In this document: one piece after another, positions 1 through 64,000 of the stretch
Layout of the letters: every line of letters starts with the position of its first letter
How positions within the stretch are numbered: the stretch's first letter is position 1
NCBI RefSeq assembly: GCF_002854065.1
Contig: NZ_CP024147.1
Strand: one strand, 5' to 3'
DNA: 64,000 nucleotides
Source: Escherichia coli
GTDB lineage: Bacteria > Pseudomonadota > Gammaproteobacteria > Enterobacterales > Enterobacteriaceae
Program-made: the position numbers and the translations under genes
The notes under the pieces: model-generated
Told to the model about the DNA's origin: nothing
The model's database searches: none
Seen by the model: only the letters and a program-made list of their open reading frames with translations

Positions 1-304
1 CTTCACAGTCAGACCCTGTCTGGAACTGATAACGATCGCCGTATTCAGCGCGCAATGCCTGGTGATTGTAGATTTCACCGTTTACCGCCAGTACGTGGGT
101 TTTTTGTTGGTTGTAGAGAGGTTGCGCCCCCGCGTTAACGTCAACAATTGACAGACGTTCGTGGGCGAGAATGGCGTTATCACTGGCATAAATACCGGAC
201 CAGTCCGGGCCACGATGACGCATCAGGCGTGACAGCTCGAGTGCTTTCTTACGCAGCTCAACTGCGTCTGTTTTGATATCGAATACGCCAAAAATTGAAC
301 ACAT
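1..304 (-). CDS. asnB: asparagine synthetase B, N-terminal part (gene continues beyond window start)
   Basis: Reverse-strand translation from the ATG at 302-304 reads MCSIFGVFDIKTDAVELRKKALELSRLMRHRGPDWSG..., the glutamine-amidotransferase N-terminus of AsnB; frame stays open to position 1. Confidence 0.85.
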   Translation of the reverse strand, partial: MCSIFGVFDIKTDAVELRKKALELSRLMRHRGPDWSGIYASDNAILAHERLSIVDVNAGAQPLYNQQKTHVLAVNGEIYNHQALRAEYGDRYQFQTGSDCE

Positions 305-559
305 AACCTTCTCCGTTAACCTGGTATTTGTTGCTTGTTGTGTTTGCTTGTTTAAAAAAATGCCGCAAAGCAGCACTGTGCGCAAGCGATTTGGCGGTGA
401 AAAAATAAAAACGTAATGGTGATTGCTGATTTGTGAAAAAGGGGAGGGTGCGGTGATGTATTTATTGATGGATCGATAATTTTTGGCGAGTTTTATTGAA
501 TGGTATGATTTTAATGATGGGTAAAAATAAGAAACCACGTCCTGAGACGTGGTTGCTAT

Positions 560-1312
560 TCAGATAACGTCGATTTCAGCGACCGATGGGTAAATCCAGC
601 TGGGGCGGAACGGCATACTGTCGATATCGTCGAGCGATGAAACACCAGAAAGCACCAGAATCGTCTCCAGACCGGCCTGGAAGCCGGCCAGAATATCGGT
701 ACGCAGGTTATCGCCGACAATCACCGTTTCTTCCGAATGTGCCTGCATTTTGTTTAATGCCGCGCGGATAATCCACGGACTCGGCTTACCAACATAGAAC
801 GGTTTGCGCCCGGAGATTTTCTCAATCCCTGCACACAACGCGCCACAGGCCGGATAAAAACCGCGCCCGTGAGTATCCGGGTTGGTGGCGATAAAGCGTG
901 CACCGTTAGCGACGAAATAGGCCGCTTTATGCATCATGTCCCAGTTGTAGGAACGCGTTTCGCCAACAATCACGAAATCAGGGTTCACATCGGTAATAGT
1001 GAAACCGGCTTTGTACAGTTCATGAATCAGTGCGCCTTCGCCCACCACATACGCTTTCTTGCCTTCCTGGCGACGCAGGAAATCGGCGGTCGCCATCGCA
1101 GAGGTATAAAACACGCTGTCAGGTACATCGACACCGGCAGTGGCAAAGCGGTTCGCCAGATCTTGCCCGGTCTGCGAAGGATAGTTGGTCAGCAACACCA
1201 GCGGCAGGCCTTTATCCATAATCCCGTGCAAAAATTCCGCTGCACCCGGTACGGCGACGTTATCGTGCATCAGCACGCCGTCGATATCGCAAATTACATT
1301 TTTAATGGTCAT
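560..1312 (-). CDS. nagD: HAD-family ribonucleotide monophosphatase NagD (UmpH)
   Basis: 250-aa ORF beginning MTIKNVICDIDGVLMHDN (HAD DxDG motif); last gene of the nag operon by synteny. Confidence 0.93.
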   Translation of the reverse strand: MTIKNVICDIDGVLMHDNVAVPGAAEFLHGIMDKGLPLVLLTNYPSQTGQDLANRFATAGVDVPDSVFYTSAMATADFLRRQEGKKAYVVGEGALIHELYKAGFTITDVNPDFVIVGETRSYNWDMMHKAAYFVANGARFIATNPDTHGRGFYPACGALCAGIEKISGRKPFYVGKPSPWIIRAALNKMQAHSEETVIVGDNLRTDILAGFQAGLETILVLSGVSSLDDIDSMPFRPSWIYPSVAEIDVI

Positions 1313-1359
1313 GGACTACCCAGAATATTGACAACAATAAGCGCCACTATAAAAGCACA

Positions 1360-2580
1360 TTAATTTTCCAGCAAATGCTGGAGCAAAATACCGTTGAGCA
1401 TGGCGCGTTTTACCAGCGCAAAAGCGCCGATTGCCGAGCGGTGATCCAGCTCAGAACGTACCACCGGCAGATTAGTACGAAACGCCTTCAGCGCCTGAGT
1501 ATTAATGCAGCTTTCAATAGCAGGGAGCAGCACTTTATCGGCTTCCGTGATTTCTCCGGCAATAACAATTTTTTGCGGGTTAAACAGGTTGATGGCAATG
1601 GCGATGGTTTTGCCCAGATGACGACCGACATACTCAATCACTTCCGAGGCCAGGCTATCGCCTTTGTTCGCGGCTTTGCAGATAGTTTTGATGGTGCAGT
1701 CGTCCAGCGGCACGCGGCTCTGGTAGCCCTGCTTTAACAGATTCAACACCCGTTGTTCAATAGCGGCGTTGGCAGCGATAGTTTCCAGGCAGCCAAAGTT
1801 GCCGCAGTGGCAGCGTTCACCCAGCGGTTCGACCTGAATATGGCCAATTTCACCGACGTTACCGTTGCGGCCAATAAAAATGCGCCCGTTAGAGATAATC
1901 CCGGCCCCGGTTCCGCGATGGACACGCACCAGAATGGAGTCTTCGCAATCCTGACTTGCACCGAAGTAGTGCTCCGCCAGCGCCAGACTACGGATATCGT
2001 GACCAACGAAACAGGTCACTTTAAAACGCTCTTCCAGTGCTTCTACCAGCCCCCAGTTTTCTACCTGAATATGCGGCATGTAATGAATTTTGCCGCTGTC
2101 CGGGTCAACAAGCCCTGGCAGGATAACGGAAATGGCGATCAGCTCGCGCAGTTTGCGCTGGTAGCTATCAATAAACTGAGCAATGGCATTCAGCAGGGCA
2201 TGTTCCAGCGTCTGCTGGGTACGTTCCGGCAGCGGGTAATGTTCTTCTGCCAGCACTTTGCTGCTGAGATCAAACAGAGTGATGGTGGCGTCATGACGAC
2301 CAAGCCGTACGCCGATTGCGTGGAAATTGCGGGTTTCGGTGACGATGGAGATAGCGCGGCGGCCCCCGGTGGAGGCCTGCTGATCAACTTCTTTGATCAG
2401 CCCGCGTTCGATAAGCTGACGCGTAATTTTGGTTACACTGGCGGGGGCAAGCTGGCTTTGCTCGGCAATCTGAATCCGCGAGATTGGCCCGTACTGGTCA
2501 ATCAGGCGATAAACCGCCGCGCTGTTAAGCTGTTTTACGAGATCAACATTACCTATCTGAGCTTGTCCGCCTGGTGTCAT
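1360..2580 (-). CDS. nagC: N-acetylglucosamine repressor NagC (ROK family)
   Basis: 406-aa ORF with N-terminal HTH and ROK sugar-kinase-like body including a CHCGNFGCLE zinc motif; position between nagA and nagD. Confidence 0.93.
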   Translation of the reverse strand: MTPGGQAQIGNVDLVKQLNSAAVYRLIDQYGPISRIQIAEQSQLAPASVTKITRQLIERGLIKEVDQQASTGGRRAISIVTETRNFHAIGVRLGRHDATITLFDLSSKVLAEEHYPLPERTQQTLEHALLNAIAQFIDSYQRKLRELIAISVILPGLVDPDSGKIHYMPHIQVENWGLVEALEERFKVTCFVGHDIRSLALAEHYFGASQDCEDSILVRVHRGTGAGIISNGRIFIGRNGNVGEIGHIQVEPLGERCHCGNFGCLETIAANAAIEQRVLNLLKQGYQSRVPLDDCTIKTICKAANKGDSLASEVIEYVGRHLGKTIAIAINLFNPQKIVIAGEITEADKVLLPAIESCINTQALKAFRTNLPVVRSELDHRSAIGAFALVKRAMLNGILLQHLLEN

Positions 2581-2588
2581 ACTTTCTC

Positions 2589-4597
<2,009 letters not shown>

Positions 4598-4929
4598 TAT
4601 TCACCTCAATAAGTAAAATGTAAGCCGTTGGCGGATTAGGCATCTTTAAGCGTAACCTGGATTTGCGCAGACAGGCGTCAATCCGACCTGATTTTTTGAA
4701 TGATAAAATAAGTTTTCTGGTTTAGCCAGTAAAAGGGAGTGATGATAACGATATTTGGTGACAAAACTCACAAAAGACACGCGTTTAATTTGCGATACGA
4801 ATTAAATTTTCACACACTCTGTAGCAGATGATCTAACAATCTGATTACAGAACATCGGCAGTACAATTTGCAGCAAAATAAAAATACGGCTTTAAACGAG
4901 CCAAATAGGGTTCTCGTAGGGGGAATAAG
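4598..4929. promoter_or_regulatory. nagE-nagB divergent control region; CRP-like site GGTGAcaaaacTCACA at about 4756-4773
   Basis: 332 bp AT-rich intergenic region between divergent nagB and nagE; half-site pattern TGTGA-N6-TCACA seen by eye; NagC/CRP control here is established for E. coli. Confidence 0.5.
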
Positions 4930-6876
4930 ATGAATATTTTAGGTTTTTTCCAGCGACTCGGTAGGGCGTTACAGCTCCCTATCGCGGTGCTGCCGGTGGC
5001 GGCACTGTTGCTGCGATTCGGTCAGCCAGATTTACTTAACGTTGCGTTTATTGCCCAGGCGGGCGGTGCGATTTTTGATAACCTCGCATTAATCTTCGCC
5101 ATCGGTGTGGCATCCAGCTGGTCGAAAGACAGCGCAGGTGCGGCGGCGCTGGCGGGTGCGGTAGGTTACTTTGTGTTAACCAAAGCGATGGTGACCATCA
5201 ACCCAGAAATTAACATGGGTGTACTGGCGGGTATCATTACCGGTCTGGTTGGTGGCGCAGCCTATAACCGTTGGTCCGATATTAAACTGCCGGACTTCCT
5301 GAGCTTCTTCGGCGGCAAACGCTTTGTGCCGATCGCCACCGGCTTCTTCTGTCTGGTGCTGGCGGCCATTTTTGGTTACGTCTGGCCGCCGGTACAGCAC
5401 GCTATCCATGCAGGCGGCGAGTGGATCGTTTCTGCGGGCGCGCTGGGTTCCGGTATCTTTGGTTTCATCAACCGTCTGCTGATCCCAACCGGTCTGCATC
5501 AGGTGCTGAACACCATCGCCTGGTTCCAGATTGGTGAATTCACCAACGCGGCGGGTACGGTTTTCCACGGCGACATCAACCGTTTCTACGCTGGTGACGG
5601 CACCGCGGGGATGTTCATGTCCGGCTTCTTCCCGATCATGATGTTCGGTCTGCCGGGTGCGGCGCTGGCGATGTACTTCGCAGCACCGAAAGAGCGTCGT
5701 CCGATGGTTGGCGGGATGCTGCTTTCTGTTGCTGTTACTGCGTTCCTGACCGGTGTGACTGAGCCGCTGGAATTCCTGTTCATGTTCCTTGCTCCGCTGC
5801 TGTACCTCCTGCACGCACTGCTGACCGGTATCAGCCTGTTTGTGGCAACGCTGCTGGGTATCCATGCTGGCTTCTCTTTCTCTGCGGGGGCTATCGACTA
5901 CGCGTTGATGTATAACCTGCCGGCCGCCAGCCAGAACGTCTGGATGCTGCTGGTTATGGGGGTTGTCTTCTTCGCTATCTACTTCGTGGTGTTCAGTTTG
6001 GTTATCCGCATGTTCAACCTGAAAACGCCGGGTCGTGAAGATAAAGAAGACGAGATCGTTACTGAAGAAGCCAACAGCAACACTGAAGAAGGCCTCAATC
6101 AACTGGCGACCAACTATATTGCTGCGGTTGGCGGCACTGACAACCTGAAAGCAATTGACGCCTGTATCACCCGTCTGCGCCTTACAGTGGCTGACTCTGC
6201 CCGCGTTAACGATACGATGTGTAAACGTCTGGGTGCTTCTGGTGTAGTAAAACTGAACAAACAGACTATTCAGGTGATTGTTGGCGCGAAAGCAGAATCC
6301 ATCGGCGATGCGATGAAGAAAGTCGTTGCCCGTGGCCCGGTAGCAGCTGCCTCTGCTGAAGCAACTCCGGCAACTACCGCTCCTGTAGCAAAACCGCAGG
6401 CTGTACCAAACGCGGTATCTATCGCGGAGCTGGTATCGCCGATTACCGGTGATGTCGTGGCACTGGATCAGGTTCCTGACGAAGCATTCGCCAGCAAAGC
6501 GGTGGGTGACGGTGTGGCGGTGAAACCGACAGATAAAATCGTCGTATCACCAGCCGCAGGGACAATCGTGAAAATCTTCAACACCAACCACGCGTTCTGT
6601 CTGGAAACCGATAAAGGCGCGGAGATCGTCGTCCATATGGGTATCGACACCGTAGCGCTGGAAGGTAAAGGCTTTAAACGTCTGGTGGAAGAGGGCGCGC
6701 AGGTAAGCGCAGGACAACCGATTCTGGAAATGGATCTGGATTACCTGAACGCTAACGCCCGTTCGATGATTAGCCCGGTGGTTTGCAGCAATATCGACGA
6801 TTTCAGCGGCCTTATCATTAAAGCTCAGGGGCATGTTGTGGCGGGTCAAACGCCGCTGTATGAAATCAAAAAGTAA
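4930..6876 (+). CDS. nagE: PTS N-acetylglucosamine-specific EIICBA component
   Basis: 648-aa ORF with N-terminal polytopic membrane EIIC, then EIIB (NLKAIDACITRLR) and EIIA domains. Confidence 0.94.
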   Translation: MNILGFFQRLGRALQLPIAVLPVAALLLRFGQPDLLNVAFIAQAGGAIFDNLALIFAIGVASSWSKDSAGAAALAGAVGYFVLTKAMVTINPEINMGVLAGIITGLVGGAAYNRWSDIKLPDFLSFFGGKRFVPIATGFFCLVLAAIFGYVWPPVQHAIHAGGEWIVSAGALGSGIFGFINRLLIPTGLHQVLNTIAWFQIGEFTNAAGTVFHGDINRFYAGDGTAGMFMSGFFPIMMFGLPGAALAMYFAAPKERRPMVGGMLLSVAVTAFLTGVTEPLEFLFMFLAPLLYLLHALLTGISLFVATLLGIHAGFSFSAGAIDYALMYNLPAASQNVWMLLVMGVVFFAIYFVVFSLVIRMFNLKTPGREDKEDEIVTEEANSNTEEGLNQLATNYIAAVGGTDNLKAIDACITRLRLTVADSARVNDTMCKRLGASGVVKLNKQTIQVIVGAKAESIGDAMKKVVARGPVAAASAEATPATTAPVAKPQAVPNAVSIAELVSPITGDVVALDQVPDEAFASKAVGDGVAVKPTDKIVVSPAAGTIVKIFNTNHAFCLETDKGAEIVVHMGIDTVALEGKGFKRLVEEGAQVSAGQPILEMDLDYLNANARSMISPVVCSNIDDFSGLIIKAQGHVVAGQTPLYEIKK

Positions 6877-6886
6877 TCTGCTTTAT

Positions 6887-6967
6887 GCCTGATGCGACGC
6901 TTGACGCGTCTTATCAGGCCTACAAAAGCTCAGTCCAGGTTGGATAAGACGCTTAAGCGTCGCATCC
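6887..6967. repeat. REP (BIME) elements downstream of nagE
   Basis: Two copies of the GCCTGATGCGACGC...CTTATCAGGCCTAC palindromic unit read directly. Confidence 0.8.
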
Positions 6968-6987
6968 AACAATGACGCAGGACTGGC

Positions 6988-7023
6988 AAAAGCGGTGGAG
7001 ATCTTCTCTGCCGCTTTTTTTTT
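6988..7023 (+). terminator. putative intrinsic terminator after nagE
   Basis: GC stem (agcgg...ccgct) followed by a T9 run. Confidence 0.5.
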
Positions 7024-7143
7024 CATCAATCATCCCCATAATCCTTGTTAGATTATCAATTTTAAAAAACTAACAGTTGTCAGCCTGTCCCGCTTATAAG
7101 ATCATACGCCGTTATACGTTGTTTACGCTTTGAGGAATCCACG

Positions 7144-8808
7144 ATGAGTGAGGCAGAAGCCCGCCCGACTAACTTTATTCGTCAGATCATCGATGAAGAT
7201 CTGGCCAGTGGTAAGCACACCACAGTACACACCCGTTTTCCGCCGGAGCCGAATGGCTATCTGCATATCGGTCATGCGAAATCTATCTGCCTGAACTTCG
7301 GGATCGCCCAGGACTATAAAGGCCAGTGCAACCTGCGTTTCGACGACACTAACCCGGTAAAAGAAGATATCGAGTATGTCGATTCGATCAAAAACGACGT
7401 AGAGTGGTTAGGTTTTCACTGGTCTGGTAACGTCCGTTACTCCTCCGATTATTTTGATCAGCTCCACGCCTATGCGATCGAACTGATCAATAAAGGCCTG
7501 GCGTACGTTGATGAACTGACGCCGGAACAGATCCGCGAATACCGCGGCACCCTGACGCAGCCGGGTAAAAACAGCCCGTACCGCGACCGTAGCGTTGAAG
7601 AGAACCTGGCGCTGTTCGAGAAAATGCGTACCGGCGGTTTTGAAGAAGGTAAAGCCTGCCTGCGTGCGAAAATCGACATGGCTTCACCGTTTATCGTGAT
7701 GCGCGATCCGGTGCTGTACCGCATTAAATTTGCTGAACACCACCAGACTGGCAACAAGTGGTGCATCTACCCGATGTACGACTTCACCCACTGCATCAGC
7801 GATGCCCTGGAAGGTATTACGCACTCTCTGTGTACGCTTGAGTTCCAGGATAACCGTCGTCTGTACGACTGGGTACTGGACAACATCACCATTCCTGTTC
7901 ACCCGCGCCAATACGAATTCTCGCGCCTGAATCTGGAATACACTGTGATGTCCAAGCGTAAGCTGAACCTGCTGGTGACCGATAAGCACGTTGAAGGCTG
8001 GGATGACCCGCGTATGCCGACCATTTCCGGTCTGCGTCGTCGTGGTTACACTGCGGCTTCTATTCGTGAGTTCTGCAAACGCATCGGCGTGACCAAGCAG
8101 GACAACACCATTGAGATGGCGTCGCTGGAATCCTGCATCCGTGAAGATCTCAACGAAAACGCCCCGCGCGCAATGGCGGTTATCGATCCGGTGAAACTGG
8201 TTATCGAAAACTATCAGGGCGAAGGCGAAATGGTTACCATGCCGAACCATCCGAACAAACCGGAAATGGGGAGCCGTCAGGTGCCGTTTAGCGGTGAGAT
8301 TTGGATCGATCGCGCCGATTTCCGCGAAGAAGCTAACAAGCAGTACAAACGTCTGGTGCTCGGTAAAGAAGTGCGTCTGCGTAATGCTTATGTGATTAAG
8401 GCAGAACGCGTCGAGAAAGATGCCGAAGGTAATATCACCACCATCTTCTGTACTTATGACGCCGACACCTTAAGCAAAGATCCGGCAGATGGTCGTAAAG
8501 TCAAAGGTGTTATTCACTGGGTGAGCGCGGCACATGCGCTGCCGGTTGAAATCCGTTTGTATGATCGTCTGTTCAGCGTGCCTAACCCAGGTGCTGCGGA
8601 TGATTTCCTGTCGGTGATTAACCCGGAATCGCTGGTGATCAAACAGGGCTTTGCTGAACCGTCGCTGAAAGATGCGGTAGCGGGTAAAGCATTCCAGTTT
8701 GAGCGTGAAGGTTACTTCTGCCTCGACAGCCGCCATTCCACTGCCGAAAAACCGGTATTTAACCGCACCGTTGGGCTGCGTGATACCTGGGCGAAAGTTG
8801 GCGAGTAA
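7144..8808 (+). CDS. glnS: glutaminyl-tRNA synthetase
   Basis: 554-aa ORF with class-I aaRS HIGH motif ([14 protein letters not shown]) and VMSKR (KMSKS-like) motif. Confidence 0.95.
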
Positions 8809-8820
8809 TTTTAAGTTTTA

Positions 8821-8985
8821 CCTGGCCGGGTGAAGCGTTTACGTCGCATCCGGCAAGGAACAGACAAACAGTTTCAAACGCTAAATTGCCTGATGCGCTA
8901 CGCTTATCAGGCCTACATGATCTCTGCAATATATTGAGTTTGCGTGCTTTTGTAGGCCGGATAAGGCGTTCACGCCGCATCCGGC
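8821..8985. repeat. REP/BIME cluster downstream of glnS
   Basis: Three REP units (GCCGGATGCGACG..., GCCTGATGCGCTACGCTTATCAGGCCTAC, GTAGGCCGGATAAGGCG...). Confidence 0.8.
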
Positions 8986-9007
8986 AAGAAACATGCAAAC
9001 AATCCCA

Positions 9008-9032
9008 AACGCCGCGGTCTGCGGCGTTTTTT
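9008..9032 (+). terminator. intrinsic terminator
   Basis: aacgccgc-ggtct-gcggcgtt hairpin followed by TTTTTT. Confidence 0.7.
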
Positions 9033-9387
9033 CTGCTTTTCTTCGCGAATTAATTCCGCTTCGCAATTTATCCATAAAATAAATTTAAAATAACAAAACA
9101 TAATTAAATAAAATATAACCGCTTTCATCTTGCTGGAAATTCACGCTTTTATTCTTCTGCAAGCCTTTCAACCGCAAACTTAAGCCTTGTAACAAAAATC
9201 ATCAAAATATGTGCGGTTGCTCATGTTCTTACATTCTGGTTACAGAAAGAGATTGATAATTCGCGTCGCGAAAAATAGTCTGTTCCTGTAGTCAGCGAGA
9301 CTTTTCTCAACGCTACTTTTTTAATTTTTATTTTTTTTCGCTGTTCACCTTTGGTGCAGCAATTTATACGTCAAAGAGGATTAACCC

Positions 9388-10794
9388 ATGCGTACGTTTA
9401 GTGGCAAACGTAGTACGCTGGCGCTGGCTATCGCCGGTGTTACAGCAATGTCGGGCTTTATGGCAATGCCGGAGGCTCGCGCCGAAGGATTCATCGACGA
9501 TTCAACCTTAACCGGCGGTATATATTACTGGCAGCGTGAACGCGACCGTAAAGATGTTACCGACGGCGACAAATACAAAACCAACCTTTCTCACTCCACC
9601 TGGAATGCCAACCTCGATTTTCAGTCCGGTTATGCTGCTGATATGTTCGGCCTTGATATTGCTGCGTTTACGGCGATTGAAATGGCGGAAAACGGCGACA
9701 GCTCTCACCCGAACGAAATCGCGTTTTCAAAAAGTAATAAAGCCTATGACGAAGACTGGTCCGGCGACAAAAGCGGTATAAGCCTGTATAAAGCTGCGGC
9801 CAAATTTAAATACGGTCCGGTTTGGGCGAGGGCAGGTTATATTCAGCCAACCGGTCAGACGCTGTTAGCGCCTCACTGGAGCTTTATGCCGGGTACTTAT
9901 CAGGGTGCGGAAGCCGGAGCGAATTTTGATTACGGCGATGCTGGTGCGTTGAGTTTCTCCTACATGTGGACCAACGAATACAAAGCACCGTGGCATCTGG
10001 AAATGGATGAGTTTTATCAGAACGATAAAACCACCAAAGTTGATTATCTGCACTCCCTTGGGGCGAAATACGACTTCAAAAATAACTTCATACTGGAAGC
10101 GGCATTTGGTCAGGCGGAAGGGTATATCGATCAATATTTTGCCAAAGCCAGCTACAAATTTGATATCGCCGGTAGCCCGTTAACCACCAGCTACCAGTTC
10201 TACGGTACGCGCGATAAAGTTGACGATCGCAGCGTCAACGATCTTTATGACGGCACCGCCTGGCTGCAAGCGTTGACCTTTGGTTACCGGGCGGCTGACG
10301 TAGTGGATTTGCGCCTCGAAGGCACCTGGGTTAAGGCTGAAGGTCAGCAGGGATACTTCCTGCAACGTATGACTCCAACCTACGCTTCCTCCAACGGCCG
10401 CCTGGATATCTGGTGGGATAACCGTTCCGACTTCAACGCTAACGGCGAAAAAGCGGTCTTCTTCGGTGCGATGTATGACCTGAAAAACTGGAATCTTCCA
10501 GGCTTCGCCATCGGCGCTTCCTACGTTTACGCATGGGATGCAAAACCTGCGACCTGGCAGAGCAATCCGGATGCGTACTACGACAAGAACCGGACTATTG
10601 AAGAATCTGCATACAGCCTGGATGCGGTCTACACCATTCAGGATGGCCGCGCCAAGGGCACGATGTTCAAATTGCACTTCACCGAATACGACAACCACTC
10701 CGACATCCCAAGCTGGGGCGGTGGTTACGGCAACATCTTCCAGGATGAGCGTGACGTGAAATTTATGGTAATCGCACCATTCACCATCTTCTGA
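9388..10794 (+). CDS. chiP: chitoporin (OprD-family outer membrane porin)
   Basis: 468-aa ORF with signal peptide ([32 protein letters not shown]) and C-terminal aromatic residue typical of beta-barrel porins; followed by chiQ. Confidence 0.9.
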
Positions 10795-10843
10795 TGCCCG
10801 ACGCGGCAGGTTTTGTGCCTGCCGCACATTTGAGGAATTTGCT

Positions 10844-11170
10844 ATGAAAAAACTGATTCTCATCGCCATGATGGCATCGGGGCTGGTGGCTTGTGCGCAA
10901 TCAACCGCGCCACAGGAAGACAGCCGTCTGAAAGAGGCATACAGCGCCTGTATCAACACCGCACAAGGTTCGCCAGAAAAAATTGAAGCCTGCCAGAGCG
11001 TGTTAAACGTGCTGAAGAAAGAGAAACAACATCAGCAGTTTGCCGACCAGGAAAGTGTACGCGTACTGGATTATCAGCAGTGTCTGCGTGCAACGCAAAC
11101 CGGAAATGATCAGGCGGTGAAAGCCGATTGTGATAAGGTCTGGCAGGAAATTCGCAGTAATAACAAATAA
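10844..11170 (+). CDS. chiQ: lipoprotein ChiQ
   Basis: 108-aa ORF with lipobox (LVAC) signal; immediately downstream of chiP. Confidence 0.85.
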   Translation: MKKLILIAMMASGLVACAQSTAPQEDSRLKEAYSACINTAQGSPEKIEACQSVLNVLKKEKQHQQFADQESVRVLDYQQCLRATQTGNDQAVKADCDKVWQEIRSNNK

Positions 11171-11210
11171 GTGAGAGCTGTAACTCTCGCTTTTCTTATT
11201 TCCCTTGCAT

Positions 11211-11238
11211 AAAAAAGCCAACCTACAGGTTGGCTTTT
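11211..11238. terminator. bidirectional intrinsic terminator between chiQ and fur
   Basis: A6-gccaacct-ac-aggttggc-TTTT hairpin flanked by A and T runs. Confidence 0.7.
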
Positions 11239-11253
11239 CTCGTTCAGACTGGC

Positions 11254-11700
11254 TTATTTGCCTTCGTGCGCGTGCTCATCTTCGCGGCAATCGCCTTCGG
11301 CACAGTGACCGTAAAGATAGAGACTGTGGTTAGTCAGGCGAATGCCATGTTTTGCGGCAATTTCACGCTGACGCGCTTCGATGGAATCATCACTAAATTC
11401 GATAACCTTGCCGCAGTCGAGGCAGATCAGGTGATCGTGGTGATGTTGCTGTGTCAGTTCAAATACGGATTTACCGCCTTCAAAATTGTGGCGGGTGACG
11501 ATACCAGCGTCGTCAAACTGGTTCAGTACGCGATATACCGTAGCCAGACCAATTTCTTCACCCATATCGATCAGACGTTTGTATAAATCTTCCGCACTGA
11601 CGTGATGGTTGTCCGGCTCCTGAAGGACTTCCAGGATTTTTAAACGAGGAAGCGTTACTTTCAGGCCAGCTTTCTTTAGGGCGGTATTGTTATCAGTCAT
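11254..11700 (-). CDS. fur: ferric uptake regulator
   Basis: 148-aa ORF MTDNNTALKKAGLKVTLPRLKILEVL...; C-terminal His/Cys-rich metal site. Confidence 0.95.
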   Translation of the reverse strand: MTDNNTALKKAGLKVTLPRLKILEVLQEPDNHHVSAEDLYKRLIDMGEEIGLATVYRVLNQFDDAGIVTRHNFEGGKSVFELTQQHHHDHLICLDCGKVIEFSDDSIEARQREIAAKHGIRLTNHSLYLYGHCAEGDCREDEHAHEGK

Positions 11701-11779
11701 GCGGAATCTGTCCTGTTACTAAGCGGTTCACTTCATTAGAAGAAGTGACAGAATTTGCTCTTGAGATAATGCGTATCAT
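11693..11779 (-). CDS. uof: uof leader peptide (upstream of fur), translationally coupled to fur
   Basis: 28-codon ORF MIRIISRANSVTSSNEVNRLVTGQIPHD whose stop overlaps the fur start (ATGACTGA); matches the known uof arrangement. Confidence 0.75.
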   Translation of the reverse strand: MIRIISRANSVTSSNEVNRLVTGQIPHD

Positions 11780-11988
11780 TATAGAATTGCCACGCCTAAA
11801 TGAAAACCACAAGTCCCTGGCAAATATTGTTAATAAAAACGTGGCACAGCTTACATTTACAACGGCAAGGCCACTTGAACACCGGGACATTGTACAGGTA
11901 CAACAGCAAAAGTTACAAATTTGTAGCAATTATTTTGATTGGCATTATCTATTAATACGGCGTAGACATGAGTCTACGCCGCATCACA

Positions 11989-12519
11989 TCAGGCATTGAG
12001 AATTTCGTCGAGATGCAACTCTTCAGAAATCTGTTTAACCCATTTTTCTACACGTTCAGCGGTCAGTTCCGGCTGACGGTCTTCGTCGATAGCCAGACCG
12101 ACAAAGTGGTCGTCATCTGCCAGACCTTTTGATGCTTCGAAATGATAGCCCGCAGTTGGCCAGTGACCAACGATGGTTGCACCGCGCGGTTCAATGATGT
12201 CGCGGATGGTGCCCAATGCGTCGCAGAAATATTCGGCGTAATCTTCCTGGTCACCACAACCAAACAGCGCAACCAGTTTGCCATTGAAATCAATCTCTTC
12301 GAGAGTCGGGAAGAAGTCATCCCAGTCACACTGCGCTTCGCCGTAATACCAGGTTGGGATGCCCAGCAGCAGAATGTCATAAGCTTCCAGATCTTCTTTG
12401 CTGCTTTTTGCAATGTCATGGACATCGGCAACGTCTTTACCAAGCTGTTTTTGAATCATTTTTGCGATATTTTCGGTATTACCGGTGTCGCTGCCGAAAA
12501 AGATGCCAGTGATAGCCAT
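11989..12519 (-). CDS. fldA: flavodoxin 1
   Basis: 176-aa product starting [23 protein letters not shown] (flavodoxin FMN-binding loop); the upstream in-frame extension in the ORF track was not used. Confidence 0.92.
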
Positions 12520-12658
12520 GAGTGAAATAACCTCTTGAAACTTATTGAAATGGGGGTGGAAAATTGCCCACGGATAAAGGCAATCATAGCAGAACAGGCA
12601 GTCTTGCGGAATCAGCAAACGAGCAGGACTGCACACTGTGCTACATGAAAGTGGAAAT

Positions 12659-12952
12659 TTAAACGATGCCCTGACTACGCAGCGCCGCCAGTTGCTGCAT
12701 TAACATCTCTTCGATCAGTTCGCTACGGCTCATATTGCGCGATTCCGCCAGCTCGTTCAGCGCCTCGACAGCTTCCGCGTTCAGCTTCAGTTCGACACGC
12801 TTAAGGCCACGTACTTTGTCGCGTTTTAGTTGGTTGCGTTTATTAATACGCAGCTGTTCATCGCGCGAAAGCGGATTAGTTTTCGGTCGTCCCGGTCGAC
12901 GCTCGTGCGCGAACAGATCTAATGTCGTACGGTCCGTTTGTTCTTTGGCCAT
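12659..12952 (-). CDS. ybfE: small DNA-binding protein YbfE
   Basis: 97-aa product starting [14 protein letters not shown]; synteny between fldA and ybfF; start chosen at the internal ATG. Confidence 0.75.
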
Positions 12953-13091
12953 GATCTTGGTGACTTCGGGGGAAACAATCAGCCAGGCCTCTGCCCGGAT
13001 GGATAGCGCGCCATAATACATCAGCGCGATGAGTCACGCCAACGCCCACGCGCGGAAAGCGACGCGGACGCTGGGTTTTTAATCAGTTGCG

Positions 13092-13856
13092 TTAATCATT
13101 GAGATAGCGACGGATAGCGCGTAATACCGCATCCGGTTTTTCAGCATGGACCCAGTGACCCGCGCCTGCAATCACATGCGCCCGTGCCTGTGGAAATTGT
13201 GCCAGTAAATCATCACGGTACTGCTCGCTAACATACGGAGAATTACCACCAGGGATAAACAGGGCAGGGTGATCCCATGCCGGGATTTTCTCCCAACCCA
13301 CAATATGCGGATACTGATCCCACAATACCGGCACGTTAAAGCGCCACTCCCCGTCAACAAAAGATTTCAACAGAAACTGAATCACCCCTTCTTCATTAAG
13401 ATGCTGGCGCATTATTGCTGCTGCTTGCTGGCGAGTTTGTGCGTCCGATTCACTGACCGCGTTGATAGCCGCGAAAATCTCATCATGACGGCGTACGTGA
13501 TAGTCGACCGGTGCGATATCGATCGCCACCAGTTTATCGATGCGATCGGGGGCCAGTGCAGTAAGTGCCATTACCGCTTTACCGCCCATGGAGTGACCGA
13601 TAAATGTTGCTTTGTCGATCTGCAGTGCATCCAGGGTATCAACAAGATCCTGCGCCATCGTCGGGTAATTCATTACCGGATCTCTCGGTGAAAGACCGTG
13701 GTTACGCATATCAACCTGGATGATATTGTGATCGTTTACCAGATCGCGAGCCAGTACGCCAAGGTTGTCGAGGCTGCCAAACAGACCATGGACAAGAACG
13801 ATGGGAGAATTATTGTGCTGGTTTTGTGCAGTTTGCGCGCGGATATTCAATTTCAT
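13092..13856 (-). CDS. ybfF: alpha/beta-hydrolase esterase YbfF
   Basis: 254-aa ORF with GHSMGG nucleophile elbow. Confidence 0.9.
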   Translation of the reverse strand: MKLNIRAQTAQNQHNNSPIVLVHGLFGSLDNLGVLARDLVNDHNIIQVDMRNHGLSPRDPVMNYPTMAQDLVDTLDALQIDKATFIGHSMGGKAVMALTALAPDRIDKLVAIDIAPVDYHVRRHDEIFAAINAVSESDAQTRQQAAAIMRQHLNEEGVIQFLLKSFVDGEWRFNVPVLWDQYPHIVGWEKIPAWDHPALFIPGGNSPYVSEQYRDDLLAQFPQARAHVIAGAGHWVHAEKPDAVLRAIRRYLND

Positions 13857-14040
13857 GGCAAAGTTCTTTTTTTCGCGTTGTCGGGTTAGGGTATTATGTT
13901 GACCATTGTGCCACAGGGCTGCAACAAATAAGGTTTATTCCGAGTTTTTCTGCAAGCCAGGCTTGACGCTATCCGCTGCCGGGATTTATTCATATACTCC
14001 TGGCGACTTGTATTCAGCTAAGACACTGCACTGGATTAAG

Positions 14041-14586
14041 ATGAAAACGATTGAAGTTGATGATGAACTCTACAGCTATATTGCCAGCCACACTAAGCAT
14101 ATCGGCGAGAGCGCATCCGACATTTTACGGCGTATGTTGAAATTTTCCGCCGCATCACAGCCTGCTGCTCCGGTGACGAAAGAGGTTCGCGTTGCGTCAC
14201 CTGCTATCGTCGAAGCGAAGCCGGTCAAAACGATTAAAGACAAGGTTCGCGCAATGCGTGAACTTCTGCTTTCGGATGAATACGCAGAGCAAAAGCGAGC
14301 GGTCAATCGCTTTATGCTGCTGTTGTCTACACTATATTCTCTTGACGCCCAGGCGTTTGCCGAAGCAACGGAATCGTTGCACGGTCGTACGCGCGTTTAC
14401 TTTGCGGCAGATGAACAAACGCTGCTGAAAAATGGTAATCAGACCAAGCCGAAACATGTGCCAGGCACGCCGTATTGGGTGATCACCAACACCAACACCG
14501 GCCGTAAATGCAGCATGATCGAACACATCATGCAGTCGATGCAATTCCCGGCGGAATTGATTGAGAAGGTTTGCGGAACTATCTAA
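14041..14586 (+). CDS. seqA: replication initiation negative modulator SeqA
   Basis: 181-aa product [33 protein letters not shown]; start taken at the internal ATG of the longer ORF. Confidence 0.93.
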
Positions 14587-14611
14587 AACGTTGCAGACAA
14601 AGGACAAAGCA

Positions 14612-16252
14612 ATGGCAATCCACAATCGTGCAGGCCAACCTGCACAACAGAGTGATTTGATTAACGTCGCCCAACTGACGGCGCAATATTATGTACTGAA
14701 ACCAGAAGCAGGGAATGCGGAGCACGCGGTGAAATTCGGTACTTCCGGTCACCGTGGCAGTGCAGCGCGCCACAGCTTTAACGAGCCGCACATTCTGGCG
14801 ATCGCTCAGGCAATTGCTGAAGAACGTGCGAAAAACGGCATCACTGGCCCTTGCTATGTGGGTAAAGATACTCACGCCCTGTCCGAACCTGCATTTATTT
14901 CCGTTCTGGAAGTGCTGGCAGCGAACGGCGTAGATGTTATTGTGCAGGAAAACAATGGCTTCACTCCGACGCCTGCTGTTTCCAATGCCATCCTGGTTCA
15001 CAATAAAAAAGGTGGCCCGCTGGCAGACGGTATCGTGATTACACCGTCCCATAACCCGCCGGAAGATGGTGGAATCAAATACAATCCGCCAAATGGTGGC
15101 CCGGCAGATACCAACGTCACTAAAGTGGTGGAAGATCGTGCCAACGCACTGCTGGCCGATGGCCTGAAAGGCGTGAAGCGTATCTCCCTCGACGAAGCGA
15201 TGGCATCCGGTCATGTGAAAGAGCAGGATCTGGTGCAGCCGTTCGTGGAAGGGCTGGCCGATATCGTTGATATGGCGGCGATTCAGAAAGCGGGCCTGAC
15301 GCTTGGCGTTGATCCGCTGGGCGGTTCCGGTATCGAATACTGGAAGCGTATTGGCGAGTATTACAACCTCAACCTGACTATCGTTAACGATCAGGTCGAT
15401 CAAACCTTCCGCTTTATGCACCTTGATAAAGACGGCGCGATCCGTATGGACTGCTCCTCTGAGTGTGCGATGGCGGGCCTGCTGGCACTGCGTGATAAGT
15501 TCGATCTGGCGTTTGCTAACGACCCGGATTATGACCGTCACGGTATCGTCACTCCGGCAGGTTTGATGAATCCGAACCACTACCTGGCGGTAGCGATCAA
15601 TTACCTGTTCCAGCATCGTCCGCAGTGGGGCAAAGATGTTGCCGTTGGGAAAACGCTGGTTTCATCTGCGATGATCGACCGTGTGGTCAACGACTTGGGC
15701 CGTAAACTGGTAGAAGTCCCGGTAGGTTTCAAATGGTTTGTTGATGGTCTGTTCGACGGCAGCTTCGGCTTTGGCGGCGAAGAGAGCGCAGGGGCTTCCT
15801 TCCTGCGTTTCGACGGCACGCCGTGGTCCACCGACAAAGACGGCATCATCATGTGTCTGCTGGCGGCGGAAATCACCGCTGTCACCGGTAAGAACCCGCA
15901 GGAACACTACAACGAACTGGCAAAACGCTTTGGTGCGCCGAGCTACAACCGTTTGCAGGCAGCTGCGACTTCCGCACAAAAAGCGGCGCTGTCTAAGCTG
16001 TCTCCGGAAATGGTGAGCGCCAGCACCCTGGCAGGTGACCCTATCACCGCGCGCCTGACTGCTGCTCCGGGCAACGGTGCTTCTATTGGCGGTCTGAAAG
16101 TGATGACTGACAACGGCTGGTTCGCCGCGCGTCCGTCAGGCACGGAAGACGCATATAAGATCTACTGCGAAAGCTTCCTCGGTGAAGAACATCGCAAGCA
16201 GATTGAGAAAGAAGCGGTTGAGATTGTTAGCGAAGTTCTGAAAAACGCGTAA
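14612..16252 (+). CDS. pgm: phosphoglucomutase
   Basis: 546-aa product [16 protein letters not shown]... with phosphoserine loop (TPSHNP); seqA-pgm operon synteny. Confidence 0.94.
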
Positions 16253-16263
16253 ACACATTAAAT

Positions 16264-16296
16264 AAAAAAAGGGCGGTCGCAAGATCGCCCTTTTTT
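16264..16296. terminator. bidirectional terminator between pgm and potE
   Basis: A7-gggcggtcgcaagatcgccc-T6 hairpin. Confidence 0.75.
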
Positions 16297-16307
16297 ACTT
16301 TGCTTTT

Positions 16308-17627
16308 TTAACCGTGTTTATTTTTCAGTTCAAAGCGTGGTGATACCAGACCATACAGTGTCCAACCAAGGAAGGTCACGATGGAACCGTACAGCATGGC
16401 TTCTTCCCCGGATGAGTACAGCGCATAAAAGCTGTACATCGCGCCAACAAAAGCAACAAAGTTTGCAACTTTCGCTTTTGAGGGGGGCACATTAGCGACC
16501 TTCTGAATAATGACTAATGCCGCCATTGACAGAATATACGGAATGATATTGGTCACCACGGCCAGGTTAACCAGCACGTTGAACTGACTGTTTAGCGACG
16601 GGCTAATCGTCATCAGCGCCAACCCGCTCTGGATAATCACAATGGTCAACATTCCCTGCACCGGTGCATCCACTTTGGTTACACGGGAGAAAATTTTAGG
16701 GAAGTAGCCTTCATCAGATGAAGATTTAAACACCTGGGCAATGGTGAACTGCCAGCCAAGCAGCGAACCGCAGCAGGACATCACCATCAGCGCCATAATG
16801 ACTTTACCCACTTCCGGCGTGAACATCTGCGCGAAGGCCAGACCAAATGGTGCCGTTGAATTTGCCAGCTCCATATTTGGCACAATCCCGGCAATCACGT
16901 TGGTGGAGACGATATAAATCACCGCCGCACCTAACGTACCGCCGAGTACCGCGATTGGCACATTACGTTCCGGGTTTTCCACTACATCAGTATTTGCACA
17001 CGCAGACTCCAGACCAAGAAAAGCCCACAGCGTCATAGCGATGGAAGAACCTACCGCACTGAAGAACGGTGCATGATGCGGATTCCAGGAATCAACGTAC
17101 AGCGTCGGGCTAAACCAGAACCAGCCAATAATGCACAGACCGACGACCGGAATAATGACTCCCCACACAGTAATGCTACTGATTTGCCCGGTAATGCGCG
17201 CACCACCAAAGTTAGCCACGGTACAAATCCACAGCACCCCGATGGTCGCAAGACCAATCTGCACTGGCGACAAACTCGCGCCGAGCAGTTCGGTGCCGTA
17301 ACCAACCGCCGAAATAGCAATCGCGACGTTAGCAATCAGCAGTGAGACGCCGTAGGTATAGTTCGCCATAAAGTTACCGGATTTACCGAAAGCATACTCG
17401 GCATAACCGCCCATACCTCCTGATTTACGGCTGAACATACCGCATTTTGCGAATGCCCATGCCAGTGCCATTGAGCCTACGGCTGTCACCAGCCAGGAGA
17501 TAATTGAGATTGTCCCAACTTCGGCAAGCTTTGTCGGCAGCATGATGATACCGGAGCCCATCATGTTGACCATCGTCAGTATGGTTAACTGAACGACGCC
17601 CATTTTGTTCGATTTAGCCTGACTCAT
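16308..17627 (-). CDS. potE: putrescine:ornithine antiporter
   Basis: 439-aa APC-family membrane protein; overlaps the speF stop by 4 nt (operon). Confidence 0.93.
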   Translation of the reverse strand: MSQAKSNKMGVVQLTILTMVNMMGSGIIMLPTKLAEVGTISIISWLVTAVGSMALAWAFAKCGMFSRKSGGMGGYAEYAFGKSGNFMANYTYGVSLLIANVAIAISAVGYGTELLGASLSPVQIGLATIGVLWICTVANFGGARITGQISSITVWGVIIPVVGLCIIGWFWFSPTLYVDSWNPHHAPFFSAVGSSIAMTLWAFLGLESACANTDVVENPERNVPIAVLGGTLGAAVIYIVSTNVIAGIVPNMELANSTAPFGLAFAQMFTPEVGKVIMALMVMSCCGSLLGWQFTIAQVFKSSSDEGYFPKIFSRVTKVDAPVQGMLTIVIIQSGLALMTISPSLNSQFNVLVNLAVVTNIIPYILSMAALVIIQKVANVPPSKAKVANFVAFVGAMYSFYALYSSGEEAMLYGSIVTFLGWTLYGLVSPRFELKNKHG

Positions 17628-19831
17628 AATTTTTCCCCTTTCAGCAGGGTGCTTTGCGCATCACGAGGCTTGATGACATAGCACCAAACTTGCTTACGAC
17701 CATCATGTTCTTCGATATAGACACCCTGCAGCTCCGGTGCAAAACCTGGCAGCAGGTTGATCCCTTCTTCCAGAGCGCTGAAGTAACGCAGAACAGCACC
17801 ACCCCAGATTTCACCCGGAACAACACACAGCACACCCGGAGGATAAGGAAGCGCACCTTCGGCAGCGATACGGCCTTCAGCATCCGGCAGACGAACCAGT
17901 TCCACTTCACCGCGTAAATAGGCGTAGTTGGCTTCTTGCGGATTCATGCTGACGCGTGGGAAGTGCTCCTTACGGAACATCTCTTTTTGCAGTTGTTTCA
18001 CGTTGTGGCGGGCATACAAATCATGCATTTCCTGACACAACTGACGCAGGGTATAACCGGCGTAGCGCTCTTCATGCTGTTTGTAGATGGAAGGTAGCAC
18101 TTCTGCTAATGGCGCGTCGGACTCAAGCAGTTTTTCGAAGCGTACCAGCAGGGCAACAAGTTGCTGAAGTTTGGCCATATCTTCTGCCGGAGTCAGCAGG
18201 AAGAGGATGGAGTTAAGATCGCATTTTTCCGGCACTACGCCATTTTCGCGCAGGAAGTTAGCAAGAATCGTCGCGGGTACACCGAACGCTTCATATTCGC
18301 CGTTACGTGCATCAATACCTGGGGTTGTCAGCAACAGTTTGCATGGATCGACAAAGTATTGATTCTCTGCATAGCCTTCAAAAGAATGCCAGTGTTCCCC
18401 TGGTACAAACTGGAAGAAGCGCAGATCAACCGCAATTTGCGCTGTTTCATACGACTGCCAGGGTTTACCATCCACCAGTTCAGGTATGAACGGACGAATA
18501 TGCTGACAGTTATCGAGGATCAGTTTGCGGGCATTAATGCCATTTACCACACAATCCATCCACATATTACGACCGCTGACACCTTCATGCATTTTGGCGT
18601 TGATATCCAGTGCGGCAAACAGCGGATAGAACGGGCTGGTGGAGGCATGCATCATAAAGGCGTTGTTCATGCGTTTGTGCGGTACATAACGCTGTTGCCC
18701 TTTGATGTGGCTGTCTTTTTTATGGATTTGTGAAGTTTGAGAAAAACCAGCCTGCTGTTTATGTACGGATTGCGTAACCAGAATACCCGGATCGTTCTCA
18801 TTAAGATCCAGCAACAGCGGCGAACAGTCAGCCATCATCGGAATAAACTGTTCATAGCCGACCCATGCGGAATCAAACAGGATGTAGTCACACAGATGAC
18901 CAATTTTATCCACCACCTGGCGGGCGTTATAAATCGTACCGTCGTAGGTGCCTAGCTGAATCACAGCGAGGCGGAACGGACGCGCCTCTTTTGCCCGTTG
19001 CGGTGCAACTTCTGTAATCAGTTCACGCAGATAACTTTCTTCGAAGCAGTGCGCATCAATACCACCGATAAAACCATACGGGTTACGTGCTGTTTCCAGA
19101 TAAACCGGTGTTGCACCAGCCTGTAGCAAGGCCCCGTGGTGGTTAGACTTATGGTTATTGCGGTCAAATAGCACCAGATCACCCGGTGTCAGCAGGGCGT
19201 TTAAAACCACTTTGTTAGAAGATGAAGTACCATTTAAAACGAAGTAGGTTTTATCGGCATTAAACACTTTTGCTGCATGTTGCTGTGCAATGCATGGCGC
19301 GCCTTCGTGAATCAGCAGATCGCCCATCGCGACGTCGGCGTTGCACAAGTCGGCACGGAACAGCGCCTCACCAAAGTATTCCACAAACTGATTCCCCGCC
19401 GGATGGCGACGGAAAAATTCGCCGCCCTGATGACCGGGGCAGTCAAATGCGCTGTTGCCCTGATTGACATAATCGACCAGTGCGCGAAAGAAAGGTGGGC
19501 GCAGTTGAGTTTCATAATGGCTGGCAGCGGTTTCTAACTGACGACCATAAAATTCTTTGCGTGCTTCTCCATGTTCGAAGACACCAGAAATACGTGAAAG
19601 ATATTCTGCTGGTATACGTTCTTCATTTTCCGTTGCAATAAAAACAGGAATGTCATAGCCAGTAGCGTCTATTTCATCGAGTTTTCCACGTTCAACATCA
19701 CTGACTGATAAAATAATGGCGGCAACGTCAATATAATTACTTTCGTCTATATTCACGCATGCACGATGAGTGGAAAAACAATCCGGGCAAGAACGACTAA
19801 CGGCAATTTTTAATTCTGACATTTTGTTCAT
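17624..19831 (-). CDS. speF: inducible ornithine decarboxylase
   Basis: 735-aa ORF of the PLP-dependent Orn/Lys/Arg decarboxylase family; upstream speFL leader present; exact start (MNKMSELK or MSELK) not resolved. Confidence 0.9.
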   Translation of the reverse strand: MNKMSELKIAVSRSCPDCFSTHRACVNIDESNYIDVAAIILSVSDVERGKLDEIDATGYDIPVFIATENEERIPAEYLSRISGVFEHGEARKEFYGRQLETAASHYETQLRPPFFRALVDYVNQGNSAFDCPGHQGGEFFRRHPAGNQFVEYFGEALFRADLCNADVAMGDLLIHEGAPCIAQQHAAKVFNADKTYFVLNGTSSSNKVVLNALLTPGDLVLFDRNNHKSNHHGALLQAGATPVYLETARNPYGFIGGIDAHCFEESYLRELITEVAPQRAKEARPFRLAVIQLGTYDGTIYNARQVVDKIGHLCDYILFDSAWVGYEQFIPMMADCSPLLLDLNENDPGILVTQSVHKQQAGFSQTSQIHKKDSHIKGQQRYVPHKRMNNAFMMHASTSPFYPLFAALDINAKMHEGVSGRNMWMDCVVNGINARKLILDNCQHIRPFIPELVDGKPWQSYETAQIAVDLRFFQFVPGEHWHSFEGYAENQYFVDPCKLLLTTPGIDARNGEYEAFGVPATILANFLRENGVVPEKCDLNSILFLLTPAEDMAKLQQLVALLVRFEKLLESDAPLAEVLPSIYKQHEERYAGYTLRQLCQEMHDLYARHNVKQLQKEMFRKEHFPRVSMNPQEANYAYLRGEVELVRLPDAEGRIAAEGALPYPPGVLCVVPGEIWGGAVLRYFSALEEGINLLPGFAPELQGVYIEEHDGRKQVWCYVIKPRDAQSTLLKGEKL

Positions 19832-19976
19832 CTCTTTATTTCAGGTAATAGCAGGTCCTCAATTTCTCAAAGGAGAAATCGATCACGCCGGAAAAAAGCA
19901 AAGCTCCACCGCTGATAAATAAATCAGTAGTTTGCTTTTTGCAGATGCAATAACCCAGACCAGCCCGGTAACTGGC

Positions 19977-20151
19977 TATACTCGTCATACTTCAAGTTGC
20001 ATGTGCTGCGTCTGCGTTCGCTCACCCCAGTCACTTACTCATGTAAGCTCCTGGGGATTCACTCGCTTGTCGCCTTCCTGCAACTCGAATTATTTAGAGT
20101 ATATACTCGTCATACTTCAAGTTGCATATGCTGCGACTCGAATTATGTAGA
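19977..20151. repeat. ERIC (enterobacterial repetitive intergenic consensus) element with a partial tandem second copy
   Basis: Contains the ERIC core GTAAGCTCCTGGGGATTCAC and terminal repeats TATACTCGTCATACTTCAAGTTGCAT(G/A)TGCTGCG. Confidence 0.75.
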
Positions 20152-20246
20152 GTTTAAAAGGGTTAGCAGTATATGAGCACCGAGGGATACAGGTATTAAC
20201 CTGTAATGCTTAAAGTCAGGGAGACCTGTACGCTGGGGTGCCCTTT

Positions 20247-20351
20247 AGTCAGAAGACTAGCGGGCATTAAAGAAATGAAAGTCAAAACTATTACGATGGG
20301 CAAACTTCATGATATGGGTTGTCCGCCTTATATGAGGCATTAAGCGGTTAT
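20247..20351 (-). CDS. speFL: speF leader peptide (ornithine-sensing arrest peptide)
   Basis: 34-codon reverse-strand ORF MENNNRLMPHIRRTTHIMKFAHRNSFDFHFFNAR upstream of speF; the HIRRxxH and C-terminal FDFHFFNAR stretches match the described SpeFL. Confidence 0.8.
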
Positions 20352-20556
20352 TATTTTCCATTTACCTTTACCTCTTGCTGTGTCAGTTGAAGGTAGAGTT
20401 ATTCTATCCATGAAATGGCTATAATCTGTGAAGAAGATCAACAAAAAACGATCATACCCCAGATAATAAATCATTAATTATGAATAGCGCCATACTAGAT
20501 GCTGTTTTGTTACTTAAATGTTGTAATTTCGTGTTTTATATTTGCGTTAAGAAATT

Positions 20557-20590
20557 AAACCTGCCAAATAATAATATTTGGCGCAGGTTT
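20557..20590 (-). terminator. putative terminator downstream of kdpE
   Basis: Imperfect hairpin aaacctgccaaata...tatttggcgcaggttt in an AT-rich region just 3' of the kdpE stop. Confidence 0.4.
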
Positions 20591-20635
20591 AATAATAAAT
20601 TAATCACTATTTAGGCGAATTTATTGAATAAAAAT

Positions 20636-21313
20636 TCAAAGCATAAACCGATAACCAATCCCAGTTTCAGTAATAAAATGGCGAGGCCGGGCCGGGTCTT
20701 GCTCCAGTTTTTGTCGCAGATGCCCCATATAAATACGCAAATAATGACTGTGTTCGACCGCGTTTGGCCCCCACACCTGGTTAAGGAGTTGGCGCTGGGT
20801 GAGCACTTTCCCGGCATTATTCAGCAGCACCGCCAGCAGGCGGAATTCAATCGGCGTGAGATGCACCTCTTCCTCACCCCGGTGAATCACGCGGGCGGCT
20901 AAATCGACGGTAACATCGGAGAATTTCACCAGCGGATCGGGCGCGGTGGTGACAGAGTGGCGGCGTAATGCGACGCGCAGACGGGCCTGCAATTCGCCAA
21001 TGCCAAACGGCTTACTCAGATAATCATCCGCTCCGGCATCCAGCGCGGCGATTTTGTCGCTCTCTTCGCTGCGTGCGGAAAGCACAATCACCGGCACCGC
21101 GCTCCACTGGCGCAGGTCGCGGATAAACTCAATCCCATCACCATCGGGCAGGCCGAGATCGAGAATAATCAAATCTGGCTTACGGGTTGCCGCTTCCAGC
21201 AAGCCGCGTTGCAGCGTTTCGGCCTCAAAGACGCGCATCCCGTCGCCCTCCAGCGCCGTGCGCAGAAAGCGACGAATAGCCTGTTCATCTTCAACAATCA
21301 GAACGTTTGTCAC
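20636..21313 (-). CDS. kdpE: response regulator KdpE (OmpR family)
   Basis: 225-aa ORF with receiver domain (LIVEDEQAIRRFL...D) and winged-helix C-terminus. Confidence 0.94.
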   Translation of the reverse strand: MTNVLIVEDEQAIRRFLRTALEGDGMRVFEAETLQRGLLEAATRKPDLIILDLGLPDGDGIEFIRDLRQWSAVPVIVLSARSEESDKIAALDAGADDYLSKPFGIGELQARLRVALRRHSVTTAPDPLVKFSDVTVDLAARVIHRGEEEVHLTPIEFRLLAVLLNNAGKVLTQRQLLNQVWGPNAVEHSHYLRIYMGHLRQKLEQDPARPRHFITETGIGYRFML

Positions 21314-23994
21314 ATATCCTCATGAAATTCTTCAAGTTCAGGAGCGGTTTGCTGGGGAAGTGTAACACGAAAACAGGCACCACCTTCCGGTCGGTTGAAC
21401 GCGGTAATGGTGCCGCCGTGTACATCCACAATCGCCCGACAAATTGCCAGTCCAAGCCCTACCCCCGGTACTGCCGACTCTTTATTCCCGCGAGCAAACT
21501 TATCAAATATCGTCTGCTCCTGGCCTGGCGGAAGACCGGGGCCGTTATCCCAGACATCCAGTTGTAGATTTTCGCCCTCAACGTGGGCATCGATACCAAT
21601 TTCGGCCTGCGCACCCGCATATTTCACTGCGTTCTCCAGCAAATTAATCAGCACCCGTTCAAAGAGTGGCCCGTCAACGTGGATTAAGGTCAGCGGTTCT
21701 GGCAGAGAAAGATTGATGGGCGACGATAAACCCGGTTCCAGCATTTGCAGCGCGCTGCCGACTACTTCTTCCAGCGTTAACCACTCTTTCTTCAAATTAA
21801 AGCCGCCGGACTGAATTCGCGCCATATCCAGTAGATTATTCACCAGTCGGGTAGTGTTCAGCACATGCTGACGAATCTCGCTGGCCTGGCGGGCGTGGGG
21901 TGATCCTTCGCTTGCCAGATCGAGCGTTAAGATTTCTGCCTGACCAAACAGCACCGTAAGCGGAGTGCGTAAATCATGCGAAAGCGCCGCCAGCAGGGCG
22001 TTGCGGATCTGTTCACGTTCGCTTGCCATCCGCGCCTGTTCTTCGCTGGCGGTCAGCGTCAGCCGCTCAAGCGCATTGGCGACTAACAGCGTAAACGTCT
22101 CCAGCAGGCGCTGCTGTTCCGGGATCATCAACTGACGCAGATTCCCCGGTTCCACCACCACCAGCCCGTAGGTTTTCTCACCGCTTTTTAACGGCAAAAT
22201 CTGGTACGGCACGCCGGGTAACGTGTCGGTGCCCGCACCCGCAGGCAGGCCTTTATCAAAACTCCACTGCGCGATGGCATCGTCCCACGGCGTCATTCCT
22301 TGCGGATGTGTTAACGGCTGCAATTTACCGTTGTCATCGGGCAACAACACCTGACTGCGGGCATGAAACGTGGAGGCAATAAATTGTTCGCTGGTGGCGG
22401 CGATGTCCTGCGGACTGCGGCCCACAGCCAGAGCTTTCGACATTTCATATAAGTGCCGTGTGCGTTGTTCGCGGTAACGGGCTACCCGCGCCTGATAACG
22501 CACGCCAGCAGTAAGGTTCCCGATCACCAGCCCGACGGTTAACATCACCGCGAAGGTCAGCAGATATTGCACATCAGAGACGGCGAGCGTGCCGCGTGGG
22601 GCGATAAAAAAGAGATCGAAACTCACCACATTAATGACGGTAGCAACCACCGAAGGCCAGCGTCCATAAAATAGCGCCACCACCACCACGCCAAGTAGAT
22701 ACAGCATCACCAGGTTGGCGGCATCAAACGCCATCAGCCACTGCATGGCAATTAAGGTGATAACGGCGCATAACGCGGCGGCAACCACGCATCCCTGAAT
22801 CTGTACCCGCCACTTGTCTTTAAAAGAGCGGCTATCCGGCGCGTTGTTAATCGTGCGGGCGGGTGGTTCATCAAGCGCGACCAGCACCTGATCGAGATCG
22901 GGGGCGATGCGCGCCAGTCGGTCAGCAAACGTTTCCCGACGCCACCAGCGGCGCGAGGCTGGGCGACCGAGAATAATCTTGCCGAGATTATGTTCACGGG
23001 CATAACGCACTACCGCTTTCTCTTCCGCTGGATCAGAAAGTGTTGCCGTCTCCGCGCCCAGCTCCTGCGCCAGACGTAAGGCGCTGAGAATTGCCCGACG
23101 TTTTTTCTCCGGTAAGCGATGCAGGGCAGGGGTTTCAACATACACCGCGTGCCAGACGCTACCCAGCCGCGCCGCCAGCCGCGCCGCCGCGCGGACCAGT
23201 TTCTCACTGCCGGTGTTATGCCCGATGCATAAAAGGATCGCGTCGCGCGTGTGCCAGACTTTCTCTTCGCCAGGATGCCCCCGCCAGGCGCGCATTTGCT
23301 CATCAACGCGATCGGCAGTACGGCGCAGTGCCAGTTCGCGCAGGGCGATCAGATTGCCTTTGCGGAAAAAATGTTCAATGGCGCGCTCCGCCTGCCCGGC
23401 AATATAGACTTTGCCTTCTTTCAGCCGCTGGCGCAGATCGTCCGGGGGCAAGTCCACCAGCACCACGTCGTCGGCGGCATCGAAAAAAGGATCGGGCACG
23501 GTTTCCCGTACCTGAATTCCGGTGACGCCGCTGACCACATCATTCAGACTTTCCAGATGCTGAACGTTGACGGTTGTGAAAACATCAATGCCAGCTTCTA
23601 GCAGTTCTTCGATATCCTGCCAGCGTTTAGGATGACGAGAACCTGGCGCATTACTGTGCGCCAGTTCGTCCATTAAGATCAGCGCCGGACGGCGGGCGAG
23701 GGCGGCATCGAGATCAAACTCGCTGATGTGCCGCCCACGGTACGCCAGGCGTTTTGGCGGCAGAACAGCCAGCCCTTCCAGCATGGCGGCGGTATCTTTC
23801 CGCCCGTGGGTTTCTACCACGCCAACCACAATATCCAGCCCTTGCGCCCGCAGTCGCTGGGCTTCTGCCAGCATCGCCCAGGTCTTCCCGACGCCTGCGC
23901 AGGCACCGAAGAAAACTTTCAGCTTCCCCCGATGCGGCGCGGCAGTTTGTTCCAGCAGACGATCGGGGTCGGGACGTAAGGGTTCGTTATTCAT
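21310..23994 (-). CDS. kdpD: sensor histidine kinase KdpD
   Basis: 894-aa product from [13 protein letters not shown]; Walker-A-containing KdpD N-domain, four TM helices, HisKA/HATPase; overlaps the kdpC stop. Confidence 0.93.
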
Positions 23995-24559
23995 CAAGTT
24001 TATCCAGCGCCAGATTGAGTTCGACAATGTTGACGACCGGCTGGCCGATATATTTCACCAGTGGTTGTTGGCTGTATTTTGCGATCAGTTGCGTGAGCTG
24101 TTCAACGCTGAGATTACGCGCTTTCGCTACGCGTGGGATCTGCCAGGCAGCCGCTTGCGGGGTGATGTTATTGTCCAGCCCGCTTGCCGACGCCGTCACC
24201 AGTTCAACCGGAACGTTCGCGCTGGCATCCGGGTTAGTGGCCCGTAATGCAGCAACGCGTGCGGCTATTAGTTTATCCAGCTCAGGGTTACTGACCGCCA
24301 GGTTGCTCCCGCCAGAAGCCTGTGGATTATAGGGCATTTCTGCCGTTGCCGACGGGCGACCATGAAAATAGCCGTTGCCGGTAAAATTCTGCCCGATTAA
24401 TGCCGAACCGCGCACCGTATCACCTTCACGAATCAACGAACCATTGGCCTGCCAGGGAAACCACCATTGCCCCAGCACGGTGGTCAGCAGCGGGTAAACG
24501 CCGCCAGTAATCAATAACAGAAAGATAAATGTCGATAATGCCGGACGTAATCCACTCAT
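23987..24559 (-). CDS. kdpC: K+-transporting ATPase subunit C
   Basis: 190-aa product starting [16 protein letters not shown]. Confidence 0.92.
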
Positions 24560-24567
24560 GGTAAACC

Positions 24568-26616
24568 TCACACCAGACCGCAAACGGTCAGCAGTAAATC
24601 AATGACTTTGATACCAATAAACGGCACCAGCAGCCCACCCAGACCGTAAATCCATAAGTTACGGCGCAACATGGCAGAAGCGGTAAGCGGTTTATAACTC
24701 ACACCTTTTAACGCCAGAGGAATCAAAAAGACGATAATCAAGGCGTTGAAAATGACCGCACTGAGAATGGCGGAGTCGGGCGAATGAAGGCGCATGATGT
24801 TCAGCGCATTTAACTGCGGATACGTTGCCGCGAACGCCGCCGGAATAATGGCGAAGTATTTCGCCACATCGTTGGCAATGCTGAAGGTGGTCAGCGAGCC
24901 ACGGGTCATCAGCATCTGTTTGCCAATGTGCACCACCTCGATCAACTTGGTCGGGTTAGAGTCGAGATCGACCATATTGCCCGCCTCTTTCGCCGCCTGG
25001 GTGCCAGAGTTCATCGCCACCGCGACATCTGCCTGCGCCAGCGCCGGAGCATCGTTGGTGCCGTCGCCGGTCATCGCTACCAAACGACCTTCCGCCTGAT
25101 ACTGACGAATCAATGCCAGCTTGGCCTCCGGTGTCGCTTCGGCGAGGAAATCATCGACGCCCGCTTCTGCAGCTATCGCAGCGGCAGTCAGACGGTTATC
25201 GCCGGTAATCATCACCGTTTTAATGCCCATTTGGCGCAGTTGCGCGAAGCGTTCTTTAATGCCGCCTTTAATGATATCTTTCAGCGCAATAACGCCCAGC
25301 ACACGAGAACCTTCCACCACCACCAGCGGCGTGGCTCCCTGACGCGCAACCTGATCGACTTTTTGATCAACATCGGCAGGGAAGTGACCACCGTTAGCCT
25401 CAACATGGCGGCGAATGGCATCGACAGAACCTTTACGGATCATGCGGTTGTCGATGTTGATCCCGCTCATCCGGCTTTGCGCAGTAAACGGTACAAAGGT
25501 GGCATGGAGCGACTGCACATCGCGTTCGCGCAGGTTAAAACGTTGCTTGGCGAGGATCACAATACTGCGGCCTTCCGGCGTTTCATCAGCCAGCGAAGCC
25601 AGTTGTGCGGCGTCAGCCAGCATTTTTTCATCCACGCCCTGCGCAGGGATAAACTCCGATGCCTGACGGTTACCGAGTGTGATGGTGCCGGTTTTATCCA
25701 GCAGCAGAACGTCAACGTCACCTGCCGCTTCAACTGCACGTCCGCTGGTGGCAATCACATTCGCGCCCAGCATCCGACTCATCCCGGCGACGCCGATCGC
25801 TGACAACAGGCCGCCAATAGTGGTTGGGATCAGACAGACCAGCAGCGCCACCAGTACCGTTACACTGACTGCATTACCACCCCACGCAGAAAACGGCCAC
25901 AGCGTGGCGGTTGCCAGTAAAAAGACGATAGTCAGGGCAATCAGCAGGATGGTCAGGGCAATCTCGTTCGGCGTTTTACGTCGCTGTGCGCCTTCCACCA
26001 TCGCGATCATCCGATCCAGAAATGTCTCGCCGGGGTTAACGCTACACTCAATCACCAGCCAGTCAGAAAGAATACGCGTGCCGCCGGTGACGGAGGCAAA
26101 ATCGCCGCCGGATTCACGGATAACCGGTGCCGATTCCCCGGTGATGGCGCTTTCATCGACCGATGCACCCCCTTCAATAACTTCACCATCGCAGGGGATA
26201 ATATCGCCAGCTTCTACTAGCACGATGTCACCTTTGCGCAGTTGATCGGCGGGAACTTTGTCCGCCGCAGCGCCATATTTCGGTTCGCGCAGCTTGCGGG
26301 CAAAGGCAGTTTTTTTCACCCCTTTCAGACTGTTGGCCTGCGCTTTACTGCGGCCTTCTGCCAGCGCCTCGGCGAAATTAGCGAACAGTACGGTGATCCA
26401 CAGCCAACCGCTAATGGCTGCGCTAAACAGCGCAATGCCGGGCATCGCACCGCTTGCCATCGCGATGCTAATACAGGTGGTCAGCAGACTGCCGATCCAG
26501 ACGATAAACATCACCGGATTGCGCCATTGCGCCTGCGGGTTTAATTTTTTCACCGCTTCTTTCAGCGCCTGAACGACAAGTGTTGGTTCGAATAGCGCCA
26601 GTTGTTTACGACTCAT
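24568..26616 (-). CDS. kdpB: K+-transporting P-type ATPase subunit B
   Basis: 682-aa ORF with P-type ATPase DKTGTIT phosphorylation motif. Confidence 0.95.
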
Positions 26617-26638
26617 ATTCAGTGCTCACTCAATATCA

Positions 26639-28312
26639 TCAGGAGAGATATTCCGCCACCGGACCAAGCGCCAGGGCAGGGATAAAGGTCAGTGCGCCAA
26701 CCAGCAACACGGTGCCGATTAACAGGCCAACAAACAGCGGGCCGTGCGTTGGCAGCGTGCCGGAGCTGGCGGGTTGGCTCTTTTTACTCACCAGCGAACC
26801 GGCAATTGCCATCACCGGGATAATCACCCCGAAGCGACCGACAAACATGCAGAACGCCAGTAAACAGTTCCAGAACGGAGAGTTGGCGCTTAATCCGGCA
26901 AAGGCGCTGCCGTTGTTGTTAGCGGCGGATGACACGGCGTACAGCACTTCGCTAAAACCATGCGGGCCAGGGTTGAGCATGGCGCTACGTCCGGCGTCGG
27001 TCATCATTGCCAGCGCCGCGCCCATCAGCACCAGCGTCGGGGTGACCAGAATCGCCAGTGCAGTCAGTTTCATCTCACGTACGTCGATTTTTTTACCCAG
27101 ATATTCCGGTGTACGACCAATCATCAGCCCGGCAATAAACACCGCCAGCAGGACAAACAGCATCATGCCGTAAAGACCAGAACCGACACCGCCGAATACC
27201 ACTTCACCAATTTGCATCAGCCACATCGGCACCATGCCACCGAGAGCGGTAAACGAATCATGCATCGCAATCACCGCGCCACAGGACGCCGCCGTAGTCA
27301 CGACCGCAAACAGGCTACTGACCAGCACGCCGAAACGGCTCTCTTTACCTTCCATATTGATGCTGCTGTCCGCACCCAGCGCCAGCAGATGAGGATTACC
27401 CTGAACTTCTGCCCACATCACCACGCCTACGCAGATGACAAAAATCACTGACATCGCCCACAGCAACATGCGCCCCTGGCGGCGATCGCCCGTCACTTCA
27501 CCAAAGGCAAAGCACAGCGCTGTTGGGATCAAGAAGATCGCCAGCATCTGCACGAAGTTGGTCAGTGCGGTTGGGTTTTCAAACGGATGCGACGAGTTGG
27601 CATTAAAGAAACCACCGCCGTTAGTGCCGAGCATCTTGATCGCTTCCTGAGAAGCCACCGGACCCATTGGTAACAGCTGTTGCGCTCCTTCAACGGTATT
27701 CACCGCCTGATAAGGCTGAAAGTTTTGCAGTGCACCTTGTTGAATAAAAAACAGTGCGATCAACAACGCCACAGGGACTAGCACCCATAACGTGATGCGT
27801 AGCAGATCGACCCAGGCATTCCCGAGTGTGCTCATGCTCTGGCGGGTAAATGCACGGATGAAGGCAAAAATCACCGCAATCCCGCTGGCGGCAGAAAGAA
27901 AGTTTTGCACCGTTAAGCCCGCCATCTGGCTGAAATAGCTCAACGTGGTTTCACCGCTATAAGATTGCCAGTTGGTATTCGTGACAAAGCTGACGGCGGT
28001 ATTCAGCGCCAGATCCCACGACAGCCCCGGCAACTGCTGTGGATTAAGCGGCAGATAGTGCTGACCGAGCAACATAAAAAACAGCACCGCAAGCCCCAGC
28101 ATGTTCAGGCCGAGAATGGCTGAGAGATACTGCTTCCAGTTCATCTCATGGTTAGAGACGCCAGGTAAACGAAAGAGTATACGTTCAACGCCCGCTGTAC
28201 CGGGAAGAGGAATATCATTAATCAACCGTGCCAGCCCGCTACCTAAGGGACGCGCCAGCACCATCAGCACCAGTAAAAACGTGGCGATCAATAAGAACCC
28301 TTGCGCAGCCAT
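26639..28312 (-). CDS. kdpA: K+-transporting ATPase subunit A
   Basis: 557-aa product from [18 protein letters not shown]; start codon overlaps the kdpF stop (ATGA). Confidence 0.93.
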
Positions 28313-28401
28313 CAGAACGCCTCCGCATTGATCAGGGCATAAACCAGATAACCCAGTAATAAAAACACCAGCAACACGCCGGCTATCACGCCTGCACTCA
28401 C
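28312..28401 (-). CDS. kdpF: K+-transporting ATPase small subunit F
   Basis: 29-codon hydrophobic peptide (V/M)[28 protein letters not shown] from a GTG start preceded by GGAGG. Confidence 0.8.
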
Positions 28402-28480
28402 AGTGCACCTCCAGTGGCCTAAAAGTGATACCGGAAGGGTAGAATTTTGGCTGCAAAGATTTCGCAAAAATCTGCGGACG

Positions 28481-28504
28481 GGGTGTAAAAAAAGTATAAA
28501 AATG
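28481..28504 (-). promoter_or_regulatory. KdpE-binding site of the kdpFABC promoter
   Basis: Reverse complement reads CATTTTTATACTTTTTTTACACCC, matching my recollection of the published KdpE operator, about 80 bp upstream of kdpF. Confidence 0.65.
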
Positions 28505-28713
28505 GCAAAAGCCATGATTTAACTAATGTTTAGTATTAATTTAACTTTTGTGTAACTTAATTACAGGGTCAATGTAAATAAACCATCAATAAGCAAAAAT
28601 AAGTGGTCGGATGAGTAGTAAAATTACACAAAAGGCGGTACTATTTTCATCAGATAAACAAATTCATTTTTCCGGTGCTATTCACCGGGTAGATACAAAA
28701 GGGGGAGAAAAGT

Positions 28714-28920
28714 ATGGAACTCTACAGAGAATATCCTGCATGGCTTATCTTTTTACGCCGTACTTATGCGGTTGCAGCGGGCGTTCTGACGCTGCCTTTC
28801 ATGCTTTTCTGGAAAGACCGCGCCCGCTTTTACAGCTACCTGCACCGCGTCTGGTCGAAAACCAGCGACAAACCGGTGTGGATGGATCAGGCCGAAAAGG
28901 CAACCGGTGATTTTTACTGA
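28714..28920 (+). CDS. ybfA: small inner-membrane protein YbfA (DUF2517)
   Basis: 68-aa [45 protein letters not shown]... Confidence 0.85.
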
Positions 28921-28935
28921 TTGCCTGCGCGCTTA

Positions 28936-28964
28936 AGCCAGCCTCGTATCAGGGGGCTGGTTTA
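28936..28964 (+). terminator. putative ybfA terminator
   Basis: ccagcc...ggctgg hairpin followed by TTT...TTTT. Confidence 0.4.
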
Positions 28965-28977
28965 TGTGTTTTACATC

Positions 28978-29011
28978 AACGTCTTCCATGATAATTAACA
29001 TGGAAGACGTT
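28978..29011. repeat. perfect 13-bp inverted repeat with 8-nt spacer, flanked by direct repeats TTACATC
   Basis: aacgtcttccatg-ataattaa-catggaagacgtt read directly; ttacatc on both sides. Confidence 0.6.
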
Positions 29012-29704
29012 TACATCGTGTTATTCATTTCATCACTGTTTTAGCATCAAGTTTCGATAGTATCCTTTTAAAGGGCGGCTCAGGATGCGGTCGCCTCCAT
29101 TGTTGCTCTAAGCAACTATGTCGTCAGAAATCTTCAGTTAGGTTGCATACTCCATTACACACTTTCCTGAAACCTCAGGGGAAGGTGAGAAAGCCCCTGT
29201 CACTTTTGCTCATTCCAGCATCTAAATAAATTCCGAATTTTGCTATTAACATCGCTACCGCAAGAAAAGCAGATAGTAAAGAGAGTAATATATACTTTAT
29301 TGATATATTAAGAATAATTAATTGTTAACATATCTAATGCAATAAGATGTGTTGTTGTTAATAAAAAGCTTATAGATTTATAGTTAATAATTAAAACGCA
29401 TCCGATATTTCAGCTTTTTCTATGCAAGATACAATTTTATAAGGTGTCCATTTTTATATGGAGGCGGTAGCGTGTCTGTTACTAGTGGTTTTATTTGCAT
29501 GGTGAATATATTGGGATTGTTAAATGCATAACGATGTATCCGTTCTGGTCGTTGTAAACATTGCTAATTGCTTAATATTATTAGTGATTATGGCTGGAAA
29601 GATAAAATGTGTGATAAACGGTGATGGATATCACCTTCATGACTAAAAAATAAATAAAAACCCATCAATAAATAATTCATTTATTAAAAAGGACTCATAC
29701 CAGT

Positions 29705-30157
29705 ATGACGGAGTATTATCTCAATGAAACTGTTGTAACTTTTCCCGGGAATATTATTCAGGACAGTACGATTAATATGCTGCGCCTCAGCGATCCCGAC
29801 GCTGCACTCATTATCAGTCGGGGCCAGATGCAGGAAGGAGACGAATTAGCCTCCCAGATTGAACAGCAAATGAAAAAACTGGAGAAACAGGTAAAGGATC
29901 TTCACTACACGCCAGTTCAGGTAACACGGGTAGGGATTAATGACGGTGAACAAGGGCTGGAAATACAGAGCCAGTTTCTCCGGGGTAACGAGCAGGTGTA
30001 CCAGTGTCAGGTGGCATTTGTATTGCCGGGTGAGCGGGTCATGATGGCCTTCACCTACGCCAGAACCACACCGCTGACCCCGGCAGATATGACGCGCTGG
30101 GCTGAAATTAAAAAGAATCTGCGCTTCAGGATGCGGCAGGAAGCCAGGACGAATTAA
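29705..30157 (+). CDS. Eag-family (DUF1795) chaperone for a prePAAR effector, EagR-like
   Basis: 150-aa ORF MTEYYLNETVVTFPGNIIQDSTINML... immediately upstream (18-bp gap) of an Rhs gene that carries a prePAAR motif and TM regions; size, position and N-terminal pattern fit Eag chaperones. Confidence 0.6.
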   Translation: MTEYYLNETVVTFPGNIIQDSTINMLRLSDPDAALIISRGQMQEGDELASQIEQQMKKLEKQVKDLHYTPVQVTRVGINDGEQGLEIQSQFLRGNEQVYQCQVAFVLPGERVMMAFTYARTTPLTPADMTRWAEIKKNLRFRMRQEARTN

Positions 30158-30175
30158 TCATACAGGGAACGGGAC

Positions 30176-33100
30176 ATGGAAGAGGCATTCTGGGCGGCAA
30201 GACAGGGTGATGCCCTGCTGCATACGTCGTTTATGGCAGATGTGCTGGGGGCGGTGCTGGAGGTGGCCGCAAATGTCGTTATTGATGCTCTCATTGTCGG
30301 CACAACCTCGTTACTGGCGGCGTCAGTGGGGTTCACGATGGGGTGCACGGCCGTCGTGCTGACCGGTTTTGTGGCGGGTGTGGCGATGGTGTACACCGGC
30401 GTGACAGAAAAGGTCAGCGAAGCCTGTTCAGCCCTCGCAGATATGCTTTTCCCGCCTCAGATTGAAGGTTACATCCTCACCGGCTCTGGTGACACATGGA
30501 TCAACAGCAAACCTGCCGCGCGGGCAGCGGCGACTGCGGCATCGCGGCAGGACATTGAGGCGCAGGAGGCGCAGTCGAAGGCGGAACAGGAAGAAGCGCA
30601 GCGTCAGGAGGATGCCAGAACGTTCCGGGATGTGGCCGGGGAATATCTGGAAATGGCGGGGGCCATAGCCCTGGCGGTTAACCCGGTGACAGGGCCTGTG
30701 CTGATGTCCCGGGCGCTGCACGACCAGCTCAGTACGGAAGAAGGGCGTTCTGAAATGGTGGATGGCGTGACACATTTTGTGTCGGAACTATGGCAGCCCA
30801 CTGTGGCCAGTGCGGCCCCGGGCTCCACCCCGACCCCTGACGATAAAATCGACTGCCATAAACATCCTTCCTCACTGACGCAGTTTCTCGCACAAAAAAA
30901 AGCTGCCTTTCTGGATGACCCCCTGGGAACGGCCCTTAACCTGCTGAGTCCGGACGGTATGCTGGAAACCGCCTTTCAGGGAGTGAATGCGGTTATTGGC
31001 AGCATCAGTAATCTGTTCAAAGGCGATGACGAGCCGCCCGCAGCGGAATATATCGCGGAAGGCGCGCGGGATGTGCGTATCAACAGCCAGCCGGCGGCAC
31101 GCAGCGGGGCACGCTGTACCTGCGAGGCCAGGGTGGTGAATGAGCCGGGGAACGGGGCGTTTGTGTCACCGGATGTGCGCATTGGCGGTCCGTTACTGGT
31201 GGTCAGGGATATCAGAAGCGGCAGGTCGCAGATAACCCTGGTGGCAACTGTGGCGCTGATGTTTCTTCGCCCGGGCAAAATGCTTTCTAAAATCGCCTGT
31301 TTTGCTGCCAGTGTCGGGATGAGCATGCTGGCGCAGAAGGCCACCAGAGCCCTTCCGCATCCGGTCAATGCCGCCACCGGGGCCAAATACCTTGCCGATG
31401 ACGATGACTTCGATTTCAGTCTGCCGGGCCACTTTCCGCTGGACTGGCAGCGCGTGTACAGCAGTCGTGACGAACGCACGGAAGGAATGTTTGGTCAGGG
31501 CTGGAGTGTGATGTATGAAGTCAGCCTGGTGCGCACACCGGGTAACGCGGACGAAAACTGCATGACCTTTGTGTCGGGCATGGGGCGACGCCTGGATATG
31601 GAAGCCGTGCTGCCGGGGAGCGGGTTTTACAGCCCCGGCGAAGGACTGGCAGTCCGGCGTGGTGAGCAGGGGCACTGGCTTATCAGCAGCGATGATGGAC
31701 AGTTTTTTCTGTTTGAAGCCGACCCGCACAACCCGCAGCGCCAGCGGCTGAAAATGCTGGGCGACCGTAACAGCAACTGTCTGAATCTGTACTACGACGA
31801 CCGGGGACGTATCACTGAAATCAGCGGCGAACAGCAGCGTCCGTGCATCCGTCTGTATTACGAACTGGCGGCGCATCCCCGGCGGATGACACAGATTTAT
31901 CAGCATTTCCCTGAGACTGCACCTTTACTGCTGCGTCGTTACAGCTATGACGAGGCCGGCCACCTGAACGGCGTGTACGACAGCACGGGGCACCTGCTGC
32001 GTGAGTTTGCTTACGACGAAAACCACTGCATGACGCTGCACCGCCAGCCGGGCGGCGAAGGGTATTATTACCAGTGGGGCTGGTATGACGGTCCGGATGA
32101 TGCGGCGTGGCGGGTAACGGGGCACCACACGGACAGCGGTGAACAGTACCGGCTGGCGTGGGACCTGGCGCAGCGCAGGCTGTGCGTGACGGACGGACTG
32201 GGGCGCACGCGTTATCACCAGTGGGATGCGCAGAATCAGGTGACGGCGTACCAGGACGAAGCCGGACAGGTGACGACATTCCGCTGGAGCGACGAAGAAC
32301 GACTGTTGCTGGGGATGACCGACCCTCAGGGCGGCAAATGGCGCTATGTGTATGACCGGCAGGGGCATATCACGGAGACGCACGACCCGCTGGGGCGGGT
32401 GGCGCAGGCGCAGTGGCACCCGGTGTGGCACCAGCCGGAAACGGAGGTGGACGCGGCGGGAAACAGCTGGCGCTGTGTGTACGATGAACGCGGCAACCTT
32501 CTTGCCGTGACCGACCCGCTGCAGCAGAACACCCGGTATCAGTATGACCACCACGGCCAGGTGGTGCAGATAACGGATGTCCGTGGGGGGAATAAATACC
32601 TTCAGTGGAACGAAGACGGGCAGCTCATGCGGCATACGGACTGTTCCGGCTCGCAGACGGCCTGGTTCTACGACGAACGCACGCGGCTGATACGGATGAC
32701 AGACGCGCAGAGCCACAGCACGCGCTACGGGTATGACGACAGCGGTCATCTGACGGAGGTGATACTGGCGGACGGCCGCACGGTGAATTACCAGTCAGAC
32801 GCGGCGGGCAGGCTGGTGAAGTACACCAGCCCGATGGGGAGGATAACGCGCTGGCAGCGGGACGGGCAGGGCCGGGTGCGCAGCCGGACGGACGCGATGG
32901 GGCGCAGGACGGCGTTCGGGTACGACGCTTACGGGCGTCTGGTCACGCTCACGAACGAGAACGGAGAACGCTACCGGTTCCGCCATGATGTGCTGGACCG
33001 TCTGGCGGAGCAGATAAACCCGGACGGCTGCCGCCAGTCGTACCGCTACAACGCGCTGAACGCGGTCACGGAAGTGGTGTTCACCGGGGACCGGGGCGGT

Positions 33101-34810
33101 GAAATCCGCCACCGGCTGGCGCGTGATGCGGCGGGCCGGCTCACGGCAAAGGAGACAGCCGATGGCCGTACGGAATACGTCCATGATGCGGCTGACCGGC
33201 TACTGGAAATCCGCCGCCGGCGGTCGGATGCCGGGGAAACGGACGCCCCGGAGATTATCCGCTTCAGCTACGACAGACTGGGGCGGATGCTGAGCGAGGA
33301 GACGGCGCAGGGCATCCTGACCCACCAGTACGATGAACTGGGCAACCGGACTGCCACCACCTTTCCGGACGGCAGAACGCAGCGCCATCTGTACTACGGC
33401 AGCGGCCATCTCCAGCAGATAAATCTGGACCGGGAAGTCATCAGCGAGTTCACGCGCGACCACCTGCACCGTGAAGTGCTCAGAAGCCAGGGGCGACTGA
33501 GCACGCGGCAGCTTTACGACCCCGGCGGGCGGCTGAAGCGCAGGGAGACATACAGCGGGATGCGCGGGGTGGTACCGGAGACGTTCACGGACCGGCAGTA
33601 CAGCTACAGTGGCGAGGATGAACTGCTGAAGACGCGGCACAGCCGGCGGGGGGAAACGGATTACTTCTACGACCCCACGGGGCGCATCACGGCGTGTCGT
33701 TCGGAGGATGAGGGGTATCTGGCGAGCTGGCAGTACGACGCGGCGGGAAACCTGCTGGGGAGGCGCGCGGGGGAAAGGGCCACGGCAGAAAACAGCGTGG
33801 TGCCGTTCAACCGGCTGATGTCTTACCGTGGTGTGCACTACCGTTATGACGAATTTGGCCGTGCGGTGGAAAAGGAGGGCCGGAGCGGAACGCAGAGTTA
33901 CCGTTATGATGCGGAACACCGGATGGTGGAAGTGACGACAGCGCGGGGGACATACCGGTATGTGTACGATGCGCTGGGGAGGCGGACGGAAAAACAGCAC
34001 ATCAGCCCTGACGGAAAACCGTACAACCGGACAAAATTTTTATGGGACGGGATGCGGCTGGCGCAGGAGAGCAGGCCGGAGGGGACAGGCAGCCTGTATA
34101 TCTACAGGGACCAGGGGAGTTATGAACCGCTGGCGCGGGTGGATAAGGCGGGGAAAGAGGGACCGAACCGGATACTGTATTTTCACACGGATGTGAACGG
34201 CGCGCCGGAAGAGATGACGGACAGTGACGGGAAAATCGTGTGGGAGACGGGGTATCAGGTCTGGGGTAACACGATACAGGAGAAGGACCACGGCAGGGTG
34301 GAGCAGAACCTGCGCTACCAGGGACAGTACCTCGACAGGGAAACGGGGCTGCACTACAATCTGCACAGGTACTATGATCCGGATGTCGGGCGGTTCATGG
34401 TAACGGATCCGATAGGGCTGCTTGGTGGATTAAACTTATACCAATATGCACCGAATCCGTTGGGGTGGATCGACCCGTTAGGTTTAAAGTGTGGGCAACC
34501 TGAATGGACAAATCATGGATACAAACATTTTCCTCCAAAAAACAAATCATGGAAGGATATAATTAAATCAACAAAATCAGGCCCGGCAAAATATTCTCCC
34601 GATATTGATATTAAAACGCTGGAATACGATGTTTTTAATACAGGCACACCTGTTACCAACGGTAAACCATGGAAAGTAAAAGATATGGGGAAAGTTATTG
34701 GGGCCAGTGAGGGTAAAGAATCTCAATGGGTTCGAGTTGAACTTAGCGGTGGGACAATACATGGACATCCCATATCACTTGATGAATTCCGAAGGCTAAC
34801 AACACCATGA
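30176..34810 (+). CDS. Rhs-family polymorphic toxin, class II prePAAR type VI secretion effector architecture
   Basis: 1544-aa ORF: prePAAR motif AARQGDALLH (aa 7-16), hydrophobic TM region 1 (aa ~20-76), split PAAR-like segments (INSKPAAR, INSQPAARSGARCTC), TM region 2 (aa ~349-390), long YD/RHS repeat core (YDxxGRL repeats), C-terminal PxxxxDPIGLxGGxNxYxYxxNPLGWIDPLGL boundary, then a short variable tip. Confidence 0.9.
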   Translation: MEEAFWAARQGDALLHTSFMADVLGAVLEVAANVVIDALIVGTTSLLAASVGFTMGCTAVVLTGFVAGVAMVYTGVTEKVSEACSALADMLFPPQIEGYILTGSGDTWINSKPAARAAATAASRQDIEAQEAQSKAEQEEAQRQEDARTFRDVAGEYLEMAGAIALAVNPVTGPVLMSRALHDQLSTEEGRSEMVDGVTHFVSELWQPTVASAAPGSTPTPDDKIDCHKHPSSLTQFLAQKKAAFLDDPLGTALNLLSPDGMLETAFQGVNAVIGSISNLFKGDDEPPAAEYIAEGARDVRINSQPAARSGARCTCEARVVNEPGNGAFVSPDVRIGGPLLVVRDIRSGRSQITLVATVALMFLRPGKMLSKIACFAASVGMSMLAQKATRALPHPVNAATGAKYLADDDDFDFSLPGHFPLDWQRVYSSRDERTEGMFGQGWSVMYEVSLVRTPGNADENCMTFVSGMGRRLDMEAVLPGSGFYSPGEGLAVRRGEQGHWLISSDDGQFFLFEADPHNPQRQRLKMLGDRNSNCLNLYYDDRGRITEISGEQQRPCIRLYYELAAHPRRMTQIYQHFPETAPLLLRRYSYDEAGHLNGVYDSTGHLLREFAYDENHCMTLHRQPGGEGYYYQWGWYDGPDDAAWRVTGHHTDSGEQYRLAWDLAQRRLCVTDGLGRTRYHQWDAQNQVTAYQDEAGQVTTFRWSDEERLLLGMTDPQGGKWRYVYDRQGHITETHDPLGRVAQAQWHPVWHQPETEVDAAGNSWRCVYDERGNLLAVTDPLQQNTRYQYDHHGQVVQITDVRGGNKYLQWNEDGQLMRHTDCSGSQTAWFYDERTRLIRMTDAQSHSTRYGYDDSGHLTEVILADGRTVNYQSDAAGRLVKYTSPMGRITRWQRDGQGRVRSRTDAMGRRTAFGYDAYGRLVTLTNENGERYRFRHDVLDRLAEQINPDGCRQSYRYNALNAVTEVVFTGDRGGEIRHRLARDAAGRLTAKETADGRTEYVHDAADRLLEIRRRRSDAGETDAPEIIRFSYDRLGRMLSEETAQGILTHQYDELGNRTATTFPDGRTQRHLYYGSGHLQQINLDREVISEFTRDHLHREVLRSQGRLSTRQLYDPGGRLKRRETYSGMRGVVPETFTDRQYSYSGEDELLKTRHSRRGETDYFYDPTGRITACRSEDEGYLASWQYDAAGNLLGRRAGERATAENSVVPFNRLMSYRGVHYRYDEFGRAVEKEGRSGTQSYRYDAEHRMVEVTTARGTYRYVYDALGRRTEKQHISPDGKPYNRTKFLWDGMRLAQESRPEGTGSLYIYRDQGSYEPLARVDKAGKEGPNRILYFHTDVNGAPEEMTDSDGKIVWETGYQVWGNTIQEKDHGRVEQNLRYQGQYLDRETGLHYNLHRYYDPDVGRFMVTDPIGLLGGLNLYQYAPNPLGWIDPLGLKCGQPEWTNHGYKHFPPKNKSWKDIIKSTKSGPAKYSPDIDIKTLEYDVFNTGTPVTNGKPWKVKDMGKVIGASEGKESQWVRVELSGGTIHGHPISLDEFRRLTTP
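30194..30223 (+). other. prePAAR motif (AARxxDxxxH)
   Basis: Codons 7-16 encode AARQGDALLH. Confidence 0.7.
34487..34810 (+). other. Rhs C-terminal polymorphic toxin domain (family not recognised)
   Basis: 107 codons after DPLGL: KCGQPEWTNHGYKHFPPKNKSWKDIIKSTKSGPAKYSPDIDIKTLEYDVFNTGTPVTNGKPWKVKDMGKVIGASEGKESQWVRVELSGGTIHGHPISLDEFRRLTTP; abrupt drop in GC relative to the Rhs core. Confidence 0.7.
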
Positions 34811-35100
34811 ACATTGATTTCTTAGGAAAAAAAGGGAATGTAATTTTTAATGACTTCTCCCTGAAACAAAGCATCCCTCTTAATGAACAGCGAGATGAAC
34901 TTAAGGAAGATATGCTCCAGGTTGAATATCCTGGTGGGTATCTTTTGGATGTTGGGTGGCGACCATCTTTTAATTTAAATGGGAATTTTTATATTTGTTT
35001 AATAAAGGATTTTGATTGGGATACTCCCATTTATAATGGTTCTGCGAAAGATATTGTCTCATTATTATTTGAAATTAACCAAGCTATAAATAAACTTTAA
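34807..35100 (+). CDS. putative cognate immunity protein of the Rhs toxin tip
   Basis: 97-aa AT-rich ORF whose ATG overlaps the rhs stop (ATGA); the usual toxin-immunity arrangement in Rhs loci; no family recognised. Confidence 0.65.
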   Translation: MNIDFLGKKGNVIFNDFSLKQSIPLNEQRDELKEDMLQVEYPGGYLLDVGWRPSFNLNGNFYICLIKDFDWDTPIYNGSAKDIVSLLFEINQAINKL

Positions 35101-35138
35101 AAAAGCCGGGAAGAAAATAACATCTTCCCGGCTTTTTT
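35099..35138. terminator. bidirectional intrinsic terminator shared by the immunity gene and the convergent SymE-like gene
   Basis: A6-gccgggaag-(loop)-cttcccggc-T6. Confidence 0.8.
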
Positions 35139-35143
35139 ATTAT

Positions 35144-35473
35144 TTAACTCTCGTCCAGCACACTAAACATCCCGTTCCGCATCCCCTTAACCACCTGTTT
35201 AACCTGATAAAGTTCCTCCCGCAGCTCCTGCACCTCGTCACTGTCAGCGATAATGGTCAGGCACCCCTCCGAAATCTTCACCGTGACACCCCGCCCGGTA
35301 TCAAATCCGGCCTCTTTCAGCCAGTCGCCCTTAAGGTTCAGGCAGGGGTGTCGTGAGTAGTACGTGGTCATGTAGGTTTTGCTGTTTATGTGGCGGGCTC
35401 TGACATAGCCGACTTTATAGCGGCGCTGTGTTTTGGAAATGGTGACTTCTGGCGTAATATCGTGTTCAGCCAT
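35144..35473 (-). CDS. SymE-like toxin (AbrB/SpoVT-fold, type I toxin-antitoxin family)
   Basis: 109-aa ORF; segment YYSRHPCLNLKGDWLKEAGFDTGRGVTVKISEGCLTI resembles the SymE signature as I recall it (xLKGxWLxxAGFxTG...EGC). Confidence 0.6.
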   Translation of the reverse strand: MAEHDITPEVTISKTQRRYKVGYVRARHINSKTYMTTYYSRHPCLNLKGDWLKEAGFDTGRGVTVKISEGCLTIIADSDEVQELREELYQVKQVVKGMRNGMFSVLDES

Positions 35474-35601
35474 GATTAACTACCTTGATGAGTTGCTTGC
35501 GGGGAGCGCGCTTTCGTAATCTTGCCCTGCTAGCGGATTAACTTCACAAAAATCATTTCCCAACGTCTACACTTACTCCTGTTAATATCTCAGGAGCAGT
35601 A

Positions 35602-36111
35602 ATGAATCAGCAACGATTTGATGACAGCACCCTAATCCGTATCTTCGCCCTTCATGAGTTACATCGACTGAAAGAACATGGCTTAACGCGCGGGGCGCTT
35701 CTCGATTATCACAGCCGCTATAAACTCGTCTTTCTGGCTCATTCCCAGCCGGAATACCGCAAACTTGGCCCGTTCGTGGCTGATATTCACCAGTGGCAAA
35801 ATCTGGATGACTATTACAACCAGTACCGCCAACGCGTAGTTGTTTTGCTTTCTCACCCCGCCAACCGACGTGACCACACCAACGTTTTGATGCACGTTCA
35901 GGGTTATTTTCGCCCGCATATTGATTCCACAGAACGCCAGCAGCTGGCTGCGCTTATCGACAGTTATCGCCGTGGCGAGCAACCACTTCTTGCGCCGCTG
36001 ATGCGTATCAAACACTATATGGCGCTTTATCCTGACGCCTGGCTTTCAGGGCAGCGTTATTTCGAACTTTGGCCGCGTGTGATTAACTTGCGCCATTCAG
36101 GAGTTTTATGA
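35602..36111 (+). CDS. ybgA: DUF1722-family protein YbgA
   Basis: 169-aa ORF; overlaps the phr start by 4 nt (ybgA-phr operon). Confidence 0.88.
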   Translation: MNQQRFDDSTLIRIFALHELHRLKEHGLTRGALLDYHSRYKLVFLAHSQPEYRKLGPFVADIHQWQNLDDYYNQYRQRVVVLLSHPANRRDHTNVLMHVQGYFRPHIDSTERQQLAALIDSYRRGEQPLLAPLMRIKHYMALYPDAWLSGQRYFELWPRVINLRHSGVL

Positions 36112-37526
36112 CTACCCATCTGGTCTGGTTTCGCCAGGATTTACGTCTGCATGATAATCTCGCGCTGGCTGCCGCCTGCCGCAATTCGTCTGCACGCGTG
36201 CTGGCGTTGTATATCGCTACACCACGCCAGTGGGCGGCGCATAATATGTCGCCGCGTCAGGCTGAACTTATCAATGCTCAACTGAACGGGCTACAAATCG
36301 CGCTGGCGGAAAAAGGCATTCCTTTATTGTTCCGTGAAGTGGATGACTTTGCCGCCAGCGTCGAAATAGTTAAACAGGTGTGCGCGGAAAACCGCGTTAC
36401 TCATCTTTTTTATAACTATCAGTATGAGGTGAATGAGCGGGCGCGGGATGTGGAAGTTGAAAGAGTGCTGCGTAACGTGGTGTGTGAAGGATTTGATGAC
36501 AGTGTGATCCTGCCGCCTGGCGCGGTGATGACTGGCAATCATGAGATGTACAAAGTCTTTACGCCTTTTAAGAATGCCTGGCTGAAACGGCTGCGGGAAG
36601 GGATGCCGGAGTGCGTCGCTGCACCAAAAGTTCGTAGTAGCGGATCGATAAAGCCCGCGCCATCCATTACGCTGAATTATCCTCGTCAGTCTTTCGATAC
36701 TGCGCATTTCCCGGTGGAAGAAAAAGCGGCGATTGCGCAATTACGCCAGTTTTGCCAGAACGGTGCCGGAGAATATGAGCAACAACGAGATTTTCCGGCA
36801 GTGGAAGGCACCAGTCGTTTGTCCGCCAGCCTGGCAACGGGCGGGTTATCGCCTCGCCAGTGTTTGCATCGCCTGTTGGCGGAACAGCCGCAGGCGGTGG
36901 ACGGTGGGGCCGGTAGTGTCTGGCTTAATGAGCTGATCTGGCGCGAGTTTTACCGTCACCTGATAACGTATCACCCCTCGTTGTGTAAACATTGTCCGTT
37001 TATTGCCTGGACGGATCGTGTGCAGTGGCAGAGCAATCCCGCACATTTACAGGCCTGGCAGGAAGGCAAAACGGGATACCCGATTGTCGATGCTGCCATG
37101 CGTCAGCTTAATAGCACTGGCTGGATGCATAACCGGCTGCGGATGATTACAGCCAGTTTTCTGGTGAAAGATTTATTGATCGACTGGCGCGAAGGCGAGC
37201 GGTATTTCATGTCGCAGCTGATTGATGGTGATTTGGCAGCCAATAACGGTGGCTGGCAGTGGGCGGCTTCTACGGGTACTGATGCAGCGCCGTATTTTCG
37301 TATTTTCAACCCGACAACCCAGGGCGAGAAATTTGACCGCGAAGGCGAGTTTATCCGCCAGTGGCTACCGGAACTGCGCGATGTACCGGGGAAATCGGTG
37401 CATGAGCCGTGGAAGTGGGCTGAGAAAGCAGGTGTGAAGCTGGATTATCCGCAACCGATAGTCGAGCACAAAGAGGCGAGAGTACAAACGTTGGCAGCGT
37501 ATGAGGCGGCGCGGAAGGGGAAATAA
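36108..37526 (+). CDS. phrB: deoxyribodipyrimidine photolyase
   Basis: 472-aa ORF with photolyase N-terminal and FAD-binding C-terminal motifs (WREFY, GWMHNRLRM). Confidence 0.94.
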   Translation: MTTHLVWFRQDLRLHDNLALAAACRNSSARVLALYIATPRQWAAHNMSPRQAELINAQLNGLQIALAEKGIPLLFREVDDFAASVEIVKQVCAENRVTHLFYNYQYEVNERARDVEVERVLRNVVCEGFDDSVILPPGAVMTGNHEMYKVFTPFKNAWLKRLREGMPECVAAPKVRSSGSIKPAPSITLNYPRQSFDTAHFPVEEKAAIAQLRQFCQNGAGEYEQQRDFPAVEGTSRLSASLATGGLSPRQCLHRLLAEQPQAVDGGAGSVWLNELIWREFYRHLITYHPSLCKHCPFIAWTDRVQWQSNPAHLQAWQEGKTGYPIVDAAMRQLNSTGWMHNRLRMITASFLVKDLLIDWREGERYFMSQLIDGDLAANNGGWQWAASTGTDAAPYFRIFNPTTQGEKFDREGEFIRQWLPELRDVPGKSVHEPWKWAEKAGVKLDYPQPIVEHKEARVQTLAAYEAARKGK

Positions 37527-37554
37527 CAGACGCGTCAGGCAATCGAGCCCAGAT

Positions 37555-37660
37555 GCCGGATGCGGCGTGAACGCCTTATCCAGCCTACAAATTTGTGCAA
37601 ATTCAATAAATTGCAGGAAATACGTAGGCCTGATAAGACGCGTCAAGCGTCGCATCAGGC
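37555..37660. repeat. REP elements between phr and dtpD
   Basis: GCCGGATGCGGCGTGAACGCCTTATCCAGCCTAC and GTAGGCCTGATAAGACGCGTCAAGCGTCGCATCAGGC. Confidence 0.8.
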
Positions 37661-37675
37661 ATCGGTGCTGGCCTA

Positions 37676-39340
<1,665 letters not shown>

Positions 39341-39427
39341 TTAATATGTCAAAAGATTGGCTATCGACGAACAGGCGAGGTAACGCTATGTTAACGGTGT
39401 AGCTATCAGAATACGGAAGGCGCGAAG

Positions 39428-40171
39428 ATGAAAAACACCGAACTGGAACAACTGATTAACGAAAAACTGAACAGCGCGGCGATTAGTGATTACGCGCCGA
39501 ATGGTTTGCAGGTGGAAGGCAAAGAGACGGTGCAAAAAATTGTTACCGGTGTCACTGCCAGCCAGGCTTTGCTCGATGAGGCAGTGCGTCTGGGCGCGGA
39601 TGCGGTCATTGTGCATCATGGCTACTTCTGGAAAGGCGAATCTCCGGTCATTCGCGGCATGAAGCGTAACCGTTTAAAAACGTTGCTGGCGAATGATATC
39701 AACCTGTATGGCTGGCATTTGCCGCTTGACGCACATCCTGAGCTGGGCAATAACGCACAGCTGGCGGCGTTACTGGGGATCACGGTCATGGGCGAAATTG
39801 AGCCGTTGGTGCCGTGGGGCGAACTGACCATGCCTGTGCCGGGACTGGAGCTGGCTTCCTGGATTGAAGCGCGTCTGGGACGTAAGCCGTTATGGTGTGG
39901 CGATACCGGACCTGAGGTGGTCCAGCGCGTCGCCTGGTGCACGGGCGGCGGGCAAAGTTTTATCGATAGCGCCGCGCGTTTTGGCGTGGATGCTTTTATT
40001 ACTGGCGAAGTTTCTGAACAGACCATTCATTCAGCCCGCGAGCAGGGATTGCATTTTTATGCTGCAGGTCACCATGCCACTGAACGTGGTGGTATTCGCG
40101 CATTGAGCGAGTGGCTGAATGAAAATACCGATCTTGATGTGACCTTTATTGATATTCCTAATCCTGCATAA
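39428..40171 (+). CDS. ybgI: NIF3-family metal-binding protein YbgI
   Basis: 247-aa ORF; precedes pxpBCA. Confidence 0.88.
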   Translation: MKNTELEQLINEKLNSAAISDYAPNGLQVEGKETVQKIVTGVTASQALLDEAVRLGADAVIVHHGYFWKGESPVIRGMKRNRLKTLLANDINLYGWHLPLDAHPELGNNAQLAALLGITVMGEIEPLVPWGELTMPVPGLELASWIEARLGRKPLWCGDTGPEVVQRVAWCTGGGQSFIDSAARFGVDAFITGEVSEQTIHSAREQGLHFYAAGHHATERGGIRALSEWLNENTDLDVTFIDIPNPA

Positions 40172-40193
40172 CGAATAATCAGAGGGATCGAAA

Positions 40194-40850
40194 GTGCAAC
40201 GAGCGCGTTGTTATCTGATAGGTGAAACGGCGGTAGTGCTGGAACTGGAACCGCCGGTGACGCTGGCTAGCCAGAAACGGATCTGGCGACTGGCGCAGCG
40301 TCTGGTGGATATGCCGAATGTGGTTGAAGCCATTCCCGGCATGAACAATATCACGGTGATTTTGCGTAATCCTGAGTCGCTGGCGCTGGATGCCATAGAG
40401 CGTTTGCAACGCTGGTGGGAGGAGAGCGAGGCCCTGGAACCTGAGTCTCGCTTTATTGAAATTCCGGTGGTTTACGGTGGTGCAGGCGGACCGGATTTGG
40501 CGGTGGTCGCGGCGCATTGCGGGTTGAGCGAAAAACAGGTTGTTGAATTGCACTCCTCCGTGGAATACGTGGTCTGGTTTTTAGGTTTTCAACCGGGCTT
40601 CCCGTATCTCGGGAGTTTGCCGGAACAACTACACACGCCACGGCGCGCTGAACCGCGCTTGCTCGTTCCGGCAGGTTCTGTCGGGATCGGCGGGCCGCAG
40701 ACTGGTGTTTATCCGCTGGCAACGCCGGGTGGCTGGCAGTTGATTGGTCATACCTCACTCAGCCTGTTTGATCCGGCGCGTGACGAACCCATCTTATTAC
40801 GTCCGGGAGACAGCGTGCGCTTTGTACCGCAAAAGGAGGGAGTATGCTGA
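40194..40850 (+). CDS. pxpB: 5-oxoprolinase subunit B
   Basis: 218-aa ORF; ybgJ position in ybgIJKL. Confidence 0.85.
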
Positions 40851-41776
40851 AGATTATTCGTGCGGGCATGTATACCACTGTGCAAGATGGCGGTCGTCAC
40901 GGTTTTCGCCAGTCGGGTATCAGCCACTGCGGCGCACTGGATATGCCTGCGTTACGCATTGCTAACCTGCTGGTGGGTAATGACGCCAATGCCCCCGCGC
41001 TGGAGATCACGCTCGGTCAGTTAACGGTTGAGTTCGAAACTGATGGGTGGTTTGCTCTGACGGGTGCCGGTTGCGAAGCGCGGCTGGATGATAATGCCGT
41101 CTGGACCGGCTGGCGATTGCCGATGAAAGCAGGCCAGCGTTTAACGCTTAAACGCCCGCAGCACGGGATGCGCAGTTATCTGGCGGTCGCGGGTGGTATT
41201 GATGTTCCGCCGGTAATGGGGTCATGCAGCACCGATCTCAAAGTGGGGATTGGCGGGCTGGAAGGCCGTTTACTGAGGGATGGTGACCGGCTCCCGATTG
41301 GCAAAGCGAAGCGTGATTTTATGGAAGCGCAGGGCGTTAAACAGCTGCTGTGGGGCAACCGCATTCGCGCCTTGCCGGGGCCGGAATATCATGAGTTCGA
41401 TCGCGCCTCGCAGGATGCATTCTGGCGTTCGCCCTGGCAGCTTAGCTCGCAAAGTAACCGAATGGGTTATCGCTTACAGGGGCAAATTTTAAAACGCACC
41501 ACCGATCGCGAACTGTTATCTCACGGTTTGTTACCGGGTGTGGTGCAGGTGCCGCATAACGGGCAGCCCATTGTGTTGATGAACGACGCACAGACCACCG
41601 GTGGTTACCCGCGTATTGCCTGTATCATTGAGGCTGATATGTACCATCTGGCGCAAATTCCGCTCGGTCAGCCGATTCATTTTGTCCAGTGTTCACTGGA
41701 AGAGGCACTGAAAGCGCGGCAAGATCAGCAACGTTATTTCGAACAATTAGCGTGGCGGCTGCACAATGAAAATTGA
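40844..41776 (+). CDS. pxpC: 5-oxoprolinase subunit C
   Basis: 310-aa ORF; ybgK position; overlaps neighbours. Confidence 0.85.
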
Positions 41777-42500
41777 CCTGAACGCCGATCTGGGCGAAGG
41801 CTGCACCAGCGACGCAGAGCTATTAACGCTGGTTTCCTCTGCCAATATTGCCTGTGGATTTCATGCAGGCGATGCGCAAACCATACAGGCTTGCGTGCGT
41901 GAAGCAATAAAAAATGGTGTCGCGATTGGCGCTCATCCGAGTTTTCCCGACAGGGAAAATTTTGGTCGCAGCGCTATGCAGCTGCCGCCAGAAACCGTTT
42001 ACGCCCAGACGCTGTATCAAATTGGCGCGCTGGCAACGATTACCCGTGCGCAAGGCGGTGTAATGCGTCATGTCAAACCGCACGGCATGTTATACAACCA
42101 GGCGGCGAAAGAGGCACAACTGGCAGACGCCATCGCCAGAGCGGTATACGCTTGCGATCCAGCATTGGTTCTCGTTGGGCTGGCAGGAAGCGAGCTGATT
42201 CGTGCAGGCAAGCAATATGGCCTGACAACGCGCGAGGAAGTGTTTGCCGATCGCGGTTATCAGGCTGACGGCTCGCTGGTGCCGCGAAGCCAGTCAGGCG
42301 CGCTGATTGAAGACGAAGAACAGGCGCTTGCGCAAACGTTGGAGATGGTGCAACACGGCAGAGTCAAAAGTATCACCGGCGAATGGGCAACGGTCACGGC
42401 GCAAACGGTCTGCCTGCATGGCGACGGCGAGCACGCACTGGCGTTCGCCCGCCGACTACGCTCTACCTTTGCCGAAAAGGGGATTGTTGTCGCAGCATAA
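41766..42500 (+). CDS. pxpA: 5-oxoprolinase subunit A (LamB/YcsF family)
   Basis: 244-aa [15 protein letters not shown]... Confidence 0.88.
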
Positions 42501-42535
42501 CCCCGATTAATAAAGAATGAAAAAAGGATATCACC

Positions 42536-43327
42536 ATGCCTGAAGGCCCGGAGATCCGCCGTGCAGCGGATAACCTGGAGGCGGCGATCAAAGGCAAACC
42601 ACTAACTGATGTCTGGTTTGCCTTCCCGCAGTTAAAAACTTATCAATCACAACTTATCGGTCAACACGTTACCCATGTGGAAACGCGTGGTAAGGCGTTG
42701 TTAACTCATTTTTCCAACGACTTAACGCTCTACAGCCATAATCAGCTTTATGGCGTCTGGCGCGTGGTTGATACCGGCGAAGAGTCGCAGACCACGCGAG
42801 TATTGCGGGTAAAACTGCAAACGGCTGACAAAACCATTCTGCTTTATAGTGCCTCGGATATTGAGATGTTGACCCCGGAACAACTGACCACGCATCCGTT
42901 TTTACAACGCGTTGGTCCCGATGTGCTGGATCCGAATCTGACGCCGGAGGTGGTAAAGGAACGATTATTGTCGCCGCGCTTTCGTAACCGTCAGTTTGCT
43001 GGATTACTGCTCGATCAGGCGTTTCTGGCAGGACTTGGCAATTATTTGCGGGTGGAGATCCTCTGGCAGGTTGGGTTGACTGGAAATCATAAAGCGAAAG
43101 ACCTCAATGCGGCGCAACTGGATGCACTCGCACACGCGTTACTGGATATTCCTCGGTTTTCTTACGCTACGCGGGGGCAGGTGGATGAGAATAAGCATCA
43201 TGGGGCGCTGTTTCGCTTTAAGGTTTTTCATCGTGATGGCGAACTGTGCGAACGCTGTGGCGGCATCATTGAGAAAACCACGCTGTCATCTCGCCCGTTT
43301 TACTGGTGTCCGGGCTGCCAGCACTAG
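42536..43327 (+). CDS. nei: endonuclease VIII
   Basis: 263-aa ORF starting MPEGPEIRR (Fpg/Nei N-terminal catalytic Pro) with C-terminal zinc finger CxxC...CPGC. Confidence 0.94.
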
Positions 43328-44370
43328 GCCGTACGTTTCGGCGCATAGGTTGAAATAAACCGCGCAATGGCAGGCCCTGTCAGCAAAATACTGAACAGGC
43401 GCAGGGTTTGCATCGCCATAATGAGCGCCATATTGGCATTGCTCCCTGCGGCGATGACCGCCACGGTATCAAGCCCGCCGGGGCTGGTGGCGAGGTAGGC
43501 AGTCATAAAATCAATGTGCATAAACCGGGTCAGTCCCCACGCCATACCCGCACAAATAGCCAGCAGAGCAAAAATCGACAGCAGGATTTGTGGTAGCGGG
43601 CGTAGTGCCCGCAGTAAGATTTGTTTATCGAAACCAAGACCAATCCGCCAGCCAATTGCCATATACGCCATCGCCAGCAGCCATTCCGGTAGTTCGATGG
43701 TGATGAGCTGACCAGACTGGAGCACTGCGCCCGCCAGCATCGGGATGAGCATCGTGCCGGAAGGAAGACGCAGCAAGCATCCCACTGTACCGGCAACGAC
43801 CGCGAGCAAAATAGTAAGCAGGAGATTAATGCTCACTGGCGGGAACCAGACGATATGCTGGTTAACCGCTTCAGCGTTATCGCCCAGCATCATTCGCGTG
43901 ACCAGAACTGCGGCCCCCGCGACAAACAGCACTCGCAGATACTGCATAAACGCCACCAGGCGGATATCTGCGCCGTAATCCTGCGCCATCGCGACCATTG
44001 CCGCCGCCCCGCCAGGCGAGGAGCCCCAGGCACCAGTATTTCCGGGCAGTGAGCTATAGCGCACCAGTAGCCATCCCACGATAGCGCTGGAAAGCAACGT
44101 CACCAGTAAAATAGCTAACACAATCGGCCAGTTAACCGCCAGCGTGGTCAGGATCGAGCCGGTCAAATTTTGCGCAATCATGCAGCCAAGAATGGCCTGC
44201 GCGGCGAGAAAAGCGGAGCGGGGGAGTTGCAGGGTAACCCCGCGCATACTGAAGATGATCCCGGCGATCATCGGCCCAAGTAATAATGCCGCCGGGAGAT
44301 GTACCGCGAGGAAACCAATAGAAAGGAGAAGTGATAGCACACATAACATTCCCCACTGCAAAACTGGCAT
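43324..44370 (-). CDS. abrB: AbrB-family membrane protein (putative regulator/transporter)
   Basis: ~348-aa polytopic membrane ORF; position between nei and ybgO; start uncertain by a few codons. Confidence 0.8.
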
Positions 44371-44518
44371 CCTTTGCTCCCTCATTATTTACTCTTTGGT
44401 GTATCGATACAGCATAAAGAATGCCGGGCATGGAAAAAATAACGGTAATCAATAAAAGCCGGAAAATTGGCAATTAACCGAAGAAGCCCTCTCCGGCTGG
44501 AAAGGGCAATAGGCTAAA

Positions 44519-45580
44519 TCAGTTGTAGTTAATTTTGAAAAGTACCACTGTATCAAAGGGACCAACGTCGATGGGCGTACCCGGCGTGGATGACAATTCT
44601 GCCGTGTAGGTTTTTTCATACACTAACAGGTCGCTGGTAAAATCGGCATACTCACTGTATTTGTTGAAAGTATAGGGTGAGGCATTTTCATCCAACAATC
44701 GAAGCTTCAGGCCATTGCCAATGAGCAGTGATTTATCTTCGTCGATAAGGGTTTCATCGGTATAAAACGAAGAGCTGACTTTAAAACCGTCGGTACACTG
44801 GTCGTTTTGTGATTTGGTTGTAGTTATTTTAAATTGCTGCGACATCGTATGGCGACGAATATCCAGCACGTTAAATCGGCCAAAATCAACGACCTGGGTT
44901 TCAGGTGAGATAGCAAAGTTGACGCTGCAATCCAGCACGCGGATATTTTCCAGACCGGTAATGTGATATTTCAGATTCTTCGCGGTAGGGTCTTCGTTCA
45001 CGCTGCCTGCGCCATCAAACTGTACGACGATGTAATCGCTGAGTTTGCTCTGATAACCATGGGGCGGCATGGCGCGAACTTTAACGTAAAGCCGCATACG
45101 CGCCACAAACGTCCGCGATTTGTGCATAACGGTTGGATCGCCGGAGCAAAGTTTATTTTGCCAGCCCATCGCAATGATCTGCTCCGGGGTGTAAATATCA
45201 ATATTCTTACTGTCGATGCACTGATTCGTGTCGATGCGGCTTTTCCCAAGGCTTGCGTCATAGTCCACGCCTTCATAGGTTACGCCCAATTGATAATAGG
45301 GATCCTGAATACCGGGGTAAGGGTTTACCCAGGCGTAGACGTGCTCGCTTTCAAAATTACCGTTTGTGTTGTTGTCACAGTAGACCGGAATTTTTATATC
45401 GTCAGATTCCCAGATTTTATCGCCGGGTTTGGAATTGGCCGGAACGGCGAAGGGCATAATAGCTTCTGATTTTTCTACAGCGCCGTTTGCGGTACCAAAA
45501 TAGCAGTTCAGCGCCAGCGCCGCTTTTAGCGGCAAAAAAATCAGACAGATGGCGAGCAACACGCCTTTGGCGAATCTCAT
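44519..45580 (-). CDS. ybgO: fimbrial adhesin-like protein YbgO
   Basis: 353-aa ORF with signal peptide; last gene of the chaperone-usher operon ybgDQPO. Confidence 0.8.
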
Positions 45581-46308
45581 TTTTTATTCTCCACCGGCTG
45601 CAGGCGGCATTGCCGCTGGCAGGAGAGCGTGTTCATACGCAATGCGCCGTAGTCGTCCATGTAGCCAAGATAAAACTGCTTGCCGCTATAGCTGCCCGTG
45701 CTGGTGGTGACCGAACTGAACGGTGCGACCATCGTGCTTTTAAAGCCAGGCAGCACGCCTTTCTCATCCCGCCCAAGATAGGCAATAGTCAGATAGTATC
45801 CGGTCGGGTTTTTCAGGGTAAGCTGGTTATTCTGCTGGCTAACCTGTAGCTGTTGCTCAACATGATCGCCCATTTTTTTGCGTAATGCGGCGGGTCGCCA
45901 GAATAGCTTAATGCGACTTTGGACGGCGACTTGCAGGATCGCATGGCCCTCGCTGCCTTCCGGGACAGGCGGAATTTCACGCAGGTTATAGTAAAAGAGA
46001 GATTCGCGATCGGTGGGTAATTTCGCGGTGGCGGCTTGTTTCATGATCCGAACCTGCGAAGCCGCTTTTGGCTCCAGTCGCTGGATAGGCGGCAGGGCGA
46101 CGAGAAATTCATCGCTTTTCTCTCCCTTTTCATTTTCTATCCATGAATAGGCGAGGTAGGGGAGTTTATCGCTGCGGTTTTCCACGCGCAGGCTGGTTGC
46201 TTTATCTTTGCTATTAAAGATGATGCGCGTGCGGTCAGGCTGCACTGCGCCGTGGCTGCACATACTGGCAACCAGAAGAATCAAAGGGAATCCTTTAACA
46301 AATGTCAT
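45577..46308 (-). CDS. ybgP: periplasmic pilus chaperone YbgP
   Basis: 243-aa PapD-like chaperone ORF. Confidence 0.85.
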
Positions 46309-46322
46309 CGTCTTTTCCTTAA

Positions 46323-48782
46323 TTAATGACAGGGTAAAATCAGGCGCTTAGTCACATCTTCCAGATGTTCCGGCAGATGAATGGCACACGTTTTCTGGTC
46401 GCCCCAGTGCACGGTAAATTGTTGATTTTCATCGACCCCACTCAGCCATGCGTGACCGTTTTCGCCAACCATCCCGACGCTGACACCGCCTTCAGCCTGG
46501 CGAACATCGGCACCGAGCGGCGGGAAATGCCCGTTAGCATCGCTGATAATGACGTTGAGATCTTTCCCGGCGCGGGACGCCAGCGATTTAAAGCCGATGG
46601 CGCCTTCGGTCCAGGTTTCTTTCACCACGTTTTCGGAAACGGTAACGCCGTCAGGCAAGTCGTTCATATTGACCGCCACCGTCGTAGGCTGGTAGCTGGA
46701 AACAAACGGTACCACGGCAATACCAAAGCGGTTGGTGTAGTCAATATTGCCCTGAATCGGAATATCGCCCACGCCGTCGGTGCTGACCATCAGGCGTGGT
46801 TCATTGGTGGAACTGCGGCGATGGAATGCCGCGCCATGTTGAGTCGCGGTAAACGAGCCGCTCCAACTGGCACTGGCGGAAGTGTAATCATTGGCGGCAT
46901 AGGTTCCGGTCAAATCCCATTCCCCCGCCGAACTGAGGTGTTGGTAATTGCCGCTGACCTGCGCACCGTTATCCGGGCGATCGGATTGTATTCCAGCCGA
47001 CATTCCCCAACTGTTTCGTTCATCCAGGGTATCGTTCCACGACATGCGGTGGGTGGTAGTATTACTGTTGTTCTGCATGTCATAACCCAGTCGACCACTT
47101 TCCCCAATCGGTAAGGAGATCGAAAAGTAAATCTGGTTGTCGCGATCTTTATCTTCATAATGGGTGGTGTTGAACGAGGTCGAGACAGAAATATCTTTCC
47201 AGTCGCCAATGTCGACGTTAAAACCGGCGGTAATGTTGGCCGTGGTGGAGGTATCCGCATTCCACCAGCTCTGATGCAGGATGTTGGCGTAGAGATTAAG
47301 ATTCAGCGGAGTAATAGGCTGACCGAAGGAGAGGCTGATGGTTTGCTTTTCATCCTGCGCGTCGGCGTCATTGTATTTGTGATCAATGTAGTTAGCGTAG
47401 CTGTGAAAATGGCGATCGGAGAAGCGATAGGCTGCCAATGAGATGGTGCTGTTGGTCGCATCAACCTGTTTGCTGTAGTTAAAGCGGTAGCTGTAACCCT
47501 GCTCATCCTGTTGAGTATCAAAATGGCTGTCGGCCCAGGTCACGTCAAACGACAGCGCCCCCAGCCAGAGCATATTTTGCCCAATACCCAGCGCGCCGGA
47601 ACGATAGTCATCGCCTGCGAGAAGCATGCCGCCATATAGTGAAGTGTTGGAGAGCATCCCCCAGGAGACTTCATGGCTAATGAAGGTTTCATCCTCGGTG
47701 TGGTGCGACATAGAGGAACGCGGGCGACCGGCAGCCAGTTTATAGCGCACCTGGCCCTGACGCGTCAGGAACGGGGTAGAGGCCGCTGAAACCTGGAAGT
47801 TATTCACCCGTCCATCTTCTTCGCTCACTTTGACATCCAGTGTACCTTGCACTGACTGATTCAGGTCATCAATAATAAATGGGCCTGGCGGAACTTTTTT
47901 CTGGTAAATCACGCGACCAGAATGGCTTATCGTGACCGTGGCGTTAGTCTGTGCGATGCCGCTGATTTGCGGCGCGTAGCCGCGTAACTCCCAGGGGAGC
48001 ATTCGATCGTCGCTGGCTAACGCCGCACCGGTATAGGAGAAACCATCAAAAATGTTAGAGCTAAAATCGGTTTCGCCCAGGGTTAATCGGGAACCTATTT
48101 GCGGTAACGGGCGGAACAGGTAGGTCCGTGAAATCGCCCCGGATTGTTCACGGTTGTCGCCGCTATCGGACTGGCTAAGCTGATAATCGCTGCGCAGACG
48201 CCATGCCCCGGCGTTGAGGCCCGTGGTGCCATAGGCGTTCAGGTTGTTGCTGCTGCTGCCGCTTTGTGGGCGATAAGTGCTGGCAAACAGGTTGTAATCC
48301 ATCAGGAAGCCAGGAATACCGTTATTCCACGTTGAGGGTGGCGTCCAGTTTTCTGAATGCCACGCCAGCCATGCCTGCGGGATTGTAATATTGAGCTGTT
48401 GATTTGCCTGATCGAAAGTAAAGATGATTTCAGGGAAGACACTAAAATCGACACATTCTTTTATTGCAGGTAATTTTTTACGAAAGTCAGATTTAAGTCC
48501 GAAGAGTTCGATCAGCGATTCATTGATACAAGGAATAATTTTATCGCCAGATTTTTGCCAGCGAATTTGTTGCCCATTACTGATTTTATTATTATTAACC
48601 GTAACACTAACAAAGTAATCGCCGGGAGCTACGACGCCTTTTTGATTGAGCAACGAAATATCAACGCTATCCCGAATCGACTTATCGAGAACGTTAAGGT
48701 TAAATTCAGCTGTCAGCGCAGGAGGGGTTACCATTGCCAGACAGGAAAGAACAGAGAGTCGATAAATATTCACGGCATCCAT
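46323..48782 (-). CDS. ybgQ: fimbrial outer-membrane usher YbgQ
   Basis: 819-aa usher-family ORF. Confidence 0.85.
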   Translation of the reverse strand: MDAVNIYRLSVLSCLAMVTPPALTAEFNLNVLDKSIRDSVDISLLNQKGVVAPGDYFVSVTVNNNKISNGQQIRWQKSGDKIIPCINESLIELFGLKSDFRKKLPAIKECVDFSVFPEIIFTFDQANQQLNITIPQAWLAWHSENWTPPSTWNNGIPGFLMDYNLFASTYRPQSGSSSNNLNAYGTTGLNAGAWRLRSDYQLSQSDSGDNREQSGAISRTYLFRPLPQIGSRLTLGETDFSSNIFDGFSYTGAALASDDRMLPWELRGYAPQISGIAQTNATVTISHSGRVIYQKKVPPGPFIIDDLNQSVQGTLDVKVSEEDGRVNNFQVSAASTPFLTRQGQVRYKLAAGRPRSSMSHHTEDETFISHEVSWGMLSNTSLYGGMLLAGDDYRSGALGIGQNMLWLGALSFDVTWADSHFDTQQDEQGYSYRFNYSKQVDATNSTISLAAYRFSDRHFHSYANYIDHKYNDADAQDEKQTISLSFGQPITPLNLNLYANILHQSWWNADTSTTANITAGFNVDIGDWKDISVSTSFNTTHYEDKDRDNQIYFSISLPIGESGRLGYDMQNNSNTTTHRMSWNDTLDERNSWGMSAGIQSDRPDNGAQVSGNYQHLSSAGEWDLTGTYAANDYTSASASWSGSFTATQHGAAFHRRSSTNEPRLMVSTDGVGDIPIQGNIDYTNRFGIAVVPFVSSYQPTTVAVNMNDLPDGVTVSENVVKETWTEGAIGFKSLASRAGKDLNVIISDANGHFPPLGADVRQAEGGVSVGMVGENGHAWLSGVDENQQFTVHWGDQKTCAIHLPEHLEDVTKRLILPCH

Positions 48783-48831
48783 ACCTGAACAATATTCGCA
48801 AAAGGCGGCTAATCAGCCGCCTTAAAAAGGA

Positions 48832-49398
48832 TTATTGGTAATCCAGAACGTAAGTTGCGTTAGCAGTAACGGCCCCCGCGGTAACCGAAACTGCGTTATC
48901 CATCTGTTCCATCCAGGCAAAGAAGTTTAACGTTTGTTCTGTTGAACTTGCCAATAAGTCAATTGTTGGCGCTTCTGTTCCCAATACAACAAATGATTCA
49001 TCTTTGTTCATGAGACGTACGCCAACGCCGGTAGCCTCGCCAGCACTGATGTTACTAAGGAGCGGCGTTGCACCTGTCGTTTTAGCTGTGCTGTCGAAGG
49101 TCACGCCTACCTTTGAGACCACGCCACCGTTGCCATCATCCCAGCCTGCAATATCACAGTTGATTAAGCGAATATTGACAGGTTTTTTCTCGCTATGATG
49201 TTCTCGATTTATGTGGGATGTGGTTACTTCACCCAGGTCAATGTTCATATCAAGGTCATCAGGGTGAATTTCACAAGGTGCTTCAATAACTTCACCTTTA
49301 AAGTGGATTTCACCAGATCCTTCATCTGCAGCAAAAACAGGTGAAGCGAATAGTAGAGATATGGCCAGGGCGGCCAGTGTTTTTTGTCCTTTAAACAT
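48832..49398 (-). CDS. ybgD: fimbrial major subunit YbgD
   Basis: 188-aa product MFKGQKTLAALAISLLFASPVFA... (signal peptide, fimbrillin C-terminus). Confidence 0.85.
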   Translation of the reverse strand: MFKGQKTLAALAISLLFASPVFAADEGSGEIHFKGEVIEAPCEIHPDDLDMNIDLGEVTTSHINREHHSEKKPVNIRLINCDIAGWDDGNGGVVSKVGVTFDSTAKTTGATPLLSNISAGEATGVGVRLMNKDESFVVLGTEAPTIDLLASSTEQTLNFFAWMEQMDNAVSVTAGAVTANATYVLDYQ

Positions 49399-49725
49399 AC
49401 ATGAATCCTTCATGGGCTATGATAAAGTATACTAATTATTCCGACAGAATAGTGGTTTTTTGTTCATGTAATAATATTAATGTTGCTACATTATGTTTGA
49501 GAGTTTCTCAAAGCTCTCGAATCATAAATAAAGTGAATTAATCCTATTACGAGTTTATTTAATTGTGGGTGCTACCCAATGTATTCTACATCGATTGGCG
49601 GGATAACGGTGGTGGTGAATGAAAAATTAGGATTTTATTTAGTTATCGGATATGTATTCTTGTAACGTGTAATTATGTATTTGTGTCCGATTACGTTTTT
49701 TTGTCGATAGACATAACTAACGAAC

Positions 49726-49757
49726 AAAAAAAAGCCCGCCAGATATTCAGGCGGGCT
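49726..49757 (-). terminator. gltA intrinsic terminator
   Basis: Reverse strand: agcccgcc-loop-ggcgggct followed by T8. Confidence 0.8.
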
Positions 49758-49784
49758 AAACGATATATGGTTCAAATCAGATAA

Positions 49785-51068
49785 TTAATGTTTAACATCT
49801 GATTTAAAGTCTCGTTTTTCATAGCCGGTGTACAACTGGCGCGGACGGGCGATCTTCATGCCGTCACTGTGCATTTCGCTCCAGTGAGCGATCCAGCCAA
49901 CGGTACGGGCCATAGCGAAGATGACGGTGAACATGGAAGACGGAATACCCATCGCTTTCAGGATGATACCAGAGTAGAAATCGACGTTCGGGTACAGTTT
50001 CTTCTCGATAAAGTACGGGTCGTTCAGCGCGATGTTTTCCAGCTCCATAGCCACTTCCAGCAGGTCATCTTTGGTGCCCAGCTCTTTCAGAACTTCATGG
50101 CAGGTTTCACGCATTACGGTGGCGCGCGGGTCGTAATTTTTGTACACGCGGTGACCGAAGCCCATCAGGCGGAAAGAATCATTTTTATCTTTCGCACGAC
50201 GAACAAATTCCGGAATGTGTTTAACGGAGCTAATTTCTTCCAGCATTTTCAGCGCCGCTTCGTTAGCACCACCGTGCGCAGGTCCCCACAGTGAAGCAAT
50301 ACCTGCTGCGATACAGGCAAACGGGTTCGCACCCGAAGAGCCAGCGGTACGCACGGTGGAGGTAGAGGCGTTCTGTTCATGGTCAGCGTGCAGGATCAGA
50401 ATACGGTCCATAGCACGTTCCAGAATCGGATTAACTTCATACGGTTCGCACGGCGTGGAGAACATCATATTCAGGAAGTTACCGGCATAGGAGAGATCGT
50501 TGCGCGGATAAACAAATGGCTGACCAATGGAATACTTGTAACACATCGCTGCCATGGTCGGCATTTTCGACAGCAGGCGGAACGCGGCAATTTCACGATG
50601 ACGAGGATTGTTAACATCCAGCGAGTCGTGATAGAACGCCGCCAGCGCGCCGGTAATACCACACATGACTGCCATTGGATGTGAGTCGCGACGGAAAGCG
50701 TGGAACAGACGGGTAATCTGCTCGTGGATCATGGTATGACGGGTCACCGTAGTTTTAAATTCGTCATACTGTTCCTGAGTCGGTTTTTCACCATTCAGCA
50801 GGATGTAACAAACTTCCAGGTAGTTAGAATCGGTCGCCAGCTGATCGATCGGGAAACCGCGGTGCAGCAAAATACCTTCATCACCATCAATAAAAGTAAT
50901 TTTAGATTCGCAGGATGCGGTTGAAGTGAAGCCAGGGTCAAAGGTGAACACACCTTTTGAACCGAGAGTACGGATATCAATAACATCTTGACCCAGCGTG
51001 CCTTTCAGCACATCCAGTTCAACAGCTGTGTCCCCGTTGAGGGTGAGTTTTGCTTTTGTATCAGCCAT
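49785..51068 (-). CDS. gltA: citrate synthase
   Basis: 427-aa [36 protein letters not shown]... Confidence 0.96.
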
Positions 51069-51776
51069 TTAAGGTCTCCTTAGCGCCTTATTGCGTAAGA
51101 CTGCCGGAACTTAAATTTGCCTTCGCACATCAACCTGGCTTTACCCGTTTGTTATTTGGCTCGCCGCTCTGTGAAAGAGGGGAAAACCTGGGTACAGAGC
51201 TCTGGGCGCTTGCAGGTAAAGGATCCATTGATGACGAATAAATGGCGAATCAAGTACTTAGCAATCCGAATTATTAAACTTGTCTACCACTAATAACTGT
51301 CCCGAATGAATTGGTCAATACTTCCACACTGTTACATAAGTTAATCTTAGGTGAAATACCGACTTCATAACTTTTACGCATTATATGCTTTTCCTGGTAA
51401 TGTTTGTAACAACTTTGTTGAATGATTGTCAAATTAGATGATTAAAAATTAAATAAATGTTGTTATCGTGACCTGGATCACTGTTCAGGATAAAACCCGA
51501 CAAACTATATGTAGGTTAATTGTAATGATTTTGTGAACAGCCTATACTGCCGCCAGGTCTCCGGAACACCCTGCAATCCCGAGCCACCCAGCGTTGTAAC
51601 GTGTCGTTTTCGCATCTGGAAGCAGTGTTTTGCATGACGCGCAGTTATAGAAAGGACGCTGTCTGACCCGCAAGCAGACCGGAGGAAGGAAATCCCGACG
51701 TCTCCAGGTAACAGAAAGTTAACCTCTGTGCCCGTAGTCCCCAGGGAATAATAAGAACAGCATGTGGGCGTTATTC
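51069..51776. promoter_or_regulatory. gltA-sdhC divergent promoter/control region
   Basis: 708-bp AT-rich intergenic region between divergent gltA and sdhC; established as an ArcA/CRP/Fnr-controlled region; individual sites not mapped here. Confidence 0.5.
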
Positions 51777-52166
51777 ATGATAAGAAATGTGAAAAAACAA
51801 AGACCTGTTAATCTGGACCTACAGACCATCCGGTTCCCCATCACGGCGATAGCGTCCATTCTCCATCGCGTTTCCGGTGTGATCACCTTTGTTGCAGTGG
51901 GTATCCTGCTGTGGCTTCTGGGTACCAGCCTCTCTTCCCCTGAAGGTTTCGAGCAAGCTTCCGCGATTATGGGCAGCTTCTTCGTCAAATTTATCATGTG
52001 GGGCATCCTTACCGCTCTGGCGTATCACGTCGTCGTAGGTATTCGCCACATGATGATGGATTTTGGCTATCTGGAAGAAACATTCGAAGCGGGTAAACGC
52101 TCCGCCAAAATCTCCTTTGTTATTACTGTCGTGCTTTCACTTCTCGCAGGAGTCCTCGTATGGTAA
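51777..52166 (+). CDS. sdhC: succinate dehydrogenase cytochrome b556 subunit
   Basis: 129-aa product [21 protein letters not shown]... Confidence 0.93.
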
Positions 52167-52507
52167 GCAACGCCTCCGCATTAGGACGCAATGGCGTACA
52201 TGATTTCATCCTCGTTCGCGCTACCGCTATCGTCCTGACGCTCTACATCATTTATATGGTCGGTTTTTTCGCCACCAGTGGCGAGCTGACATATGAAGTC
52301 TGGATCGGTTTCTTCGCCTCTGCGTTCACCAAAGTGTTCACCCTGCTGGCGCTGTTTTCTATCTTGATCCATGCCTGGATCGGCATGTGGCAGGTGTTGA
52401 CCGACTACGTTAAACCGCTGGCTTTGCGCCTGATGCTGCAACTGGTGATTGTCGTTGCACTGGTGGTTTACGTGATTTATGGATTCGTTGTGGTGTGGGG
52501 TGTGTGA
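52160..52507 (+). CDS. sdhD: succinate dehydrogenase membrane anchor subunit
   Basis: 115-aa hydrophobic ORF. Confidence 0.93.
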
Positions 52508-54273
52508 TGAAATTGCCAGTCAGAGAATTTGATGCAGTTGTGATTGGTGCCGGCGGCGCAGGTATGCGCGCGGCGCTGCAAATTTCCCAGAGCGGCCAGA
52601 CCTGTGCGCTGCTCTCTAAAGTCTTCCCGACCCGTTCCCATACCGTTTCTGCGCAAGGCGGCATTACCGTTGCGCTGGGTAATACCCATGAAGATAACTG
52701 GGAATGGCATATGTACGACACCGTGAAAGGGTCGGACTATATCGGTGACCAGGACGCGATTGAATATATGTGTAAAACCGGGCCGGAAGCGATTCTGGAA
52801 CTCGAACACATGGGCCTGCCGTTCTCGCGTCTCGATGATGGTCGTATCTATCAACGTCCGTTTGGCGGTCAGTCGAAAAACTTCGGCGGCGAGCAGGCGG
52901 CACGCACTGCGGCAGCGGCTGACCGTACCGGTCACGCACTGTTGCACACGCTTTATCAGCAGAACCTGAAAAACCACACCACCATTTTCTCCGAGTGGTA
53001 TGCGCTGGATCTGGTGAAAAACCAGGATGGCGCGGTGGTGGGTTGTACCGCACTGTGCATCGAAACCGGTGAAGTGGTTTATTTTAAAGCCCGCGCTACC
53101 GTGCTGGCGACTGGCGGAGCAGGGCGTATTTATCAGTCTACCACTAACGCCCACATTAACACCGGCGACGGCGTCGGCATGGCTATCCGCGCAGGCGTAC
53201 CGGTGCAGGATATGGAAATGTGGCAATTCCACCCGACCGGCATTGCCGGTGCGGGCGTACTGGTCACCGAAGGTTGCCGTGGTGAAGGCGGTTATCTGCT
53301 GAACAAACATGGCGAACGCTTTATGGAGCGTTATGCGCCGAACGCCAAAGACCTGGCGGGCCGTGATGTGGTGGCGCGTTCAATCATGATTGAAATCCGT
53401 GAAGGTCGCGGCTGTGATGGTCCGTGGGGGCCACACGCGAAACTGAAACTCGATCACCTGGGTAAAGAAGTTCTCGAATCCCGTCTGCCGGGTATCCTGG
53501 AGCTTTCCCGTACCTTCGCTCACGTTGATCCGGTGAAAGAGCCGATTCCGGTTATCCCAACCTGTCACTACATGATGGGCGGTATTCCGACCAAAGTTAC
53601 CGGTCAGGCGCTGACTGTGAATGAGAAAGGCGAAGATGTGGTTGTTCCGGGGCTGTTCGCGGTAGGTGAAATCGCCTGCGTATCGGTACACGGTGCTAAC
53701 CGTCTGGGCGGCAACTCGCTGCTGGACCTGGTGGTCTTTGGTCGCGCAGCGGGTCTGCATCTGCAAGAGTCTATCGCCGAGCAGGGCGCATTGCGCGATG
53801 CCAGCGAGTCTGATGTTGAAGCATCTCTGGATCGTCTGAACCGCTGGAACAATAATCGTAACGGTGAAGATCCGGTGGCGATTCGTAAAGCGCTGCAAGA
53901 ATGTATGCAGCATAACTTCTCGGTCTTCCGTGAAGGTGATGCGATGGCGAAAGGGCTTGAGCAGTTGAAAGTTATCCGCGAGCGTCTGAAAAATGCCCGT
54001 CTGGATGACACTTCCAGCGAGTTCAACACCCAGCGCGTTGAGTGCCTGGAACTGGATAACCTGATGGAAACGGCGTATGCAACGGCTGTTTCTGCCAACT
54101 TCCGTACCGAAAGCCGTGGCGCACATAGCCGCTTCGACTTCCCGGATCGCGATGATGAAAACTGGCTGTGCCACTCCCTGTATCTGCCAGAGTCGGAATC
54201 CATGACGCGCCGAAGCGTCAACATGGAACCGAAACTGCGCCCGGCATTCCCGCCGAAGATTCGTACTTACTAA
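52507..54273 (+). CDS. sdhA: succinate dehydrogenase flavoprotein subunit
   Basis: 588-aa product [23 protein letters not shown] (FAD Rossmann motif); ATG overlaps the sdhD stop. Confidence 0.96.
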
Positions 54274-54288
54274 TGCGGAGACAGGAAA

Positions 54289-55005
54289 ATGAGACTCGAG
54301 TTTTCAATTTATCGTTATAACCCGGATGTTGATGATGCTCCGCGTATGCAGGATTACACCCTGGAAGCGGATGAAGGTCGCGACATGATGCTGCTGGATG
54401 CGCTTATCCAGCTGAAAGAGAAAGATCCCAGCCTGTCGTTCCGTCGCTCCTGTCGTGAAGGTGTGTGCGGTTCCGACGGTCTGAACATGAACGGCAAGAA
54501 TGGTCTGGCCTGTATTACCCCGATTTCGGCACTCAACCAGCCGGGCAAGAAGATTGTGATTCGCCCTCTGCCAGGTTTACCGGTGATCCGCGATTTGGTG
54601 GTAGACATGGGACAATTCTATGCGCAATATGAGAAAATTAAGCCTTACCTGTTGAATAATGAACAAAATCCGCCAGCTCGCGAGCATTTACAGATGCCAG
54701 AGCAGCGCGAAAAACTCGACGGGCTGTATGAATGTATTCTCTGCGCATGTTGTTCAACCTCTTGTCCGTCTTTCTGGTGGAATCCCGATAAGTTTATCGG
54801 CCCGGCAGGCTTGTTAGCGGCATATCGTTTCCTGATCGATAGCCGTGATACCGAGACTGACAGCCGCCTCGACGGTTTGAGCGATGCATTCAGTGTATTC
54901 CGCTGTCACAGCATCATGAACTGCGTCAGTGTATGTCCGAAGGGGCTGAACCCGACGCGCGCCATCGGTCATATCAAGTCGATGTTGTTGCAACGTAATG
55001 CGTAA
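54289..55005 (+). CDS. sdhB: succinate dehydrogenase iron-sulfur subunit
   Basis: 238-aa ORF with 2Fe-2S and 4Fe-4S cysteine clusters (CxxxxCGSDG, CILCACCSTSCP). Confidence 0.96.
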   Translation: MRLEFSIYRYNPDVDDAPRMQDYTLEADEGRDMMLLDALIQLKEKDPSLSFRRSCREGVCGSDGLNMNGKNGLACITPISALNQPGKKIVIRPLPGLPVIRDLVVDMGQFYAQYEKIKPYLLNNEQNPPAREHLQMPEQREKLDGLYECILCACCSTSCPSFWWNPDKFIGPAGLLAAYRFLIDSRDTETDSRLDGLSDAFSVFRCHSIMNCVSVCPKGLNPTRAIGHIKSMLLQRNA

Positions 55006-55008
55006 ACC

Positions 55009-55126
55009 GTAGGCCTGATAAGACGCGCAAGCGTCGCATCAGGCAACCAGTGCCGGATGCGGCGTGAACGCCTTATCCGGCCTACAAGTCATTACCCGTA
55101 GGCCTGATAAGCGCAGCGCATCAGGC
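55009..55126. repeat. REP/BIME cluster between sdhB and sucA
   Basis: Three REP units read directly. Confidence 0.8.
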
Positions 55127-55305
55127 GTAACAAAGAAATGCAGGAAATCTTTAAAAACTGCCCCTGACACTAAGACAGTTTTTAAAGGTTCCTTCGCGAG
55201 CCACTACGTAGACAAGAGCTCGCAAGTGAACCCCGGCACGCACATCACTGTGCGTGGTAGTATCCACGGCGAAGTAAGCATAAAAAAGATGCTTAAGGGA
55301 TCACG

Positions 55306-58107
55306 ATGCAGAACAGCGCTTTGAAAGCCTGGTTGGACTCTTCTTACCTCTCTGGCGCAAACCAGAGCTGGATAGAACAGCTCTATGAAGACTTCTTAAC
55401 CGATCCTGACTCGGTTGACGCTAACTGGCGTTCGACGTTCCAGCAGTTACCTGGTACGGGAGTCAAACCGGATCAATTCCACTCTCAAACGCGTGAATAT
55501 TTCCGCCGCCTGGCGAAAGACGCTTCACGTTACTCTTCAACGATCTCCGACCCTGACACCAATGTGAAGCAGGTTAAAGTCCTGCAGCTCATTAACGCAT
55601 ACCGCTTCCGTGGTCACCAGCATGCGAATCTCGATCCGCTGGGACTGTGGCAGCAAGATAAAGTGGCCGATCTGGATCCGTCTTTCCACGATCTGACCGA
55701 AGCAGACTTCCAGGAGACCTTCAACGTCGGTTCATTTGCCAGCGGCAAAGAAACCATGAAACTCGGCGAACTGCTGGAAGCCCTCAAGCAAACCTACTGC
55801 GGCCCGATTGGTGCCGAGTATATGCACATTACCAGCACCGAAGAAAAACGCTGGATCCAACAGCGTATCGAGTCTGGTCGCGCGACTTTCAATAGCGAAG
55901 AGAAAAAACGCTTCTTAAGCGAACTGACCGCCGCTGAAGGTCTTGAACGTTACCTCGGCGCAAAATTCCCTGGCGCGAAACGCTTCTCGCTGGAAGGCGG
56001 TGACGCGTTAATCCCGATGCTTAAAGAGATGATCCGCCATGCCGGCAACAGCGGCACCCGGGAAGTGGTTCTCGGGATGGCGCACCGTGGTCGTCTGAAC
56101 GTGCTGGTGAACGTGCTGGGTAAAAAACCGCAAGACTTGTTCGACGAGTTTGCCGGTAAACATAAAGAACACCTCGGCACGGGTGACGTGAAATACCACA
56201 TGGGCTTCTCGTCTGACTTCCAGACCGATGGCGGCCTGGTGCACCTGGCGCTGGCGTTTAACCCGTCTCACCTTGAGATTGTAAGCCCGGTAGTTATCGG
56301 CTCTGTTCGTGCCCGTCTGGACAGACTTGATGAGCCGAGCAGCAACAAAGTGCTGCCAATCACCATCCACGGTGACGCCGCAGTGACCGGGCAGGGCGTG
56401 GTTCAGGAAACCCTGAACATGTCGAAAGCGCGTGGTTATGAAGTTGGCGGTACGGTACGTATCGTTATCAACAACCAGGTTGGTTTCACCACCTCTAATC
56501 CGCTGGATGCCCGTTCTACACCGTACTGTACTGATATCGGTAAGATGGTTCAGGCACCGATTTTCCACGTTAACGCGGATGATCCGGAAGCCGTTGCCTT
56601 TGTGACCCGTCTGGCGCTCGATTTCCGTAACACCTTTAAACGTGATGTCTTCATCGACCTGGTGTGCTACCGCCGTCACGGCCACAACGAAGCCGACGAG
56701 CCGAGCGCAACCCAGCCGCTGATGTATCAGAAAATCAAAAAACATCCGACGCCGCGCAAAATCTATGCTGACAAGCTGGAGCAGGAAAAAGTGGCGACGC
56801 TGGAAGATGCCACCGAGATGGTTAACCTGTACCGCGATGCGCTGGATGCTGGCGATTGCGTAGTGGCAGAGTGGCGTCCGATGAACATGCACTCTTTCAC
56901 CTGGTCGCCGTACCTCAACCACGAATGGGACGAAGAGTACCCGAATAAAGTTGAGATGAAGCGCCTGCAGGAGCTGGCGAAACGCATCAGCACGGTGCCG
57001 GAAGCGGTTGAAATGCAGTCTCGCGTTGCCAAAATTTATGGCGATCGCCAGGCGATGGCTGCCGGTGAGAAACTGTTCGACTGGGGCGGCGCGGAAAACC
57101 TCGCTTACGCCACGCTGGTTGACGAAGGCATTCCGGTTCGCCTGTCGGGTGAAGACTCCGGTCGCGGTACCTTCTTCCACCGCCACGCGGTGATCCACAA
57201 CCAGTCTAACGGTTCCACTTACACGCCGCTGCAACACATCCATAACGGGCAGGGCGCGTTCCGCGTCTGGGACTCCGTACTGTCTGAAGAAGCCGTGCTG
57301 GCGTTTGAATACGGTTATGCCACCGCAGAACCACGCACTCTGACCATCTGGGAAGCGCAGTTCGGTGACTTCGCCAACGGTGCGCAGGTGGTTATCGACC
57401 AGTTCATCTCCTCTGGCGAACAGAAATGGGGCCGGATGTGTGGTCTGGTGATGTTGCTGCCGCACGGTTACGAAGGGCAGGGGCCGGAGCACTCCTCCGC
57501 GCGTCTGGAACGTTATCTGCAACTTTGTGCTGAGCAAAACATGCAGGTGTGCGTACCGTCTACCCCGGCACAGGTTTACCACATGCTGCGTCGTCAGGCG
57601 CTGCGCGGGATGCGTCGTCCGCTGGTCGTGATGTCGCCGAAATCCCTGCTGCGTCATCCGCTGGCGGTTTCCAGCCTCGAAGAACTGGCGAACGGCACCT
57701 TCCTGCCAGCCATCGGTGAAATCGACGAGCTTGATCCGAAGGGCGTGAAGCGCGTAGTGATGTGTTCTGGTAAGGTTTATTACGACCTGCTGGAACAACG
57801 TCGTAAGAACAATCAACACGATGTCGCCATTGTGCGTATCGAGCAACTCTACCCGTTCCCGCATAAAGCGATGCAGGAAGTGTTGCAGCAGTTTGCTCAC
57901 GTCAAGGATTTTGTCTGGTGCCAGGAAGAGCCGCTCAACCAGGGCGCATGGTACTGCAGCCAGCATCATTTCCGTGAAGTGATTCCGTTTGGGGCTTCTC
58001 TGCGTTATGCAGGCCGCCCGGCCTCCGCCTCTCCGGCGGTAGGGTATATGTCCGTTCACCAGAAACAGCAACAAGATCTGGTTAATGACGCGCTGAACGT
58101 CGAATAA
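55306..58107 (+). CDS. sucA: 2-oxoglutarate dehydrogenase E1 component
   Basis: 933-aa [33 protein letters not shown]... Confidence 0.96.
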
Positions 58108-58121
58108 ATAAAGGATACACA

Positions 58122-59339
58122 ATGAGTAGCGTAGATATTCTGGTCCCTGACCTGCCTGAATCCGTAGCCGATGCCACCGTCGCAACCTGGCATAAAAAAC
58201 CCGGCGACGCAGTCGTACGTGATGAAGTGCTGGTAGAAATCGAAACTGACAAAGTGGTACTGGAAGTACCGGCATCAGCAGACGGCATTCTGGATGCGGT
58301 TCTGGAAGATGAAGGTACAACGGTAACGTCTCGTCAGATCCTTGGTCGCCTGCGTGAAGGCAACAGCGCCGGTAAAGAAACCAGCGCCAAATCTGAAGAG
58401 AAAGCGTCCACTCCGGCGCAACGCCAGCAGGCGTCTCTGGAAGAGCAAAACAACGATGCGTTAAGCCCGGCGATCCGTCGCCTGCTGGCTGAACACAACC
58501 TCGACGCCAGCGCCATTAAAGGCACCGGTGTGGGTGGTCGTCTGACTCGTGAAGATGTGGAAAAACATCTGGCGAAAGCCCCGGCGAAAGAGTCTGCTCC
58601 GGCAGCGACTGCTTCGGCAGCGCAACCGGCTCTGGCTGCACGTAGTGAAAAACGTGTCCCGATGACTCGCCTGCGTAAGCGTGTGGCAGAGCGTCTGCTG
58701 GAAGCGAAAAACTCCACCGCCATGCTGACCACGTTCAACGAAGTCAACATGAAGCCGATTATGGATCTGCGTAAGCAGTACGGTGAAGCGTTTGAAAAAC
58801 GCCACGGCATCCGTCTGGGCTTTATGTCCTTCTACGTGAAAGCGGTGGTTGAAGCCCTGAAACGTTACCCGGAAGTGAATGCTTCTATCGACGGCGATGA
58901 CGTGGTTTACCACAACTATTTCGACGTCAGCATGGCGGTTTCTACGCCGCGCGGCCTGGTGACGCCGGTTCTGCGTGATGTCGATACCCTCGGCATGGCA
59001 GACATCGAGAAGAAAATCAAAGAGCTGGCAGTCAAAGGCCGTGATGGCAAGCTGACGGTTGAAGATCTGACCGGTGGTAACTTCACCATCACCAACGGTG
59101 GTGTGTTCGGTTCCCTGATGTCTACGCCGATCATCAACCCGCCGCAGAGCGCAATTCTGGGTATGCACGCTATCAAAGATCGTCCGATGGCGGTGAATGG
59201 TCAGGTTGAGATCCTGCCGATGATGTACCTGGCGCTGTCCTACGATCACCGTCTGATCGATGGTCGCGAATCCGTGGGCTTCCTGGTAACGATCAAAGAG
59301 TTGCTGGAAGATCCGACGCGTCTGCTGCTGGACGTGTAG
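58122..59339 (+). CDS. sucB: dihydrolipoyllysine succinyltransferase (E2)
   Basis: 405-aa ORF with lipoyl domain ([11 protein letters not shown]) and catalytic DHRLIDG motif. Confidence 0.96.
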
Positions 59340-59360
59340 TAGTTTAAGTTTCACCTGCAC

Positions 59361-59529
59361 TGTAGACCGGATAAGACATTATCGCCTTCTCCGGCAATTG
59401 AAGCCTGATGCGACGCTGAACGCGTCTTATCAGGCCTACGGGAAGCACCGATGTAGGTCGGATAAGGCGCTCGCGCCGCATCCGACAAGCGATGCCAGAT
59501 GCGACGCTTGCGCGTCTTATCAGGCCTAC
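59361..59529. repeat. REP/BIME cluster between sucB and sucC
   Basis: Three to four REP units read directly. Confidence 0.8.
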
Positions 59530-59614
59530 GGGTGACCGACAATACCCGGGAGCGATACGAAATATTCGGTCTACGGTTTAAAAGATAACGATTACTGAAG
59601 GATGGACAGAACAC

Positions 59615-60781
59615 ATGAACTTACATGAATATCAGGCAAAACAACTTTTTGCCCGCTATGGCTTACCAGCACCGGTGGGTTATGCCTGTACTACTCCGCG
59701 CGAAGCAGAAGAAGCCGCTTCAAAAATCGGTGCCGGTCCGTGGGTAGTGAAATGTCAGGTTCACGCTGGTGGCCGCGGTAAAGCGGGCGGTGTGAAAGTT
59801 GTAAACAGTAAAGAAGACATCCGTGCTTTTGCAGAAAACTGGCTGGGCAAGCGTCTGGTAACGTATCAAACAGATGCCAATGGCCAACCGGTTAACCAGA
59901 TTCTGGTTGAAGCGGCGACCGATATCGCTAAAGAGCTGTATCTCGGTGCCGTTGTTGACCGTAGTTCACGTCGCGTGGTCTTTATGGCCTCCACCGAAGG
60001 CGGCGTGGAAATCGAAAAAGTGGCGGAAGAAACTCCGCACCTGATCCATAAAGTTGCGCTTGATCCGCTGACTGGCCCGATGCCGTATCAAGGACGCGAG
60101 CTGGCGTTCAAACTGGGTCTGGAAGGTAAACTGGTTCAGCAGTTCACCAAAATCTTCATGGGCCTGGCGACCATTTTCCTGGAGCGCGACCTGGCGCTGA
60201 TCGAAATCAACCCGCTGGTTATTACCAAACAGGGCGATCTGGTCTGCCTCGACGGCAAACTGGGCGCTGATGGCAACGCACTGTTCCGCCAGCCTGATCT
60301 GCGCGAAATGCGCGACCAGTCGCAGGAAGATCCGCGTGAAGCACAGGCTGCACAGTGGGAACTGAACTACGTTGCGCTGGACGGTAACATCGGTTGTATG
60401 GTTAACGGCGCAGGTCTGGCGATGGGTACGATGGACATCGTTAAACTGCACGGCGGAGAACCGGCTAACTTCCTGGACGTTGGCGGCGGCGCAACCAAAG
60501 AACGTGTAACCGAAGCGTTCAAAATCATCCTCTCTGACGACAAAGTGAAAGCCGTTCTGGTTAACATCTTCGGCGGTATCGTTCGTTGCGATCTGATCGC
60601 TGACGGTATCATCGGCGCGGTAGCGGAAGTGGGTGTTAACGTACCGGTCGTGGTACGTCTGGAAGGTAACAACGCCGAACTCGGCGCGAAGAAACTGGCT
60701 GACAGCGGCCTGAATATTATTGCAGCAAAAGGTCTGACGGATGCAGCTCAGCAGGTTGTTGCCGCAGTGGAGGGGAAATAA
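59615..60781 (+). CDS. sucC: succinyl-CoA synthetase beta subunit
   Basis: 388-aa [23 protein letters not shown]... Confidence 0.96.
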
Positions 60782-61650
60782 TGTCCATTTTAATTGATAA
60801 AAACACCAAGGTTATCTGCCAGGGCTTTACCGGTAGCCAGGGGACTTTCCACTCTGAACAGGCCATTGCATACGGCACCAAAATGGTTGGTGGCGTAACT
60901 CCAGGTAAAGGCGGTACTACCCACCTCGGCCTGCCGGTGTTCAACACCGTGCGTGAAGCTGTTGCTGCTACTGGCGCTACCGCTTCTGTTATCTACGTAC
61001 CAGCACCGTTCTGCAAAGACTCCATTCTGGAAGCCATCGACGCAGGCATCAAACTGATTATCACCATCACTGAAGGCATCCCGACGCTGGATATGCTGAC
61101 CGTGAAAGTGAAGCTGGATGAAGCAGGCGTTCGTATGATCGGCCCGAACTGCCCAGGCGTTATCACTCCGGGTGAATGCAAAATCGGTATCCAGCCTGGT
61201 CACATTCACAAACCGGGTAAAGTGGGTATCGTTTCCCGTTCCGGTACACTGACCTATGAAGCGGTTAAACAGACCACGGATTACGGTTTCGGTCAGTCGA
61301 CCTGTGTCGGTATCGGCGGTGACCCGATCCCTGGCTCTAACTTTATCGACATTCTCGAAATGTTCGAAAAAGATCCGCAGACCGAAGCGATCGTGATGAT
61401 CGGTGAGATCGGCGGTAGCGCTGAAGAAGAAGCAGCTGCGTACATCAAAGAGCACGTTACCAAGCCAGTTGTGGGTTACATCGCTGGTGTGACTGCGCCG
61501 AAAGGCAAACGTATGGGCCACGCGGGTGCCATCATTGCCGGTGGGAAAGGGACTGCGGATGAGAAATTCGCTGCTCTGGAAGCCGCAGGCGTGAAAACCG
61601 TTCGCAGCCTGGCGGATATCGGTGAAGCACTGAAAACTGTTCTGAAATAA
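60781..61650 (+). CDS. sucD: succinyl-CoA synthetase alpha subunit
   Basis: 289-aa [27 protein letters not shown]...; start overlaps the sucC stop. Confidence 0.96.
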
Positions 61651-61749
61651 ATATCTGTAATAAGAAATAGCCCTCGCCGCTTCCCTCTACAGGAATGGCG
61701 AAGGGCTGTCGGTTTCGACATGGTTGGCCATCGTATGATGGCCTTTTTT
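61651..61749 (+). ncRNA. sdhX: SdhX (RybD) small RNA derived from the sucD 3'UTR
   Basis: About 100 nt immediately after the sucD stop, with a GC stem (agccctcgcc...ggcgaagggct) and a terminal hairpin ggccatc-gtat-gatggcc plus T6; placement matches the known 3'UTR-derived sRNA; 5' end not determinable here. Confidence 0.6.
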
Positions 61750-62316
61750 ATGCCTTAAACGGTTAACCACGGTCGAAATCTGACTGCAGGCTTGACTGCA
61801 TGACCACAGCCACTGTGGATTGCCGCAACCGACCGCAAGCCACGAATAAGAACGACGGCGAATTTCGAATCGTTACCTGATGCACTGGCTTCCCAGCGTT
61901 TGACCGTAGCGTTAAGTAAATCAACAAAAGCGATGTTCACCGCTTTTCGTCAAGTCGTGCCATTTGTCAGCCAGGATCGGGTCTTTACCCCGGATATTGC
62001 AGCATCGCAAAAATTCTTAGAGGGATATGCTATAAATCAAAAATAAAATCTTTGTTGATTGTTTATCATAATATCCACAGATATGATAAATGATATCAAT
62101 TTAATAATTTTCACTTAATGTGATTCCGGATAATTCGAAAGGCGCTGTGCTTTTCGGATTATTATTATCTGATTAAGATATTTGTCACGCCAGGCTTACT
62201 GGTTTATAAATGTCAATCATGATTCTTATAAATTATTTATTGCTGCTTTGGTTACCATTACTTCGTAATAAGTAATGTATTTTTGATTGTTTAAACTATT
62301 TTTAAGGGACGGCATT

Positions 62317-62416
62317 ATGCGAGGGAAAATACCTAAAACGGAACTGCTGGTGACTTTTGAGGTCGTCGCACGTCATGAAAGTTATACCAGAGCGGCAGAG
62401 GAGTTAGCGTTAACCC
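62317..62416 (+). pseudogene. 5' fragment (33 codons) of a LysR-type transcriptional regulator, truncated by IS1
   Basis: ATG preceded by AAGGGA; MRGKIPKTELLVTFEVVARHESYTRAAEELALT is a LysR-family HTH start; reading frame runs straight into the IS1 terminal repeat at 62417. Confidence 0.7.
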
Positions 62417-62431
62417 GGTAATGACTCCAAC

Positions 62432-62935
62432 TTATTGATAGTGTTTTATGTTCAGATAATGCCCGATGACTTTGTCATGCAGCTCCACCGATTTTGAGAA
62501 CGACAGCGACTTCCGTCCCAGCCGTGCCAGGTGCTGCCTCAGATTCAGGTTATGCCGCTCAATTCGCTGCGTATATCGCTTGCTGATTACGTGCAGCTTT
62601 CCCTTCAGGCGGGATTCATACAGCGGCCAGCCATCCGTCATCCATATCACCACGTCAAAGGGTGACAGCAGGCTCATAAGACGCCCCAGCGTCGCCATAG
62701 TGCGTTCACCGAATACGTGCGCAACAACCGTCTTCCGGAGCCTGTCATACGCGTAAAACAGCCAGCGCTGGCGCGATTTAGCCCCGACGTATCCCCACTG
62801 TTCGTCCATTTCCGCGCAGACGATGACGTCACTGCCCGGCTGTATGCGCGAGGTTACCGACTGCGGCCTGAGTTTTTTAAATGGCGGAAAATCGTGTTGA
62901 GGCCAACGCCCATAATGCGGGCGGTTGCCCGGCAT
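62432..62935 (-). CDS. insB: IS1 InsB (expressed as the InsAB' transposase by -1 frameshift)
   Basis: 167-aa ORF; slippery TTTAAAAAAC on the coding strand (T-run 62873-62878 on plus). Confidence 0.93.
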
Positions 62936-63129
62936 CCAACGCCATTCATGGCCATATCAATGATTTTCTGGTGCGTACCGGGTTGAGAAGCGGTGTAAGT
63001 GAACTGCAGTTGCCATGTTTTACGGCAGTGAGAGCAGAGATAGCGCTGATGTCCGGCAGTGCTTTTGCCGTTACGCACCACCCCGTCAGTAGCTGAACAG
63101 GAGGGACAGCTGATAGAAACAGAAGCCAC
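62854..63129 (-). CDS. insA: IS1 InsA
   Basis: 91-aa [46 protein letters not shown]... Confidence 0.95.
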
Positions 63130-63184
63130 TGGAGCACCTCAAAAACACCATCATACACTAAATCAGTAAGTTGGCAGCATCACC

Positions 63185-63655
63185 CACCACGATTTGCAAA
63201 ATTTCATTGTGCGCCATGGCATCGACAATGCTGGTGGGGAAAGCATGCGAAATAAATACTTTTAGCGTAAAGGGTTCTGCCGCGACCACTCCGGTGGTTT
63301 CGGCACCGTGTGCAACAAAATTAATTCCTGTACCTGGCATGAAGAAATTTACCGTTATCAAGCCTAAGGCAATTGACAGCAATGAGGCGCAAATAAATAA
63401 AAAGAGTGTTTTAGAAAAAATACGACCAAGGGCTTTGGCATCGCCCATTTTAGCAATACCTACCACCAGGGTAGAGACCACTAACGGAGCGATAATCATT
63501 TTTATCAGTCGTAAGAAAATCGTCGTGAATATCGATATTTCTTGCGCATAGAGTTTTGCGGTTTCCGGTGAAGCAGTGTTATTGAGCACTACGCCGATAA
63601 TCATTCCAAGTACCAGCGCCAAAAGAATCATCGTGGTTAAACTTATTTTCTTCAT
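63185..63655 (-). pseudogene. 5' part (~157 codons) of a sodium:dicarboxylate symporter (DAACS) family transporter gene, 3' end replaced by IS1
   Basis: MKKISLTTMILLALVLGMIIGVVLNN...IFLRLIKMIIAPLVVSTLVVGIAKMGD resembles the conserved N-terminus of GltP/GltT/DctA-type carriers; GGAGG RBS; frame runs into the IS1 end. Confidence 0.7.
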
Positions 63656-63700
63656 TTTTTCCTCCATCAGGTGCACGGCGATAAATCAGAATCAGGAGAA

Positions 63701-63732
63701 GTAGATGCCTGAATAGAGATTCAGGCATCTAC
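63701..63732. repeat. perfect 14-bp inverted repeat with 4-nt loop
   Basis: gtagatgcctgaat-agag-attcaggcatctac read directly; lies in the leader upstream of the truncated transporter gene. Confidence 0.6.
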
Positions 63733-63815
63733 CTGCTATTACAACCTTACAAATAGCTGAAGTGTTGAACTGCAATAAGTGACGGGATGTCAGTTGGCTA
63801 AAAGTATTCGGATTT

Positions 63816-64000
63816 TTACAAATCGAAACTCATATTTAATAAAGGTGCATGTTGCTGTGCACCATAGACATCATTGTCACCTACATTCCCGGAGATAATA
63901 TCTCGTGGCATGACGATTTTTACTGCGTTAGAAGGATCAAACCAGACAATACGATGAATAAAGTCAGGTTCAACATGATATAAGCGCGCAATCAGTTCTG
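63816..64000 (-). CDS. 3' end of an unidentified ORF that starts beyond the window end
   Basis: Open reverse-strand frame to the window edge ending ...ELIARLYHVEPDFIHRIVWFDPSNAVKIVMPRDIISGNVGDNDVYGAQQHAPLLNMSFDL; same strand as and upstream of the transporter gene; family not recognised. Confidence 0.4.
   Translation of the reverse strand, partial: ELIARLYHVEPDFIHRIVWFDPSNAVKIVMPRDIISGNVGDNDVYGAQQHAPLLNMSFDL

Follow-up and report, generated by a model that had tools for sequence, protein, structure and literature searches.

The speFL-speF leader is a textbook case of how an arrest peptide that senses a metabolite can be coupled to Rho termination. In the published model, the rut site and speFL overlap, and a hairpin around the speFL stop codon causes RNA polymerase to pause (10.1101/604074; PMC6386406). 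Rho terminates transcription in Salmonella at +157, about 21 nt past the stop codon (PMC6386406). The 3′ part of the upstream ORF (uORF) pairs with the speF ribosome-binding site (RBS), and the resulting helix both prevents translation and closes off a large "ring"; in Salmonella, this helix was validated by compensatory mutations, and deletions in the ring abolish the decay that depends on arginine and RNase G (PMC6386406). Ornithine-dependent arrest and Rho-dependent termination have been established for the K-12 and Salmonella alleles only (10.1101/604074; PMC6386406).

We analyzed a stretch of 64,000 nucleotides from Escherichia coli (contig NZ_CP024147.1; hereafter the window), in which this leader carries two abutting ERIC elements. 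ERIC elements, also known as IRU or RU-1, occur in Enterobacteriaceae and Vibrionaceae. They are reportedly the subject of Sharples & Lloyd 1990, Hulton et al. 1991 and Wilson & Sharp 2006, the last of which is said to list 14 non-K-12 ERIC loci. The full element studied here is like the rest of the family in its length of 127 nt, its core, its palindrome and its transcribed intergenic site, as well as in having several near-identical copies per genome and in being present or absent by strain. Nothing categorical sets it apart, and ERIC itself is a known kind of element. What distinguishes the pair is its arrangement, in which a short and a full element abut at one site in a characterized regulatory leader. 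A search for a link between speF and ERIC found nothing relevant among the papers that it covered.

Short ERIC forms, which arise by internal deletion, likewise have their arms joined elsewhere without the core and still form a hairpin, and a similar form is present in the Salmonella isrH model. The short ERIC in the speF leader differs from these in being fixed at this site in about 65% of E. coli and in having a decayed orthologue in Escherichia albertii. It is possibly the landing site of the full copy.

The leader has the same architecture as the Salmonella ring (Ben-Zvi et al. 2019, PMC6386406), namely speFL/orf34, a stop-codon hairpin, a downstream hairpin and a large loop, closed where the 3′ part of the uORF pairs with the speF RBS. 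The Salmonella loop, too, holds a lineage-specific hairpin insert of about 120 nt, whose deletion affects arginine-dependent decay (PMC6386406). This insert differs from the E. coli ERICs in its position, about 55 nt more to the 5′ side, and in showing no detectable relationship to ERIC (nhmmer E > 10).

In Yersinia, too, ERICs are transcribed together with the neighboring genes and form a long hairpin in the RNA. However, the copies studied there are located at gene 3′ ends and affect the cistron upstream of them via RNase E (De Gregorio et al. 2005 as summarized in PMC2229807, PMC10969869), whereas the E. coli pair lies in a 5′ leader, 100 nt past a 34-codon uORF. The Correia elements of Neisseria and other miniature inverted-repeat elements (MITEs) are similarly small, non-autonomous, bounded by inverted repeats and co-transcribed, with hairpins that RNases can process (PMC2229807, PMC10969869). 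Correia elements are an unrelated family that can carry promoters and IHF sites and that are RNase III substrates; none of these properties is indicated for the ERIC pair here.

A short and a full ERIC between speFL and speF

The 801 nt around the ERICs are 100% identical to complete E. coli genomes including SCU-316, NCTC10444 and LH50-c, and RefSeq annotates both speFL and speF in these and other identical genomes. The SpeFL peptide keeps the HIRRxxH motif, a pair of rare arginine codons (AGG-CGG) at positions 12-13 and the C-terminal FFNAR-stop, all within 34 codons; this motif, these codons and this C-terminus define leaders of the speFL type (10.1101/604074). Coordinates of the region are given in Table 1.

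From the speFL stop to the speF start there are 434 nt if the RefSeq-equivalent ATG at 19822 is used, or 425 nt if an upstream ATG at 19831 is taken instead. The latter is in frame with speF as the product of a 2-nt indel relative to K-12, which is why the ORF finder gives a SpeF of 735 aa, while RefSeq has 732 aa from the conserved ATG-TCA at 19822. The earlier note had estimated a distance of about 415 nt, which is too short by either count, and its position for speFL (20247-20351) was 10 nt off.

Table 1. Positions of genes, ERIC elements and predicted RNA helices around the speF leader in the window. Leader positions (+) count from the presumed transcription start.
Feature	Position	Strand	Leader position	Basis or detail
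kdpD	21310-24027	-		
kdpE	20636-21313	-		
speFL, leader ORF of 34 codons, peptide MENNNRLMPHIRRTTHIMKFAHRNSFDFHFFNAR, TAG stop	20257-20361	-		ORF list, translation, RefSeq "leader peptide SpeFL" in identical genomes
5′ strand of predicted long-range helix (speFL codons ~24-32)	20268-20290	-		MFE, partition function
Predicted hairpin enclosing the speFL stop	20239-20266	-		MFE helices 20262-20266/20239-20243 and 20255-20259/20246-20250
Predicted clamp helix, TAACCC (20160-20165) with GGGTTA (19951-19956)	19951-20165	-		MFE structures, alignment
Short ERIC, 55 nt, internally deleted, with both arms	20102-20156	-	~+239 to +293	Duplicated arms, hairpin
Full ERIC, 127 nt, TATACTC...GAGTATA	19977-20103	-	~+292 to +418	Core match, nhmmer, hairpin
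3′ strand of predicted long-range helix, with speF Shine-Dalgarno AAGAG (~19833-19837) and start (19822)	19811-19838	-		MFE, partition function
speF, inducible ornithine decarboxylase	17624-19822	-		Start as in RefSeq
potE, putrescine transporter, second gene of the operon	16308-17627	-		

We placed the transcription start at about 20394 by analogy with Salmonella, and all leader positions preceded by a plus sign rest on it. In this numbering, the speFL AUG is at +34, its stop codon at +136-138 and the speF AUG at +573. The ERIC pair begins 100 nt past the speFL stop, at about +239. This is about 80 nt beyond the mapped Salmonella termination point and inside the ring. The pair thus occupies the 5′ leader between speFL and speF as this leader is defined in K-12 and Salmonella, and it is presumably transcribed with the leader in this strain.

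By sequence, both elements belong to ERIC, a family of miniature inverted-repeat elements. The 44-nt consensus of the conserved central ERIC core is matched at 43 of 44 positions (one mismatch) at 20019-20062 on the minus strand, while 100 shuffled sequences yielded 0 matches. This identification is corroborated by the resemblance of the 127-nt copy to copies at other loci and by matches across genera. Elsewhere in the genome, 5,425 of the 5,426 E. coli genomes have ERICs that are 97-99.2% identical to the 127-nt copy, and an nhmmer search with the full element returned, beside the self match (E = 5e-36), loci in Kluyvera, Serratia and Vibrio at E-values of 1e-8 to 1e-16. The best copies at other loci are 99.2% identical and none is 100% identical in a search that considered one place per genome record. 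E. coli genomes have a median of 5 ERIC places by megablast and 12 by blastn; the window itself has only one full copy.

The short and full elements lie head to tail and have the TA at 20102-20103 in common. In the mRNA, the short ERIC comes first and the full ERIC follows directly on its 3′ side. The short element consists of left and right arms joined at GAGTC|GCAG, with the central core missing. A repeat search accordingly found both arms in duplicate, the right (R) arm over 37 nt at a spacing of 125 nt and the left (L) arm over 26 nt at a spacing of 53 nt. The earlier note's proposal of an ERIC between speFL and speF is borne out by these data. It had also described one and a half copies at 19977-20151, the half being a partial repeat of the terminal arm. 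The full element stands, but the extra piece is a short ERIC with both arms, and the composite extends to 20156.

Both elements are predicted to form strong RNA hairpins. The full ERIC folds at -53.2 kcal/mol (z = -8.3) and the short ERIC at -18.5 kcal/mol (z = -4.5), and in neither case did any shuffled sequence fold as well. The full element is an imperfect palindrome, and its terminal inverted repeats pair as the helix TATACTC/GAGTATA. A TA occurs where the two elements join and at the right end (GAGTA-TA-GCC); at the left end, E. coli has TT-TAAACTC and E. albertii has TTA-TACTC. The K-12-type empty site is too diverged for the original ERIC target sequence to be read from it.

The short form also occurs at a second, unrelated locus, the yafP-rtcB/prfH intergenic region of E. 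coli KFu019 (L096 1201-1255), with the same GAGTC|GCAG junction. We therefore rejected the idea that the short copy is a deletion specific to the speF locus. Moreover, a contiguous match to the short ERIC is found in roughly 780 more genomes than carry the copy in the speF leader. Given the common junction and this excess of matches, we regard the short form as a recurrent or mobile ERIC subtype.

Two small RNA families in Rfam resemble the insert below threshold. V_AS5 (RF02818) scores 46.3 bits against a gathering cutoff of 96, and isrH (RF01391) scores 26.4 bits against 45. We rejected both, as the likeness is confined to ERIC-like sequence within the models.

Several other features of the region were observed. 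RefSeq annotates a "hypothetical protein" ORF of 44 aa (20340-20474, minus strand) in the identical genomes; it overlaps the speF promoter and the start of speFL and is probably spurious. A terminator-like hairpin follows kdpE (20563-20582, minus strand), with the sequence GCCAAATATTATTATTTGGC and then a T-rich tail. Between pgm and potE (16250-16305) there is a GC-rich hairpin flanked by A and T runs, which has sub-threshold Rfam matches to STnc320 and MicX and is probably a bidirectional terminator. In the window, pgm directly adjoins potE (16054-16308), whereas K-12 has ybfP, ybfG′ and ybfI′ between them (L001 413-1871). The K-12 ybfI pseudogene is 89.7% identical to the 3′ end of kdpE in the window (20635-20779), a possible trace of an old event, either rearrangement or import, that involved the kdpE-speF-potE segment.

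Leader alleles in E. coli and related species

We took a census of 5,426 complete E. coli genomes, of which 5,044 have a speFL-speF leader. About 3,300 carry only the short ERIC (for example, EDL933), and about 1,702 have the empty, K-12-type leader. The short-plus-full form of the window is rare, with 32 genomes or about 0.6% of complete E. coli genomes. A single genome, NCTC9112, has only the full ERIC, and another, DCE7, has a short-short-full array. All five alleles are at exactly one site. The earlier note had left it to an alignment with K-12 and other strains whether the element belongs to the reference leader. K-12 MG1655 has an empty site and a spacer of 257 nt, as against 434 nt in the window, and the same ERIC copy is not common to all reference leaders.

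We observed no match to the speFL-speF leader in 382 of the 5,426 genomes, for example strain HS and O145:H28 RM12581, which suggests that the locus was lost in some E. coli lineages.

The leader differs from that of K-12 in more than its ERICs. In a block of about 1.2 kb (~19535-20720), which spans the 3′ end of kdpE, the promoter, speFL, the leader and the first ~96 codons of speF, the window is only 47-92% identical to K-12 per 60-nt window, compared to 97-100% outside the block. Within it, the window is further from K-12 than from E. albertii. The K-12-type block is present in about 34% of E. coli and is thus the minority haplotype. The presence of ERICs is linked to the other haplotype; strain VE-V11-M (L005) is a mosaic of both. 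Because of this linkage, a comparison of K-12 with wild strains confounds the ERICs with about 16% divergence of the leader. The natural series of short, full and short-plus-full alleles is the proper test material.

We also scanned species-representative genomes that encode SpeF. Among 80 loci, speFL was recognizable upstream of speF in about 50. In most other Enterobacteriaceae, the spacer measures 247-257 nt and lacks an ERIC, from which we take the empty site to be ancestral. E. albertii has a decayed short ERIC at the exact site used in E. coli, with 41 identical positions over the 55-nt element, a match that none of 2000 shuffles equaled (0/2000) and a hairpin of -15.8 kcal/mol. Given this orthologue, the short ERIC in the speF leader must be old.

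A full ERIC is found in the speFL-speF leader of Kluyvera genomosp. 1 (L015 2173-2298), 38 nt past the speFL stop. It is independent of the E. coli element and has the same G-rich orientation. In Salmonella enterica subsp. diarizonae and arizonae (L008 and L010, ~2170-2300), the leader has the lineage-specific insert of about 120 nt, whose long hairpin is apparently the "hairpin a" of the published ring. MAFFT aligned this insert with the Kluyvera ERIC, but neither blastn with word size 7 nor a cross-genus nhmmer profile (E ≤ 10) detected any ERIC likeness in it, and we set aside the idea of a decayed ERIC as not demonstrable.

ERICs were also observed near speF outside the leader. One lies just downstream of speF in Serratia silvae, and others are upstream of speFL in Serratia sp. 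PL17, Vibrio cholerae and V. metoecus. The coordinates of these Serratia and Vibrio loci are L046 4748-4874, L045 1124-1252, L058 1576-1696 and L061 1559-1680.

Within E. coli, the short-plus-full form occurs on at least three flanking haplotypes that are about 5% apart, and each of these haplotypes has near-identical relatives with only the short copy (3-10 differences per 1.3 kb). Several such pairs share SpeF protein accessions. The rarer alleles are consistent with single events within the array. In NCTC9112, the left arm of the full-only allele is a chimera of both left arms of the short-plus-full form (L1/L2), which fits a deletion of 53 nt and makes it unlikely that this allele is the ancestor of the series. 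The short-only FDAARGOS_1255 has one private flanking SNP in common with the short-plus-full 382634_2f, and its single right arm is that of the full copy, which fits a deletion of 125 nt. In DCE7, the 53-nt unit is duplicated. As regards mobility, which for an ERIC would rely on a transposase supplied in trans, the changes observed at the site are differences in presence or absence and deletions or duplications mediated by the arms.

These observations lead us to infer an order of events. The old short ERIC, common to E. albertii and about two thirds of E. coli, would have come first, and the full ERIC would have been added later, adjoining the resident short copy. The repeated arms could then permit slippage or recombination to produce short-only, full-only and short-short-full alleles in one step.

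Predicted folding and possible effects on speF expression

We computed minimum free energy (MFE) structures and partition functions for six leaders: those of the window, EDL933, NCTC9112, DCE7 and K-12, and the window leader with the ERICs deleted in silico. All of these are equilibrium predictions. The hairpin that encloses the speFL stop corresponds to the pause hairpin of the published model, from which we take its role (10.1101/604074). It is predicted to be retained with the ERICs in place, and it is also predicted in EDL933, NCTC9112 and DCE7. The speF Shine-Dalgarno sequence is predicted to pair with the 3′ part of speFL with a probability of about 0.99 whatever the ERIC state, whether both elements, the short or the full one are present or they are removed in silico. 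A predicted clamp helix encloses the insertion site together with both ERICs and a small hairpin (19959-19976), and the K-12 leader is predicted to form the same clamp (AACCCTT/AAGGGTT) at its empty site. In the window leader, the probability mass of ERIC pairing to the rest of the leader is 0.0.

We consider it most plausible, with a probability of roughly 0.6, that the ERIC pair is an ordinary insertion polymorphism and a structurally insulated, near-neutral passenger in a tolerant loop of the leader. Once Rho termination is bypassed, both ERICs would be transcribed and would fold as two self-contained hairpins inside the ring closed by the helix of the speFL 3′ part and the speF RBS. The leader would be longer by about 177 nt, with the sensor, the rut site, the pause hairpin and the RBS-sequestering helix intact, and ornithine- and Rho-dependent control would work as in the reference leader. 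In favor of this passenger reading, Kluyvera tolerates a full ERIC and Salmonella a hairpin insert of about 120 nt in the speF leader. Near-neutrality is what we infer from the predicted structures, although several points go against this reading: the Salmonella ring is not inert, ERICs in Yersinia are reported to affect mRNA stability through an RNase E site (PMC2229807, PMC10969869), some 177 extra nucleotides would make the speF RBS emerge later relative to the stalled ribosome, and the full copy is identical in carriers whose flanks are about 5% apart.

The main alternative is one that we regard as plausible, if on balance doubtful: the ERIC hairpins could change the lifetime of speF mRNA, either through an RNase E site in an arm, as proposed for Yersinia, or as an obstacle or protector in the RNase G/E-dependent decay that the ring mediates in Salmonella. 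One would then expect speF output or arginine repression to vary between strains with their ERIC state. The plausibility of such an effect comes from the importance of the ring for RNase G-dependent decay in Salmonella and from the effect reported for Yersinia. According to reviews, ERICs in Yersinia alter how stable the mRNA transcribed with them is, and their orientation matters for this (PMC2229807, PMC3184786, PMC10969869), and the Salmonella ring along with a 12-nt element (388-400) is needed for destabilization by arginine and RNase G (PMC6386406). In our alignment, this 12-nt element follows about 45 nt after the position that matches the 3′ end of the ERICs, and the insert adds -72 kcal/mol of predicted structure there. 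However, the ERICs with this effect in Yersinia were located at gene 3′ ends rather than in a 5′ leader, and the predicted structures outside the insert are unchanged. Moreover, neither the short form, with about 3,300 genomes, nor the long form, with 32, shows signs of fixation by selection.

It is rather improbable, but worth noting, that the array is more than a passenger in another sense. The full ERIC could be a recent and possibly recurrent insertion that was targeted to the terminal TA or hairpin of the short ERIC by a family that is still mobile, and the array could act as a slippage-prone switch that tunes the length of the speF leader and thereby mRNA decay or translation coupling. 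This reading retains some credibility because the full copy is identical across at least three haplotypes while the short copy varies. Among seven carriers, the full ERIC has one variable site in 127, located at the junction, compared to 6 in 53 for the short ERIC (p = 0.003). A simple history of an old insertion followed by losses does not explain this invariant full copy. Low divergence is typical of the ERIC family, since copies at other loci are 97-99.2% identical to this one, and the data fit recombinational spread, recurrent insertion and conservation alike.

The earlier note had suggested that the element changes Rho loading. An insert that alters Rho loading or Rho-dependent attenuation, by offering Rho more untranslated RNA and time or by blocking it, is likewise improbable, and we rate it slightly lower still. 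The leader is under Rho control, there are about 177 nt more of untranslated RNA between the attenuator and speF, and Rho termination zones can be broad. However, the rut site lies over speFL, Salmonella termination occurs about 80 nt upstream of the position of the insert, and the ERIC RNA is G-rich and predicted to be almost fully base-paired, the opposite of a rut site. In the sense of the mRNA, C minus G is -4 to -10 per 60 nt in the ERICs; the C-rich stretch of the leader is at about +41 to +260. Being G-rich, folded into very stable hairpins and downstream of the rut site and the termination point, the pair would be a poor Rho substrate that comes after the decision has been made. The suggestion of altered Rho loading is therefore weak and found no support.

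The possibility that the pair supplies a new promoter, terminator or antisense or small RNA acting on speF independently of speFL is very remote: some MITEs of other bacteria carry promoters (PMC3184786), and the insert has the sub-threshold Rfam matches mentioned above (V_AS5, 46 bits; isrH, 26 bits), but these scores are far below gathering, and a scan of 19977-20156 found no sigma-70-like promoter or intrinsic-terminator-like site on either strand.

Finally, palindromic repeats are prone to mis-assembly, but it is scarcely conceivable that the tandem ERICs are an assembly artefact, given that 32 complete genomes, each assembled independently, contain the 251-nt structure at 98.4-100% identity; these genomes come from several hosts and countries and have at least three flanking haplotypes.

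Significance for the speF leader and the ERIC family

Mechanistic work on speFL-speF has all used K-12, which has no ERIC, or Salmonella, which has a different insert. About two thirds of E. coli have a short ERIC hairpin in the speF leader, and a few lineages have an additional full ERIC. Because the K-12 leader is a divergent minority haplotype, results on K-12 speFL should not be assumed to be quantitatively transferable to pathogenic lineages. A near-isogenic natural allelic series is available to address whether the length and structure of the leader matter.

If the ERICs are neutral, the locus would neatly illustrate how a regulatory leader can set one loop aside for tolerating insertions; otherwise, a MITE would be linked to polyamine and acid-stress physiology. 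Should the full copy prove to be a targeted insertion, it would be evidence that ERIC mobility continues in E. coli.

What the first reader, a model, noticed from the sequence alone, without database searches (positions are those of the whole stretch)
28921..35601. Rhs island boundaries: the ybfA-ybgA gap is an integration hotspot carrying different cargo from K-12
Core genes ybfA (ends 28920) and ybgA (starts 35602) bracket 6.7 kb of accessory DNA: an AT-rich leader, the chaperone gene, rhs, the immunity gene and the SymE-like gene. From memory the K-12 genome carries the RhsC element with ybfB/ybfC/ybfD-type H-repeat and orphan genes at this site. Here there are no orphan toxin/immunity modules or H-repeat genes, but there are a chaperone and a SymE-like gene. 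Same hotspot, different cargo.
Basis: partly seen in the sequence, partly recalled or inferred. Interest (0 to 1): 0.5.

Follow-up and report, generated by a model that had tools for sequence, protein, structure and literature searches.

The report
Alternative Rhs toxin island beside ybfA
Between the E. coli core genes ybfA and ybgA this strain carries a Salmonella-like, type VI secretion Rhs toxin island instead of the K-12 RhsC element. That kind of swap at this site was reported in 2009, but the small SymE-like gene at the island's end looks like the stump of a mobile element that may deliver new Rhs toxin tips.

Summary
ybfA ends at 28920 and ybgA starts at 35602. Between them lie an AT-rich leader, an Eag/DUF1795 chaperone gene, a 1544-aa prePAAR-PAAR-Rhs gene, a 97-aa putative immunity gene and a SymE-family gene on the minus strand.

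The island shares no nucleotide homology with K-12 rhsC; the two Rhs proteins are 28% identical. Across 5,426 complete E. coli genomes the site has three states:
- Empty: 1,311 genomes.
- RhsC-type: about 3,500-3,750 genomes.
- This Eag-Rhs type: about 100-212 genomes.

The eag-rhs genes are 80% identical in DNA to Salmonella SPI-6 vgrG-eag-rhs. The leader retains the last 37 bp of a vgrG gene. The right junction is a 33-bp ISEc1 (H-repeat) end plus 37 bp that K-12 also has, so one cargo probably replaced the other inside an existing island.

Jackson et al. 2009 reported a Salmonella-like rhs at this position in Shigella flexneri, so the core finding is a new member of a known kind.

One lead is less ordinary. 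In other genomes the same toxin tip and SymE gene continue into a 6.6-kb unit: HTH repressor, primase, XerC-type recombinase, an rhs 3' stub, a tip and an immunity gene. This unit recurs in tandem behind Rhs genes in seven genera. Whether it swaps Rhs tips site-specifically is unproven.

The parts
28714..28920 (+). ybfA, the left core flank. Homology to K-12 and to empty-site genomes runs to 28924 (TGATTGC).
28925..29704 (.). AT-rich leader (34.6% GC), specific to this island type at this site. It replaces the native ybfA terminator with its own hairpin at 28934-28964 and holds a 12-bp inverted repeat within 28978-29011. In other strains ISEc1 inserts at 29444-29454 with an 11-bp target duplication.
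   Evidence: The leader is present in 212 of 5,426 genomes, in three sequence variants.
29620..29704 (+). Relic of a vgrG 3' end (about 37 bp) plus the vgrG-eag spacer.
   Evidence: 86-89% identical to the end of vgrG and the spacer at vgrG-linked eag-rhs loci of strains M23314 and R12. The same stretch hit a Vgr gene (H284).
29705..30157 (+). Eag-type (DUF1795/DcrB family) effector chaperone gene.
   Evidence: Pfam PF08786, E=3.6e-19. Closest relatives are Salmonella enterica proteins (82% and 71% identity) encoded directly downstream of vgrG.
30176..34810 (+). rhs gene, 1544 aa. Features: prePAAR motif AARQGDALLH (aa 7-16, nt 30194-30223); one hydrophobic region (aa 18-77, nt 30227-30406); PAAR (aa 291-321); DUF6531; YD-repeat cage; core end PLGWIDPLGL (aa 1428-1437, ending at nt 34486); C-terminal toxin (aa 1438-1544, nt 34487-34807).
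   Evidence: The core matches P. protegens RhsA (7Q97) at 1055 bits. [quoted passage not shown] Nucleotides 29705-34487 are 80% identical to Salmonella vgrG-linked eag-rhs.
34406..34419 (+). GATCCGATAGGGCT, the first DPIGL codons of the hyperconserved core end. This is the point (called X in the report) where rhs sequences stop being conserved and start to vary together with the toxin tip. It is the candidate recombination core.
34807..35100 (+). Putative immunity gene (97 aa, no family match). Its start overlaps the rhs stop codon.
   Evidence: It travels with the same toxin tip in 15 genomes at two chromosomal loci.
35098..35139 (.). Bidirectional terminator-like hairpin (17-bp stem) between the immunity gene and the SymE-like gene. 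It is the first conserved sequence after every variable tip-plus-immunity pair.
35144..35473 (-). SymE-family gene (109 aa, intact ORF).
   Evidence: Pfam PF08845, E=1.4e-19. NCBIfam SymE scores 50.7 bits, below its 132-bit cut-off.
35274..35402 (+). Match to Rfam isrA, antisense to the middle of the SymE-like coding sequence.
   Evidence: 112.9 bits against a gathering score of 51. The same family matches inside SymE genes of Salmonella SPI-6 loci. IsrA is a 423-nt cis-antisense RNA of STM0294.1n (PMC2330248).
35415..35508 (-). Conserved block: the first 18 codons of symE, its ribosome-binding site and the proximal 5' UTR. This is the region that pairs with the antisense RNA SymR in the K-12 SymE system. 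The upstream covarying hairpin and the HTH gene found in intact elements are missing here.
35496..35528 (+). Last 33 bp of an ISEc1/H-repeat right end. It is joined to the symE 5' UTR across an 11/13-nt microhomology, CTTG[CT]GG[GT]GAGCG.
   Evidence: 97% identical to the right terminus of the ISEc1 copy in strain M18. The same sequence follows ybfL and ybfD in K-12. Strain MSHS 133 has a complete ISEc1 to the right of symE.
35529..35565 (.). 37 bp of island DNA shared with the K-12 RhsC-type island and absent from empty-site genomes.
35602..36111 (+). ybgA, the right core flank. Core homology with empty-site genomes starts at about 35566.

Best explanation
The ybfA-ybgA gap is the long-known polymorphic Rhs locus "position 5" (kdpA-phr). 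In this strain it holds a self-contained type VI secretion effector module, not the clade I RhsC element.

How the module works (inferred from homology, not tested here):
- The Eag chaperone shields the prePAAR and transmembrane N-terminus of the Rhs protein.
- The PAAR domain mounts the protein on a VgrG spike encoded elsewhere in the genome.
- The YD-repeat cage encloses a 107-aa C-terminal toxin, predicted to have an RNase fold, which is released after cleavage at DPLGL.
- The overlapping 97-aa gene gives self-immunity.

How the island arose:
- Its lineage is that of the Salmonella SPI-6 vgrG-eag-rhs locus. It arrived without vgrG; only the last 37 bp of vgrG remain.
- It replaced the RhsC-type cargo inside an island that already ended in an H-repeat. 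The right junction is a deletion scar joining the symE 5' UTR to the last 33 bp of ISEc1.
- The SymE-like gene is not a free-standing addition. It is the surviving left end of a 6.6-kb element (SymE, HTH repressor, primase, XerC-type recombinase) that in other genomes follows the same toxin tip.

Shown directly: gene identities, breakpoints, relics, population frequencies, and the physical link to the element in other genomes. Inferred: effector function, direction of the replacement, and the origin of symE as an element remnant.
For: - Gene content and domains.
- No nucleotide homology to K-12 rhsC, and 28% protein identity.
- Three site states with counts.
- Salmonella affinity: 80% nucleotide identity over eag-rhs, with the order VgrG-Eag-Rhs-immunity-SymE in SPI-6 next to the saf genes.
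- vgrG relic.
- ISEc1 relic and shared right junction.
- Core related to P. protegens RhsA (7Q97); toxin about 88% identical to the S. bongori Rhs toxin (8QJC), which was purified with its immunity protein and predicted to be an RNase.
- The same tip, immunity gene, hairpin, symE and 5' block are 94% identical at the yddH locus of LI60C3 and R12. There homology ends exactly at window 35508 and the HTH-primase-XerC genes follow.
Against: - No T6SS or cognate vgrG was looked for in the host genome, so the effector may be unusable in this strain.
- Toxin activity and immunity are inferred by homology only, and the RNase assignment for the S. bongori homologue is itself a structure prediction.
- The direction of change (RhsC-type to Eag-type) rests on one shared 70-bp junction. 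ISEc1 inserting twice at the same spot is not excluded.
- The symE ORF is intact and conserved in about 206 genomes. That fits a functional gene at least as well as a decaying remnant.
Confidence: 0.75

Rival explanations
1. Independent insertion. The Eag-Rhs island and the RhsC element each entered an originally empty ybfA-ybgA gap, making the gap a true integration hotspot with repeated de novo acquisition.
For: An empty state exists in 24% of genomes, with an intact ybfA terminator and a 100-bp spacer. The left junctions of the two island types differ: K-12 keeps the ybfA terminator and the window does not.
Against: Both island types end with the same ISEc1 right end plus 37 bp, which the empty site lacks. 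The island edges carry no integrase, att-like repeats or tRNA gene. Jackson et al. inferred an ancestral rhs at this position from E. albertii.
Confidence: 0.15
2. Stand-alone SymE module. The SymE-like gene with its antisense RNA is an ordinary type I toxin-antitoxin or nucleoid-associated protein module. It belongs to the Rhs cassette, for example to stabilise it or to serve as a right-hand homology arm for cassette exchange, and has no origin in a mobile element.
For: - The ORF is intact.
- Every tip-plus-immunity pair in E. coli and Salmonella arrays is followed by the hairpin and a SymE gene or fragment, even where no recombinase is present.
- The 5' block resembles the K-12 symE/SymR layout.
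Against: In intact units in six genera symE sits 71-86 bp downstream of an HTH gene on the same strand, within a fixed HTH-primase-XerC unit. In the window that upstream part is cut off by an ISEc1 end at a microhomology. The same tip is followed by the full unit elsewhere.
Confidence: 0.3
3. Homologous recombination only. Toxin tips at this locus change purely by RecA-dependent recombination between rhs core sequences (classical C-terminal displacement). The XerC/primase units are unrelated integrative elements that target the symE 5' region and merely sit among the cassettes.
For: - Orphans with long core fragments of 0.5-2.4 kb exist (PapRG-06-5, GZ2408C, M23314, Salmonella).
- The one-unit difference between R12 and LI60C3 maps to a homologous crossover about 700 bp upstream of X.
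- The single unit in S10 is a mosaic of the two KW21 units.
- Arrays end with a SymE gene, as expected if attB lies beside symE.
Against: - Every unit carries a 77-bp rhs stub, a tip and an immunity gene directly after XerC, the small ORF and the arm. This is an odd cargo for an unrelated element.
- The 35 nt left of X are 71% conserved across six genera, against 36% for the next 35 nt.
- One tip (with its 77 bp) occurs fused to a full rhs core in one strain and to the element arm in others, which places the exchange within 15 bp of X.
- Conservation of the symE 5' block is explained by its antisense-RNA function.
Confidence: 0.35

Closest known systems
K-12 RhsC element (clade I rhs at "position 5", kdpA-phr)
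   Same: Same chromosomal site between ybfA and ybgA. Same right-hand 70 bp (ISEc1/H-repeat end plus 37 bp). Same general layout: a GC-rich rhs core followed by an AT-rich tip and a small downstream gene.
   Different: There is no nucleotide homology in the cargo, and the Rhs proteins are 28% identical. K-12 RhsC has no chaperone gene and no Pfam-detectable PAAR domain (its first 31 aa align to the end of the window protein's PAAR region), and its locus has no SymE gene. K-12 carries the orphan ybfO/ybfC and three H-repeat genes or pseudogenes.
Salmonella-like clade III rhs at position 5 in Shigella flexneri (Jackson et al. 2009, PMC2935791)
   Same: Same site, and the same idea of a non-clade-I rhs with Salmonella affinity replacing the usual E. 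coli one. Partial Eag proteins 84% identical to the window's are named as Shigella flexneri in the protein database.
   Different: The Sh. flexneri locus itself could not be aligned here because Shigella is not in the genome collection. I did not place the window's core on that paper's clade tree.
Salmonella enterica SPI-6 vgrG-eag-rhs main and orphan locus
   Same: 80% nucleotide identity from the eag start to the end of the rhs core. Same gene order Eag-Rhs-immunity-SymE(-). Arrays of orphan tips are each followed by the hairpin and a SymE gene or fragment, with isrA matches inside the SymE genes.
   Different: The window lacks vgrG (37-bp relic only), sits outside any T6SS cluster, and has a single tip with no orphans.
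Class I prePAAR Rhs effectors with Eag chaperones (Pseudomonas protegens RhsA-EagR1, PDB 7Q97; the class definition is from my own knowledge of Ahmad et al. 2020)
   Same: prePAAR motif, one N-terminal hydrophobic region, PAAR, Rhs cage, and a DUF1795 gene immediately upstream.
   Different: No adjacent vgrG. The toxin domain is different. Secretion was not tested.
Salmonella bongori PAAR-Rhs toxin (PDB 8QJC; bioRxiv 10.1101/2024.02.26.582050)
   Same: The C-terminal 104 residues are about 88% identical. That toxin needs co-expressed immunity protein to be produced and is predicted to have an RNase fold.
   Different: The Rhs cores are much less similar (438 bits over about 700 aa), so the same tip sits on different core lineages.
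SymE/SymR of E. coli K-12 and IsrA/STM0294.1n of Salmonella
   Same: SymE_toxin domain. The 5' UTR layout with ribosome-binding region is conserved across the family. An antisense RNA family (isrA) matches the opposite strand.
   Different: No LexA box and no Rfam SymR match. The upstream hairpin and promoter region are replaced by an ISEc1 end. NCBIfam SymE scores below its cut-off.
Integrons, and the recombinase-associated immunity-gene arrays of Bacteroidales (rAID-1; from my own knowledge of Ross et al. 2019). These are analogues for the novel reading only.
   Same: A tyrosine recombinase gene next to arrays of short toxin or immunity cassettes that share a short conserved junction sequence.
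   Different: Here the recombinase comes with a primase and a repressor in a repeated 6.6-kb unit. The conserved junction lies inside a protein-coding motif of rhs. No recombination activity has been shown.

Membership tests
Class I prePAAR T6SS Rhs effector with Eag chaperone | prePAAR motif AARxxDxxxH at the N-terminus | tested here: met
   AARQGDALLH at aa 7-16.
Class I prePAAR T6SS Rhs effector with Eag chaperone | A single N-terminal transmembrane region, followed by a PAAR domain | tested here: met
   One hydrophobic stretch at aa 18-77 by Kyte-Doolittle scan. PAAR_motif scores 34.1 bits against a cut-off of 27. The hydropathy scan is crude and is not a topology prediction.
Class I prePAAR T6SS Rhs effector with Eag chaperone | YD-repeat cage ending in PxxxxDPxGL, followed by a variable toxin | tested here: met
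   RHS_repeat at E=2e-82 in 11 stretches plus the RHS core domain. PLGWIDPLGL lies at aa 1428-1437 and is followed by 107 aa.
Class I prePAAR T6SS Rhs effector with Eag chaperone | DUF1795 (Eag) chaperone gene immediately upstream | tested here: met
   PF08786 at E=3.6e-19, ending 18 bp upstream of the rhs start.
Class I prePAAR T6SS Rhs effector with Eag chaperone | A cognate VgrG and a functional T6SS in the same genome | not tested
   Only a 37-bp vgrG relic lies in the locus. The rest of the host genome was not examined.
Class I prePAAR T6SS Rhs effector with Eag chaperone | Toxicity of the C-terminal domain, neutralised by the downstream gene product | not testable with these tools
   Homology only: about 88% identity to the S. 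bongori toxin, which required its immunity protein for expression.
K-12-type RhsC element (clade I) | rhs core homologous at the DNA level to rhsA/B/C/D | tested here: not met
   No blastn match at E<=1e-5; 28% protein identity.
K-12-type RhsC element (clade I) | Location between ybfA and ybgA | tested here: met
K-12-type RhsC element (clade I) | Associated H-repeat (ISEc1/ISAs1-family) copies | tested here: inconclusive
   The window has no transposase gene but does have a 33-bp right-end relic. Complete copies are present in sister strains.
SymE/SymR type I toxin-antitoxin system | SymE_toxin (AbrB-like) domain protein | tested here: met
   PF08845 at 70.4 bits against a cut-off of 29. The NCBIfam equivalog scores below its cut-off, 50.7 against 132.
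SymE/SymR type I toxin-antitoxin system | A cis-antisense RNA covering the ribosome-binding site and start codon | tested here: inconclusive
   There is no Rfam SymR match at E<=1. The pairing region is kept, but the hairpin conserved in intact family members is replaced by the ISEc1 end. An isrA match lies antisense to the mid-CDS. No expression data are available.
SymE/SymR type I toxin-antitoxin system | SOS (LexA) control of symE | tested here: not met
   No CTG-N10-CAG motif in 35474-35601 on either strand.
Integrative element with a tyrosine recombinase (the SymE-HTH-primase-XerC unit) | A recombinase gene within the feature | tested here: not met
   Absent from the window. It is present next to the same tip and symE in LI60C3, R12 and others. 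The window holds at most a remnant.
Integrative element with a tyrosine recombinase (the SymE-HTH-primase-XerC unit) | Defined att sites and demonstrated excision or integration | tested here: inconclusive
   A candidate core, GAYCCGATAGGGCT, has a conserved 35-nt arm. The only natural gain or loss of a unit that I could map was a homologous crossover.

The most novel reading that the evidence does not exclude
The SymE-like gene and the sharp tip boundary at GATCCGATAGGGCT (34406-34419) may be footprints of a widespread family of about 6.6-kb integrative elements in Enterobacterales. Each element encodes an RstR-like HTH repressor, a DnaG-type primase with a P-loop domain, a XerC-subfamily recombinase (NCBIfam NF002331) and SymE with its antisense RNA. 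Each also carries a 77-bp rhs 3' stub, a toxin tip and its immunity gene.

On this reading the elements insert by site-specific recombination at the first DPxGL codons of a resident rhs gene. Insertion fuses the new toxin in frame and pushes the old tip downstream. That would make the long-unexplained "C-terminal displacement" of Rhs toxins an element-borne, recombinase-driven process. The window's island would be an integrated tip whose delivering element was later deleted.
Probability: 0.35. Interest if true: 0.75.

Novelty: new member of a known kind. Interest (0 to 1): 0.45.

Why it matters
Taken alone, the locus is another allele of a known variable Rhs site. It is useful mainly as a clean example of a minority E. 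coli lineage (2-4% of complete genomes) that carries a Salmonella-type T6SS effector where most strains carry RhsC or nothing.

The follow-up has wider reach. How Rhs genes acquire new toxin tips has been described only as "C-terminal displacement", with no known vehicle. A recurrent recombinase-primase-SymE unit that always carries an rhs stub, a tip and an immunity gene, with a conserved junction inside the DPxGL motif, gives a concrete model that can be tested experimentally. It would also reinterpret the "sRNAs" IsrA and Ssr1, and the many SymE genes annotated next to Rhs and CdiA loci.

Tried and rejected
- **Scan of species-representative genomes.** A scan with the Eag protein returned only Escherichia sp. 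E1V33.
- **Does the S10 single unit match unit 1 or unit 2 of KW21?** This would have told whether a tip is linked to the element on its right or on its left. The S10 unit is a mosaic, so the test is inconclusive.
- **R12 versus LI60C3 as a before-and-after pair.** They differ by one unit, but the crossover lies about 700 bp upstream of X inside a 1-kb repeat. This is homologous recombination and gives no evidence for a site-specific event.
- **Circularity of unit-length contigs.** Draft contigs of 6.4-6.8 kb show no terminal overlaps. One Citrobacter contig merely starts at X-1.
- **LexA box and SymR.** Neither was found upstream of the SymE-like gene.
- **The symE 5' block as an att site.** Its conservation is better explained by the antisense-RNA and 5' UTR function seen across genera and in K-12. 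This reading is weakened but not excluded.
- **A 39-nt leader match in one O157:H7 genome.** It was not found in the O157 locus I had fetched, and I did not pursue it.
- **Pfam, NCBIfam and PDB searches with the immunity protein and the toxin.** No family was found for either. The only toxin match is 8QJC.
- **Literature searches.** "IsrA" plus "SymE" was swamped by unrelated words. "Rhs, XerC, primase, toxin" returned one irrelevant paper. Steele et al. 2017 mention integrase-like genes near Rhs loci in bee-gut bacteria and speculate about capture of Rhs sequences. The held library is incomplete, so an earlier description of the element cannot be excluded.
Full report
**What is there.** The window is E. 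coli and is 100% identical to strain CUWW06.
- an AT-rich leader, 28925-29704;
- a DcrB/DUF1795 gene, 29705-30157;
- a 1544-aa rhs gene, 30176-34810;
- a 97-aa ORF overlapping the rhs stop codon, 34807-35100;
- a SymE-family ORF on the minus strand, 35144-35473.

ybfA lies to the left and ybgA-phrB to the right. Pfam confirms all domain assignments. GC content is 34.6% in the leader, 61.7% in the rhs core and 35.7% in the tip plus immunity gene.

**Comparison with K-12.** K-12 has ybfA-rhsC-ybfB-ybfO-ybfC-ybfQ-ybfL-ybfD-ybgA at this site. blastn between the two loci aligns only the flanks. Homology stops at window 28924, four bases after the ybfA stop codon, and resumes at 35496. The rhs genes share no detectable DNA similarity, and the proteins are 28% identical. 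K-12 RhsC has no chaperone gene and no Pfam-detectable PAAR domain.

**Population picture.** The ybfA-ybgA gap has three states among 5,426 complete E. coli genomes.
- Empty: 1,311 genomes (24%), including Nissle 1917. These have a 100-bp spacer that contains the native ybfA terminator.
- RhsC-type: the K-12-type ybfA-rhsC junction is present in roughly 3,500-3,750 genomes, including O157:H7. The raw count of 3,779 includes some matches to other rhs loci.
- Eag-Rhs type: 95-100 genomes match at least 80% of the window's island. The leader is found in 212 genomes in three sequence variants: nine at 95% identity or more, 97 at 90-95% (about 91% in the rows listed) and 106 at 80-90% (83-86% in the rows listed). 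A strain with the most divergent leader variant still has the island at this site.

The exact toxin tip of the window occurs in only 15 genomes. Seven have it at this locus, as the main tip or as a displaced orphan. Eight have it at a chromosomal position of about 2.3-2.6 Mb; in the two I inspected (LI60C3 and R12) this is the yddH locus.

**What the island is.** The Rhs protein has these features:
- a prePAAR motif (AARQGDALLH, aa 7-16);
- a single hydrophobic region (aa 18-77);
- a PAAR domain and DUF6531;
- a YD-repeat cage;
- the core-end motif PLGWIDPLGL, followed by a 107-aa toxin.

With the DUF1795 gene directly upstream, this is the architecture of class I prePAAR T6SS effectors with Eag chaperones (class definition from my own knowledge). 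The best solved relative of the core is P. protegens RhsA (7Q97, 1055 bits). [quoted passage not shown] That protein could be produced only together with its immunity protein, and the toxin was predicted, not shown, to have an RNase fold. The S. bongori core is much less similar, so the same tip rides on different core lineages.

**Origin.** The closest Eag proteins outside E. coli are from Salmonella enterica, at 82% and 71% identity. Their loci read VgrG-Eag-Rhs-immunity, followed by orphan tips and SymE genes, next to the saf fimbrial genes of SPI-6. Window 29705-34487 is 80% identical in DNA to these loci, and similarity ends where the tip begins. The last 85 bp of the leader are 86-89% identical to the final 37 bp of vgrG plus the vgrG-eag spacer at vgrG-linked E. 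coli copies of this rhs lineage. The island is therefore a vgrG-less derivative of a vgrG-eag-rhs locus.

This agrees with Jackson et al. 2009. They defined this site as rhs "position 5" (kdpA-phr) and noted that it holds clade I rhs in all strains except Shigella flexneri. That species has a clade III gene clustering with Salmonella homologues, which they read as replacement by lateral transfer (PMC2935791). The central point of the finding is thus already in the literature.

**Boundaries and history.**
- Left edge: all sequenced examples of this island type share the junction TGATTGC|CTGCGCGC. The native ybfA terminator is replaced by a different hairpin at 28934-28964.
- Right edge: 35496-35528 is the last 33 bp of ISEc1, the H-repeat. 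It is 97% identical to the terminus of a complete ISEc1 that has inserted in the leader of strain M18 with an 11-bp target duplication. The same sequence follows ybfL and ybfD in K-12.
- The next 37 bp (35529-35565) are shared with K-12 and absent from empty sites.
- The relic joins the symE 5' UTR across an 11/13-nt microhomology. Strain MSHS 133 still has a full ISEc1 to the right of symE.

The simplest history is that an island ending in an H-repeat already sat next to ybgA. The Eag-Rhs cargo came to lie to its left, and a short-homology deletion later removed everything between the symE leader and the IS end. The island edges carry no integrase, tRNA gene or flanking repeat. "Hotspot" therefore means a long-lived variable locus with internal turnover, not a site of repeated site-specific insertion.

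**The SymE-like gene.** Rfam places isrA (112.9 bits against a gathering score of 51) at 35274-35402, antisense to the coding sequence, and gives a partial match to Shigella Ssr1.
- IsrA is a 423-nt Salmonella RNA that is cis-antisense to the 5' end of STM0294.1n in SPI-6, and the two are inversely expressed (PMC2330248).
- isrA matches fall inside SymE genes of Salmonella and E. coli Rhs arrays.
- Ssr1 was mapped next to an Rhs-family gene in S. flexneri (PMC4782007).

These published "sRNAs" therefore look like antisense transcripts of SymE-family genes that follow Rhs tips.

In strain PapRG-06-5 a second tip, immunity gene and SymE set lies between the main rhs and the window's tip, which is displaced there as an orphan. 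Each tip thus has its own SymE gene.

**A recurrent element.** In GZ2408C, KW21 and S10 the same ybfA-ybgA island continues after a SymE gene into one or two tandem units of about 6.6 kb. Each unit contains, in order:
- an HTH_3 repressor gene on the symE strand;
- a 910-aa DnaG-type primase with Toprim and P-loop regions;
- a XerC-type tyrosine recombinase;
- a 157-160-aa ORF with no family match;
- a 77-bp fragment of the rhs core end;
- a tip, an immunity gene, the terminator hairpin and the next SymE gene.

Sixty-five E. coli genomes carry the unit. It also occurs at the yddH locus (LI60C3, R12) and at a vgrG-linked locus (M23314).

At the yddH locus the window's own tip, immunity gene, hairpin, SymE gene and 5' block are 94% identical to the window. 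Homology ends exactly at window 35508, where the HTH-primase-XerC genes begin. The window's SymE gene is therefore best read as the left end of such a unit whose remainder was lost.

Homologous recombinases (57-76% identity) sit in the same arrangement, in tandem and downstream of PAAR or Eag Rhs genes, in Salmonella SPI-6, Erwinia pyrifoliae, Xenorhabdus nematophila, Dickeya zeae and Lonsdalea. A Citrobacter draft contig carries a single unit. Their cassettes include recognisable toxin and immunity families: Colicin-DNase/WHH with SUKH, AHH with Imm43, Ntox8, and Endonuclease_NS_2 with Imm-NTF2.

The recombinase matches NCBIfam NF002331 at 531 bits. The HTH protein is closest to RstR-type repressors.

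**The junction.** All rhs fragments in the units start at the position equivalent to window 34406, the first D of DPIGL...DPLGL. I call this position X.
- A 14-nt core, GAYCCGATAGGGCT, is common to all copies.
- To its left lies either the rhs core, which is identical among the main genes, or an element-specific arm.
- To its right, the remaining 63 bp of the motif co-vary with the tip. For example, the 77 bp and tip of OkiPb01678's main rhs are identical to those behind the element arm in GZ2408C and KW21. That places the exchange within about 15 bp of X.
- The 35-nt arm (TAAAAAGTAYGAC, then N8, then GGATCGTCCCYAT) averages 71% identity across six genera, against 36% for the preceding 35 nt.
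- In several genera CCCTAT-GACCCG-ATAGGG forms an inverted repeat around the D-P codons.

These features fit an attP-like site but do not prove one.

**Evidence against over-reading this.**
- The only natural unit gain or loss I could map (R12 versus LI60C3) is a homologous crossover about 700 bp upstream of X.
- The single unit in S10 is a mosaic of the two KW21 units.
- Orphans with long core fragments show that classical homologous displacement also operates.
- Tandem arrays are circular permutations, so their internal structure cannot say whether att lies at X or beside symE.
- Arrays end in a SymE gene without a following unit. In the three arrays examined an IS or IS fragment abuts that SymE gene. 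This could be truncation or coincidence.
- The strong conservation of the symE 5' block is explained by function. The HTH-symE spacer carries a covarying hairpin and a conserved ribosome-binding leader in all genera, and it mirrors the K-12 symE 5' UTR, against which SymR is transcribed.

**Verdict.** At the level stated, a different Rhs lineage at the ybfA-ybgA site, it is a new member of a known kind with published precedent.

The added value of the follow-up is threefold:
- precise relics (vgrG, ISEc1) that show replacement within an old island;
- population frequencies for the three states of the site;
- a lead that the SymE-like gene marks a family of recombinase-primase elements carrying Rhs tips.

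If these elements prove to integrate at the DPxGL codons, they would supply the missing vehicle for Rhs toxin diversification. I put that reading at about 35%.

Noticed in passing
window 35274-35402 (+) and 35103-35443 (+): Rfam isrA (112.9 bits) and a partial Ssr1 match lie antisense to the SymE-like coding sequence. isrA also matches inside SymE genes of Salmonella and E. coli Rhs arrays. The published "sRNAs" IsrA (Salmonella) and Ssr1 (Shigella, mapped next to an Rhs gene) therefore look like antisense transcripts of SymE-family genes.
   Followed up: partly
window 35466-35528, compared with L007:2770-2844 (ISEc1 right end): The last 75 bp or so of ISEc1, which encode the transposase C-terminus, resemble the symE start and 5' UTR read on the opposite strand (CAGCCATG...AACTAYCT...CTTGNGGNGAGCG) over about 50 nt. 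This goes beyond the 13-nt microhomology at the junction. It could be chance or an old capture; I cannot tell.
   Followed up: no
window 28978-29011: A perfect 12-bp inverted repeat with an 8-nt loop (ACGTCTTCCATG ATAATTAA CATGGAAGACGT) sits in the AT-rich leader and is conserved in all strains with this island type. Its function is unknown.
   Followed up: no
CUWW06 chromosome (NZ_CP182139.1) 2316071-2316206, outside the window: The window's own strain has a 136-bp match (97.8% identity) to the start of the element probe (L018:7448-7583, the symE-proximal end of a unit including the 3' end of the HTH gene) at another chromosomal position with no annotated feature. This suggests a second remnant of such a unit elsewhere in the genome.
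   Followed up: no
window about 35602-36000 (ybgA), compared with empty-site genomes: ybgA of empty-site (Nissle-like) genomes is only about 90-94% identical to ybgA of island-bearing genomes. Identity between the window and O157:H7 falls from 99-100% in the distal flanks to 96-98% next to the island. The flanks seem to carry old haplotypes linked to the state of the site.
   Followed up: partly
window about 44000 onward (right flank), compared with L004, L018 and L021: Spans of the 25-kb query differ among genomes partly because the ybgOPQD fimbrial operon between abrB and gltA is present, degraded or absent in different strains. This is a second variable region close to the Rhs site.
   Followed up: no
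L020:7156-7312 (E. coli M23314) and L016:15800-15960 (Salmonella): Some orphan tips follow the previous immunity gene directly, with no SymE gene or element between them. Their left flank is a degenerate, frame-shifted remnant of a divergent rhs core (YD...G spacing preserved) rather than the element arm. At least two kinds of tip junction therefore exist.
   Followed up: partly
L024 (Erwinia pyrifoliae) 18089-18605: One unit of the recombinase-primase-SymE array carries a RelB/ParE toxin-antitoxin pair where other units carry an Rhs tip and immunity gene. Published genome notes also mention SymE genes among hecA/cdiA fragments in Dickeya and beside cdiA in Xenorhabdus (PMC8386352, PMC11566119). 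The cargo may not be limited to Rhs tips.
   Followed up: no

What the first reader, a model, noticed from the sequence alone, without database searches (positions are those of the whole stretch)
28921..29704. AT-rich 0.78 kb leader upstream of the chaperone gene containing a palindromic mini-element and a 15-codon hydrophobic ORF
Between ybfA and the chaperone gene the DNA is very AT-rich (for example ttgatatattaagaataattaattgttaacatatctaatgc). It contains a perfect 13-bp inverted repeat with 8-nt spacer at 28978-29011 bracketed by direct repeats ttacatc, which looks like a small palindromic insertion or a protein-binding site. It also contains a short ORF at 29458-29505 (MEAVACLLLVVLFAW) with a weak RBS. 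The region could be a silenced promoter for the effector operon, and the small ORF could be a leader or membrane peptide. Both readings are speculative.
Basis: seen in the sequence. Interest (0 to 1): 0.4.

Follow-up and report, generated by a model that had tools for sequence, protein, structure and literature searches.

The report
Untranslated leader of an orphan Rhs toxin operon
The 0.78 kb gap is the old, non-coding front end of an E. coli toxin operon that lost its upstream spike gene; the hairpin in it is a local one-off duplication and the tiny gene is unproven, so the finding is largely ordinary.

Summary
The window is E. coli: kdpFABC, ybfA, a 784-bp gap, a DcrB/DUF1795 (Eag-type) chaperone, PAAR-Rhs and an immunity gene.

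- **Distribution.** The gap is annotated as empty. It occurs in 198 of 5,426 complete E. coli genomes and, at the same locus, in Escherichia marmotae.
- **Composition.** It is a composite: the ybfA terminator, the palindrome, about 600 nt of orphan DNA, then the last 11 codons of a lost vgrG gene followed by the native 51-nt vgrG-chaperone spacer with its ribosome-binding site.
- **AT-richness.** Only 29200-29700 is strongly AT-rich (26-34% GC).
- **Palindrome.** It is single-copy. All seven E. marmotae loci aligned and one E. coli haplotype lack it. It is a derived 27-nt insertion that adds a reverse-complement copy of a 13-mer already present. It is not a mobile element, and TTACATC is not a target duplication.
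- **Small ORF.** The 15-codon ORF is conserved in both species (13/15 residues). It has no Shine-Dalgarno sequence, no significant coding signature, and ISEc1 disrupts it in some genomes.
- **New observation.** Two blocks (29201-29350 and 29431-29510) evolve about three times slower than neutral sites.

Most likely this is a promoter/regulatory leader, plausibly H-NS-silenced; that function is inferred, not shown.

The parts
28714..28920 (+). ybfA (DUF2517), the last core gene before the Rhs island
   Evidence: RefSeq annotation of a 99.9%-identical genome; Pfam PF10725
28934..28964 (+). ybfA intrinsic terminator hairpin, followed by the U-rich tract GTTTATGTGTTTT
   Evidence: Terminator scan; fold. 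28921-28963 is 100% identical in O157:H7 TR01, whose downstream element is rhsC-type, so island-specific DNA starts at about 28965
28970..28977 (.). Left copy of the direct repeat TTTACATC (the right copy is 29010-29017)
   Evidence: perfect only in this haplotype
28978..29011 (.). 34-bp palindrome: 13-bp perfect arms with loop ATAATTAA. 28991-29017 is the derived 27-nt segment (loop, reverse complement of the left arm, and TACATC)
   Evidence: beyond chance; single copy; absent from the L004 haplotype and from all seven E. marmotae loci aligned; left arm pre-exists
29201..29350 (.). Constrained block I: 8.0% divergence from E. marmotae against 22-26% at 4-fold sites. Contains the 30-nt invariant run 29218-29247, GCATCTAAATAAATTCCGAATTTTGCTATT
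   Evidence: (P about 0.0006); no conserved RNA structure
29355..29384 (+). Best sigma-70-like site P1 (TTGTTA, 18 nt, TATAGT). It lies in an unconstrained stretch and its -10 is lost in E. marmotae
29431..29510 (.). Constrained block II (8.7% divergence); holds the small ORF and the 27 nt upstream of it
   Evidence: no conserved RNA structure
29458..29505 (+). 15-codon ORF MEAVACLLLVVLFAW; no Shine-Dalgarno sequence
   Evidence: E. marmotae: MEAVACLLLVVLFTR, same start and stop; chance of staying intact about 0.10-0.12; no family; cut by ISEc1 in L016 and L002
29472..29531 (+). Overlapping 19-codon GTG frame. GGAGG at 29460-29464 sits 7 nt upstream. The frame is open in both species but poorly conserved (10 of 19)
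29444..29584 (.). Stretch hit by three independent ISEc1 (ISAs1-family, H-repeat) insertions in other E. coli genomes. Target duplications are 29444-29454, 29466-29476 and 29575-29584
29552..29581 (+). Sigma-70-like site P2 (TTGTAA, 18 nt, TATTAT); weakened in E. marmotae (TCGTAA / TATTCT)
29618..29653 (+). Stub of a lost vgrG gene: last 11 codons, TVMDITFMTKK*
   Evidence: Intact vgrG genes in E. coli L009 and Escherichia sp. E1V33 L014 end in ...AIDVTFMNKK* / ...SAIDATFMTKK* directly upstream of the same chaperone; E. marmotae keeps AAIDVTFMTKK*
29654..29704 (+). Native 51-nt vgrG-chaperone spacer, with ribosome-binding site AGGA at 29690-29693
   Evidence: 99% identical to the spacer in E1V33
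29705..30157 (+). DcrB/DUF1795 (Eag-type) chaperone gene
   Evidence: Pfam PF08786, E = 3.6e-19; RefSeq 'DcrB-related protein'
30176..34810 (+). PAAR-DUF6531-Rhs effector gene, followed by a 97-aa putative immunity ORF at 34807-35100
   Evidence: Pfam; RefSeq

Best explanation
The gap is the non-coding 5' leader of a vgrG-less ('orphan') chaperone / PAAR-Rhs / immunity operon at the ybfA-ybgA Rhs site. It is not one element but a composite.

(1) The ybfA intrinsic terminator, which insulates the operon from ybfA read-through.

(2) A single-copy perfect hairpin. It arose within Escherichia coli as a 27-nt templated inverted duplication of a 13-mer already present. It is probably a mutational by-product.

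(3) About 600 nt of orphan DNA, strongly AT-rich from 29200 onward. Two slowly evolving blocks (29201-29350 and 29431-29510) most likely carry the promoter and regulator or nucleoid-protein sites for the operon.

(4) The last 11 codons of the vgrG gene that once preceded the chaperone, plus the original vgrG-chaperone spacer with its ribosome-binding site.

Shown: the boundaries, the homologies, the age of the arrangement (shared by E. coli and E. marmotae), the polarity of the palindrome indel, the constraint on the two blocks, and the IS insertions.

Inferred from general knowledge: that transcription starts inside the gap, and that H-NS/StpA silences it, as they do other AT-rich acquired DNA.
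For: Locus and gene identities. Homology with K-12 stops 4 nt after the ybfA stop codon; homology with O157 TR01 stops after the terminator.

The leader is present and unannotated in 198 of 5,426 complete E. coli genomes, always at this locus. It is present in E. marmotae between ybfA and the same chaperone-Rhs pair, with varied toxin tips.

vgrG stub and native spacer.

The rest of the leader has no homologue in Pfam, NCBIfam, Rfam, plasmids, phages, viral contigs, a 1.84-billion-protein library, or the K-12 rhsC leader.

AT-richness is the extreme of the window.

Constraint, window versus E. marmotae: 4-fold sites differ 22-26%. Blocks I and II differ 8.0% and 8.7%, while the stretches around them differ 20-23%. 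There is a 30-nt invariant run.

Palindrome: derived and single-copy.

Three independent ISEc1 insertions, all in the operon's orientation, lie 120-260 nt upstream of the chaperone in genomes whose chaperone is intact.
Against: No transcription start, H-NS binding or expression data could be consulted.

Sigma-70-like sites are no more frequent than in shuffles (3 found, 4.6 expected). The two best ones lie in the unconstrained stretches, and one is lost in E. marmotae. So the constrained blocks are not explained by an obvious promoter.

The match to the H-NS nucleation motif is no better than elsewhere in the window.

The 34-bp palindrome is invariant in all 116 genomes that carry it, although its immediate flanks vary. 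That could mean it is functional rather than a by-product.

The small ORF lies inside constrained block II, so a coding explanation for that block is not excluded.
Confidence: 0.6

Rival explanations
1. The 15-codon ORF (29458-29505) is translated into a hydrophobic micropeptide, acting as a membrane peptide or a regulatory upstream ORF. Under this view block II is constrained because it codes.
For: Same start, stop and length in four E. coli haplotype groups and in E. marmotae. 13 of 15 residues are identical between the window and E. marmotae, including three synonymous Leu-codon changes. It lies in constrained block II. The overlapping GTG frame is much less conserved, 10 of 19.
Against: There is no Shine-Dalgarno sequence within 5-10 nt of the ATG. 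Over the tree there are about 5 synonymous and 8 non-synonymous changes. Simulation gives a 10-12% chance of the ORF staying intact by luck, and no excess of synonymous changes. ORFs of this size are at chance frequency. No Pfam or NCBIfam match. No terminator or alternative hairpins downstream, with z-scores near 0. The first 8 codons show almost no synonymous change either, which points to constraint at the DNA level. ISEc1 sits inside the ORF (L016), or the ORF is truncated (L002), in genomes whose chaperone is intact.
Confidence: 0.12
2. The palindrome is a functional site kept by selection. It could be an operator for a dimeric DNA-binding protein, or an RNA hairpin that protects the ybfA 3' end and insulates it from the Rhs operon.
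For: 13-bp perfect arms, far beyond chance. All 34 bp are identical in the 116 genomes that carry it, although haplotypes differ by 9-15% and the bases flanking it vary. It forms a stable hairpin directly after the terminator.
Against: It is absent from about 80 leader-bearing E. coli genomes and from all seven E. marmotae loci aligned, and the operon is intact in most of the latter. No second copy or half-site exists elsewhere. No U-tract follows it on either strand. Other invariant runs of 30-32 nt exist in the leader.
Confidence: 0.2
3. The palindrome is a miniature mobile element (MITE- or REP-like) that inserted with a TTACATC target-site duplication.
For: A perfect 8-bp direct repeat flanks it in this window. 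The palindrome allele is derived relative to E. marmotae.
Against: One locus only in 5,426 E. coli genomes. Only two metagenome contigs match, both from this same locus. The short allele already contains the left arm (AACGGGTTCCATG or AACGGATCTCATG), so there is no clean empty site. The direct repeat is imperfect, 5 of 8, in 107 of the 116 carriers.
Confidence: 0.03
4. The gap is simply decayed coding DNA (a remnant of vgrG or of a membrane or immunity gene on the minus strand) with no present function.
For: A real vgrG stub at 29618-29653. A 47-49-codon hydrophobic minus-strand frame (29178-29324) is open in both species.
Against: Only the last 11 vgrG codons are recognisable by tblastn. The minus frame has no ATG, GTG or TTG start in most haplotypes, shows 9 non-synonymous to 2 synonymous changes, and has no homologue except the same locus. 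Every frame carries stops. Two blocks evolve three times slower than neutral sites, which junk DNA would not.
Confidence: 0.1
5. The leader encodes a small RNA or a structured 5' UTR (riboswitch- or thermometer-like).
For: Two constrained blocks with no coding explanation.
Against: No Rfam match at E <= 1 or at gathering score. Folding z-scores are -0.98 to +0.10 outside the terminator/palindrome region. RNAalifold covariation terms are only -0.9 to -2.2 kcal/mol. There is no terminator inside the leader.
Confidence: 0.05

Closest known systems
vgrG / DUF1795 (Eag) chaperone / PAAR-Rhs / immunity effector modules of type VI secretion systems
   Same: Same chaperone family, PAAR-DUF6531-Rhs effector and downstream immunity ORF. 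The 51-nt spacer and ribosome-binding site in front of the chaperone are 88-99% identical to those of vgrG-linked copies.
   Different: vgrG is missing except for its last 11 codons. About 650 nt of unrelated AT-rich DNA takes its place, so the operon needs its own promoter.
RhsC element of E. coli K-12 (Rhs site b0699-b0706)
   Same: Same chromosomal site, directly downstream of ybfA, and a known Rhs location (PMC3032704). ISAs1/H-repeat elements are associated with it.
   Different: A different Rhs lineage with no chaperone gene, a 240-bp leader showing no detectable similarity to this one, and a different ybfA terminator.
H-NS-silenced AT-rich promoters of horizontally acquired genes (for example the bgl operon and the EHEC T6SS promoter region)
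   Same: An extreme local AT-richness in front of an accessory toxin operon. There are repeated IS insertions just upstream, as in IS-mediated activation of bgl (my own knowledge). H-NS control of an E. coli T6SS locus is reported in PMC13141884 (seen in its title and abstract only).
   Different: No binding or expression data exist for this locus, and no enrichment of promoter-like or H-NS-motif matches over background was found.
Template-switch (quasi-palindrome) mutations that create or perfect inverted repeats
   Same: The derived allele adds the exact reverse complement of the adjacent 13-mer. It is accompanied by clustered substitutions next to the indel, and the 27-nt length equals the spacing of the short repeats TTCCATG / TTCCATC.
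   Different: The source of the 8-nt loop ATAATTAA is not explained, and the mechanism is inferred from sequence only.
Leader peptides of attenuators and type I toxins (Ibs, Ldr, TisB classes)
   Same: A short, very hydrophobic ORF with a Leu/Val run, upstream of an operon.
   Different: No Shine-Dalgarno sequence, no terminator/antiterminator pair, no antisense RNA family, no HMM match, and it tolerates IS disruption.

Membership tests
T6SS vgrG-Eag-PAAR-Rhs effector module | DUF1795/DcrB-family chaperone immediately upstream of the effector | tested here: met
   PF08786, E = 3.6e-19
T6SS vgrG-Eag-PAAR-Rhs effector module | Effector with a PAAR domain and an RHS repeat core | tested here: met
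   PAAR_motif, DUF6531, RHS_repeat x11 and RHS
T6SS vgrG-Eag-PAAR-Rhs effector module | Cognate vgrG gene directly upstream | tested here: not met
   Only 11 terminal codons remain; intact in L009 and L014
Miniature mobile palindromic element (MITE/REP-like) | Multiple copies in the genome or population at different sites | tested here: not met
   One locus in 116 of 5,426 genomes; the metagenome scan found only this locus
Miniature mobile palindromic element (MITE/REP-like) | Target-site duplication and a clean empty site | tested here: not met
   The short allele retains the left arm. The direct repeat is perfect only in this haplotype
Intrinsic (Rho-independent) terminator, applied to the palindrome | Stable hairpin followed by a U-tract | tested here: not met
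   The hairpin is present, but no U-tract follows on either strand. The upstream hairpin 28934-28964 does meet the definition
Transcription-attenuation leader peptide | Short ORF followed by alternative hairpins and a terminator before the first structural gene | tested here: not met
   No terminator-like site between 29505 and 29704; folding z-scores near 0; weak covariation
Type I toxin or other known small hydrophobic protein | Match to a family model, or an antisense RNA partner | tested here: not met
   No Pfam or NCBIfam hit at E <= 10; no Rfam hit
Conserved protein-coding small ORF | Purifying selection (excess of synonymous change; ORF kept intact beyond chance) | tested here: inconclusive
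   Intact in both species. About 5 synonymous to 8 non-synonymous changes. Chance of staying intact 0.10-0.12
H-NS-silenced xenogeneic promoter region | AT content well above the genome average | tested here: met
   28-30% GC against 52%, the lowest in the window
H-NS-silenced xenogeneic promoter region | H-NS occupancy and derepression in an hns mutant | not testable with these tools
   No ChIP or expression data are accessible
H-NS-silenced xenogeneic promoter region | A functional promoter inside the region | tested here: inconclusive
   Two sigma-70-like sites were found, not above shuffle expectation and poorly conserved
Structured regulatory RNA (Rfam family or new) | Covariation-supported structure, or a match to a covariance model | tested here: not met

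The most novel reading that the evidence does not exclude
The two slowly evolving blocks may be real, undescribed control elements of orphan Rhs effector operons. Block II would encode a 15-residue hydrophobic micropeptide (MEAVACLLLVVLF..) conserved between E. coli and E. marmotae, and block I (with its 30-nt invariant core) would bind an unknown regulator. In that case expression of a T6SS toxin that lost its vgrG partner would be governed by a dedicated peptide and operator module, not only by generic H-NS silencing.
Probability: 0.12. Interest if true: 0.45.

Novelty: new member of a known kind. Interest (0 to 1): 0.2.

Why it matters
The value is mainly one of tidy annotation. The 0.78 kb 'empty' stretch in about 4% of complete E. 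coli genomes, and in E. marmotae, is explained as the leader of a vgrG-less Rhs effector operon, carrying a recognisable vgrG scar.

Three further points follow.

- It gives a clean natural example of a perfect hairpin created by local templated duplication, with both alleles still segregating.
- It pinpoints two short constrained blocks, and a candidate micropeptide, as the places to look for regulation of orphan T6SS effectors.
- The clean ISEc1 insertions with 10-11-bp target duplications show that this 'H-repeat' element does transpose.

None of this would surprise a specialist.

Tried and rejected
- **Homology to the K-12 rhsC leader.** MAFFT suggested some similarity, but blastn with 7-nt words found only chance matches.
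- **The whole gap as a decayed vgrG.** tblastn with an intact VgrG matched only the last 11 codons.
- **Stop-to-stop frames.** The ten longest (20-76 aa) were scanned against Pfam and seven selected frames against NCBIfam. Nothing was found beyond one sub-threshold hit at E = 0.25.
- **Minus-strand 49-codon hydrophobic frame as a gene.** There was no hit in the 5.8-billion word-indexed search. The only hit in the 1.84-billion-protein scan was the same locus in E. marmotae. The frame has no start codon and its changes are mostly non-synonymous.
- **A false lead.** From the truncated contig L017 I first split the leader at about 29297 into an 'old' left part and an E. coli-only right part. Complete E. 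marmotae genomes showed the contig simply ends in an IS21-family insertion and that the whole leader is shared.
- **L004's short allele as a fresh slippage deletion.** The 27 nt equals the spacing of the TTCCAT repeats. I rejected this in favour of the short allele being ancestral, because L004 shares 3-4 bases next to the indel with E. marmotae. Independent deletion is still not excluded.
- **Other sequence collections.** Searches of plasmids, phages and viral contigs, plus one exact block-II pattern against the reference genomes, found nothing. The single plasmid hit was a mislabelled chromosome.
- **RNA structure.** A hairpin after the ORF stop (29504-29540) kept its pairing among E. coli haplotypes. 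It was not supported by single-sequence folds or by the two-species alignment.
- **Known operator motifs.** Resemblances of the palindrome to Fur, ArcA, dif/Xer, NsrR and IHF sites, recalled from memory, were partial. I did not pursue them.
- **Literature.** Searches found nothing about this leader.
Full report
**Locus.** The window is Escherichia coli. A 99.9%-identical RefSeq genome annotates kdpFABC on the minus strand, then ybfA, an unannotated gap, a 'DcrB-related protein', an 'RHS repeat-associated core domain-containing protein', a hypothetical protein, a SymE-family toxin and ybgA. Pfam confirms ybfA as DUF2517, the 150-aa protein as DcrB/DUF1795 (the Eag chaperone family), and the 1544-aa protein as PAAR + DUF6531 + RHS. 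Megablast against 5,426 complete E. coli genomes shows that nearly all share the sequence only up to 4 nt past the ybfA stop. K-12 carries rhsC there with an unrelated 240-bp leader. This site (b0699-b0706) is a known Rhs location (PMC3032704).

**Observation check.**
- The palindrome is real. It has 13-bp perfect arms at 28978-28990 and 28999-29011 with loop ATAATTAA. In 1000 dinucleotide shuffles the longest perfect inverted repeat never reached 13.
- The flanking TTTACATC copies (28970-28977 and 29010-29017) are present.
- The ORF 29458-29505 translates as stated. However, ORFs of at least 15 codons are at chance frequency: 8 observed against 9.0 +/- 2.4 expected.
- Only 29200-29700 is strongly AT-rich (26-34% GC). 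That stretch is the lowest in the 64-kb window, which averages 52%. The left 280 nt are 44-51% GC.

**Anatomy.**
1. 28934-28964 is a canonical terminator hairpin with a U-rich tail. 28921-28963 is 100% identical in O157:H7 TR01, which then continues into an rhsC-type element. Island-specific DNA therefore starts near 28965.
2. The right end of the gap is a scar. In E. coli Z1323CEC0015 and in Escherichia sp. E1V33 the same chaperone gene is preceded by an intact 664-aa vgrG and a 51-nt spacer. Window 29632-29704 is 99% identical to the E1V33 sequence. 29618-29653 reads TVMDITFMTKK* against SAIDATFMTKK* at the vgrG C-terminus. tblastn finds no other part of VgrG.
3. The roughly 650 nt in between match nothing. 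I checked Rfam, Pfam and NCBIfam on the longer reading frames, plasmids and phages, viral contigs, an exact-pattern scan of 100,044 reference genomes, and the K-12 leader.

**Distribution and age.** The leader occurs in 198 of 5,426 E. coli genomes, always once, always at this locus, and always unannotated. It falls into haplotypes 83-100% identical with a mosaic pattern.

A whole-library phmmer search with a minus-strand frame returned one hit, a partial ORF at a contig end beside ybfA in another species. Looking up that species' YbfA variant gave eight complete loci, including CP025979, the E. marmotae genome cited in PMC6650469. Each has ybfA, a leader (about 758 nt where uninterrupted), the chaperone, and a PAAR-Rhs with different toxin tips. 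The leader aligns end to end with the E. coli one.

The vgrG-less arrangement with this leader is therefore old, or was exchanged between the two species. My earlier split of the leader at about 29297 was an artefact of an IS21-family insertion in that contig.

**Palindrome.**
- It is present in 116 genomes, once each; the two hits per genome are its two strands. Nine of these carry the window's flanks. A metagenome scan for the arms with any loop found two contigs, both from this locus.
- The E. coli L004 haplotype and all seven E. marmotae loci aligned carry a short allele, 27 nt shorter. It still contains the left arm (AACGGGTTCCATG or AACGGATCTCATG).
- L004 shares bases with E. marmotae at 28967, 28973 and 28982, right next to the indel, although elsewhere it groups with palindrome-bearing haplotypes. 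The short allele is therefore most likely ancestral.
- The long allele is a derived insertion of the loop, the reverse complement of the existing 13-mer, and 6 nt (28991-29017).
- The extra 27 nt equal the spacing of the short repeats TTCCATG / TTCCATC in most haplotypes.
- This is the signature of a local template-switch event, not of a mobile element. That is inference from sequence; the mechanism is known from the quasi-palindrome mutation literature (my own knowledge).
- The hairpin has no U-tract on either strand. Its 34 bp are invariant among carriers, which leaves some room for function, but the operon is intact without it in most of the E. marmotae loci.

**Constraint.** Between the window and E. 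marmotae, 4-fold degenerate sites differ by 22% in kdpA, 23% in kdpB and 26% in the chaperone gene.

| Region | Divergence from E. marmotae |
|---|---|
| Leader overall | 16.6% |
| 29018-29200 | 19.6% |
| 29201-29350 (block I) | 8.0% |
| 29351-29430 | 20.3% |
| 29431-29510 (block II) | 8.7% |
| 29511-29617 | 23.4% |
| vgrG stub plus spacer | 12.8% |

A 30-nt run, 29218-29247, is invariant in every haplotype and in E. marmotae (the L017 locus in the test alignment). The probability is about 0.0006 if variable sites were placed at random.

Neither block shows a conserved RNA structure. Folding z-scores are about 0 and covariation terms are -0.9 to -2.2 kcal/mol. The best sigma-70-like sites, P1 at 29355-29384 and P2 at 29552-29581, lie outside the blocks, are not above shuffle expectation, and are degraded in E. 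marmotae. The blocks are thus real but unexplained. Regulator or nucleoid-protein sites are the most economical reading.

**Small ORF.**
- It lies in block II and is MEAVACLLLVVLFTR* in most E. marmotae loci (V11I in L018), with the same start, stop and length. The residues 13 of 15 are identical, and there are three synonymous Leu-codon changes.
- Over all lineages I count about 5 synonymous and 8 non-synonymous changes. Simulation gives a 10-12% chance that 12-13 random substitutions leave the ORF intact, and shows no excess of synonymous change.
- There is no Shine-Dalgarno sequence before the ATG. The GGAGG inside the ORF is ideally placed for an overlapping GTG frame (29472-31) that is also open in both species but poorly conserved, at 10 of 19 residues.
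- No family or attenuator features were found.
- In other E. coli genomes ISEc1 sits 4 nt upstream of the ORF (L015) or inside it (L016). Recombination between two ISEc1 copies has deleted 29477-29574 (L002). The chaperone remains intact in all three.
- I rate translation as possible but unsupported.

**Mechanism.** The terminator closes ybfA and vgrG is gone, so the chaperone-Rhs-immunity operon must be transcribed from within the gap. The AT-rich, partly constrained DNA is the expected substrate for H-NS/StpA silencing, as for other acquired T6SS and toxin loci (general knowledge; an EHEC example is PMC13141884).

Three independent ISEc1 insertions lie in a 140-bp stretch, all in the operon's orientation. 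This is compatible with IS-mediated relief of silencing, or simply with an AT-rich target preference. These functional steps are inferred, not shown.

**Verdict.** This is a real but ordinary feature: a new, well-delimited member of a known kind, namely the leader of an orphan Rhs effector operon. It carries a derived local hairpin, an unproven micro-ORF, and two constrained blocks worth a reporter experiment.

Noticed in passing
window 35144-35473 (-) and 35274-35402 (+): At the right edge of the Rhs island, a SymE-family type I toxin gene (PF08845) is overlapped on the opposite strand by a full-length match to the Rfam sRNA isrA (112.9 bits, gathering score 51). This looks like a toxin / antisense-RNA pair.
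   Followed up: partly
L015 4034-5323; L016 2211-3500 and 3620-4910; L002 6777-8067 (window equivalents 29444-29454, 29466-29476, 29575-29584): There are three independent ISEc1 (ISAs1-family 'H-repeat') insertions in the leader of other E. coli genomes, each with a clean 10-11-bp target duplication and all in the same orientation as the operon. L002 carries a deletion between two copies. PMC3032704 states that transposition of H-repeats had not been observed; these look like bona fide transposition events.
   Followed up: partly
L025 6618-8925; contig end of L017 1-65: An IS21-family element (IstB plus transposase) is inserted in the E. marmotae leader at the window equivalent of about 29297, inside constrained block I.
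   Followed up: partly
L004 7781-7984, L005 7805-8008, L006 7790-7990, L007 7799-7999: In the 83-88% haplotype group (roughly 95 genomes) the chaperone gene has an internal deletion that fuses codon 8 to the middle of the gene. The rhs gene is frameshifted in some of these. The leader is nevertheless retained.
   Followed up: partly
window 28921-28975; L003 6222-6290; L010 3001-3070: There are three alternative ybfA 3' ends. K-12 has its own terminator. O157:H7 TR01 has the window-type hairpin joined at GCTGG to the 3' half of the K-12 terminator. This shows a recombination junction inside the terminator.
   Followed up: partly
window 29460-29531: A consensus Shine-Dalgarno sequence (GGAGG) lies 7 nt before a GTG that opens a 19-codon frame overlapping the reported ORF. 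The frame has the same stop position in E. coli and E. marmotae, but only 10 of 19 residues are conserved.
   Followed up: partly
L007 about 7352-7369 (window equivalent 29272-29280): A 9-bp tandem duplication (AGAGAGTAA) and nearby 10-11-bp deletions distinguish the L006 and L007 haplotypes. This is small-scale slippage in the leader.
   Followed up: no
L018-L024 about 7437-12207: At the same ybfA locus, E. marmotae genomes carry Rhs proteins with different C-terminal toxins and immunity genes (Colicin-DNase with SUKH/SMI1, Ribonuclease with Barstar, Imm8 and others) behind an almost identical leader and chaperone. The rhs gene is split in L018.
   Followed up: no
window 55012-55082 (-), 59456-59526 (+), 37589-37631 (+): Rfam matches to naRNA4 (twice) and ES036 elsewhere in the window. 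They are unrelated to the finding.
   Followed up: no

What the first reader, a model, noticed from the sequence alone, without database searches (positions are those of the whole stretch)
30176..34810. Apparently orphan class II prePAAR Rhs effector: prePAAR motif, two TM regions and split PAAR, with no type VI secretion genes in the window
The 1544-aa Rhs protein starts with AARQGDALLH (the AARxxDxxxH prePAAR motif), followed by a long hydrophobic stretch, a PAAR-like segment (INSKPAAR), a second PAAR-like segment (INSQPAARSGARCTC), and a second hydrophobic stretch before the YD-repeat cage. That is the architecture of T6SS effectors that load onto VgrG through PAAR and need an Eag chaperone. 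The flanking 64 kb contains only housekeeping genes (kdp, phr, sdh/suc), so the secretion apparatus, if present, must be encoded elsewhere. K-12 RhsC at the equivalent site, as I recall it, lacks the TM/prePAAR N-terminus. Whether this strain has a T6SS at all determines whether the gene is functional or a relic.
Basis: partly seen in the sequence, partly recalled or inferred. Interest (0 to 1): 0.65.

Follow-up and report, generated by a model that had tools for sequence, protein, structure and literature searches.

The report
Disarmed T6SS Rhs toxin cartridge
This is an intact chaperone, Rhs toxin and antidote gene set for a bacterial contact-killing weapon, sitting in an E. coli strain whose weapon and spike genes have decayed; it is a known kind of system that probably can no longer be fired.

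Summary
The label "class II" is wrong. This is a class I prePAAR Rhs effector with one true TM region (residues 17-78). Its PAAR cone is built from discontinuous segments with two helical insertions. The "second hydrophobic stretch" is the linker that every class I Rhs has; in P. protegens RhsA it is the seal and anchor helix. The toxin is about 89% identical to the predicted RNase of the S. bongori Rhs (PDB 8QJC). The module is a copy, lacking vgrG, of a vgrG-eag-rhs island normally found at ansP-pptA. It co-occurs strongly with a rare SPI-6-like T6SS at aspV (39 of 60 carriers against 117 of 5,426 genomes). The window is E. coli CUWW06. In that genome the aspV T6SS is cut to five genes, a T6SS-1-like cluster at pheV to four (two pseudogenes), and the cognate orphan vgrG is truncated. 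It is a new member of a known kind, of modest interest.

The parts
28925..29630 (.). AT-rich spacer that forms the left end of the island. The left junction with K-12-like DNA is at 28924/28925, just after ybfA.
   Evidence: Homology to K-12 stops at window 28924. Homology to the vgrG-linked M18 island starts at 29631. There is no ORF of 50 aa or more. Among carriers the spacer falls into ~100%, ~92% and ~88% identity classes.
29631..29654 (+). Relic of the 3' end of vgrG (last codons plus stop, ...ATCACCTTCATGACTAAAAAATAA).
   Evidence: The M18 island aligns from L007 13929, inside vgrG (which ends at 13954), to window 29631 onward at 97.75% identity. The sequence was read directly.
29705..30157 (+). 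eag: Eag-family (DcrB/DUF1795) chaperone gene, 150 aa.
   Evidence: Pfam DcrB E 3.9e-19. Best PDB hits are SciW (E 7e-4) and EagT6 (E 0.28). 147/150 identical to the vgrG-linked Eag of M18. Annotated 'DcrB-related protein' in RefSeq.
30176..34810 (+). rhs: class I prePAAR Rhs effector, 1544 aa.
   Evidence: ORF. YD repeats and the Rhs-associated core domain. 7Q97 RhsA matches at E=0 over residues 287-1440.
30194..30223 (+). prePAAR motif AARQGDALLH (residues 7-16). H16 is the likely fourth zinc ligand.
   Evidence: Regex match. Invariant or nearly invariant. Role of the motif taken from PMC7773334.
30224..30409 (+). The single TM region (residues 17-78). The model predicts helices at 19-50, 57-74 and 76-91.
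   Evidence: KD19 up to 2.21. Helices in the AF2 model.
30458..30529 (+). PAAR segment 1 (residues 95-118, ...INSKPAARAA).
   Evidence: Pfam weak hit to model positions 8-29. I100, G103, S104, N110 and A114-A117 are invariant. pLDDT is 93-97.
30530..30787 (+). Insertion 1 in the PAAR domain (about residues 119-204), predicted as four helices.
   Evidence: Length between A117 and C227 is 109 aa here, against a median of 61 and a range of 6-124 in 48 relatives. Helices at 124-147, 150-168, 173-185 and 188-206.
30788..30871 (+). PAAR segment 2 (residues 205-232, WQPTVAS...DCHKHP) with C227 and H230.
   Evidence: C227 is invariant and H230 nearly invariant. pLDDT is 91-94.
30872..31036 (+). Insertion 2 in the PAAR domain (about residues 233-287), predicted as three helices. 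Specific to this lineage.
   Evidence: Length between H230 and G296 is 65 aa here, against 8-12 aa in almost all relatives. It is 59-65 aa only in the E. coli/Salmonella-type sequences. Helices at 234-282 with pLDDT 77-91.
31037..31210 (+). PAAR segment 3 (residues 288-345, ...INSQPAARSGARCTC...VRIGG) with C316.
31211..31357 (+). Post-PAAR linker (residues 346-394).
   Evidence: Aligns to 7Q97. Function in RhsA from PMC8765631. Linker length is conserved, median 63 aa. Hydropathy control.
31358..31363 (+). Predicted N-terminal autoproteolysis site, H395|P396 (LPHPVNAATGAK). An acidic DDDD run follows at residues 408-411.
   Evidence: Aligns to THPVHAATGAK of RhsA, which is cleaved at P305. P396 and V397 are nearly invariant. 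Cleavage itself was not tested.
31361..34486 (+). Plug domain (DUF6531) and YD-repeat cage, ending in the Rhs-associated core with DPIGL (1411) and DPLGL (1433) motifs, the C-terminal aspartyl autoprotease.
   Evidence: Pfam DUF6531 at 395-473. TIGR03696 at 1360-1437 and YD repeats. Motif positions.
34487..34807 (+). C-terminal toxin (residues 1438-1544), a predicted RNase.
   Evidence: 8QJC (S. bongori Rhs toxin) matches at E 2e-62, with 93 of 104 positions identical. The fold was predicted as RNase and CdiA-CT-like in bioRxiv 10.1101/2024.02.26.582050. The proposed catalytic residues are conserved here as H1451, K1472, H1529 and H1531. No Pfam hit.
34807..35100 (+). Immunity gene (97 aa), overlapping the rhs stop codon by 4 nt.
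   Evidence: ORF. It begins MNIDF... and ends ...AINKL, like the S. bongori antitoxin A464_2173 judged from that paper's primers. No Pfam, NCBIfam or PADLOC hit. The toxin-immunity DNA occurs in 15 genomes.
35098..35139 (.). Bidirectional intrinsic terminator between the immunity gene and symE.
   Evidence: 17-bp stem followed by T runs, on both strands.
35144..35473 (-). SymE-family type I toxin gene (109 aa).
   Evidence: NCBIfam SymE E 1.4e-13, below the curated cutoff. RefSeq annotation.
35274..35402 (+). isrA-family sRNA, antisense to the SymE-like gene.
   Evidence: Rfam RF01385, 112.9 bits against a gathering score of 51, E 2.5e-25, full-length model match.

Best explanation
Window 28925-35495 is a 6.6-kb auxiliary T6SS effector island sitting in the ybfA-ybgA slot, where K-12 has the unrelated rhsC element. 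It encodes four things: an Eag-family chaperone, a class I prePAAR Rhs effector, the cognate immunity protein, and a SymE-like/IsrA type I toxin-antitoxin pair. Inferred mechanism, by homology with P. protegens RhsA-EagR1-VgrG1 and S. Typhimurium Rhs1-SciW: Eag shields the N-terminal TM helices in the cytoplasm. The prePAAR motif and three PAAR segments fold into one zinc-binding cone that caps a VgrG spike. The cage encloses the autocleaved C-terminal toxin. T6SS firing delivers the complex, and the TM helices help the roughly 12-kDa predicted RNase cross the target's inner membrane. The immunity protein protects kin. The module is a derived copy, lacking vgrG, of a vgrG-eag-rhs island that normally sits between ansP and pptA. 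It keeps nearly the same Eag and loading region but carries a different toxin. It is therefore a second cartridge for that island's orphan VgrG, which is a paralogue of the spike of a rare SPI-6-like T6SS at aspV. In strain CUWW06 every partner is broken. The aspV cluster is reduced to tssA, tssG, tssF, tssE and a tagJ pseudogene beside an IS3. The orphan vgrG has lost its C-terminal 182 residues. A second, T6SS-1-like cluster at pheV is reduced to tssB (pseudogene), tssC, tssK and tssL (pseudogene). The effector is therefore intact but most likely cannot be delivered. It is a recently disarmed cartridge, and only its immunity gene has an obvious remaining use.
Against: About 4.4 Mb of CUWW06 was examined only with DNA probes (tssC of four types, tssM of two types, one vgrG). 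hcp, clpV and tssJ were not probed genome-wide, so a very divergent or scattered T6SS is not strictly excluded. No expression data exist, and promoter-like matches are at chance level. The pairing with the orphan VgrG and the SPI-6-like T6SS is inferred from homology and co-occurrence, not shown. The co-occurrence P value ignores phylogenetic relatedness. Twenty-one of the 60 carriers lack the aspV-type tssC. At least 72 genomes have the vgrG-linked island but not that tssC (189 against 117). So either disarmament is common or another T6SS can fire this spike. RNase activity is predicted, not demonstrated, even for the S. bongori homologue.
Confidence: 0.78

Rival explanations
1. One reading: a class II prePAAR effector with two TM regions flanking the PAAR domain, fused to an Rhs cage. 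That would be an exceptional hybrid architecture.
For: There is a moderately hydrophobic stretch after the PAAR domain at 352-387. Ahmad et al. say that large effectors 'almost exclusively' have one TMD region, which leaves room for exceptions.
Against: The stretch peaks at KD 1.35 and contains three basic residues. It aligns with the linker of the class I archetype RhsA, where it forms the seal peptide and an amphipathic anchor helix inside the cocoon. The linker has a conserved length in 48 relatives. It is more hydrophobic in the ordinary SciW-type class I Rhs, at 1.71. The class II motif GxxxxGxxLxGxxxD is absent. Only one eag gene is adjacent.
Confidence: 0.03
2. The effector is still delivered in CUWW06, either by a T6SS my probes missed or by a chimeric machine assembled from the surviving genes of the two remnants.
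For: eag, rhs and the immunity gene are all intact. Most of the genome was checked only with DNA probes. Six core genes survive intact across the two remnants: tssA, tssE, tssF, tssG, tssC and tssK.
Against: No intact tssB, tssL or vgrG was seen, and no tssM, tssJ, tssH or hcp was found at either locus. Probes for tssC of all E. coli types and for tssM of two types found nothing else. The surviving genes come from systems only 24-43% identical at the protein level, so cross-complementation is implausible. The cognate VgrG lacks the tip that PAAR binds.
Confidence: 0.07
3. The module is kept in disarmed strains for a T6SS-independent reason. The immunity gene may protect against still-armed relatives, or the toxin/immunity and SymE/IsrA pairs may act as addiction modules that stabilise the island.
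For: Within the near-identical clade, one member (PapRG-06-5) still has the T6SS and the same toxin-immunity DNA at 100% identity, so kin fire is a realistic selective pressure. A type I TA pair sits beside every rhs module seen. K-12 has kept intact rhs genes without any T6SS.
Against: This would explain retention of the immunity gene but not of a 4.6-kb intact rhs. A relative, XJ34, has already lost most of eag-rhs while keeping the toxin end and the immunity gene: only about 0.9 kb lies between the spacer and the CT. That pattern looks like ongoing decay, not maintenance. There is no direct test.
Confidence: 0.15

Closest known systems
P. protegens RhsA with EagR1 and VgrG1 (PDB 7Q97; Ahmad 2020, Gunther 2022), the class I prePAAR archetype
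   Same: Same order of parts: prePAAR, one TM region, PAAR, hydrophobic linker, H|P cleavage site followed by an acidic run, plug, YD cage, DPxGL autoprotease, small toxin. Best PDB match: E=0 over residues 287-1440, and the N-terminal pieces also align. An Eag gene lies directly upstream.
   Different: The PAAR domain here has larger loop-outs: insertion 1 is 109 aa, and insertion 2 is 65 aa where relatives have about 10. The toxin is different. No vgrG is adjacent. The host strain lacks a working T6SS.
S. Typhimurium SPI-6 Rhs1 with SciW, and its E. coli orthologue in the aspV cluster of PapRG-06-5
   Same: A class I prePAAR Rhs with a DUF1795 chaperone. It probably uses the same T6SS, since the orphan VgrG is 73% identical to the in-cluster VgrG.
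   Different: A separate lineage. The two Eags show no BLASTP similarity and the Rhs proteins are 33% identical. The window Eag matches SciW only at E 7e-4, and Pfam prePAAR_I only at E 0.9. The in-cluster PAAR has no insertions.
S. bongori N268-08 PAAR-Rhs A464_2174 with antitoxin A464_2173 (PDB 8QJB, 8QJC, 8QJD; Kielkopf et al.)
   Same: The toxin domain is 93/104 identical. All four proposed RNase residues are conserved. The immunity protein has matching termini.
   Different: The cage is only distantly similar (E 6.6e-130, over residues 840-1543 only). This is a case of toxin-immunity cassette sharing between different Rhs backbones.
E. coli K-12 RhsC
   Same: Exactly the same chromosomal slot between ybfA and ybgA. 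It is also an intact Rhs in a genome with no working T6SS.
   Different: RhsC has a short N-terminal PAAR-like start (MSGKPAARQGD...), with no prePAAR, no TM region and no eag. It is about 28% identical. NCBIfam RHS_core scores 324 bits here against a cutoff of 2000.
Class II prePAAR effectors (P. aeruginosa Tse6 with EagT6)
   Same: A prePAAR motif, a first TM region, a PAAR domain, and dependence on an Eag chaperone.
   Different: Class II effectors are about 450 aa, have no Rhs cage, have a true second TM region, and carry the GxxxxGxxLxGxxxD motif. None of these applies here.

Membership tests
Class I prePAAR Rhs effector (Ahmad et al. 2020) | N-terminal AARxxDxxxH motif | tested here: met
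   AARQGDALLH at residues 7-16. Invariant or nearly invariant in relatives.
Class I prePAAR Rhs effector (Ahmad et al. 2020) | A single TM region, located N-terminal to the PAAR domain | tested here: met
   Only residues 17-78 exceed KD 1.6 in the whole protein. No dedicated TM predictor (TMHMM or DeepTMHMM) was available.
Class I prePAAR Rhs effector (Ahmad et al. 2020) | A PAAR domain completed by prePAAR | tested here: met
Class I prePAAR Rhs effector (Ahmad et al. 2020) | A YD-repeat Rhs cage of more than 1000 aa with a C-terminal toxin | tested here: met
   Eleven YD-repeat stretches, the Rhs-associated core, and DPxGL motifs. 7Q97 matches at E=0.
Class I prePAAR Rhs effector (Ahmad et al. 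2020) | A cognate Eag (DUF1795) chaperone that binds the TM region | tested here: inconclusive
   The gene is present directly upstream and belongs to the right family. Binding cannot be tested with these tools.
Class I prePAAR Rhs effector (Ahmad et al. 2020) | T6SS- and VgrG-dependent export | not testable with these tools
   Inferred from the vgrG-linked sister island. In CUWW06 the required partners are broken.
Class II prePAAR effector | Two TM regions flanking the PAAR domain | tested here: not met
   The second stretch peaks at KD 1.35 and is homologous to the class I linker.
Class II prePAAR effector | About 450 aa, no Rhs cage, and a GxxxxGxxLxGxxxD motif | tested here: not met
   1544 aa with an Rhs cage. 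The motif is absent.
Complete T6SS in the host genome (13 core genes tssA-M) | Intact sheath (tssB and tssC), membrane complex (tssJ, tssL, tssM), hcp, vgrG and clpV together in one system | tested here: not met
   aspV has tssA, tssE, tssF and tssG only. pheV has tssC and tssK plus tssB and tssL pseudogenes. vgrG is truncated. Whole-genome probe counts leave nothing else. Caveat: DNA probes only, and hcp, clpV and tssJ were not probed genome-wide.
S. bongori-type Rhs RNase toxin with its immunity protein | Sequence identity to the 8QJC toxin, with the proposed catalytic residues conserved | tested here: met
   E 2e-62 with 93/104 identical. H1451, K1472, H1529 and H1531 correspond to H1437, K1458, H1515 and H1517. 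The RNase activity itself is only predicted in the source paper.
SPI-6-type T6SS (for the aspV cluster this module associates with) | aspV insertion, tae4-tai4 between tssC and hcp, and a SciW-type Eag with an in-cluster Rhs | tested here: met
   Gene order in PapRG-06-5. Eag matches SciW at E 3e-69, and Tae4 matches S. Typhimurium Tae4 at E 5e-94. That SPI-6 sits at aspV in Salmonella is from my own knowledge.

The most novel reading that the evidence does not exclude
The two helical insertions (about 85-100 aa and 55 aa) loop out of the PAAR cone and are modelled with fair confidence as helical bundles. They may form an undescribed accessory module of class I prePAAR effectors. Possible roles are extra shielding or binding surfaces for the TM helices, Eag or VgrG, or an enlarged membrane-translocation device. 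Insertion 2 is confined to an Escherichia/Salmonella lineage.
Probability: 0.25. Interest if true: 0.5.

Novelty: new member of a known kind. Interest (0 to 1): 0.3.

Why it matters
The strain carries an intact effector, chaperone and immunity set, but its delivery machine, its spike and a second T6SS have all decayed. This is a clean snapshot of how T6SS arsenals are dismantled piece by piece, with the cartridge outlasting the gun. It also documents three wider points. A SPI-6-like T6SS exists in about 2% of complete E. coli genomes. A spare effector module lacking vgrG tracks with that system from a locus about 490 kb away, and depends on an orphan VgrG about 740 kb away. And PAAR domains of class I effectors tolerate large helical insertions. 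None of this changes current understanding of Rhs effectors.

Full report
OBSERVATION. The window is 100% identical to the chromosome of E. coli CUWW06 (NZ_CP182139.1, wastewater, Thailand). Window position plus 1,543,339 gives the record position.

- AARQGDALLH at residues 7-16.
- A strongly hydrophobic stretch at 17-78, with Kyte-Doolittle 19-aa windows up to 2.21. It is the only part of the protein above the 1.6 threshold.
- INSKPAAR near residue 110 and INSQPAARSGARCTC near residue 305. Pfam PAAR_motif matches 291-321 (model positions 39-69, E 2e-5) and weakly matches 97-118 (model positions 8-29, E 1.8).
- A YD-repeat cage with the Rhs-associated core.

- A 150-aa DcrB/DUF1795 gene 19 bp upstream, at 29705..30157 (Pfam E 3.9e-19). 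Its best PDB hits are the Eag chaperones SciW and EagT6.
- A 97-aa ORF overlapping the rhs stop codon, at 34807..35100.
- A convergent SymE-family gene at 35144..35473.

CLASS. Ahmad et al. 2020 define two classes. Class I prePAAR effectors are Rhs proteins with one TM region before the PAAR domain. Class II effectors are about 450 aa, have no Rhs cage, have TM regions on both sides of the PAAR domain, and carry a GxxxxGxxLxGxxxD motif. 'Class II Rhs' is therefore a contradiction unless the second TM region is real. It is not, for these reasons:
- Residues 352-387 peak at KD 1.35 and contain R365, K368 and K372.
- The best solved relative is the class I archetype, P. protegens RhsA (7Q97). It aligns across this stretch and on into the cage.
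- In RhsA this segment is the seal peptide plus an amphipathic anchor helix that sits inside the cocoon, just before the autocleavage site at P305.
- The motif here, LPH|PVNAATGAK followed by DDDD, matches RhsA's TH|PVHAATGAK followed by DDD.
- In a 48-sequence alignment the linker has a conserved length: median 63 aa, 57 aa here.
- It is at least as hydrophobic in ordinary class I proteins. It reaches 1.71 in the SciW-type in-cluster Rhs, the median of 45 relatives is 1.40, and 11 of them exceed 1.6.
- The class II motif is absent.

THE 'SPLIT' PAAR. The two PAAR-like segments belong to a single PAAR domain, interrupted twice. Alignments show three conserved segments: about 95-118, about 205-232 (with C227 invariant and H230 nearly so), and about 288-345 (with C316).
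- Insertion 1 lies at a generally variable site, 6-124 aa long with a median of 61. It is 109 aa here.
- Insertion 2 is 8-12 aa in almost all relatives, but 59-65 aa in the E. coli/Salmonella-type sequences only.

WHERE THE MODULE COMES FROM. K-12 shares the flanks exactly. Homology runs up to window 28924, just after ybfA, and resumes at 35496, just before ybgA. In between, K-12 holds rhsC. RhsC is 28% identical and has no prePAAR, no TM region and no eag.

The eag-rhs lineage occurs in 234 genomes. In M18 a copy sits between ansP and pptA in the order vgrG-eag-rhs-immunity-symE. That copy is 97.75% identical to window 29631-34435. The homology begins inside the last 25 bp of vgrG and ends where the toxin begins. 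A 24-bp vgrG relic is readable at 29631-29654. Eag is 147/150 identical and the first 400 Rhs residues are 391/400 identical, but the toxins differ. In 189 of 215 genomes this eag is joined to the vgrG 3' end. A relative at 54% identity from a metagenome has the same vgrG-eag-rhs order. The ybfA copy is therefore a derived second cartridge, lacking vgrG, for the same spike. dN/dS between the two copies is 0.16 (0.12 in the cage), so the lineage is under purifying selection.

WHICH T6SS. The orphan VgrG is a bona fide TssI. It is 73% identical to the in-cluster VgrG of a T6SS inserted at aspV, against 24-29% to T6SS-1 and T6SS-3 VgrGs.

In the close relative PapRG-06-5 the aspV cluster is intact. 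It runs tssA-G-F-E, tagJ, tagK, tssH, tssB, tssC, tae4-tai4, hcp, tssJ-K-L-M, tagF, vgrG, eag, rhs, immunity, and then orphan rhs ends with symE. Its Eag is about 80% identical to SciW, and its Tae4 matches S. Typhimurium Tae4 at E 5e-94. It is therefore a SPI-6-type system. Its own Eag-Rhs pair is a different lineage from the window's: the Eags show no BLASTP hit and the Rhs proteins are 33% identical.

This T6SS is rare. Its tssC is in 117 of 5,426 genomes. Of the 60 genomes that best match the ybfA-side spacer, 39 carry that tssC, where 1.3 would be expected (hypergeometric P 5e-53, not corrected for relatedness). In the main carrier group the figure is 37 of 39.

DOES CUWW06 HAVE A T6SS? 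No complete one was found.
1. At aspV only tssA, tssG, tssF, tssE and a tagJ pseudogene remain. An IS3, an rhs fragment and a symE follow. This exact arrangement is unique to CUWW06.
2. At ansP-pptA the orphan vgrG is 99.4% identical to M18's for residues 1-483. It then runs out of frame into a 153-bp rhs fragment and a partial symE. The C-terminal 182 residues, which include the tip that PAAR caps, are lost.
3. To search the rest of the genome I used chimeric queries. A strain-specific marker pinned CUWW06 to the top of the ranking, and short T6SS probes followed it. With tssC of three types, tssM and vgrG, CUWW06 gave 3 places. The marker alone gave 1. With the vgrG probe replaced by a second tssM probe it gave 2.
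4. The unexplained hit turned out to be a T6SS-1-like tssC at pheV. That locus is also a remnant: tssB is frameshifted, tssC and tssK are intact, tssL is truncated, and a JetD fragment and fimbrial/IS1 DNA flank it.
5. CUWW06 has a single tssC1-like place and no aspV-type tssC.
6. tblastn with 40 T6SS proteins finds nothing in the window and only these remnants in the CUWW06 DNA I hold.

In CUWW06's own clade (spacer identity at least 99.9%, 7 genomes) only PapRG-06-5 still has the sheath gene. XJ34 has lost most of eag-rhs as well. The system is being dismantled in this clade.

CAVEATS. Most of the genome was screened with DNA probes only, and hcp, clpV and tssJ were not probed genome-wide. 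There is no expression evidence; promoter-like sites are at chance level. The VgrG and T6SS pairing is an inference. At least 72 genomes have the vgrG-linked island without the SPI-6-type tssC. So either disarmament is common or another T6SS can use this spike.

VERDICT. This is a class I prePAAR Rhs effector with its Eag chaperone and immunity gene. It is a spare cartridge, lacking vgrG, for an orphan VgrG of a SPI-6-like T6SS, and it is stranded in a strain that has lost the machine. It is a known kind of system. The large helical PAAR insertions are the only feature I could not find described.

Noticed in passing
window 35274-35402 (+), antisense to 35144-35473 (-): There is a strong Rfam isrA sRNA match (112.9 bits against a gathering score of 51, E 2.5e-25), fully antisense to the SymE-like gene. 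Together they look like a type I toxin-antitoxin pair. A SymE-like gene follows every rhs module I saw: CUWW06 aspV (L002 40327-40560), CUWW06 ansP-pptA (L009 20826-21035), M18 (L007 19545-19787) and PapRG-06-5 (L004 14622-14777). It may act as the downstream homology anchor for swapping toxin-immunity cassettes.
   Followed up: partly
window 28925-29630: This 700-bp AT-rich spacer between ybfA and the vgrG relic has no ORF of 50 aa or more. Among carriers it falls into three identity classes (~100%, ~92%, ~88%). That is more diverged than the flanking housekeeping genes, which are 96-97% identical to K-12. Its origin and function are unknown; it may hold the module's promoter.
   Followed up: partly
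L003/L004 (PapRG-06-5 aspV island); CUWW06 L002 32261-41444: A SPI-6-type T6SS (tae4-tai4, a SciW-type Eag, aspV insertion) exists in E. coli, but only in 117 of 5,426 complete genomes. Its tssC shows no blastn similarity to the commoner E. coli T6SS types. A literature search for Tae4 with aspV in E. coli returned nothing.
   Followed up: partly
L009 18122-19005 (CUWW06) and L007 10846-11735 (M18), upstream of the orphan vgrG: Two small conserved ORFs (176 and 118 aa) precede the orphan vgrG. The second weakly matches the NCBIfam family 'putative T6SS immunity periplasmic lipoprotein' (E 2.8e-7, below cutoff). They may be another effector-immunity pair riding on the same VgrG island.
   Followed up: partly
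L010 29142-33548 (CUWW06 pheV island): The T6SS-1-like remnant abuts a fragment of a Wadjet JetD gene and an IS1-disrupted fimbrial operon. The pheV island is a patchwork of broken defence, secretion and adhesion genes.
   Followed up: no
L008 38329-50000 (CUWW06 record 2,378,329-2,390,000): There appear to be tandem copies of an inovirus-like prophage. The gene set of GspD-like secretin, Zot-family protein, DUF2523 and a replication protein recurs.
   Followed up: no
XJ34 and XJ6-3 (NZ_CP098231.1, NZ_CP098227.1): These close relatives of CUWW06 keep the ybfA spacer and the same toxin-immunity DNA, but only about 0.9 kb lies between them. Most of eag-rhs has been deleted while the toxin end and the immunity gene survive, which is a further stage of decay.
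   Followed up: no

Follow-up and report, generated by a model that had tools for sequence, protein, structure and literature searches.

SymE proteins are MazE/AbrB-like DNA-binding proteins that inhibit growth when they are overproduced. The described system closest to the locus analyzed here is symE/symR of Escherichia coli K-12, which belongs to the hsd-mcr restriction locus, with symE located between hsdS and mcrB, carries a LexA box, and is restrained by the antisense RNA SymR. The K-12 protein is now regarded as a MazE-like DNA-binding and nucleoid-condensing protein and not as an RNase (PMC11894785; RefSeq product name), and its binding to DNA is reported to be without sequence specificity. 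Pairs of symE and symR are listed for E. coli strains in TADB.

A second group of related systems is formed by the rhs loci. The displacement of Rhs C termini and the resulting orphan toxin/immunity arrays were reportedly described by Jackson in 2009, Poole in 2011, and Koskiniemi in 2014. The locus described here has the same constituents, namely, a main Rhs protein with its variable tip and a small ORF for immunity, and related loci have arrays that begin at the DPxGL-coding core end. However, the orphan-array literature that we searched does not present symE as a recurrent boundary on the 3' side of every cassette, and searches for a systematic link between SymE and Rhs returned passing mentions only, of SymE genes near type VI secretion system (T6SS), Rhs, or CDI loci. 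Two small RNAs have been mapped in the same kind of neighborhood, beside Rhs genes. IsrA is a 423-nt Salmonella RNA (LT2, 339338 to 339760) that is reported to be cis-antisense to STM0294.1n, with inverse expression of the two (PMC2330248), and Ssr1 was mapped in Shigella flexneri (strain 301, 5' end at 286979), with an Rhs gene on one side and a hypothetical gene on the other; the original papers made no link to a SymE-family gene.

Here we analyzed a symE-like gene in a 64,000-nucleotide stretch of E. coli DNA (the window) and compared it with K-12 symE/symR, with related copies across the Enterobacterales, and with the rhs loci at which these copies reside.

RESULTS

An intact SymE-family gene lies between an Rhs cassette and ybgA

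The order of genes at the locus is kdpA, ybfA, a DcrB/EagR-type chaperone gene, rhs, a 97-aa ORF, a hairpin, the symE-like gene, ybgA, phr, and dtpD (Table 1), and E. coli PapRG-06-5 is 100% identical to the window over the symE-like region. This order bears out a preliminary description of the locus, which had placed a symE homologue between an Rhs toxin/immunity cassette and ybgA and had noted that it is convergent with the immunity gene. The coding sequence is intact and is annotated by PGAP in genomes that are identical to the window. The core encoded by rhs ends in a DPxGL motif, the C-terminal tip beyond it is variable, and a small ORF follows downstream. No toxin domain or family was recognized in the tip (~134 aa, 34406 to 34810), and no family was matched by the 97-aa ORF, in searches of Pfam and NCBIfam; the two were found together at two different E. 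coli loci, and the immunity role of the ORF is putative. With regard to the upstream side, vgrG was not detected anywhere in the window, and ybfA is the gene upstream of the DcrB/EagR-type gene and rhs (29705 to 34810); vgrG is present at paralogous loci with near-identical Rhs cores.

The preliminary description had recognized a SymE-like core in the protein, and profile searches agree: residues 16 to 75 match positions 1 to 53 of the 54 positions of the Pfam SymE_toxin model (PF08845) with an E value of 2e-19. Against the NCBIfam equivalog model for K-12 SymE (NF010128), the protein scored 50.7 bits, which is below the cut-off of 132 bits, and it shares 42% identity with K-12 SymE over 72 aa. 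Because of this score and this level of identity, the gene is by these measures a SymE-family paralogue of K-12 symE and not its orthologue, and it is best placed, as an intact member, in a distinct branch of the PF08845 family. The two proteins thus belong to the same Pfam family, but the symE-like protein differs from K-12 SymE by an 8-residue insertion before the core and by another C-terminal tail. An AlphaFold2 model of low confidence (mean pLDDT of 64) has a long helix after a beta-beta-alpha-beta-beta core; a Foldseek comparison of this model with the PDB gave no match at an E value of ≤0.001, and a sequence search of the PDB with the protein found no relative. The analogy with K-12 SymE predicts DNA binding and nucleoid condensation by the protein when it is abundant.

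Table 1. Features of the symE-like locus, with positions in the window
Feature	Position	Strand	Remarks
DcrB/EagR-type chaperone gene, upstream of rhs	29705..30157	+	97-98% identity to "DcrB-related protein" genes of L001 and L002
Rhs protein, 1544 aa, with C-terminal toxin tip	30176..34810	+	PF03527 (RHS) at core end
Putative Rhs immunity ORF, 97 aa	34807..35100	+	Start overlaps rhs stop; ORF list
Bidirectional intrinsic terminator common to immunity ORF and symE-like gene	35098..35139	both	17-bp stem, T-runs on either side
symE-like CDS	35144..35473	-	Intact, 109 aa plus stop, ATG start; ORF list, PF08845
Rfam isrA (RF01385) match	35274..35402	+	Antisense to symE codons 24-67; 112.9 bits (gathering score, 51)
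SymR-type antisense promoter (predicted)	35433..35460	+	In symE codons 5-13; -35 TTGGAA at 35433-35438, 16-nt spacer, -10 TAATAT at 35455-35460
Degenerate SymR-like antisense RNA gene	35468..35521	+	5' half kept; R1 alignment
Shine-Dalgarno sequence AAGGT of symE-like gene	35482..35486	-	9 nt 5' of ATG, within conserved ~35-nt leader; sequence, cross-locus alignment
ybgA, chromosomal flank	35602..36111	+	NCBIfam NF007549, 349 bits; downstream of any antisense transcript from 35468

The gene has a shared terminator but no recognizable LexA box or sense promoter

The shared bidirectional terminator named in the preliminary description is genuine. With T-runs on both strands, it has folding energies of -26.5 and -27.4 kcal/mol and z-scores close to -8 (-8.2 and -7.6), and it is part of the symE module in other genera, where cross-genus alignment shows a conserved GCCGGGAAG...CCCGGC arrangement. 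On the + strand, no terminator was found between 35140 and 35700 and so none lies between the start of the antisense RNA (see below) and ybgA.

The spacer between the symE-like gene and ybgA is 128 bp long. The earlier failure to find a LexA box in this spacer was reproduced and could be extended: no CTG-N10-CAG occurs there or within 300 nt upstream of the gene, in a scan that recovered the K-12 symE box at -93 as a positive control, and a search with the full consensus, allowing three mismatches, was also negative. This sets the window copy apart from K-12 symE/symR. In the window as a whole, CTG-N10-CAG occurs 31 times, compared with 12.6 expected from shuffles; this excess likely reflects codon bias for CTG and CAG and not LexA sites. 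In a paralogous E. coli copy (L002), the CTG-N10-CAG sequence CTGATTTTTAACGCAG is found 79 nt upstream of symE (about 6435 to 6450 of that locus), at the tail of the SymR-like terminator and at a position like that of the K-12 LexA box. By eye, the corresponding tail of L001 (from E. coli SCU-111) has CCG where L002 has CTG. The L002 sequence may be a vestige of SOS control.

No sigma-70-like site was recognized upstream of the symE-like gene in a scan that required 9 of 12 consensus positions. Such a scan is able to miss real promoters, and the antisense promoter of this locus, which has 8 of 12 consensus positions, was missed at that threshold.

Native copies carry a homologue of SymR across the start of symE

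The preliminary description had expected a cis-antisense RNA over the 5' end of the gene and had held that it could not be shown from sequence. Such an RNA gene does exist over the 5' end in the gene family, but the second part of the statement was too cautious, as a SymR homologue is visible beside paralogues and orthologues of the window gene. In native copies, a two-hairpin antisense element begins 5 to 6 nt inside the coding sequence and extends over the start codon and the Shine-Dalgarno site. Hairpin 1 has an anti-Shine-Dalgarno CCUC in its loop, and hairpin 2 has a 14- to 16-bp stem, which is unlike in sequence in every locus and scans as an intrinsic terminator. Folds of the element at native loci have z-scores of -4.4 to -6.5.

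The Rfam symR model matched the element of L001 over its full length (49.9 bits; E = 1.6e-8). In the other direction, a covariance model built from four loci (R1) matched three independent loci with 66 to 78 bits and K-12 symR with 46.3 bits. These reciprocal matches indicate that the subfamily has a homologue of SymR. When aligned to R1, and thus in an alignment fitted to the model, 99.1% of cells pair, compared with 82% in shuffles; in the same fitted alignment, 15 of 27 pairs have double-sided, compensatory changes, a number reached by 0 of 500 shuffles. As in K-12, the antisense RNA of native copies thus covers the AUG and the Shine-Dalgarno sequence, and the homology includes the sequences of the -10 element and the start site. 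The predicted antisense promoter aligns with the -10 element TAGAAT and the mapped transcription start of K-12 SymR, and its hexamers and their spacing are kept in 13 loci, including variants of 40% identity with differing spacer sequences, the -10 element being TAATAT or TAGAAT. Synonymous differences among the copies are lowest in codons 1 to 14, at 0.09 to 0.15, compared with 0.25 to 0.55 elsewhere.

The antisense gene in the window is degenerate

At the window copy, the predicted promoter and the first ~40 nt of the RNA are retained, but a 28-nt deletion (GAGCG|CGC) has taken out hairpin 2, the terminator hairpin that K-12 SymR and the native copies possess, and three pairs of hairpin 1 are broken. 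The remaining gene scores 31.9 bits with R1, the Rfam symR model finds no match in the window even at an E value of ≤10, and the region folds no better than shuffles, with a z-score of +0.39 compared with the values of the native loci given above. Shigella flexneri, Escherichia sp. strain E1V33, and E. coli GF50 have the same deletion in their copies next to ybgA. At the corresponding site of K-12 (ybfD-ybgA spacer; L033, 11855 to 12001, corresponding to 35478 to 35601 of the window), the symE leader and SymR remnant are kept and the coding sequence is gone, the ISAs1/H-repeat gene ybfD being located where the coding sequence would sit. A leader and remnant of this kind, devoid of the coding sequence, is also present upstream of ybgA in ~4000 other E. 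coli genomes. Because the deletion is the same in Shigella, E1V33, and GF50 and the remnant persists in K-12, the deletion appears to be old. A symE gene is found next to ybgA in only 102 of 5,426 complete E. coli genomes and has hence been lost from this site in ~98% of them.

The symE module recurs at the downstream edge of Rhs and CDI cassettes

In a survey of species-representative genomes, 21 of 22 loci had the Rhs core-end motif on the strand opposite to symE, 0.7 to 1.1 kb past its 3' end, a figure that comes from a single-protein scan of close relatives and is valid for this SymE subfamily alone. At a second E. coli locus, the same toxin tip and immunity ORF are followed by a symE-like gene, here behind vgrG and a DcrB-type gene, and at a third E. 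coli locus another tip is followed by the same symE ending. Salmonella SPI-6 carries, in this order, VgrG, DcrB, Rhs, an immunity gene, and convergent symE, with more symE copies behind orphan tips, and the order of Rhs, immunity gene, and convergent symE recurs in Erwinia, Pectobacterium, and Shigella. In Xenorhabdus, the symE-like gene adjoins a CdiI gene. The subfamily is hence associated with Rhs and CdiA cassettes, unlike K-12 symE with its restriction locus. Cross-locus alignment delimits the conserved block, which is composed of the terminator, the coding sequence, and ~50 nt upstream of the ATG.

Orphan arrays are built from a repeated unit of an rhs core end, a tip, an immunity gene, a terminator, and a 5'-truncated symE gene (L024, 2859 to 12448; also L014, L017, L020, L023, and L036/L037). 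In L024, seven such units are each closed by a symE fragment. These fragments mostly lack the start codon and the first ~11 codons, and some have stops, frameshifts, or deletions; the truncation junction at codon ~11 to 12 recurs in four genera. A full-length symE copy forms the end of an orphan array.

The preliminary description had suggested that a toxin-like gene directly behind an Rhs immunity gene might be functionally linked to it. That this position is not accidental is borne out by the survey. The link between symE and Rhs is real and looks structural rather than like a functional partnership, reflecting a cassette or mobile-element architecture that the two have in common.

Complete copies continue into repressor, primase, and integrase genes

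In complete copies, symE is preceded in the same orientation by a gene for an RstR-like helix-turn-helix (HTH) repressor, and genes for a 987-aa DnaG-type primase and an Xer-type integrase are divergent from these, with promoter-like sites in the spacer between the repressor and primase genes. The HTH, primase, and Xer genes were seen beyond symE in E. coli SCU-111 (L001) and Erwinia pyrifoliae and in part in Citrobacter sedlakii and Xenorhabdus; the loci with such a context are L001, L008 to L010, and L012, and L034 was also noted. SCU-111 contains an exact 23-nt direct repeat, GATCCGATAGGGCTGGCGGGGGG, at 5707 to 5729 and 12511 to 12533 of the locus, which encodes DPIGLAGG, that is, the boundary between Rhs core and toxin. 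The two repeats bracket 6.8 kb with the tip, the immunity gene, symE, and the HTH, primase, and integrase genes, and an older tip lies beyond. In Erwinia pyrifoliae, units of the element are found in tandem. From this gene order and the one pair of direct repeats, the module looks like part of an integrative mobile element by which Rhs tips are exchanged where rhs encodes DPxGL. In the window, the repressor, primase, and integrase genes are absent, symE abuts ybgA, and the 23-mer was not found. An element with a repressor, a primase, and an Xer-type integrase that carries Rhs tips is not described in the literature that we searched.

Matches to isrA and Ssr1 are antisense to symE

The isrA match in the window (Table 1) is accompanied by a partial match to Ssr1 (RF02627; 35100 to 35443, + strand), which is likewise antisense to symE. 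The isrA model matched every full-length symE-like coding sequence tested, in the same register of codons 24 to 67. Because the match is always antisense to this central part of the coding sequence, the model may mostly capture coding conservation. With regard to gene order, the SPI-6 arrangement of Rhs, immunity gene, and symE is that of the window. However, in the Salmonella symE copy that we examined, an rhs fragment joined at codon 7 takes the place of the 5' end, and there is no SymR-like element. At one Salmonella locus, mapping of the ends of IsrA by promoter and terminator prediction found no terminator on the relevant strand. A -10-like GATAAT at 35250 to 35255 was considered as an IsrA promoter and dropped, as it is not conserved in Salmonella.

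The protein is under moderate constraint

Comparison of the symE-like gene with its homologues gave dN/dS values of 0.2 to 0.5 (median, 0.38), and a value of 0.44 was obtained between two ybgA-locus copies, in which core residues 47 to 73 are invariant. The frame of full-length copies is open across genera. The copies are mosaic, in that the window copy resembles L002 more than it does its same-locus counterpart in GF50, and the paralogues show signs of having exchanged sequence. These values, which are blurred by low dS where the RNA gene overlaps and by recombination among copies, suggest that the protein is moderately constrained.

DISCUSSION

In this study, the observations made in the preliminary description were confirmed in all details, and its interpretation was supported in part. 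We consider it fairly probable, if by no means certain, that the gene in the window is an intact SymE-family gene from a conserved module at the edge of Rhs-tip cassettes, that in native copies a SymR-type antisense RNA, rather than LexA, controls such a gene, and that the window copy, left behind between rhsC and ybgA with a damaged antisense gene and no evident promoter, is probably weakly expressed or silent. The module would span ~425 bp (35098 to 35521 in the window) and comprise the 3'-side terminator, the coding sequence, and the ~50-nt leader that is predicted to encode the antisense RNA. Across the Enterobacterales, it is found repeatedly at the downstream edge of tip and immunity cassettes, of Rhs and sometimes of CdiA, and in its complete form it runs on into the RstR-like repressor, DnaG-type primase, and Xer-type integrase genes. 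We therefore regard it as the probable edge of an integrative element, which apparently brings new tips to the end of rhs that encodes DPxGL. The protein of native copies would be restrained, as in K-12 symE/symR, by the ~75- to 80-nt two-hairpin antisense RNA, with no LexA control. In the window copy, the protein gene is intact and the putative antisense promoter is present, whereas the terminator hairpin is lost and hairpin 1 is weakened. A transcript from the retained promoter would read into ybgA-phr and would still pair with the start region of symE. From the lost terminator hairpin, the missing element genes, and the failure to recognize a sense promoter, we take the window copy to be, most likely, a relic at the rhsC-ybgA junction that is silent or expressed weakly. 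It should be noted that "relic" may be too strong a word and that the protein may still be used, because the ORF is intact and dN/dS is below 1 after what appears to be an old loss of the terminator. In addition, a SymR-like RNA encoded by a paralogue elsewhere in the genome could act in trans on the window gene, given the near identity of the copies in the target region. Antisense transcripts of another kind over such genes are also known, as shown by Salmonella IsrA (PMC2330248).

The alternative that survives best, although we consider it rather unlikely, is that the locus is an active type I addiction pair, in which a toxic SymE-like protein is repressed by a long IsrA-like RNA or by a terminator-less SymR-like RNA and in which the pair stabilizes the Rhs cassette. 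Such a pair would agree with an ORF that is intact and constrained, with the retention of the antisense promoter, with an isrA match above threshold, and with the listing of E. coli symE/symR pairs in TADB; in Salmonella, IsrA and its overlapping gene are inversely expressed (PMC2330248). However, the SymR-like gene has lost its terminator hairpin and has a weakened hairpin 1, and a sense promoter was not found, while the isrA model, which always covers codons 24 to 67, maybe records only coding conservation. A strong addiction module also predicts otherwise than loss of the gene from this site in ~98% of complete E. coli genomes. Because the antisense terminator hairpin is deleted and no sense promoter is recognized, an active type I toxin-antitoxin pair at the window copy is doubtful.

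We think it improbable that the protein is a MazE/AbrB-type DNA-binding regulator, acting alone or together with the HTH repressor on transcription of the Rhs tip and immunity genes or on integration and excision of the element. The arrangement of complete copies, with symE directly downstream of the RstR-like repressor gene and divergent from the primase and integrase genes, the promoter-like sites in the divergent spacer, and the synteny with toxin cassettes that is kept across genera would all be in line with such a role. On the other hand, DNA binding by K-12 SymE is reported to lack sequence specificity, operator-like repeats were not noticed, the window has no element genes left to regulate, and the predicted structure, with a mean pLDDT of 64, is too uncertain for a claim about its fold. 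Equally improbable is the view that symE is inert DNA, kept only as a flank, homology arm, or attachment-site neighbor for tip exchange with an incidental open frame. In its favor, orphan arrays often contain copies that are truncated, lack a start, or carry frameshifts or stops, junctions at codon ~11 to 12 occur in four genera, and copies are mosaic, with that in the window nearer L002 than the same-locus copy of GF50. Against it, full-length copies are open across genera with dN/dS values of 0.2 to 0.5 and core residues 47 to 73 are invariant between ybgA-locus copies.

Returning to the reading of the window gene as a stranded member of a cassette-edge module, we tentatively suggest a wider scheme, to which we give somewhat less than even credence. 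The symE/symR module would be the edge of undescribed small integrative elements, equipped with an RstR-like repressor, a DnaG-type primase, and an Xer-type recombinase, that insert at the DPxGL-coding end of rhs and cdiA. With each insertion, a new tip and immunity gene would come into frame and the old pair would be displaced downstream, and orphan arrays would arise from repeated rounds of this kind. The symE gene in the window would be a scar left at rhsC by one such insertion, and IsrA and Ssr1 would be transcripts of the same module.

Taken by itself, the gene is an ordinary and already annotated paralogue of K-12 symE; what matters is the SymE/SymR-type module as a recurrent downstream boundary of Rhs and CDI cassettes. 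The SymR homologue and its decay at the window locus are worth following, and most of all so is the architecture of cassette edge and integrative element at related loci. The natural variants with intact and terminator-less SymR provide material for studying the decay of type I antisense control. If the architecture is confirmed, two published "island" small RNAs, IsrA and Ssr1, would be tied to SymE-family genes, and the element would offer a concrete mechanism for the swapping of Rhs toxin tips and an origin for the orphan arrays.
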